Counted from the stretch's first letter, positions 1-24,000 are shown. The stretch is DNA of 24,000 nt from Pseudomonadota bacterium (GCA_023393525.1 JAEWKZ010000013.1:8509-32508); one strand, 5' to 3'. Made by a program: numbers and translations. Notes: generated by a model from the letters alone, not told the origin.

Positions 1-152
1 AGATCGAGCAGCTTTCACAAAAGGCCACCATCTCCTATCACCGATGCAGATGGCCCAAGTCCCAGCTTCTTGAGGAGCAGACCGAGCAGGATGTGGAAAT
101 CCAGGTCGCCGCCGAGCTGGTGGAAACCATCAACAAAAGCTCACGCAAGTAG
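1..152 (+). CDS. 3' end of an unidentified protein-coding gene (5' part outside the window)
   Basis: Frame 3 is open from the window edge to TAG at 150-152. It has strong G/C third-position bias like the other genes here, and a hairpin+T8 terminator follows about 20 nt later. The 49 residues (IEQLSQKATISYHRCRW...VETINKSSRK) give me no family assignment. Confidence 0.4.
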   Translation, partial: IEQLSQKATISYHRCRWPKSQLLEEQTEQDVEIQVAAELVETINKSSRK

Positions 153-171
153 CGCCTGCCTCCTCTCTCGC

Positions 172-198
172 AAAAGCCGCGTCAAGCGGCTTTTTTTT
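172..198 (+). terminator. Rho-independent terminator
   Basis: GCCGC (176-180) pairs with GCGGC (186-190) across a 5-nt loop. The stem is extended by A:T pairs and followed by T8 (191-198). Confidence 0.65.
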
Positions 199-408
199 GG
201 CCCCGCCTCCTCCTAAAGTCAAATCCCGGCTCCCTGCGCTTGTTCTCATGAAAACCCTTCGCGCCCCCTCGCCTGCTCCGAACATGCATCCGCGAGTACG
301 GCTTTTGTCGGGACATGATCATGACGCCTGTACGATACGACGCGTCTGGCTTGCGATACATTTTTTCGTATATTCAATATATTAGATAGAAATAAAATTT
401 TAGGGCCC

Positions 409-442
409 TTGATTTACTTATAAAAAATACGTATTTTTTATA
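409..442 (+). promoter_or_regulatory. Candidate sigma-70 promoter (TTGATT-N17-TATTTT) overlapped by a 24-bp perfect palindrome, a candidate operator
   Basis: TTGATT lies at 409-414 and TATTTT at 432-437, with a 17-nt spacer. TATAAAAAATAC/GTATTTTTTATA at 419-442 is perfectly self-complementary (checked base by base). All of this sits in a roughly 160-bp AT-rich island upstream of the response-regulator gene. Confidence 0.35.
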
Positions 443-675
443 GACAAAAATACTGTTTAATCTCCGTTAAAAAGATGCATAAAACTATTTATTAGCCCCT
501 ATAAATTGCAAGGACAATGGGCGGGTTAATGAATCTGGGCAGTTGGAGCGACAACTGGCGTGCCATCGGTCTTCGTTTCCCGACTGACGACCAGACGCGC
601 ACAGTTCCAGACCATCGACCGCAGCCACTTTCCATACCCGTGTTTTGTCCAGGCACAAACAAAGAGTACACGCCC

Positions 676-1338
676 ATGACCAAAAAAAAGATTTTGCTGG
701 TCGAAGACGACCATCTGCTCCGCATGGGTCTCAAATCCATGATCGACATGCACGGCAAGTACGAGGTCGATGACGACGTCGCCACCGGAAAGGACGCGGT
801 GCGTTCATTTCGCATGAAAAAGCAGGACATAGTGCTGCTCGACCTGCGCCTGCCGGACATGCCGGGAACGGAAGTGCTCCGCAAAATCAGGGAAATCGAG
901 CCGACGGCCAAGGTCGTGGTGCTCACGGCCAGCGACGACAACGACTTCATCTACGAAGCGCTGGAGCATGGCGCCAACGCCTATGTCCTCAAAGGATCAA
1001 ATCCCGACGAACTCTTCCTGGCCATGGCCTACGCCATGGATGACGATCTGTTCATCAGTCCCCATCTGGCCCGGATCATCGTCAAGGACTATCTCCTGGT
1101 GAACCGGCAACGCAAGGCGCTGCCGCCCATGCAGAGCCTGACCGCGCGCGAGAAGGAGATCGTGCGGCTGATCATCGACGGCAAAAAAAGCAAGCAGATC
1201 GCCGAATCGCTCTTTATCAGCATCAAGACGGTGGACAAGCACCGTTCCAATATTCTCGGCAAACTGGGCATCAACAGCTGCAACGAGCTGCGCCACGGAA
1301 GCCTATTCCTGCCCGAGGAAGATGACGCCAAACAGTGA
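676..1338 (+). CDS. NarL/FixJ (LuxR-type HTH) response regulator
   Basis: The receiver signature is intact: LLVEDD, the phospho-acceptor context VLLDLRLPD, VVLTAS and YVLKG. The C-terminal LuxR HTH reads LTAREKEIVRLIIDGKKSKQIAESLFISIKTVDKHRSNILGKLGI. I place the start at ATG 676 (MTKKKILLVEDD) rather than 517, because the 53-aa upstream extension has no receiver homology. Confidence 0.85.
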   Translation: MTKKKILLVEDDHLLRMGLKSMIDMHGKYEVDDDVATGKDAVRSFRMKKQDIVLLDLRLPDMPGTEVLRKIREIEPTAKVVVLTASDDNDFIYEALEHGANAYVLKGSNPDELFLAMAYAMDDDLFISPHLARIIVKDYLLVNRQRKALPPMQSLTAREKEIVRLIIDGKKSKQIAESLFISIKTVDKHRSNILGKLGINSCNELRHGSLFLPEEDDAKQ

Positions 1339-1394
1339 GGCGCAAGCCGCTTGGGCGACCAATAACGGTCGTCGAATATAAAAAGGGATGACGG

Positions 1395-2168
1395 ATGCAA
1401 AAAAAGTATCGTGCGTGTGAAGGAAAAACAGTTCTGGTTGTCGATGACGACGAGATATGCCGCTGCGTGACCGGGGAAATCCTGGGCAACCTGGGACTGC
1501 GCGTTCATCTTGCCCCCGACGCCGAGCACGCCGTCACCCTGGCCAAACACCACGCCTACGATCTCATCATGCTCGACATGCACATGCCGGACATGAACGG
1601 GGAGCAGCTCGCGGAAGAAATCCTGGAATTCGACAACGTCATGAAAGAAGCGGTGTTCCTGCTCACAGGCGAGGAGGACATCGCGGAAGTGAAGACGACG
1701 GCGCAAGGATTGAAATTGGGCGTTCTGCGCAAGCCGCTTGAAGGAGCTTGGGTCGAATCGTATTTTTCCAGGCAGACTGCGACCGAAGACGAGGCGGTCT
1801 ACGCAGGGCCCCGAATCGAAGGATTCGACACCAGCCGCGCCATCAAAAACTTCATGGGCTACGAATCCGCTTTTTTCAACATTTTGCGGGAATTCCCCGA
1901 TTACGGGGCGAAGTTCATCGCCGAATACGCCTCGTACCTGAGAACAAAAAATTTCAAGGAGTGCCAGCGGCTCGCACACAGCATCAAGGGGTCGTCACTG
2001 ATGATCGGGGCCGGGGAAATCAACAAACTGGCCAAGGAACTCGAATCGACCTGTCATTCCTCAACCGACATGCGTCAGATAGAAGCCTCGTTCAGAAAAA
2101 TCGAAGAAAAAATTCTTCAGGCGTCGGAAAGCGTCAAAAAGCATTTCAAGCAGCACCACGATCAATGA
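1395..2168 (+). CDS. Receiver (Rec) plus histidine phosphotransfer (Hpt) fusion protein
   Basis: The N-terminal receiver shows VLVVDDD, LIMLDMHMPD, FLLTGE and LRKPL. The C-terminal Hpt motif is HSIKGSSLMIGAGEI, with His195 at 1977-1979. Confidence 0.8.
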   Translation: MQKKYRACEGKTVLVVDDDEICRCVTGEILGNLGLRVHLAPDAEHAVTLAKHHAYDLIMLDMHMPDMNGEQLAEEILEFDNVMKEAVFLLTGEEDIAEVKTTAQGLKLGVLRKPLEGAWVESYFSRQTATEDEAVYAGPRIEGFDTSRAIKNFMGYESAFFNILREFPDYGAKFIAEYASYLRTKNFKECQRLAHSIKGSSLMIGAGEINKLAKELESTCHSSTDMRQIEASFRKIEEKILQASESVKKHFKQHHDQ

Positions 2169-2250
2169 CCGACGGGCCTTGAAACCAAGCCCCTCCAGCC
2201 CAAGGCCGCCCGCAGGCGTTGCCTTTGCAGCCTGTGTCCGCGCGTTGCGC

Positions 2251-4563
2251 CTATCCGAGCGAAAAAAGACGCACCCCGGCGGGATGGTCCTCCAGCCTAA
2301 GTCCCATGGCGGCCAATTCCGCACGCAGAGCGTCGGCCAAGGCGTAATTCTTGGCTTGGCGCGCCTCGTCGCGGCGGGCGACAAGGTCGCAAGCCTCCCG
2401 GGGCCATTGCCGCCTGGTCAGAGGCAGGCGCGAATGTTCGAGAAAACCGAGCACGCGGTCGCAACACAGCAGCTGTTCGGCCACCAGGGCGGCTTCGGGG
2501 GCGCTCATTTTGCCCGCGCGGCTGTTGACGCTTTTGGCGAAGGCGAAAAGGACCGGCCAGAAATGGGCCAGATCGAGATTGTCATCCAGAGCCGAGGCGA
2601 AGGCGGTCTTCAGGTCGTAATTGGCCTGCTCCAGTTCCGGGCTCATGCCCGTCCCCTCGCCGCCCAGGGAGGCGGAAACGTAGGCATCCTGAAGCCGATT
2701 CTGATTCTTTACCCACATGACCAGACTTTCCGACGAAAAGGCCAGGGACTTCATGTAGGAAGCGGACAAGAACCACAGGCGCAAGGCCGCTCCCGCACCC
2801 GCGATCTCCAGGGCCTCGGACAGGGAAGGCACGGTCTCGCCCTGTTCGCGCGGGGTCACGGGCTGGGACACCATCCAGGCCAGAGGGCGGACTCCGGCCC
2901 CTGCGCTCCAGATGGCGCCGAAATTATCCAGATGCGGAAAGCGGTGCGACTCCCCCGCCATCATGACCGACACCGAGCCCAGGGCATCCAGGGCCGTGGC
3001 CGCCAGTTGCAGAAACCAGCTCGGGCGCACCTTGCCCCATTCGGTCTCAAGCACATCGCCCAGCTTCAAGTCCTGTAGCGTCGCCCTTTTCAGCAAGGTG
3101 AAATCGGCGGGATTTTCCTTGGCATAGTCGGCCAGATCCACGGTATAGCCCAGATTCATGCCCGCCGTGTCCACGCAGGAGATCCGCCCGTAGGTCTTGT
3201 CGCGGGCCACGTCGAAATAAACGGACCGCAGCTTTTCGTAGGCCTGCCCCTTGGCCAGCAGCTTGCGAGCGAGATCCAGGGCCCGATCCTGACTGGCTCC
3301 GGCCAGAGGGAAAAGCACGGTGTCGGAAACGCCAAGCCTCCCGGCCTGGGCCAGCATGAACTCCCTCGCCCGCGCCCCGAAGTCCCGCAACCCGATCTTG
3401 GCTTCGCGGGCGGCGGCCAGGGCGCGGTCGTCCATGTCGGCCAGGCCCACGGCCATGCGGACCTTCTGCCCGCGCTCGGTCAGCGCCCTGCCCAGAACAT
3501 CGAGCCAGACGATGCGCCGCCACACGTCCAGCTCGCCAAGATCGTCCAGGCTCGGACCGGGCGTGAACAGCGCGTGCCCGCCGGCGGGGCTGCCCAGGCA
3601 TTCGACGCAATCACCGGCCACGTTGCGCACGCCCAGTCCATGCCGGGCCTGGGGCGAAAAGAGCGTGGTCGAAAGATAGCGCTCACCCGTGTCGGGACAG
3701 ATGAACACAATGAGCCCCTCTTCCCCGGCTTCATCCAGCTCCCGTGCGACGCGCAAGGCGCCGGCCAGCGCCGCTCCGGCGCTCATTCCCGATAGAATCC
3801 CCTCTTCCCGGGCCAAGCGGCGCGAACAATCGAAGGCCTCCTCGTCCTCGACATGGATGATCCGGTCCAGGGCGCGCTTGTCATAGATGCCTGGAGGATA
3901 GGACTCCTGCATGTTCTTGAGGCCCTGGATCTTGTGCCCGGCATAGGGCTCCACTGCCACGACACGGATGCCGGGGGCCGATTCCTTCATGCGCTTGGCG
4001 ATGCCCATGGCCGTGCCCGAGGTGCCGAGGCTCACGACAACATGGGTGGCCCGGCCCTCGGTCTGCTCAATGATCTCGCGGCCCGTGCCCATGTAGTGTG
4101 CGGCAATGCTGGCCGGGTTGTTGAACTGGTCCATGAGCACGTAGGTCTGCGACTCTTCGCGGGCCAGGCGGTAGGCTTCCTCGATGGCGCCGTCCGTGCC
4201 GAGCCGCCCCGGAGTGAGCCGCAGCTCCGCGCCGAAGGCGCGCATGATGCGCTTGCGTTCCTCGGAGGCCGAATCGGGCATGAGCAGGGTCAATTTGTAG
4301 CCCTTGACCGCGCAGACCATGGCCAAACCCACGCCGGTGTTGCCGCTGGTGGCCTCGATGACGGTCTTGTCCGGCGTCAATTCGCCGGAAGCCTCGGCCG
4401 CCTCGATCATGGCCAGGGCCACGCGATCCTTGATGGACCCGCCAACATTCTGGGCTTCGAGCTTGGTCGCCAGGCGGATGCGCGGATGCGGAAAGACGCG
4501 GTTCAGATAGACAACGGGAGTGGCCCCGATAAGGGAGAGAATGGTCGGATGGATCATGGACAT
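2251..4563 (-). CDS. Fusion protein: PLP-dependent cysteine synthase (CysK/CysM family) N-terminal domain plus degenerate cysteinyl-tRNA synthetase-like C-terminal module
   Basis: Residues 1-300 carry LIGATPVV, the PLP-lysine motif GGSIKDR, the TSGNTG loop and GTSGT. Residues about 330-770 are collinear with class-I CysRS as I recall it: WG..RP.W, FPH..N, RLWFLSASY...SSESL, FASALDDNLDLAHFWPVLF and the C-terminal ARQAKNYALADALRAEL..GLRLED. It is a single uninterrupted ORF. ATG 4557 is an alternative start. Confidence 0.85.
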   Translation of the reverse strand: MSMIHPTILSLIGATPVVYLNRVFPHPRIRLATKLEAQNVGGSIKDRVALAMIEAAEASGELTPDKTVIEATSGNTGVGLAMVCAVKGYKLTLLMPDSASEERKRIMRAFGAELRLTPGRLGTDGAIEEAYRLAREESQTYVLMDQFNNPASIAAHYMGTGREIIEQTEGRATHVVVSLGTSGTAMGIAKRMKESAPGIRVVAVEPYAGHKIQGLKNMQESYPPGIYDKRALDRIIHVEDEEAFDCSRRLAREEGILSGMSAGAALAGALRVARELDEAGEEGLIVFICPDTGERYLSTTLFSPQARHGLGVRNVAGDCVECLGSPAGGHALFTPGPSLDDLGELDVWRRIVWLDVLGRALTERGQKVRMAVGLADMDDRALAAAREAKIGLRDFGARAREFMLAQAGRLGVSDTVLFPLAGASQDRALDLARKLLAKGQAYEKLRSVYFDVARDKTYGRISCVDTAGMNLGYTVDLADYAKENPADFTLLKRATLQDLKLGDVLETEWGKVRPSWFLQLAATALDALGSVSVMMAGESHRFPHLDNFGAIWSAGAGVRPLAWMVSQPVTPREQGETVPSLSEALEIAGAGAALRLWFLSASYMKSLAFSSESLVMWVKNQNRLQDAYVSASLGGEGTGMSPELEQANYDLKTAFASALDDNLDLAHFWPVLFAFAKSVNSRAGKMSAPEAALVAEQLLCCDRVLGFLEHSRLPLTRRQWPREACDLVARRDEARQAKNYALADALRAELAAMGLRLEDHPAGVRLFSLG

Positions 4564-4754
4564 AACCCTGCTGATGGATTGGACGGAAGGGCGTAAACCT
4601 AGGGCAAAACCCGGTTCCGGGCAAGAGGCGGTTCGCCGCCTGGGGCGTAATCCCCCTGCTCTTTGCTGACTGGTTACAGACTCATCTCAGGGGTCGCATC
4701 TTGAATCTTGAATTTGTTTCATCTCGACCCCTTTCTTCATCCTCCGAAACCCAG

Positions 4755-4786
4755 CAAAAAAGGCCACCCGTTGCCGGGCGGCCTTT
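4755..4786 (-). terminator. Rho-independent terminator downstream of the HdrD-like gene
   Basis: On the minus strand, AGGCCGCCCG/CGGGTGGCCT forms a 10-bp stem with one mismatch and a 5-nt loop, followed by T6 (the complement of the A-run at 4756-4761). Confidence 0.6.
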
Positions 4787-4824
4787 GAAGTTGTTTGAAA
4801 AACAGCTCAAAGACTGAAAACAGG

Positions 4825-6135
4825 CTATTCTTCCATCGGCTCCAGCCCCAGCCGCTCCCACTGCTCCCGCGCCTCGGCCTGGGCCGTGGCGACGCGCTCG
4901 GCCTCCCACGGTTCGATGACCAGGGCCTCGGCCACCAGCTGCCAGATGTATTTCACCTCGTAGGTACAGTCGGGGTAGAATTTGGGGATGCGGCGCATGA
5001 TCTGGTCGCGGCAGTTGGAGCAGCCCACGACCACCACGTCCGCGCCCGAATCCTTGATCTGCCGGTATTTGTAGCGCGCGTGCCAGGCCGACTGCTCCTC
5101 GAAGGGCATGGGCCACATGCCGCCGCCCGCGCCGCAGCAGAAATTCTTCTCCCGCGTCGGGGTCAGTTCCACGAAGTCGTCCACGCAGGCCGCCACGATC
5201 TCGCGCGGCTCGTCGAAAAAGCCCTTGCCGTAATGCGCGGCCAGCTCGCGTCCGTGTTTGCACGAATCGTGAAAGGTGAAGCGCTTGCCCTTGTGCACGC
5301 TTTTGTCCAGGCGGATGCGCCCCTGGCGGATGAGATCCAGCAAATAATCGTAGAGATAGACATGCCCCACGGCATTGTCCGGATTCTCCGCCGCCAGCGC
5401 ACTCATGCCCTTGCGGCAGCCATAGGACCCGCCGCCGCAATCCGGCATGATCATGGTCTTTATGGCGTTTGAGCGCATGTATTCGATCTTGCGCCGCGCG
5501 AGTTCCCTGTTTCCTTCGTAGTTGCCGGTGAAGAGCGCCCAGTCCACGGCCTCCCAGCCTTCCGACGGCACGGTCCAGTTCTCGCGGGCGGCATAGAAGA
5601 TCTTCCACCACCAGAACTGGTCCTCGAAATCGCCGTACACTTCCTTGGAATTGGGAAAAAAGAGGATGTCCGCGCCCGCCCGGTCCACCGGCACGTAAAA
5701 GCCGGGGCATTCCTCGGCCAGGTCCGCGCCCAGATCGCGCATGCCTTCGAGGTACTCCTCGCGGCTGATGGCCAGATTGTTGCCCGTGGCCAGATTGTTG
5801 GCCATGCCCTTGTGCAGGGAGCCGGGCACCGCCTCGCGCGGGCGCAGGCTCTTCATGTGGCCCATGACGGAGGGGATGTCGATGCCCGCCGGGCAGACCC
5901 CGGCGCAGCGTCCGCAGCCCGTGCACAGCCAGGGAAAATCCGACGCCACGACCTCGTCAACCAGGCCGTTGGCCAGCATGCGCATGACCTTGCGCGTATC
6001 CCACCCGCCCATGCCGGGCGTGCCCGTGACCGGGCAGCCATTGGCGCATGATCCGCAGACCATGCAGGATGAAAAATCGAAGCGCTCCAGAAAGGAGCGC
6101 AGATCCGTACTCATAAATGATGACGAGATACTCAT
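4825..6135 (-). CDS. HdrD/DsrK/GlpC-like iron-sulfur oxidoreductase (two 4Fe-4S ferredoxin motifs plus CCG cysteine-rich domains)
   Basis: Two CxxCxxCxxxCP motifs are present (CMVCGSCANGCP, CTGCGRCAGVCP). CCG-type motifs follow: PDCGGGSYGC, HDSC, FCCGAGGG and GCSNC. An AAGGA RBS lies 7 nt upstream of ATG 6135. Confidence 0.8.
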   Translation of the reverse strand: MSISSSFMSTDLRSFLERFDFSSCMVCGSCANGCPVTGTPGMGGWDTRKVMRMLANGLVDEVVASDFPWLCTGCGRCAGVCPAGIDIPSVMGHMKSLRPREAVPGSLHKGMANNLATGNNLAISREEYLEGMRDLGADLAEECPGFYVPVDRAGADILFFPNSKEVYGDFEDQFWWWKIFYAARENWTVPSEGWEAVDWALFTGNYEGNRELARRKIEYMRSNAIKTMIMPDCGGGSYGCRKGMSALAAENPDNAVGHVYLYDYLLDLIRQGRIRLDKSVHKGKRFTFHDSCKHGRELAAHYGKGFFDEPREIVAACVDDFVELTPTREKNFCCGAGGGMWPMPFEEQSAWHARYKYRQIKDSGADVVVVGCSNCRDQIMRRIPKFYPDCTYEVKYIWQLVAEALVIEPWEAERVATAQAEAREQWERLGLEPMEE

Positions 6136-6418
6136 AGCTATCCTTGCCCGACACTGACCATCACATCCAGGCTTAAAAAGTATCTTTCAGCAATATTCAC
6201 AAGTCAACAAATTATGTTCGTTTTCGAAAATCTGAATGCCTCACGAGGCTCCGAACCTGGCTCCAGGCTCGTGCAACGCTCAAGATGCGCGCAACTCATT
6301 ATTCAAAAACGAAATGCATATTAATCAGTACACACGGACTCCGCGCTCTTGAATTCATAACGATTTCAATCTATACGCACTTTTGACAATGTCCCACCTT
6401 CATCACCCAGGATTATTC

Positions 6419-7204
6419 ATGCGTATCGGACTTGCCACCGCACCCGTTCCCGAGACTCTGGAGCATTCGCTCAGCCACATTTTCGACTTCATGGATCAGG
6501 CCGCCCCGTTCGACGTGGATCTGATCTGCTTTCCCGAAGCCTATCTGCCCGGAATGCGCGGACAGGGCTTTTCCATCCCCCTGTGCGAACAGGCGGAGCT
6601 TCGCGCCGCCCTCTCGCGAGTCTGCGAAGCGGCTGCCGACCACCACATGGGAGTCATCCTGCCCATGGAATGGCCTTCGGAGCAGGGGCGCTACAATCTG
6701 GTGCAGGTCATTTCGCCCGAAGGAAAGATCCTGGGACGGCAATGCAAAACCCAGCTCGATCCGGAAGAGGACGGGCTCTACATCCCCGGACGGGGGCGAC
6801 AGATTTTCGAGGTCGGCGGAGTCAAGTTCGGGGTGTCGATCTGCCACGAGGGGTGGCGCTACCCGGAAACGGTGCGTTGGGCCGCCTGCCGGGGCGCGCA
6901 GATCGTCTTTCATCCGCAGTGCACGGGCAGCAACGCGTCGGAACGTTCGGCGCACGAATGGGGCGATCCCGACGGCCCGTATTACGAAAAAGCCATGGTC
7001 TGCCGCAGCGTCGAGAACGGCATTTTCTTCGCCAGCGTGAATTACGCCCTGAGCTGCCAGTATTCCGCAACCAGCCTGGTCGCGCCCGACGGATCGTGTC
7101 TGGCCCACCAGCCCTATGGGCAGCCCGGACTTTTGGTGCAACAATTGGAGCTGGAGCTGGCTTCCGGCCTACCGGCCAGACGCTTTGCGCCGGACCGCTA
7201 CTGA
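6419..7204 (+). CDS. Carbon-nitrogen hydrolase (nitrilase superfamily)
   Basis: Glu-Lys-Cys triad contexts are present: FPEAYLPG, KTQLDPEE and SICHEGWRYPE. I place the start at ATG 6419 (MRIGLA, AGGA 7 nt upstream). The TTG at 6383 is less likely. Confidence 0.8.
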   Translation: MRIGLATAPVPETLEHSLSHIFDFMDQAAPFDVDLICFPEAYLPGMRGQGFSIPLCEQAELRAALSRVCEAAADHHMGVILPMEWPSEQGRYNLVQVISPEGKILGRQCKTQLDPEEDGLYIPGRGRQIFEVGGVKFGVSICHEGWRYPETVRWAACRGAQIVFHPQCTGSNASERSAHEWGDPDGPYYEKAMVCRSVENGIFFASVNYALSCQYSATSLVAPDGSCLAHQPYGQPGLLVQQLELELASGLPARRFAPDRY

Positions 7205-7210
7205 AACGCT

Positions 7211-8551
7211 TTACTGCCCATCCAGTCCGAATTTCTTCATCTTGCTGCGCAAGGTGACCCGCGTCACGCCAAGAACCCGGGCCGCCTCGCTTTTGTTGTT
7301 GCCGACCTGCTCCAGGGCGCGCGCGATGGCCTCGCGCTCGGCGTCCTCCAGTGACTGCCCCGCAGGCGCGGCATCGACGCTTTTTTCGCTTCCGCGCAGG
7401 TTCGCGGGCAGGTCGGCCTCGGTGACCAGCTCGCCGGGCGAGAGAATGACCGCCCGTTCCACCACGTTCTCAAGCTCGCGCACGTTCCCCGGCCAGTCGT
7501 AATGCAGCATCAGATCCATGACCCGGGGCGAAAAGCCGCGAAAGGTCTTGCGGTTGCGCCGGGCGAAGCGGTTCAGGAAATGCCGGGCCAGGAGAGGAAT
7601 GTCCTCGAGCCGCTCCCGCAAGGCGGGAACGCGCAAGGCGATGACGTTCAAGCGATAGTACAGATCTTCGCGAAAGCCCCCGCCCTGAACTTCGGCCTCC
7701 AGATCGCGGTTGGTCGCGGCGAGAACCCGCACATCGACCCGGATCGCCTTGTCGCTGCCCAGGCGCTGCACCTCCCCCTGTTGCAGGGCGCGCAAGAGCT
7801 TGGCTTGGAGCGCGGGAGCCATCTCCCCGATCTCGTCCAGAAAAAGCGTTCCTCCGTCGGCCTGCACGAACCTTCCGTCCCGCTGGCGCTGCGCTCCGGT
7901 GTAGGCCCCCTTTTCGTGACCGAAGAGTTCGCTTTCCAGCAGATTTTCAGCCAGGGCCGCGCAATTGACCGTGACCAGCGGACGTTTCCTGCGTGGGCTG
8001 CCCTCGTGCAGCGCCTTGGCCACCAGCTCCTTGCCCGTGCCCGATTCTCCCAGAATCAGCACCGACGCCTCCGATGGGGCCACGGCCCGGATCATGGCCG
8101 CGAGTTCGCGCATGGGGGGCGAATCGCCGATCATCTCCGAAACCGGGTCGGCCTCTCCGCTTGGGGCCTGCTCCGGACGGTGGGCCGCGCCCTGCGCCAA
8201 TGCCCGCTCAAGCCCCTGTCGCAGCTCCTCGAAATCCAGGGGCTTGTGCAGGTAATCGAGCGCCCCGGCCTTCAAGGCCCGCACCGCCACGTCCACGGAA
8301 GAGTAGGCGGTCATGATCAGCACGGGCAGATAGGGATTGTAGAGCTTTATGCGTCGCAAAGCCTCTATGCCGTCCACTTCGGCCATGCGTACGTCGGTCA
8401 GGACCACATCGTAGGCGCGCTGACGCACCTTGTTCACGGCCATGCCCCCGTCGTCGGCCGTATCGACCTCGTACCCCCAGCTGCCAAGCATGGCCACCAG
8501 CATGGTCATGTGCGCCCGGTCATCGTCGACCACCAGAATTCGCGCCTTCAT
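7211..8551 (-). CDS. Sigma-54-dependent response regulator (NtrC/ZraR/AtoC family: Rec + AAA+ + Fis-type HTH)
   Basis: The receiver shows ILVVDDD, VLTDVRMAE and YLHKP. The AAA+ domain has Walker A GESGTGKE, the sigma-54 contact loop GAYTGA, Walker B LFLDEI and WPGNVRELEN. The C-terminal HTH reads NKSEAARVLGVTRVTLRSKMKKFG. Its start overlaps the kinase stop (ATGA at 8548-8551). Confidence 0.9.
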   Translation of the reverse strand: MKARILVVDDDRAHMTMLVAMLGSWGYEVDTADDGGMAVNKVRQRAYDVVLTDVRMAEVDGIEALRRIKLYNPYLPVLIMTAYSSVDVAVRALKAGALDYLHKPLDFEELRQGLERALAQGAAHRPEQAPSGEADPVSEMIGDSPPMRELAAMIRAVAPSEASVLILGESGTGKELVAKALHEGSPRRKRPLVTVNCAALAENLLESELFGHEKGAYTGAQRQRDGRFVQADGGTLFLDEIGEMAPALQAKLLRALQQGEVQRLGSDKAIRVDVRVLAATNRDLEAEVQGGGFREDLYYRLNVIALRVPALRERLEDIPLLARHFLNRFARRNRKTFRGFSPRVMDLMLHYDWPGNVRELENVVERAVILSPGELVTEADLPANLRGSEKSVDAAPAGQSLEDAEREAIARALEQVGNNKSEAARVLGVTRVTLRSKMKKFGLDGQ

Positions 8552-9894
8552 CGGTTCTCTCCCTTCAACGGCAGATCAAGCACCACCTGCGTGCCCTGCC
8601 CCGGTTCGGAAACGACCCGCACTCCCCCGCCGTGGGCCTCGACCAAAGTGCGCACCGTGGCCAGTCCAATCCCGGTGCCCTGATTCTTGGTGGTGAAATA
8701 CGGATCGAATATCTTGTCCAGGTCCTGGGCGGGAATTCCCGAACCGGTATCGGCCACGCGCAGTTCCAGCCGATCCTTGGCGCTGTGGGCCGAAACGGTC
8801 AGCGTGCCGCCCCCGGGCATGGCCTGGATCGCGTTCAGCAGCAGGTTCAGCAGGGCTTGCAGCATGCGGTCGGCGTCAAGGACGGCGGTGAGCTCGGCGA
8901 GGCGCTCCCGCACGACGATTCCCCGGCTGCGACAATCCCCTTCCACCAGTTTCAGGGCATGCCGGACAAGCTCGGGCACCACGACCGGGGCCAGACGCAG
9001 CTCCGACGGACGGGTCAGGTCGAGAAGCTCGGTCACGACCCGATTCAGGCGCTCGACCTCGCCCACCATGACCTCGGCCAACTCCCGGTCCTGGGTCCCG
9101 GGTTCGAATTTTGCCCCGAAATAGGTGGCGAAGCCCTTGATGGAACTCAATGGATTGCGGATCTCGTGCGCCACACCGGCGGCCAGGGTGCCAAGCGCGG
9201 CCAGACGCTCCCTCCTGGCCACTTCTTTTTCGAGTTCTGCCACCTTACGCCGCCAGAAAAGCGTCACCGCCCCGGCGAAAGCCAGGGCCAGACAAAGGCC
9301 GCCGGCCATGGCCAGGGTCAGCATGTCCTTGCGCACGGCGTGCAGGTAGGCGGAGGCGTCAAGACCGACGGCGATGAGCGTGCGTTCCTCGTCCGCGCGG
9401 AAGCCGTGCTCCATCCCCCCATGCATCGTGGAGCGCCGGGGGGGCCTGGAAAACCTGTAGACCACGAAAAGCGACTCCTCGCCGGACTGGATGATTTCCC
9501 AGGCCGCCTCGGAGGTTGCGGGCAGCGCGGCCAGCCTCACGGCCGTGACTCCGACGCCTGGCTCGGCCTCGCTCAAGGCCTCGAAGCGCCCCTGGGCATC
9601 GACCAGACCCAGAAAGCGCAAGTCCCCCTGCCGGATCATCTCGTCCATCAGGAAACGCAGCCTGAACTGCCGCCCTTCCTGACCGCGCATGCCCATGCGC
9701 CTGGCGGCCTCCACGGCCCGGATCAGGGTTTCGCCCTGGGTGGTCAGGATGCGGGCGATGGTACGCTGCTCCCGCTGCCGGCCCTGCACGGCGAGCCAGA
9801 TCAAAATCACGGCGGCCAGCACCGCCGACACGAAAAGGAGCAGGCCGCGCCGCCGCCGAAAAACGGATATGGGAGAAGATGGTTGAGCCGTCAT
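8548..9894 (-). CDS. Membrane sensor histidine kinase (two TM segments flanking a roughly 150-aa periplasmic domain, HisKA, HATPase_c)
   Basis: TM segments are LLLFVSAVLAAVILIWLAV and LAMAGGLCLALAFAGAVTLFW. The H-box is AHEIRNPLSSI, the N-box LLNLLLNAIQA, and the G-boxes DTGSGI and GTGIGL. Confidence 0.85.
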   Translation of the reverse strand: MTAQPSSPISVFRRRRGLLLFVSAVLAAVILIWLAVQGRQREQRTIARILTTQGETLIRAVEAARRMGMRGQEGRQFRLRFLMDEMIRQGDLRFLGLVDAQGRFEALSEAEPGVGVTAVRLAALPATSEAAWEIIQSGEESLFVVYRFSRPPRRSTMHGGMEHGFRADEERTLIAVGLDASAYLHAVRKDMLTLAMAGGLCLALAFAGAVTLFWRRKVAELEKEVARRERLAALGTLAAGVAHEIRNPLSSIKGFATYFGAKFEPGTQDRELAEVMVGEVERLNRVVTELLDLTRPSELRLAPVVVPELVRHALKLVEGDCRSRGIVVRERLAELTAVLDADRMLQALLNLLLNAIQAMPGGGTLTVSAHSAKDRLELRVADTGSGIPAQDLDKIFDPYFTTKNQGTGIGLATVRTLVEAHGGGVRVVSEPGQGTQVVLDLPLKGENR

Positions 9895-10077
9895 TGAGTG
9901 ACAATCCTTAATCGGGGCCGTTGCCTACAGCCTCGCGGTCGGTTGAAATCCACGCTGAAACTATCAATATCGGCTGGTTCTAGCAAATATCCTGCCTGCC
10001 GGATCAAGCGCCCGCATCGCGTCCACTCATTGCCAGCCCGAAAAGGATTTCGTAGGCAGGCGGAAAAGGAGGTTTTC

Positions 10078-10407
10078 ATGAGCTTGAGCACTCTACAGGA
10101 AGACGTCGACGCATGGGTCAAGACCGTCGGGGTCCGCTATTTTTCCGAACTGACCAATCTGGGCATCCTCATGGAGGAAGTCGGAGAAGTGGCCCGCATC
10201 ATGACCCGCCGCTACGGCGACCAGAGCTTCAAGGAGAACGAGAAAAACGACCTCGGCGACGAGCTGGCCGACGTCCTCTTCGTGCTTACCTGCATCGCCA
10301 ACCAGACCGGCGTCGACCTGACCGAAGCCATGCGCCGCAATCTACAAAAAAAGACCCTGCGCGACGCGAACCGACACAAAAACAATCCCAAGCTTCACTC
10401 GGCCTGA
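10078..10407 (+). CDS. MazG-like nucleotide pyrophosphohydrolase (small all-alpha NTP-PPase)
   Basis: It has the EExxE metal motif (LMEEVGEVARI) and ExxD (LGDELADVLF). An AAAGGAGG RBS lies 5-6 nt upstream of ATG 10078. The longer ORF from 9898 lacks support. Confidence 0.8.
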   Translation: MSLSTLQEDVDAWVKTVGVRYFSELTNLGILMEEVGEVARIMTRRYGDQSFKENEKNDLGDELADVLFVLTCIANQTGVDLTEAMRRNLQKKTLRDANRHKNNPKLHSA

Positions 10408-10492
10408 ACCTGGTCAGATTCTGACCACGGCAAGCGCGCCGGCTGGTTAAATTTTATCCGGTGTCCGCAGCCCGCAAACGCCAGGTTCCGCA

Positions 10493-10538
10493 TATTTCGG
10501 AATAAAAATCCATAAAGTCATATAGTTATGCCGAAATA
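10493..10538. promoter_or_regulatory. Pair of inverted 13-nt sites (TATTTCGG[A/C]ATAA), a candidate enhancer-binding-protein site
   Basis: TATTTCGGAATAA at 10493-10505 matches the reverse complement of TTATGCCGAAATA (10526-10538) at 12 of 13 positions. The centres are 33 bp apart, just upstream of the sigma-54 promoter. Confidence 0.3.
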
Positions 10539-10545
10539 CCGGCAC

Positions 10546-10560
10546 TGGCACGCCCCTTGA
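10546..10560 (+). promoter_or_regulatory. Sigma-54 (-24/-12) promoter
   Basis: TGGCAC (10546-10551), N5, then TTGA (10557-10560), against the consensus TGGCAC-N5-TTGC. It lies about 48 nt upstream of ATG 10608, and a sigma-54 activator gene is nearby. Confidence 0.65.
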
Positions 10561-10607
10561 TATCCTCCTTGGTACAATCGCGAACATCAAACCAACCGGA
10601 GGATCTC

Positions 10608-11132
10608 ATGAAAAGAACGACAAGCATCGCCATCCTGGCCATTTTCGGAATCATCGCGCTGAGCACCCTGACCTTTGCCGGCCCCATGCGCGGCATGGGA
10701 ATGCGCGGCGATTGCGCGGGCTGGAATCAGAACCCCGCCGTGCAGCAGCTGCCCCAGGAAAAACAGGACCTGCTCAAAAACATCCTGGACGAACATCGCA
10801 AGGACACGACCGCGCTTCGCAACAGCATGTGGGAAAAGCGCACCCTGCTTCACGCCCTGTCCGCCAACCCCAATGCCACACCCGAATCCATCACCGCCCT
10901 GGTGCGCGAGATAGGCGACCTGCGGGCCCAGATGCAGACCAAGCGCGACGCCCTGGAAGCGCGGGTGAGCAAGGAAGTCGGCATCGAGCTGCCCAGGGGT
11001 TTTGGAAAGCATGACCGCAGGGGCATGGGCGGTCGCGGCCACGGCGACTTCGGTCGGCGCGGCATGGGCCAAGGCATGGGGCAGGGCATGAACCCGGCCC
11101 TGGACGCGGCTCCCGGCGCTCCCGATGCCTAA
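10608..11132 (+). CDS. Periplasmic ZraP/Spy/CpxP-family (heavy-metal-resistance / LTXXQ-like) protein
   Basis: The signal peptide is MKRTTSIAILAIFGIIALSTLTFAG. The helical core has an LTXXQ-like LPQEKQDLL and a second helix, PESITALVREIGDLRAQM. The tail is Gly/Met/His/Arg-rich. A GGAGGA RBS lies 5 nt upstream. Confidence 0.75.
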   Translation: MKRTTSIAILAIFGIIALSTLTFAGPMRGMGMRGDCAGWNQNPAVQQLPQEKQDLLKNILDEHRKDTTALRNSMWEKRTLLHALSANPNATPESITALVREIGDLRAQMQTKRDALEARVSKEVGIELPRGFGKHDRRGMGGRGHGDFGRRGMGQGMGQGMNPALDAAPGAPDA

Positions 11133-11174
11133 GGCTCCTGCCGGACCCACTGCGCATTGCGCATCACTCTTCGC

Positions 11175-11203
11175 AAGGCGGCCTCCGGGGCCGCCTTTTT
11201 GTT
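11175..11203 (+). terminator. Rho-independent terminator
   Basis: AAGGCGGCC (11175-11183) pairs with GGCCGCCTT (11189-11197) around a 5-nt loop, followed by a T-run. Confidence 0.65.
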
Positions 11204-11241
11204 CTTGCCCGCATGCCCCAGGGAGCCTATAGGCACGAACC

Positions 11242-13050
11242 ATGAGCCTTTTTTCCAGCAAATCCCTACCCCAGCCCAAATTCCTGCCCGTGACCCGCGC
11301 CGAAATGGATGCGCTCGGCTGGGATGAACTCGACGTGCTCCTGGTCAGCGGCGACGCCTACGTGGACCATCCATCCTTTGCCATGGCCCTGCTCGGGCGC
11401 ACACTGGTGGCGCACGGACTGCGCACCGGAATCATCACCCAGCCGCGCTGGGACGGCCCGCAGGACATGCTGACCATGGGCCGTCCGCGCCTGTTCGCGG
11501 GAGTCTCGGCCGGGGCCATCGACTCCATGCTGGCCCACTACACGGCCTTCCGCAAAAAACGCTCCGAGGACGCCTACACCCCGGGCGGCAGGGCCGGGGC
11601 CAGGCCCAACCGGGCGTGCATCGTCTACACCAATCTTCTGCGCCGCGCCTTTCCCGGACTGACAGTGGTGCTGGGCGGAATCGAAGCCTCGCTACGCCGC
11701 ATCACGCATTACGATTTCTGGACCGACGCCCTGCGCAAGCCCATCCTCCTCGACGCCAAGGCAGACGCCGTGGTCTACGGCATGGGCGAGCGGGCCATCC
11801 TGGGCATCGCGGACCGGCTCGCGGCGGGCCGCGACATCCTGGGCATCCCCGGCACCGTCACCGTGGGCGAAGATGTGCCCGACGCCGTCGAACTGCCCAG
11901 CCACGAAGCCATGCTCGCCGATCCCAAGGAGCTGATGCGCGCCACGTTGCTGCTGGAAAAACAGGTCCACGACGGCACGTACTGGGCCAGACAAGCCGTC
12001 GGCGACCGCACGGTCCTGATCGCTCCACCAGCCCGCCCCTTGAGCACAAAGGAAATGGACGAGGTCTATGCCCTGCCCTTCGCCCGCAAGGCGCATCCCG
12101 GCTACCTCCTGCCCATCCCGGCCGAGGAGATGATCCGCGACTCCGTGACCAGCCACCGGGGCTGCGGCGGCGGGTGCTCGTTCTGCACCCTGGCCCTGCA
12201 CCAGGGCCGACGCATCGCCTCGCGCAGCCGCACGTCCATTCTCGACGAGGTCCGGCGCATGGCCGCAAGCCCGGACTTCAAGGGCCATGTCTCCGATGTC
12301 GGCGGCCCCAGCGCCAACATGTGGGGAGCAAGCTGCGCCAGGGAGGGACAACCCTGCAAACGGCCAAGCTGCATGACTCCGACCGTCTGCCCCCACTTTC
12401 GCATGGACCAGAAAGCCCACCTCGACCTGCTGCGCACCCTGCGCCGCACGCCCGGAGTGCGCGGCGTGCGCGTGGCCAGCGGCGTGCGCTTCGACCTGGC
12501 CTTAAAAGACATGGAGGCCCTTGGCGGCTATCTGCGCGAATTCGTGGGCGGTCAGTTGAAAATCGCACCGGAGCATGTCTGCGATCATGTGCTGCGGCTG
12601 ATGCGCAAGCCCGGCAACCGTGTTTTCGAGGAATTTCTGACAGTCTTCGCCCGTGAATCGAAAAGGGCGGGAAAGGAACAGTACGTCATCCCCTACCTGA
12701 TGAGCGCCTTTCCCGGCACCACCGACGACGACATGCGCGCCCTGGCCCGCTGGCTTGGCGACCGTGGCTGGAAGCCCAGGCAGGTGCAGTGCTTCATCCC
12801 CATTCCCGGAGCCGTGGCCACGGCCATGTATCACGCGGGCATCACCCCGGACGGCAAGCCCCTACACGTGCCGCGCACCGACGAAGAGCGCCTTCGCCAG
12901 CATCGCATCCTCCTGCCTCCGGAAGACAAACGTCCCAACCGTCCCGCTCCACCCATGCGCGACAACGCTCCAAAGAGCTGCCCGGGCCGGTGTCCGGCAC
13001 CATCTCGCGGCGCACCCAAAAGACAAAAACCGGCTCGGCGCAAAAAATAA
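11242..13050 (+). CDS. ygiQ: YgiQ-family radical SAM protein (UPF0313)
   Basis: The N-terminal signature characteristic of the family is FLPVTRAEMDALGWDELDVLLVSGDAYVDHPSF. The radical-SAM cluster motif is CGGGCSFC. The tail is basic and Pro-rich. Confidence 0.85.
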   Translation: MSLFSSKSLPQPKFLPVTRAEMDALGWDELDVLLVSGDAYVDHPSFAMALLGRTLVAHGLRTGIITQPRWDGPQDMLTMGRPRLFAGVSAGAIDSMLAHYTAFRKKRSEDAYTPGGRAGARPNRACIVYTNLLRRAFPGLTVVLGGIEASLRRITHYDFWTDALRKPILLDAKADAVVYGMGERAILGIADRLAAGRDILGIPGTVTVGEDVPDAVELPSHEAMLADPKELMRATLLLEKQVHDGTYWARQAVGDRTVLIAPPARPLSTKEMDEVYALPFARKAHPGYLLPIPAEEMIRDSVTSHRGCGGGCSFCTLALHQGRRIASRSRTSILDEVRRMAASPDFKGHVSDVGGPSANMWGASCAREGQPCKRPSCMTPTVCPHFRMDQKAHLDLLRTLRRTPGVRGVRVASGVRFDLALKDMEALGGYLREFVGGQLKIAPEHVCDHVLRLMRKPGNRVFEEFLTVFARESKRAGKEQYVIPYLMSAFPGTTDDDMRALARWLGDRGWKPRQVQCFIPIPGAVATAMYHAGITPDGKPLHVPRTDEERLRQHRILLPPEDKRPNRPAPPMRDNAPKSCPGRCPAPSRGAPKRQKPARRKK

Positions 13051-13102
13051 ACCCGCTCCGCCCGATTCACGGACGCCCGCATTCACATCCCGACAAAGCT
13101 TT

Positions 13103-13136
13103 GATCAGGCAGCCCGTTGCAGCTGCCTGATTTTTT
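13103..13136 (+). terminator. Rho-independent terminator
   Basis: ATCAGGCAGC (13104-13113) pairs with GCTGCCTGAT (13122-13131), followed by T6. Confidence 0.65.
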
Positions 13137-13159
13137 ATGCACTCTTTTCAAGAAGGGAA

Positions 13160-13188
13160 TTGTCTTTTTTTAGATTAGGCTGTAATAT
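13160..13188 (+). promoter_or_regulatory. Candidate sigma-70 promoter (TTGTCT-N17-TAATAT)
   Basis: TTGTCT lies at 13160-13165 and TAATAT at 13183-13188, with exactly 17 nt between them. It sits in an AT-rich stretch about 290 nt upstream of the IHF-like gene. Confidence 0.3.
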
Positions 13189-13474
13189 CAGCTAGAAGAA
13201 GAAAGGCGAACTCATTCTTGGTCAGACCTTACGCCCGGCCACAGCCGGCTGCGCAAGAAGAGGCCGCATGAAGAAGATTTTTTTCCAGGAAGTTGGTGGG
13301 AACAACTTCCCTTAGTCCTTGATTTTTATTATCAGAAATCGAATTTTCACGACGGCCGCACGCGATTTTCGGACCACGATCCGGACCTTGGCCGATCTGC
13401 TGAGAAATTCCCGGTGTTACATGAACCCACATTGAGGATCACGAGTCTTCACGAATCGCAATCTGGAGCGAAAA

Positions 13475-13750
13475 ATGAACAAAAGTGAACTTATTCAGTC
13501 CCTTGCAGAAAAAATCAAAATCTCCAACGATGAAGCGTCCACCATCGTCGACAGCTTCTTCGATTCCATGCGCGACGCTCTGTTGCGCGGAGACCGCATT
13601 GAAATCAGGGGGTTTGGCAGCTTCAAGATCAAGCAGTACGAAGGCTACGTCGGGCGCAATCCCAAGACGGGAGAGTCGGTGCAGGTCAAACCCAAGAAAA
13701 TGCCCTTTTTCAAGGCCGGAAAAGGTCTGCTGGACTATCTCAACGGCTAG
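13475..13750 (+). CDS. ihfB: Integration host factor beta-like / HU-family DNA-binding protein
   Basis: The sequence MNKSELI...RIEIRGFGSF...GRNPKTGESV...PFFKAGKGL is the bacterial histone-like signature. RIEIRGFGSF resembles IHF-beta more than HU. Confidence 0.8.
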   Translation: MNKSELIQSLAEKIKISNDEASTIVDSFFDSMRDALLRGDRIEIRGFGSFKIKQYEGYVGRNPKTGESVQVKPKKMPFFKAGKGLLDYLNG

Positions 13751-13806
13751 GGCCGTTGACACAAGGGGCCGTTTTGACGCAATTGCTCGCGGCACACCTT
13801 AAATGA

Positions 13807-13849
13807 AGACGCAGGTCCGTCCGCCCCGGATGGACTGAACGTCTTTTTA
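13807..13849 (+). terminator. Rho-independent terminator
   Basis: AGACG-CAGGTCC pairs with GGACTG-(AA)-CGTCT in a compound stem, followed by T5 (13844-13848). Confidence 0.55.
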
Positions 13850-13862
13850 TGGAGCTTCGGCA

Positions 13863-14735
13863 TTGCATTCAGTGATTCAACGCGTTGCTGCGATTCATGA
13901 TCTTTCCGGTTTTGGCGGGGGATCGCTCTCGGCGGTGATCCCCATCCTATCGGCCATGGGCATCCAGGTTTGCAGCCTGCCCACCGCCATTCTTTCCACT
14001 CACACTGGCGGATTCACGAAATTCCACTTCCGCGATCTGACTGCGGACATGCGCTGCATCGTCGACCATTGGCGTCAGCTGTCCCTGTCCTTTGACGGGA
14101 TATATTCCGGATTCCTCGGATCATCCGAACAAATCGAAATCGTCGGCGACTTCATCCGCGCTTTCCGCAAGGATTCGACCCTGGTCGTGATCGATCCGGT
14201 TCTGGGTGACGACGGCAAGCTCTACGACACCATGGGCGCATGCATGGTCGACGGCATGCGCGGCCTGATCGCCTCGGCCGACGTCATCACTCCGAACATC
14301 ACCGAGGCCGCATTGCTCCTGGGCCTGTCCGGCCCCGCCACGGTCTCCGGCACCGGGGAAGTCAAGGCCTGGGCCCGCGCCCTGGGCGATCTCGGCCCGA
14401 AGTGCGTCATCATCACCAGCGTGCCCGAGGAGCATGACCGGGGGACCTCGGTCCTGGCCTTCGACAAGGGGACTGGCCGCTTCTGGAAGGTCGCATGCCC
14501 ATATATTCCCGCCTGTTATCCCGGCACTGGAGATATTTTCGCCAGTGTGATAACAGGATCGCTGCTCCAGGGCGATTCCCTGCCCCTGTCCCTGGACCGG
14601 GCCGTGCAATTTGTCTCCATGGCCATACGGGCCACCTTCGGCCACAACTTTCCGGAACGCGAAGGGGTGTTTCTGGAACGGGTGCTCCCGAGTCTGAACG
14701 CCCCCGTGTCCATGAGCAGCTTTGAACTGATATGA
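13863..14735 (+). CDS. pdxK: Pyridoxal/pyridoxamine kinase (ribokinase superfamily)
   Basis: The N-terminal signature is AAIHDLSGFGGGSLSAVIPILSAMGIQVCSLPTAILSTHTGGF. The C-terminal anion-hole motif is GTGDIFAS. The apparent TTG start at 13863 has GGAG 8 nt upstream; GTG 13872 is an alternative. Confidence 0.75.
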   Translation: MHSVIQRVAAIHDLSGFGGGSLSAVIPILSAMGIQVCSLPTAILSTHTGGFTKFHFRDLTADMRCIVDHWRQLSLSFDGIYSGFLGSSEQIEIVGDFIRAFRKDSTLVVIDPVLGDDGKLYDTMGACMVDGMRGLIASADVITPNITEAALLLGLSGPATVSGTGEVKAWARALGDLGPKCVIITSVPEEHDRGTSVLAFDKGTGRFWKVACPYIPACYPGTGDIFASVITGSLLQGDSLPLSLDRAVQFVSMAIRATFGHNFPEREGVFLERVLPSLNAPVSMSSFELI

Positions 14736-15574
14736 CGGGCCCGTTCCACGGAATTTTCATCAGCGATCTGGACGGAACCCTCTTGCGCGGCGGGCGGATA
14801 TCCGCAGGCGACATCGCGGCCCTCCAAGGCCTGCGCAGACATAGAATCCTGCGCGTCATCGCCACGGGAAGATCGCTGTATTCGGCCAGATCCTGCCTGG
14901 GAAAGGATTTTCCGGCCGATTATCTGATCCTTTCCACCGGAAATCAGATCGTGGACTGGCCCTCTGGCGAGGTGGTGCGCTGCGCCTCCCTGCCCGCCGA
15001 GGAAACGCGGAATATCTGCCGTTTCTTGCGCGGCCTGGATTTGAATTTCATGGTGCACGAGAATTTTCCGCACAACCATCGCTTCGCCTTTCACCGGGGC
15101 CGTGGTGGCGTGGCGGACTTTGACCGCCGAGTGTCGCTGTACGCGGACCACGCCCGGGAAATGACGGATTGTCACGACGGACATGCCGCTTCCCAGATCG
15201 TGGTTATCGTTGACTCCGACGATGCGACAATGCATGACCGCATCGTCGGCGAACTTGGAAACAACAGCGTGATCAGGGCCACATCACCGTTGGACGACCG
15301 GTCCGTGTGGATCGAAATTTTCGCGGCGAACGTCTCGAAGGCCTCGGGCATCGAGCACCTCGTCCAACGCCACGGCCTGCACGGACTGCCAAGCGCGGCC
15401 ATCGGCAACGACCACAACGACAGGGACATGCTCGATCTGGTGCGCATGCCCTTCAAGGTCGCCGACGCGTTCCTGGACGACGACAACTATATCACAACGC
15501 CGGAAGCGACCGACGCCGTGGCCTTCGCCATTGCGCGCTACATGGAATCCTTATCCGGCATGACGGACGCATGA
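14732..15574 (+). CDS. HAD-IIB (Cof-type) phosphatase
   Basis: Motif I is FISDLDGTLL, motif II VIATGR and motif IV GNDHNDRDML. Its start overlaps the pdxK-like stop (ATGA 14732-14735). Confidence 0.8.
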   Translation: MTGPFHGIFISDLDGTLLRGGRISAGDIAALQGLRRHRILRVIATGRSLYSARSCLGKDFPADYLILSTGNQIVDWPSGEVVRCASLPAEETRNICRFLRGLDLNFMVHENFPHNHRFAFHRGRGGVADFDRRVSLYADHAREMTDCHDGHAASQIVVIVDSDDATMHDRIVGELGNNSVIRATSPLDDRSVWIEIFAANVSKASGIEHLVQRHGLHGLPSAAIGNDHNDRDMLDLVRMPFKVADAFLDDDNYITTPEATDAVAFAIARYMESLSGMTDA

Positions 15575-16362
15575 AGAACATACTGGCAATCCCCGCGCTG
15601 CTCGGGGCCACATCACTTGGAATCATCAGAAACGCCGGACAATGGGGCGTCTTCTCGCTGACCGCGCTGCTGGGAATGGTCCACGCGCGGCGTCTTGTTC
15701 CAAAAATTCTCCACGACATCCATTTCATCGGCTTCAAGTCGCTGAACATCATCATGCTCGTGGCCTTCTTCACGGGCATGGTCCTGGGGCTCCAGGGCTA
15801 CTACACGCTGATCAAATTCAGCGCCGAGGGCATGCTCGGGGTGGCCGTGGCCCTGTCCCTGGTGCGCGAACTCGGGCCGGTGCTGACCGCGATCATGCTC
15901 ATCGGCCGGGCCGGATCGAGCATCAGCGCCGAGATCGGGATCATGCGCATCTCGGAACAGATCGACGCGCTCTCGACCATGGACGTGGACCCGGTCCGCT
16001 ACCTGGTCACGCCCAAGATCATCGCGTCGCTGATCTGCTTTCCGCTGCTGACGGCCATTTTCGACTGCGTCGGCATCCTTGGCGGATACTTTTCCTCCGT
16101 GCTGCTCAGTTCCCGTTCGGGAATCTTCTTCAGCAAGATCCAGTCGAGCCTGCTTTTGTCCGACGTGACCGGAGGGTTCATAAAGTCGTTCGTCTTTGCC
16201 TTCATCGTCATTACCATATCCTGCTACTGCGGTTACTATACGCACCAGAACCAATCCAGCGCCGGCGCGGAAGGCGTCAGCAACTCCACGACATCCGCCG
16301 TTGTCCAGTCATGCGTTTACGTACTGATCGCCGACTACGTCATAACGTCCTTCTTGATGTGA
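15571..16362 (+). CDS. mlaE: MlaE-type ABC transporter permease
   Basis: Typical MlaE/YrbE sequence is present: RELGPVLTAIMLIGRAGSSISAEIGIMRISEQIDAL. The start ATG 15571 overlaps the HAD stop (ATGA). Confidence 0.85.
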   Translation: MKNILAIPALLGATSLGIIRNAGQWGVFSLTALLGMVHARRLVPKILHDIHFIGFKSLNIIMLVAFFTGMVLGLQGYYTLIKFSAEGMLGVAVALSLVRELGPVLTAIMLIGRAGSSISAEIGIMRISEQIDALSTMDVDPVRYLVTPKIIASLICFPLLTAIFDCVGILGGYFSSVLLSSRSGIFFSKIQSSLLLSDVTGGFIKSFVFAFIVITISCYCGYYTHQNQSSAGAEGVSNSTTSAVVQSCVYVLIADYVITSFLM

Positions 16363-16366
16363 GCAC

Positions 16367-17554
16367 ATGAGCAGCACGACACCACTCATTCAACTCCGCA
16401 ATATTTCCAAGGCGTTCGGCGGCCGGGAAATACTGCGTGACGCCACTCTTGACATACGGCGCAACGAGATCACCGCCATCATCGGAAAAAGCGGGGGGGG
16501 CAAGAGCGTCCTGGTCAAGCACATCATCGGGCTGATCACCGCGGACAGCGGAGAGATCATTTTCGACGGAATCCCCTATTCGACCATGAAGCGAAAGGAT
16601 TTTTCGGCGATCAAGAATCGTTGCAGCTACATGTTCCAGAACAACGCCCTGTTCGACTCCATGACCGTGTTCGAGAACATCGCCCTGCCCCTGCGCGAAA
16701 AATTCAAATTCCCCAAAAAGGACATTGAGGACAAGGTCCGCGCGCGCATCGAACAGCTCGAACTGACCGAAGTGGCGCAGATGTATCCCAAGCAGATTTC
16801 GGGCGGCATGCAGAAACGCGTGGCCCTGGCGCGGGCGCTGGTCACGGAGCCGGAAATCATCTTCTTCGACGAACCGACCACCGGACTCGACCCCATCCGC
16901 AAGAAGACCGTGTTCTCCATGATCCACCGCTACCACGAGAAGCTCAATTTCACCGCGGTCATCATCACCCACGACATTCCGGACATCTTCTACATCGCCC
17001 ACGCGGTGAACATTCTGGATGAAGGCCGGATAATCTTCTCCGGTTCGCCGGTGGCTCTGGAACAATCCTCCGATCCAGGCCTCTACACCTACACCCATGG
17101 CCACGAAATGCTCATCGACGAACTGACCGGCCTGCACAACAGGCTCTCGCTGGTGCGCAAAATCGAGGCCTCCGGCTCCCATCGGGAAGGCCGCCTCGTC
17201 CTGGCCACGGTCAGGCTGGTGGGCATGCGCACGGTGATGGACTACAAGGGCGAACTTCTGGCCCACGCCTTCATCAGGAACCTGGCCAAATTCGTGCATT
17301 CGTTTTTACCGCCACAGGCCTGCGCGGGAATGTTTTCCAAGGAGATCCTGGTCCTGGCGGCCAGGACCGGGGAGGAATCGACCCTCGAACTGTTCCTGGA
17401 GCGGCTCGCAAACTATTTCACCAATCTGGCCATCGAAACGTATTGCCACAAACACAGACTTCAGGTCGAAATCGGCGGCGCGGTCGTCTCCGACGAATCA
17501 AACGCCTACACGGCCATTCAGGAAGCACTCGCAACATCCAAGAAGTACGTATGA
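16367..17554 (+). CDS. mlaF: MlaF-type ABC ATPase with a roughly 150-aa C-terminal degenerate GGDEF-like domain
   Basis: The ATPase has Walker A GKSGGGKS, a Q-loop, the signature ISGGMQKR, Walker B IIFFDEPTTGLD and the H-loop ITHD. From residue 251 the sequence reads DELTGLHNR (the canonical GGDEF-domain opening), and FSKEI occupies the position where GG[DE]EF is expected. Confidence 0.85.
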   Translation: MSSTTPLIQLRNISKAFGGREILRDATLDIRRNEITAIIGKSGGGKSVLVKHIIGLITADSGEIIFDGIPYSTMKRKDFSAIKNRCSYMFQNNALFDSMTVFENIALPLREKFKFPKKDIEDKVRARIEQLELTEVAQMYPKQISGGMQKRVALARALVTEPEIIFFDEPTTGLDPIRKKTVFSMIHRYHEKLNFTAVIITHDIPDIFYIAHAVNILDEGRIIFSGSPVALEQSSDPGLYTYTHGHEMLIDELTGLHNRLSLVRKIEASGSHREGRLVLATVRLVGMRTVMDYKGELLAHAFIRNLAKFVHSFLPPQACAGMFSKEILVLAARTGEESTLELFLERLANYFTNLAIETYCHKHRLQVEIGGAVVSDESNAYTAIQEALATSKKYV

Positions 17555-18009
17555 AGACCAACAATTCCTCACTCCATCTGTCCATCGGCCTCTTTGTCAT
17601 CCTGGGCATGGCCTGCACCGCCTACCTGGCCATGACCCTTGCGAACACGACCTTTTTTTCCGGAAACGCCTATGAGATAACCGCCAAGTTCACGGCGGTG
17701 AACGGGCTCCGGGCCGGCAGCAACGTGGAGATCTCGGGAGTGGCCGTGGGCAAGGTCGCAAGCATCACCCTGGATCAGACCCTCTACCAGGCCGTCATCA
17801 CCATGAACATCGAGAACTCCGTGGGCATTCCTGTGGATTCCACGGCGGCGATCAAGACCAGCGGGCTCATCGGCGACAAATACGTTAGCATCATTCCGGG
17901 CGCCGACGACGTGATGCTGAAGGACAAGGAAGTGCTCATGGACACCCAGGCGGCGCTTGATATCGAAGAAATGATTTCCAAATACGTATTCGGAAGCGTG
18001 GACAAATGA
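17551..18009 (+). CDS. mlaD: MlaD (MCE-domain) periplasmic substrate-binding component
   Basis: It has an N-terminal TM anchor and the MCE core FTAVNGLRAGSNVEISGVAVGKV...TSGLIGDKYVSI. There are ATGA overlaps at both ends. Confidence 0.85.
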   Translation: MKTNNSSLHLSIGLFVILGMACTAYLAMTLANTTFFSGNAYEITAKFTAVNGLRAGSNVEISGVAVGKVASITLDQTLYQAVITMNIENSVGIPVDSTAAIKTSGLIGDKYVSIIPGADDVMLKDKEVLMDTQAALDIEEMISKYVFGSVDK

Positions 18010-18587
18010 GAATTCTTTTTTTTCTGCTGATCATGCTCCTGCCGGCCCCGACCCTGGCGCAGGACAACCCGACAAGTTACATCCGCGCCAACGTCGACGC
18101 GGTGGTGGCGATCCTGACTTCGCCGGAATACGAATCTGAAACCAACAAGACCGAACAGCTGCGGCAGATCGAAGCGGTGGTCGACAATTTTTTCGACTCC
18201 GAGGAACTCTCCAAGCGTTCGCTTGGGCAATATTGGCGGATCTTCACCGACGAGCAGAAAGCGGAGTTCCAGCCCCTGTTCCTGAAGCTCATCAAGCAGG
18301 TCTACCTCAAGAAATCCATCTCCTACAACGGGGAGGTGGTGAACTACAACCAGGAGCTCATCAAGTCGGACACCCTGGCCGAGGTGCACACGACCCTGAC
18401 CTCGCCCGACCTGAACATGCCGATCATCTACTACATGATCAGAAAGGACGCGTCCTGGAAGGTTTACGACGTTTCGGTGGAAAACGTGAGCCTGGTCAAG
18501 AACTACCGCTCCCAGTTCCGCAGCATCCTGCAAAACAAGTCTCCGGAAGACCTCATCGCCACCCTGAAGGAAAAAACCAATGAATAA
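18006..18587 (+). CDS. mlaC: MlaC/Ttg2D periplasmic lipid-binding protein
   Basis: It has a signal peptide and the family motifs LGQYW, WKVYDVSVENVSLVKNYRSQF. Confidence 0.8.
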   Translation: MRILFFLLIMLLPAPTLAQDNPTSYIRANVDAVVAILTSPEYESETNKTEQLRQIEAVVDNFFDSEELSKRSLGQYWRIFTDEQKAEFQPLFLKLIKQVYLKKSISYNGEVVNYNQELIKSDTLAEVHTTLTSPDLNMPIIYYMIRKDASWKVYDVSVENVSLVKNYRSQFRSILQNKSPEDLIATLKEKTNE

Positions 18588-19326
18588 GCACCTGCTCTGC
18601 CTGATCCTCGGTATCTTCCTGCTGCACGGATGCGCGGCCAAGAAAACCTCTCCGGAGTTGGACCAGCCCCCGGCGGCGGATCAGGAATACGAGGAGATGT
18701 ACGACGAGACCGATGAAAACGGCGCCTACCCCGACTCCATCGAAGGCTTCAACCGGGGCGTGTTCGCCTTCAACGACGGCTTCATCACCTACGTCTTCTC
18801 CCCCATCGACACGGTCTACACCGGGTTTTTTCCTCCCGACATCCGCGCCGGATTCGGCAACTTCTATCGCAATCTCGGCTATCCGGTGCGCCTCATAAAC
18901 GCGCTCCTGCAGTTCAAGTTCGACAAGATGGCCAAGGAGACCGCGTCCTTCGCCCTGAACACGGTCTTCGGCGTGGGTGGCCTGTTCAACGTGACGCGCA
19001 ACATGCCGAGCCTGCAAACGTCGCCGGAAGACTTCAGCCAGACCCTGGCCTTTTACGGGCTGGGTTCGGGCACCTATCTGGTGCTGCCCATCCTCGGGCC
19101 GACGACCTTGCGCGACGCCGCAGGCTCCGTGGCGGACTCCTTCGCCCATCCCTTGTCGCTGGTCACGCCCGACAGCGCCAAATACGCATTGATCGGGCAC
19201 GACAAGGCGAACGCGGCCTCGGCCAACCTGCCGACCTACAAAAGCATCAAGGAAGAATCCTTCGATCACTACACAAGCATGAAGGACGTTTACTTCCAAT
19301 ACAGAATCGGACTTGAGAAGGAATAA
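18580..19326 (+). CDS. mlaA: MlaA/VacJ outer-membrane lipoprotein
   Basis: The lipobox is LLHGC. The VacJ core reads EGFNRGVFAFND...GNFYRNLGYPVRLINALLQ...NTVFGVGGLFNV. It overlaps mlaC by 8 nt. Confidence 0.85.
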   Translation: MNKHLLCLILGIFLLHGCAAKKTSPELDQPPAADQEYEEMYDETDENGAYPDSIEGFNRGVFAFNDGFITYVFSPIDTVYTGFFPPDIRAGFGNFYRNLGYPVRLINALLQFKFDKMAKETASFALNTVFGVGGLFNVTRNMPSLQTSPEDFSQTLAFYGLGSGTYLVLPILGPTTLRDAAGSVADSFAHPLSLVTPDSAKYALIGHDKANAASANLPTYKSIKEESFDHYTSMKDVYFQYRIGLEKE

Positions 19327-19446
19327 ACGCGGGCCAAATGCGACGACGAGGTTACGCGACATGCGTGACCTTGACTTTCCCGGTTCCGGAATATCTTTTG
19401 AGGAATGCCCGATAGACCAAAATCCCGAGAGGAACCCGGAGGAAAC

Positions 19447-19686
19447 ATGTCCGACAAGAAAAAAATCATCGAAGTCGAAGAGACCCGCCTGGCCTATATG
19501 GCCGGGATGCTGCTCAAGGAAGTCGCGGAAGGCCTTTCCCGCCGCCAGTTCGAATTCAAGACCGAGGACGGCCCCGTGACGGTGACCGTGCCCAAGGATG
19601 TGGAACTGGAATACAGCGTGGAGCAAAAGGAAAAGGAAGACGGCACCAGGACCAAGCTCGAAATCGAGATCTCCTGGAAATCCTGA
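19447..19686 (+). CDS. Small acidic protein, amphi-Trp-domain-like (79 aa)
   Basis: A GGAGGA RBS lies 4-5 nt upstream of ATG 19447, and coding bias is good. The pattern ...VTVTVPKDVELEYSVEQKEKEDGTRTKLEIEISW resembles my recollection of the amphi-Trp family, so the family name is tentative. Confidence 0.55.
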   Translation: MSDKKKIIEVEETRLAYMAGMLLKEVAEGLSRRQFEFKTEDGPVTVTVPKDVELEYSVEQKEKEDGTRTKLEIEISWKS

Positions 19687-19725
19687 CCCGCATCCGAAGC
19701 ATCGGACACCCTGCTATGACTAACG

Positions 19726-19757
19726 AAAAAACCCTCGCCCGCACGGCGAGGGTTTTT
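19726..19757. terminator. Bidirectional rho-independent terminator between convergent genes
   Basis: CCCTCGCC (19732-19739) pairs with GGCGAGGG (19745-19752). A6 lies on the left flank and T5 on the right, so the structure can terminate either strand. Confidence 0.7.
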
Positions 19758-19854
19758 CGCTTTCCGCCAAAATTCTCCCGGATCGCGAAATTCACGGGCA
19801 CGCAAATCCTCGCCCCTCCCTGCGCCCGAAGCCATTCATGAAGTCACACCCGCG

Positions 19855-21660
19855 TCAGCCCGGCGCGTTGGAGGAGGCCCCCTCCTTGACCGCTTCCCGT
19901 TCGCCCATGGGAATTTCGAAGGTCTGCGTCGGCGGGTTGATCTTTTCTATGATCTTGGCGTGGTACACTTCCTCCTGCAACCCTTTGTACAGGCTGTGGC
20001 ACATGATGAGCAGGACTACGGCAAAGGGCAGGCCCGTGGCGATGGACGCGCTCTGCAGCGCGACCAGTCCGCCGCCCATGAGCAGCGCGGCGGCGCACAC
20101 CCCTTCCATGACGGCCCAGAAAATGCGCTGCGGAACGGGGGAATCGAGTTTTCCGCCGGAGGTGAGATGGTCCACCACCAGGGAGCCCGAATCCGAGGAG
20201 GTCACGAAGAACACGACCACAAGGGTTATGCCGATCACGGAGGTGATTTGCGACAAGGGAAAGTGCTCGAGCATGACGAAAAGCGCCGTGGAGACATCCT
20301 TGCGCACCGCGTCCGCGATGTCGACCCCGCCGGCGATCTGGAGCCACAGCGCCGAACCGCCGAAAGAGGACATCCACAGAAAGGAGAGAATCGTGGGGAA
20401 GATCATCACGCCGAGAATGAATTCCCGCACGGTCCGCCCCTTGGAAATCCTGGCGATGAACATGCCTACGAAAGGCGACCAGGAAATCCACCAGCCCCAG
20501 TAGAATATGGTCCAGGGATTTTGCCAGTTGCTGCCTTCCGCGCCGTAATATGTTTCGACCCAGAAGCTCAGTTGCGGCAGATTCTGGATGTAGAAGCCGA
20601 TGTTCTGGGTGAAGGCCTTGAAGATGTACACCGTCGGGCCGACCACGAGCAGAAAGACCATGAAGGCCCCGGCCAGATAGATGTTGCCCTGGCTCAGCAT
20701 CTTGACCCCCTTGTCGAGCCCGGCGGTCACGGAGAGCACGGCCAGAAAAGTGATGGCCGCGATGAGGACCACGGCCACAAGCTCGGTGTTGGGGGTCCCG
20801 AAGAGATGGGCCAGGCCCGATGCGACCTGCTTCACGCCCAGGCCCAGCGATGTCGCCAGGCCGAAAAGGGTCGCCAGCACGGAAAGAATATCGATGAGGT
20901 TGCCCCAGAATCCGTATATTTTCTCACCGAGCAGGGGGTAGAAAATGGACCTGATGGTCAGCGGCAGTCCCCGGTTGTAGGCGAAAAAAGCCAGGGAAAG
21001 CCCGACCAGGGCGTAGATGGCCCAGGGGTGGATTCCCCAGTGGTAATACGTGAGCCCCAGCGCCACTTGCGCCGATTGCGCCGAGCTTGGGGGCACGTCG
21101 AACATGGGCGAGGGCGTCATGAAATGGAAGATCGGCTCGCCCACGCTCCAGAACATGAGGCCGATGCCCATGCCCGCGCTGATGAGCATGGCGTACCAGC
21201 TGAACGTGGAGAACTCCGGCAGGGCGTCGGGACCGCCGATCCTGATTTTTCCGTACTCGCTGGAGGCGATGAGAATCATGACGACCACGAAAAAATTGGC
21301 CGCAAGAATGTAGAACCATCCGAACGTGTTGCCGATTCCATCCAGCAGGCTTTGGAAGAACTCCGCCGACTGCTCCCTGAACAAAAGTGTCAGGGCGATG
21401 AACAGAAAAAGAAGCGTTCCGGCTCCGAAAAAGACATGCGGATGTATGTCGAAGCCATATCCGACCATATTGTCCTCTCCGGGAACATGGCCACGCGAAT
21501 CGTCGTAAAAGCTTTTTGTGGGAACGATTTGCAGACCGCGAAAGGTGCGGCGTTCATGGATGGCCTTGCGCTTCTGCTTTTCGTAATGTTTTTTGGCCAC
21601 CTCGATGGCCTTGCGCTCGTAGGTTGGTTCGCGCCTCTTTTTCTTCTTGCTCTTGTCCAT
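19855..21660 (-). CDS. BCCT-family (betaine/carnitine/choline) transporter
   Basis: The BCCT signature is WTIFYWGWWISWSPFVGMFIARISKGRTVREF, with multiple TM segments. ATG 21660 has a GAGAGG RBS. The alternative start ATG 21468 (MVGYGFDIHP) also has a GGAGAGG RBS. Confidence 0.85.
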   Translation of the reverse strand: MDKSKKKKRREPTYERKAIEVAKKHYEKQKRKAIHERRTFRGLQIVPTKSFYDDSRGHVPGEDNMVGYGFDIHPHVFFGAGTLLFLFIALTLLFREQSAEFFQSLLDGIGNTFGWFYILAANFFVVVMILIASSEYGKIRIGGPDALPEFSTFSWYAMLISAGMGIGLMFWSVGEPIFHFMTPSPMFDVPPSSAQSAQVALGLTYYHWGIHPWAIYALVGLSLAFFAYNRGLPLTIRSIFYPLLGEKIYGFWGNLIDILSVLATLFGLATSLGLGVKQVASGLAHLFGTPNTELVAVVLIAAITFLAVLSVTAGLDKGVKMLSQGNIYLAGAFMVFLLVVGPTVYIFKAFTQNIGFYIQNLPQLSFWVETYYGAEGSNWQNPWTIFYWGWWISWSPFVGMFIARISKGRTVREFILGVMIFPTILSFLWMSSFGGSALWLQIAGGVDIADAVRKDVSTALFVMLEHFPLSQITSVIGITLVVVFFVTSSDSGSLVVDHLTSGGKLDSPVPQRIFWAVMEGVCAAALLMGGGLVALQSASIATGLPFAVVLLIMCHSLYKGLQEEVYHAKIIEKINPPTQTFEIPMGEREAVKEGASSNAPG

Positions 21661-21823
21661 GTCAACCTCTCAGGTACGAAATGGTGTCGGTCGAAAAACG
21701 CAGCTCCTAATCGCCCATGCAGTCGGACAGGGGCTGTTTTTGGCGCGAGCGGCGACTTTCACTGAAAATGCGAACCGAATGTACACGGATTCCAAGGCTT
21801 TCGCCACCAAAAAACACGGCAAA

Positions 21824-23176
21824 TCACCTGAACATGTATTTCATGGCATAGCCGAATGACGGATAGGCCCAGAGCATGGAGCGCAGTTCGTCCACGTCGA
21901 TGGCGGCGCGCATGGCCAAAGCGAAAAGATTGATCATCTCCTCCGCCCTGTCGCCCAGCACGTGAGCCCCCAAAAGCTGGCGCGTGTCTTTTTCGACCAG
22001 CAGCTTGAATCCCGCGCAGCGCTGCCCGATCCGCTCGTACTCGGACCATCCGGCGGCGTTTCCGTCAATGACGTCAAACCGCAATCCCTGATCGCGGGCG
22101 TCCTCTTCGAGCAGGCCCACGGCGGCCAGGGGCGGATAGGTGAACAGGGCGTAGGGCGTTACGCCCGGGCTCGCGGCGTGCCGGACGCCGTCGATGATGT
22201 TCTTGGCCACGACCTCGGCCTCCACGCTGGCCACTGGAGTCAGGGGCATGGTTGAGGCGATGACGTCTCCGGCGGCGAACACGGCCGGATTGGAAACGCT
22301 TTGCAGAAACGGGTTGACCGCCACCCCGCCATTGGCCGTTTCGACACCGCCAGCGGGCAGGTCAAGGTCATGCAGGGCCGGGACGCGTCCGGTGGCGTTG
22401 AAGATCATGTCGGCCTCGAAACGCAGGGCGCCGTCCTTGCCGGCCCTGAGCACCAGGCAGTCCCCCTCCCGGCTGACCGAATGCGGAGGACAGTCCGTGC
22501 GCAGCTTCACGCCCGTCGCTTCGAGATGCCCGGCCAGGCGACCGACCAGATCCGCGTCGAATTTCTTGAGACAGCGGCTGCCCCGGTGCGCCACGACCAC
22601 CTCGGCGCCGGCCGCTGCGGCGATATGGGCCAGCTCGAAGGCGATGAAACCGCCGCCGATGAACGCGACGCGCTCGGGCAGAGCCGGCATGTCCAGAAAA
22701 TCGTCGCTGGTGGAGAGCAATTCGCTGCCGGGGATTACGAGCGCTCTGGGCGCAGCACCGGTGGCGATGCAGATGCGCCCGGCTTCGAGAAGCGTTTGGC
22801 CGCACACGATGGTGCGCGGTCCGGCGAAACGCCCGACCTGAGAGTAGGTGTGAATGCCCAGGCCATCATAATGCGCCCGGATGCGGTCCGGCAGGCCGTC
22901 CGTGAACGTGCGCTTGAAAGCCATGAGCCCGGCCCAGTCGAGGCGGCCACTCCCCTCCGGACCGGAACCCAGGGCGTTGTTGAACCGCTCCACCGTCTCG
23001 CAGGCATCGGCCAGCACCTTTTTCGGCTCGCAACCGCGCAGGGGACATGTTCCCCCGAATCCACGGCCTTCCACCATGGCGACCCGCAGGCCCGCCTTGC
23101 GGCAGCGCGAAGCGATGTGTCCTCCGGCCACTCCGGCGCCCAGTACGACAACGTCGAATTTTTCCGTTTTCACCAT
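21824..23176 (-). CDS. Class-I pyridine nucleotide-disulfide oxidoreductase (glutathione reductase / lipoamide dehydrogenase / MerA-like fold)
   Basis: FAD binding is indicated by DVVVLGAGVAGG, the redox disulfide by GGTCPLRGCEPKK and NAD(P) binding by VAFIGGGFIAFE; ATGR and AAGDV are also present. I place the start at ATG 23176 (AAGGAG upstream) rather than 23212. Confidence 0.85.
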   Translation of the reverse strand: MVKTEKFDVVVLGAGVAGGHIASRCRKAGLRVAMVEGRGFGGTCPLRGCEPKKVLADACETVERFNNALGSGPEGSGRLDWAGLMAFKRTFTDGLPDRIRAHYDGLGIHTYSQVGRFAGPRTIVCGQTLLEAGRICIATGAAPRALVIPGSELLSTSDDFLDMPALPERVAFIGGGFIAFELAHIAAAAGAEVVVAHRGSRCLKKFDADLVGRLAGHLEATGVKLRTDCPPHSVSREGDCLVLRAGKDGALRFEADMIFNATGRVPALHDLDLPAGGVETANGGVAVNPFLQSVSNPAVFAAGDVIASTMPLTPVASVEAEVVAKNIIDGVRHAASPGVTPYALFTYPPLAAVGLLEEDARDQGLRFDVIDGNAAGWSEYERIGQRCAGFKLLVEKDTRQLLGAHVLGDRAEEMINLFALAMRAAIDVDELRSMLWAYPSFGYAMKYMFR

Positions 23177-23280
23177 GAAACTCCTTGAATTTGCATTCCT
23201 GACAGCAACCAAGGGCCGGCCTCGAAACCCCGTGTCCGAACCCGGTTAGCGGATAATCCACCGAATTTCCAATGCGGGGG

Positions 23281-23314
23281 AAATAAAGCGCCGCCGAAGG
23301 CATGACGGCGTCGC
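23281..23314 (-). terminator. Rho-independent terminator downstream of the metallopeptidase gene
   Basis: On the minus strand, GCGACGCCG/CGGCGGCGC forms a 9-bp stem with one mismatch, followed by TTTATTT. Confidence 0.5.
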
Positions 23315-23324
23315 GGAGCTTTCT

Positions 23325-24000
23325 CTACATCGCCCCCGGCCCAAACGTGTCGCCCTGGGACAGGTCGCCGGTCTGAAAACCTTTTCTGAACCAGCGCATC
23401 CGTTGTTCCGACGTGCCGTGAGTGAAGCTGTCCGGCATGATGTAGCCTTGCGTCTTTTTTTGGATGGTGTCGTCGCCCACGGCGCTGGCCGCGCCCATGG
23501 CTTCCTCGAAATCTCCCTCGTCGAGCAGGTTCTTGTTCTGGACATGGTGGGCGAAAACCCCGGCCAGGTAGTCGGCCTGCAACTCCAGCTTGACCGACAA
23601 GGCGTTGAACTGCTCCTGGCTGATGCGGGGCCGCAAGGCATGGACCTTTTCCAGGATACCCAGCAGATTCTGGACGTGATGGCCCACCTCATGGGCAATG
23701 ACGTAGGCCATGGCGAAATCGCCCGGCGCCCCGAAGGAGTTGCGCATGACGTCGTAAAAACCGAGATCGAGATAAATCTTACGGTCCAGCGGGCAATAGA
23801 AGGGGCCGGACCCGGCGGAAGCAAATCCGCACCCGGACTGCACGCTGCCGGAATAGATGGTCAGGGTCGGTTCCTCGTAGCTTCGCCCGCTGCGGGCGAA
23901 CAGTTCATTCCAGACATTCTCGGTTTCGCGCAGCACCACCGCCGAGAACTGCCGGAGCTGCTTTTCCTCGGCGCTTTCCTGGTACGAGCCCTGGCTCTGT
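23325..24000 (-). CDS. YpfJ-like neutral zinc metallopeptidase (5' end outside the window)
   Basis: The HExxH motif occurs in YVIAHEVGHHVQNLLG. The frame stays open upstream of the listed GTG (23939) all the way to the window edge (...QSQGSYQESAEEKQLRQFSAVVLRETENVW), so the gene is truncated by the window. Confidence 0.8.
   Translation of the reverse strand, partial: QSQGSYQESAEEKQLRQFSAVVLRETENVWNELFARSGRSYEEPTLTIYSGSVQSGCGFASAGSGPFYCPLDRKIYLDLGFYDVMRNSFGAPGDFAMAYVIAHEVGHHVQNLLGILEKVHALRPRISQEQFNALSVKLELQADYLAGVFAHHVQNKNLLDEGDFEEAMGAASAVGDDTIQKKTQGYIMPDSFTHGTSEQRMRWFRKGFQTGDLSQGDTFGPGAM

Follow-up and report, generated by a model that had tools for sequence, protein, structure and literature searches.

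The window analysed here, a 24,000-nucleotide stretch of DNA from a sulfate-reducing bacterium (Desulfomicrobium), carries on its minus strand a single gene that joins a cysteine synthase to a degenerate relative of cysteinyl-tRNA synthetase (CysRS). Its parts, given in window coordinates and in residues of the longest ORF, are as follows.

2251..4557, minus strand: fusion gene, probably 768 amino acids, with a probable ATG start at 4557-4555
3658..4539, minus strand: CysK/CysM-type cysteine synthase domain (residues 9-302, PLP fold type II), from PALP, TIGR01136 and Foldseek
4429..4431, minus strand: PLP-binding lysine K45 in GGSIKDR, invariant in a 71-sequence alignment (A2)
4333..4350, minus strand: Asn loop TSGNTG (residues 72-77), which binds the substrate α-carboxylate, invariant in the same alignment
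3574..3657, minus strand: inter-domain linker (residues 303-330), with low sequence conservation and the lowest pLDDT
2869..3573, minus strand: Rossmann fold and CP domain of CysRS origin (residues 331-565), their active site destroyed, from tRNA-synt_1e (5.5e-25) and alignment to 1LI5 and 8QHP
3523..3534, minus strand: degenerate HIGH position (ELDV), from family alignment columns
2824..2850, minus strand: degenerate, partly deleted KMSKS loop (residues 572-580), its columns variable or gapped across the family
2419..2763, minus strand: helical-bundle domain (residues 601-715), collinear with CysRS, pLDDT mostly above 90
[quoted passage not shown]
2332..2373, minus strand: equivalents of the G34-reading residues, R731 (R423), R735 (R427), Y740 (W432) and D744 (D436)

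The first-pass annotation had described this gene as a cysteine synthase fused to a catalytically degenerate CysRS-like module, and that observation is confirmed. The longest ORF, 2251..4563 on the minus strand, encodes 770 residues and contains both modules as claimed; only the start is refined. The ATG at 4557, giving a 768-residue protein that begins MIHP, is most likely the true start, because the promoter is conserved, the conserved RBS spacing suits this ATG, and relatives begin at MIHP. The Pfam search that the annotation had proposed places PALP at residues 9-289 (1.1e-68), tRNA-synt_1e at residues 333-614 and, as a weak match, CysS_C at residues 721-760. The AF2 model of the fusion has a pLDDT of 88.9, falling to its minimum of 63-68 in the linker (residue blocks 291-310), and a pTM of 0.65, which gives moderate confidence in the predicted mutual placement of the two domains. 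A frameshift or assembly error at the junction, raised earlier as a concern, is ruled out, since the same architecture of ∼760-785 amino acids recurs as a single ORF across hundreds of independent assemblies.

The surroundings of the gene contain the following elements.

4596..4624, minus strand: conserved sigma-70-like promoter, TTGCCC (4624-4619), 17 nt, TAGGTT (4601-4596)
4610-4621, minus strand: palindrome CCCGGAACCGGG within the promoter spacer
4756..4783, minus strand: intrinsic terminator of the upstream HdrD-like gene, GGCCGCCCGGCAACGGGTGGCC followed by TTTTTT
2262..2286, minus strand: putative terminator-like hairpin with a T-run, at the final codons of the gene and overlapping them, from a consensus scan

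The promoter block is nearly invariant in seven upstream regions of the Desulfomicrobium group, and sequence farther upstream is unalignable. The upstream HdrD-like gene has its own terminator, so that the fusion gene is monocistronic; this neighbor is also not conserved among loci and was rejected as a partner. The only recurrent neighbor, a Maf/MptE-like glycosyltransferase gene, lies directly upstream in 16 of 48 assessable loci, and we attribute this to lineage synteny rather than partnership. Among the loci compared there is no conserved operon partner. The leader is only ∼30 nt long, Rfam finds no riboswitch or T-box at gathering or E-value thresholds, and neither the window nor any of 47 loci has a tRNA-Cys gene linked to the fusion. 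Considered together, these features place any coupling between the two halves within the polypeptide itself. Neither a separate cysS nor a separate cysK was found in the ∼1 Mb of flanking sequence covered.

The N-terminal half is a CysM/CysK-type cysteine synthase, predicted from its motifs and modeled fold to be active. It scores 354.2 bits against the curated NCBIfam model TIGR01136 (cysKM; cutoff 344.15) and falls below the equivalog cutoffs of both cysM (342.7 against 394.2 bits) and cysK (316.3 against 350.95 bits); phmmer matches CysK and CysM structures alike, at E ∼1e-74. In Foldseek, this part of the AF2 model superposes on CysK and CysM as a fold type II domain, with target-normalised TM-scores of 0.89-0.95 and an rmsd of 1.6-1.9 Å. 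K45 has the coordinates first assigned to it, and the TSGNTG loop is present as described. The motif GGS[IV]KDR is found in 115/115 family members, as is TSGNTG, which also occurs in all 112 fusions that retain the Zn site, and the Gly/Thr phosphate loop GTSGT is conserved in 115/115 relatives. A dN/dS of 0.03-0.06 indicates purifying selection. The earlier description of an apparently functional O-acetylserine sulfhydrylase thus agrees with the cysKM score and with the superposition, although the activity itself is a prediction.

The Asn loop of O-acetylserine sulfhydrylases clamps the free α-carboxylate of the substrate, and its invariance here argues that a free amino acid is the substrate. 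This bears on a reading in which the PLP domain acts as a SepCysS analog, converting Sep-, Ser- or OAS-tRNA-Cys to Cys-tRNA-Cys while the dead CysRS module holds the tRNA. Such a reaction would suit a β-replacement PLP enzyme covalently joined to a putative tRNA-Cys-binding module with intact anticodon residues, but we consider it very improbable. SepCysS is a fold type I PLP enzyme that acts on Sep-tRNA-Cys with SepRS as its partner, whereas the domain here has fold type II and an intact Asn loop, and the fusion has no linked gene for a SepRS-like enzyme or any other that mischarges tRNA.

The C-terminal part, 440 residues long, derives from CysRS over its full length and is, by its motifs, catalytically dead. 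The phmmer alignment is collinear with 1LI5 residues 20-456, and Foldseek aligns the module with 1U0B_B over 482 columns, gaps included, of a 461-residue target (target-normalised TM 0.74). The domain order of CysRS is preserved throughout (Rossmann fold, CP, SC-fold, helical bundle, C-terminal α/β domain), so Pfam, sequence alignment and fold comparison agree on the CysRS kinship proposed at first. By contrast, MshC structures match only part of the catalytic domain, at E ∼1e-3, and the adenylation motifs that define MshC are absent while an anticodon domain, which MshC lacks, is present; an MshC-like identity was therefore rejected.

The motif replacements first read by eye were borne out by phmmer against E. 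coli CysRS (1LI5) and by the family alignments: ELDV (E344-V347) stands at the HIGH position, ETVPS (2824-2838) at the KMSKS position, and CGIT, WHIEC and FPHHENE have become PGPS, WFLQL and FPHLDNF. Neither HIGH nor KMSKS is found in the ORF or in any of 116 relatives, whose HIGH columns read D/G/E, L/P, D/E and A/V, without the His and Gly of the motif; K266 and K269 are present in at most 1% of the family. The annotation had also regarded the Zn/cysteine ligands as replaced. This holds for C28 (P335; P/M/I/V across the 116 relatives), C209 (L520; L/H/M/Q) and E238 (F548; L/F), but not for His234, which is kept as H544 in 115 of the 116. Of the Zn site as a whole (C28, C209, H234, E238 and W205), only H544 and W516, the equivalent of W205, are left, and H206, E208 and T68 are replaced as well. 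Because canonical binding of ATP, Zn and cysteine is gone, the module is predicted to be unable to charge tRNA, in line with the original view that it was unlikely to activate cysteine by the canonical route.

Certain class I synthetases function with variant signature motifs, such as TIGN in bacterial TrpRS and KMSSS in eukaryotic TyrRS, and fused relatives that have HLGN/KMSRS and whose Zn ligands are intact (e.g., P0138) may well be active. A working CysRS that activates cysteine in a non-canonical way, making the protein truly bifunctional, would fit with these precedents. For the window's family we nonetheless regard it as extremely unlikely, given the missing His and Gly of HIGH, the deleted or variable KMSKS loop, the replacement of three of four Zn ligands together with H206, E208 and T68, and a score of 137.8 bits against the CysRS equivalog TIGR00435, whose cutoff is 340.

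The same residues bear on the suggestion of persulfide chemistry. E. coli and mammalian CARS reportedly use PLP to make Cys-SSH, and a PLP enzyme linked to a CysRS-like module in sulfide-rich organisms could recall this activity. It depends, however, on the lysines of KIIK (73-76) and KMSK (266-269) (PMC10655014). The ORF reads RALA at 73-76, K73 being Arg in 84% of the family and K76 replaced by Ala, and the KMSK lysines are missing as described above. The absence of both lysine sets leaves the idea unsupported in the CARS sense, and we hold a persulfide synthase of this type to be highly improbable.

The decay of the module is selective: catalysis is lost and the anticodon residues are retained. 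Of the columns canonically conserved in CysRS, the module keeps 1/10 in the SC-fold/KMSKS region, 7/22 in Rossmann-C, 10/23 in Rossmann-N, 15/22 in CP and 7/7 in the C-terminal anticodon domain; under the overall retention rate, 7/7 has a probability of 0.004. In the passage of PMC12684709 that cites Hauenstein 2004, the residues of E. coli CysRS that read G34 in 1U0B are given as R423, R427, D436 and an aromatic residue at 432. R423, R427, D436, R439 and D451 are kept in 116/116 family sequences, and position 432 is aromatic throughout (99 Phe, 17 Tyr). The C-terminal domain thus has the residue set for recognizing a GCA anticodon, the first-pass statement that this region is retained stands, and binding of tRNA-Cys by the module may be inferred from these residues.

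Constraint within the module does not follow the same gradient. Its dN/dS is 0.10-0.20 overall and 0.12-0.29 in the anticodon domain, and the most constrained part is not the anticodon domain but the former catalytic core (Rossmann fold and CP, 0.08-0.12). Among 116 sequences of 53-93% identity, 79 positions of the module are near-invariant. Eighteen invariant residues are specific to the family, and several lie at the old active site, including F517 (for H206), Q519 (for E208) and W552, which suggests that the pocket has been remodeled and serves a distinct function. In one such alternative, the pocket would bind another ligand (O-acetylserine, N-acetylserine, a sulfur carrier or a nucleotide) or carry out an ATP-independent reaction on Cys-tRNA-Cys (deacylation, editing or transfer), with tRNA as substrate rather than signal. 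The constraint on the core is consistent with this, as are the further family-specific invariants R446 and R454 and the invariance of W205, R202-P203, F232-P233-H234 and N237 near the old cysteine pocket, and the retained anticodon residues suit a tRNA substrate equally well. Against it, no candidate set of catalytic residues can be named, no conserved neighboring gene points to an acceptor or pathway, and Zn, the usual thiolate handle, is lost. We treat it as a doubtful but serious alternative.

It is also conceivable, though unlikely in our judgement, that the module is a structural relic that binds no RNA and serves the cysteine synthase as a scaffold for folding, solubility or oligomerization. 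Eight residues, mostly in CP, are common to all fused forms and rare in stand-alone CysRS (including R350, K444, T489, R493, L496, K500 and G502), a pattern consistent with an inter-domain interface. Moreover, the degenerate module was never found by itself among the homologs; P0121, P0122 and several other apparent stand-alone representatives are contig-end fragments of fused proteins. A scaffold of 440 residues would be costly, yet dN/dS is only 0.1-0.2, and a purely structural role leaves unexplained the 100% retention of the anticodon readers across more than 330 diverged sequences while the surrounding domain evolves comparatively fast.

The module is encoded in at least 588 species-representative genomes, which answers the earlier question of its phyletic distribution; the best 80 matches are all from Desulfovibrionales, and the family is confined to sulfur-metabolizing Thermodesulfobacteriota. 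When the nearest stand-alone CysRS served as query, the homologs retrieved were mostly further fusions. In an NJ tree, the window's clade is nested within a fused KMSRS-type clade, and the window's protein lies at the most eroded extreme of a broader PALP-CysRS fused clade of Thermodesulfobacteriota. We surveyed erosion in 112 Zn-retaining fusions and ∼104 other fusions whose Zn ligands vary. Catalytic motifs across this wider clade erode in many mosaic patterns, while R423, R427, D436, R439 and D451 are present in all scored sequences. The protein probably derives from a bifunctional CysM-CysRS fusion, of which variously eroded forms persist across Thermodesulfobacteriota. The graded series, from intact motifs, through forms whose ATP site is eroded but whose Zn site persists, to forms in which only the anticodon readers are left, shows a path from an aminoacyl-tRNA synthetase (aaRS) to a pseudo-enzyme.

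Our preferred reading, to which we assign a probability of roughly one half, is that a predicted active cysteine synthase carries a non-catalytic tRNA-Cys-binding module that serves as its sensor or regulatory domain. The module would bind tRNA-Cys through the GCA anticodon; it has kept all of the anticodon-recognition apparatus and the greater part of CP, the acceptor-side domain. Binding would be coupled to the attached cysteine synthase, and cysteine output would track the state or abundance of tRNA-Cys; this regulatory coupling and its direction are speculative. At the level of sequence, the protein has the hallmarks of a pseudo-aaRS sensor: lost aminoacylation motifs, a retained tRNA surface, purifying selection and an attached effector. 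A narrower version, in which a tRNA-Cys-specific protein sensor gates cysteine synthase allosterically by tRNA-Cys charging or abundance, and this non-translational role is shared by the whole fused clade, is tentative and well short of an even chance.

Were the preferred reading true, amino-acid synthesis in a bacterium would be tied directly and post-translationally to tRNA status, through a module that is specific for one tRNA and attached to the synthase of the amino acid which that tRNA carries. Inactive synthetase domains with preserved recognition of their tRNA are, to our knowledge, rare, and informative where studied, as in GCN2. The confinement of so large a family to sulfur-metabolizing Thermodesulfobacteriota also points to a conserved part of the cysteine physiology of sulfate reducers. 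There are consequences for annotation: entries named cysteine synthase in Desulfovibrionales hide a 440-residue predicted tRNA-binding module, and many fusions named cysteine--tRNA ligase have no credible HIGH or KMSKS and may not be synthetases.

A full-text literature search aimed at the fusion found no published characterization, in agreement with the first-pass annotation, and the fusion is not described in PMC2922099, PMC5424206, PMC5389517, PMC8762117 or PMC10133479. Comparison with characterized systems therefore proceeds half by half. The N-terminal domain agrees with CysK and CysM in sequence, motifs and fold, and resembles CysM in its GTSGT phosphate loop and top fold match, but CysM and CysK have no C-terminal pseudo-synthetase of 440 residues. 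With CysRS (E. coli CysS, 1LI5, 1U0B) the module shares fold and domain order over ∼440 residues, CP motifs and all conserved residues of the anticodon domain. CysRS, however, is a stand-alone enzyme and has HIGH, KMSKS, C28, C209, E238, H206, E208 and T68, all of which the module lacks. MshC is likewise derived from CysRS, but it still carries out adenylation and has no anticodon domain for tRNA. CysRS* of Desulfobacterales, which is catalytically active and has no anticodon-binding domain (PMC5389517), also derives from CysRS and shows the pattern opposite to that of the fusion module.

The closest relatives are the other PALP-CysRS fusions of Thermodesulfobacteriota, named cysteine--tRNA ligase by NCBI (for example in Desulfofustis limnaeus, Desulforhopalus singaporensis, Thermosulfurimonas marina, Desulfonema ishimotonii and Ca. 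Desulfofervidaceae), among which no characterized member is apparent. They share two-domain architecture, length and fusion-associated residues with the window's clade, nest with it in the tree and retain the anticodon residues 100%. They differ in keeping the Zn/cysteine site (CCHE, CCHV or YCHV), which the Desulfovibrionales clade has lost, and a minority keep HLGN/KMSRS, neither of which the window's clade retains.

Similar regulatory logic is found in more distant systems. HisZ, a HisRS paralog that regulates the ATP-phosphoribosyltransferase HisG, is likewise a dead aaRS paralog recruited to control biosynthesis of its cognate amino acid; unlike the fusion module, it is a separate subunit without an anticodon-binding domain and senses histidine, not tRNA. 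The HisRS-like domain of eukaryotic GCN2 is also an inactive aaRS-derived domain on an effector enzyme, and senses starvation by binding uncharged tRNA. The analogy is one of logic and implies no homology, since GCN2 uses another synthetase class and a kinase effector and is not specific for one tRNA. The T-box is an RNA-based device of similar logic. If the preferred reading is correct, the fusion would be a bacterial, single-polypeptide counterpart of GCN2 or the T-box whose direct target is a metabolic enzyme and not gene expression.

The fusion of cysteine synthase to a CysRS-like module is a single open reading frame, organized as follows:

2251-4563, minus strand: fusion ORF, 770 codons (ORF list)
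Residues 9-289, minus strand: PALP domain (Pfam, 1.1e-68)
Residues 333-614, minus strand: tRNA-synt_1e, class-I CysRS catalytic domain (Pfam, 5.5e-25)
Residues 721-760, minus strand: CysS_C, weak match (Pfam)

In a phmmer search of PDB sequences, residues 322-770 are collinear with E. coli CysRS residues 20-456 (1LI5, 5.6e-29) and also align collinearly to 8QHP (6.8e-31). All coordinates in the first-pass annotation are correct. Translation probably begins at the ATG at 4557, because close relatives open with MIHP and a conserved ribosome-binding site (CAGGG) is correctly spaced for that codon only. A terminator-like hairpin followed by a T-run lies inside the last 12 codons of the gene (HPAGVRLFSLG; window 2262-2286, minus strand).

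When the C-terminal 449 residues were used as query, a word-indexed search gave 942 matches. Among the best 120, 116 are proteins of ∼754-785 aa with both PALP and tRNA-synt_1e, and the other four are shorter, truncated fragments, two of which still carry both domains; the named matches among these 120 are Desulfovibrionales proteins labeled “cysteine synthase.” Scanning one genome per species, we found the CysRS-like module in at least 588 genomes, the closest match being a Desulfomicrobium MAG at 95% identity, which assigns the window to a Desulfomicrobium. The best 80 of these are nearly all labeled Desulfovibrionales taxa (Desulfomicrobium, Maridesulfovibrio, Pseudodesulfovibrio, Solidesulfovibrio, Salidesulfovibrio, Desulfocurvus, Humidesulfovibrio, Desulfohalobiaceae, Desulfonatronovibrio, and Desulfonatronospira); the few others are MAGs under generic or different labels. 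Because the two-domain architecture is this widespread, a sequencing frameshift at the junction, which the first-pass annotation had raised as a possible artefact, is excluded. Sequences that looked like stand-alone copies of the degenerate module proved to be fragments truncated at contig ends. One 8.8-kb Desulfovibrionaceae MAG contig (locus L062) carries two pseudo-CysRS modules with identical scores 2.9 kb apart (2277-3623 and 5200-6546), through either tandem duplication or an artefact of assembly.

By sequence, motifs, and predicted fold, the N-terminal half is a normal, intact cysteine synthase. Its score with NCBIfam TIGR01136 (cysKM) is 354.2 bits, above the cutoff of 344.15, and it is placed between the CysM and CysK equivalogs, below the cutoff of each. 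All 115 relatives keep the PLP lysine (K45), the Asn loop TSGNTG, and the phosphate loop GTSGT. Compared with five relatives from the Desulfomicrobium group, this half has a dN/dS of 0.03-0.06. Superposing the AlphaFold2 model of the protein (mean pLDDT 88.9) on structures of CysK and CysM gives target-normalised TM values of 0.89-0.95. A SepCysS-like tRNA-dependent route to cysteine is disfavored by the invariance of the free-carboxylate Asn loop and by the lack of a partner enzyme linked to the gene.

The C-terminal half is, by alignment, a CysRS that has selectively decayed. We compared 116 family members that share 53-93% identity with the window protein. Across them, the position of C28 (E. 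coli numbering) is P, M, I, V, L, or F; the HIGH columns read D/G/E, L/P, D/E, and A/V; C209 is replaced by L/H/M/Q, E238 by L/F, and H235 by L; and the KMSKS loop varies and is deleted in many members. The window protein scores 138 bits with the CysRS equivalog model, against a cutoff of 340. The substitutions proposed by eye in the first-pass annotation (C28 to P335, HIGH to ELDV at 344-347, WHIEC to WFLQL, FPHHENE to FPHLDNF), together with the missing KMSKS, are each reproduced in the phmmer alignment. Its proposed loss of the Zn ligands holds for three of the four but not for His234, which is kept as H544. A CARS-type persulfide synthase is excluded on the lysine criterion, KIIK being replaced by RALA and KMSK being absent. 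For columns at least 85% conserved in 79 canonical CysRS representatives, retention of the same residue in the family differs by subdomain:

Rossmann-N: 10 of 23 columns kept
CP domain: 15 of 22 columns kept
Rossmann-C: 7 of 22 columns kept
SC-fold with KMSKS: 1 of 10 columns kept
Helical bundle: 1 of 3 columns kept
C-terminal alpha/beta anticodon domain: 7 of 7 columns kept

The aligned CysRS-derived module has lost the residues that determine binding of ATP, Zn, and cysteine. Given the overall retention of 41/87, the chance of keeping all seven anticodon-domain columns is 0.004. In the E. coli CysRS-tRNA-Cys complex, as described in PMC12684709 (citing Hauenstein et al., 2004), Arg427 and Asp436 read G34, which stacks on Trp432, with a water network via Arg423. 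R423, R427, and D436 are each present in 116/116 family members, and position 432 is always aromatic (F in 99, Y in 17). The dN/dS of the module is 0.10-0.20 overall and 0.08-0.12 in its Rossmann plus CP core, and 79 of its positions are near-invariant among the 116 members. These comparisons show the anticodon-reading residues to be held under purifying selection. A role of the module purely as a scaffold fits poorly with their complete retention.

More distant fused proteins and intermediates emerged when representatives at 50% identity were searched exhaustively, and a neighbor-joining tree nests the window's clade within a CysRS subclade mostly fused to PALP. In searches with two subclade members, the PALP-CysRS architecture is common in other Thermodesulfobacteriota (Desulfofustis limnaeus, Desulforhopalus singaporensis, Ca. 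Desulfofervidaceae, Thermosulfurimonas dismutans and marina, Desulforegula conservatrix, Desulfonema ishimotonii), where NCBI usually names it “cysteine--tRNA ligase,” and occurs in at least one Myxococcota MAG. Among 112 sequences resembling P0138, a Zn-retaining fused relative, W205 is present in all and the four Zn ligands in 111, the remaining one reading CCHA. The first His of HIGH and the basic second residue of KMSKS occur together in only 28 of the 112, and both are lost in 60 (for example, SLSL/KMSPE in D. limnaeus). In ∼104 further fused sequences the Zn site is variable (YCHV, CCHV, and others). R423, R427, D436, R439, and D451 are kept in every sequence scored from both sets.

At the level of motifs, the fused clade shows mosaic erosion of its catalytic signatures, with the window's clade at the extreme of the series, where ATP and Zn sites are both gone. 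Active motif variants exist, namely TrpRS with TIGN and eukaryotic TyrRS with KMSSS, so the Zn-retaining relatives cannot be called inactive on motif loss alone; only in the window's clade is the argument for a dead enzyme strong. Proteins that NCBI names “cysteine--tRNA ligase,” including P0336 (D. limnaeus, locus L089 8001-10340), P0364, P0451, P0457, P0432, P0490, and many MAG proteins, often have no credible HIGH (SLSL, NLSM, DLLH, QVAT) and/or KMSKS, and some have changed Zn ligands (YCHV, CCHV); such fusions may be mis-annotated non-synthetases. P0163, from a Nanoarchaeota MAG (DPANN archaeon, MFW6014224.1), also joins PALP to CysRS and has HIGN, WHLEC, and KMSKS in fully canonical form. 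In the tree it branches apart from the fused clade of bacteria; it probably arose by a separate fusion event and is probably truly bifunctional.

Eight residues, mainly in the CP-domain motif FTLLKRxxLxxLKxG, are common to all fused forms and rare in stand-alone CysRS, and may mark an inter-domain interface. A further 18 are specific to the degenerate clade, among them F517 (H206), Q519 (E208), and W552 in the former active site. These clade-specific invariant residues, with the strong constraint on the dead core, favor the main rival to a tRNA-sensing, regulatory role: a remodeled pocket that would hold a new ligand or carry out an ATP-independent reaction on Cys-tRNA-Cys.

The region upstream of the fusion gene contains the following features:

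4825-6135, minus strand: HdrD/GlpC-like gene directly upstream, with a 4Fe-4S dicluster domain and a CCG cysteine-rich domain
4756-4783, minus strand: clear intrinsic terminator ending the HdrD-like gene
4596-4624, minus strand: promoter-like block of the fusion gene (TTGCCC, 17 nt, TAGGTT)
4610-4621, minus strand: perfect palindrome CCCGGAACCGGG in the promoter spacer

Immediately 5' of the fusion gene, ∼60 nt are nearly invariant in the Desulfomicrobium group (the window and loci L005, L006, L007, L009, L010, and L011), and sequence beyond this block is unalignable. The palindrome may be an operator for some regulator. The leader after the promoter-like block is ∼30 nt, and an Rfam search found no riboswitch or T-box upstream of the gene.

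Neighboring genes vary from genus to genus, and the HdrD-like gene has no conserved adjacency in other genera. ORF clustering of 82 loci yielded a single recurrent neighbor, a Maf/MptE-like protein; only 16 of the 48 loci that could be assessed have it directly upstream. This gene (flagellin glycosyltransferase-type, ∼600 aa) is divergent and 17-250 bp upstream in the Maridesulfovibrio/Pseudodesulfovibrio group (L004, L014-L017, L020, L027, L032, L036, L039, and others) and absent in Desulfomicrobium and Desulfohalobiaceae. No linked tRNA-Cys gene was found in the window or the 47 loci scanned. One of the 47, L037 (Solidesulfovibrio alcoholivorans), has a tRNA-SeC gene (8129-8205) ∼800 bp downstream of the fusion, probably by coincidence. 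With no conserved partner, leader element, or linked tRNA-Cys, any joint role of the two halves would therefore be encoded in the fusion itself. No separate cysS, cysK, or cysE was found in ∼1 Mb of flanks, and a homologue search with the nearest stand-alone CysRS as query recovered mostly further fusions. Elsewhere in the window, an ORF at 16367-17554 (plus strand) heading an MlaD-MlaC-MlaA gene set encodes an ABC-transporter ATPase domain and, toward its C terminus, matches GGDEF weakly (7.7e-05, below the Pfam cutoff), an unusual pairing if real.

Considered together, the alignments show an intact cysteine synthase joined to a CysRS-derived module. Given what is established for class I synthetases, we infer that this module is unable to aminoacylate and probably still binds tRNA-Cys through its GCA anticodon. 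More speculatively, such binding would regulate, or be regulated by, the attached cysteine synthase. We found no published description of the PALP-CysRS architecture in the literature searched, which omits most subscription-journal papers. As analogies only, this pseudo-CysRS-cysteine synthase fusion can be likened to the HisRS-like domain of GCN2, to HisZ, and to the T-box.
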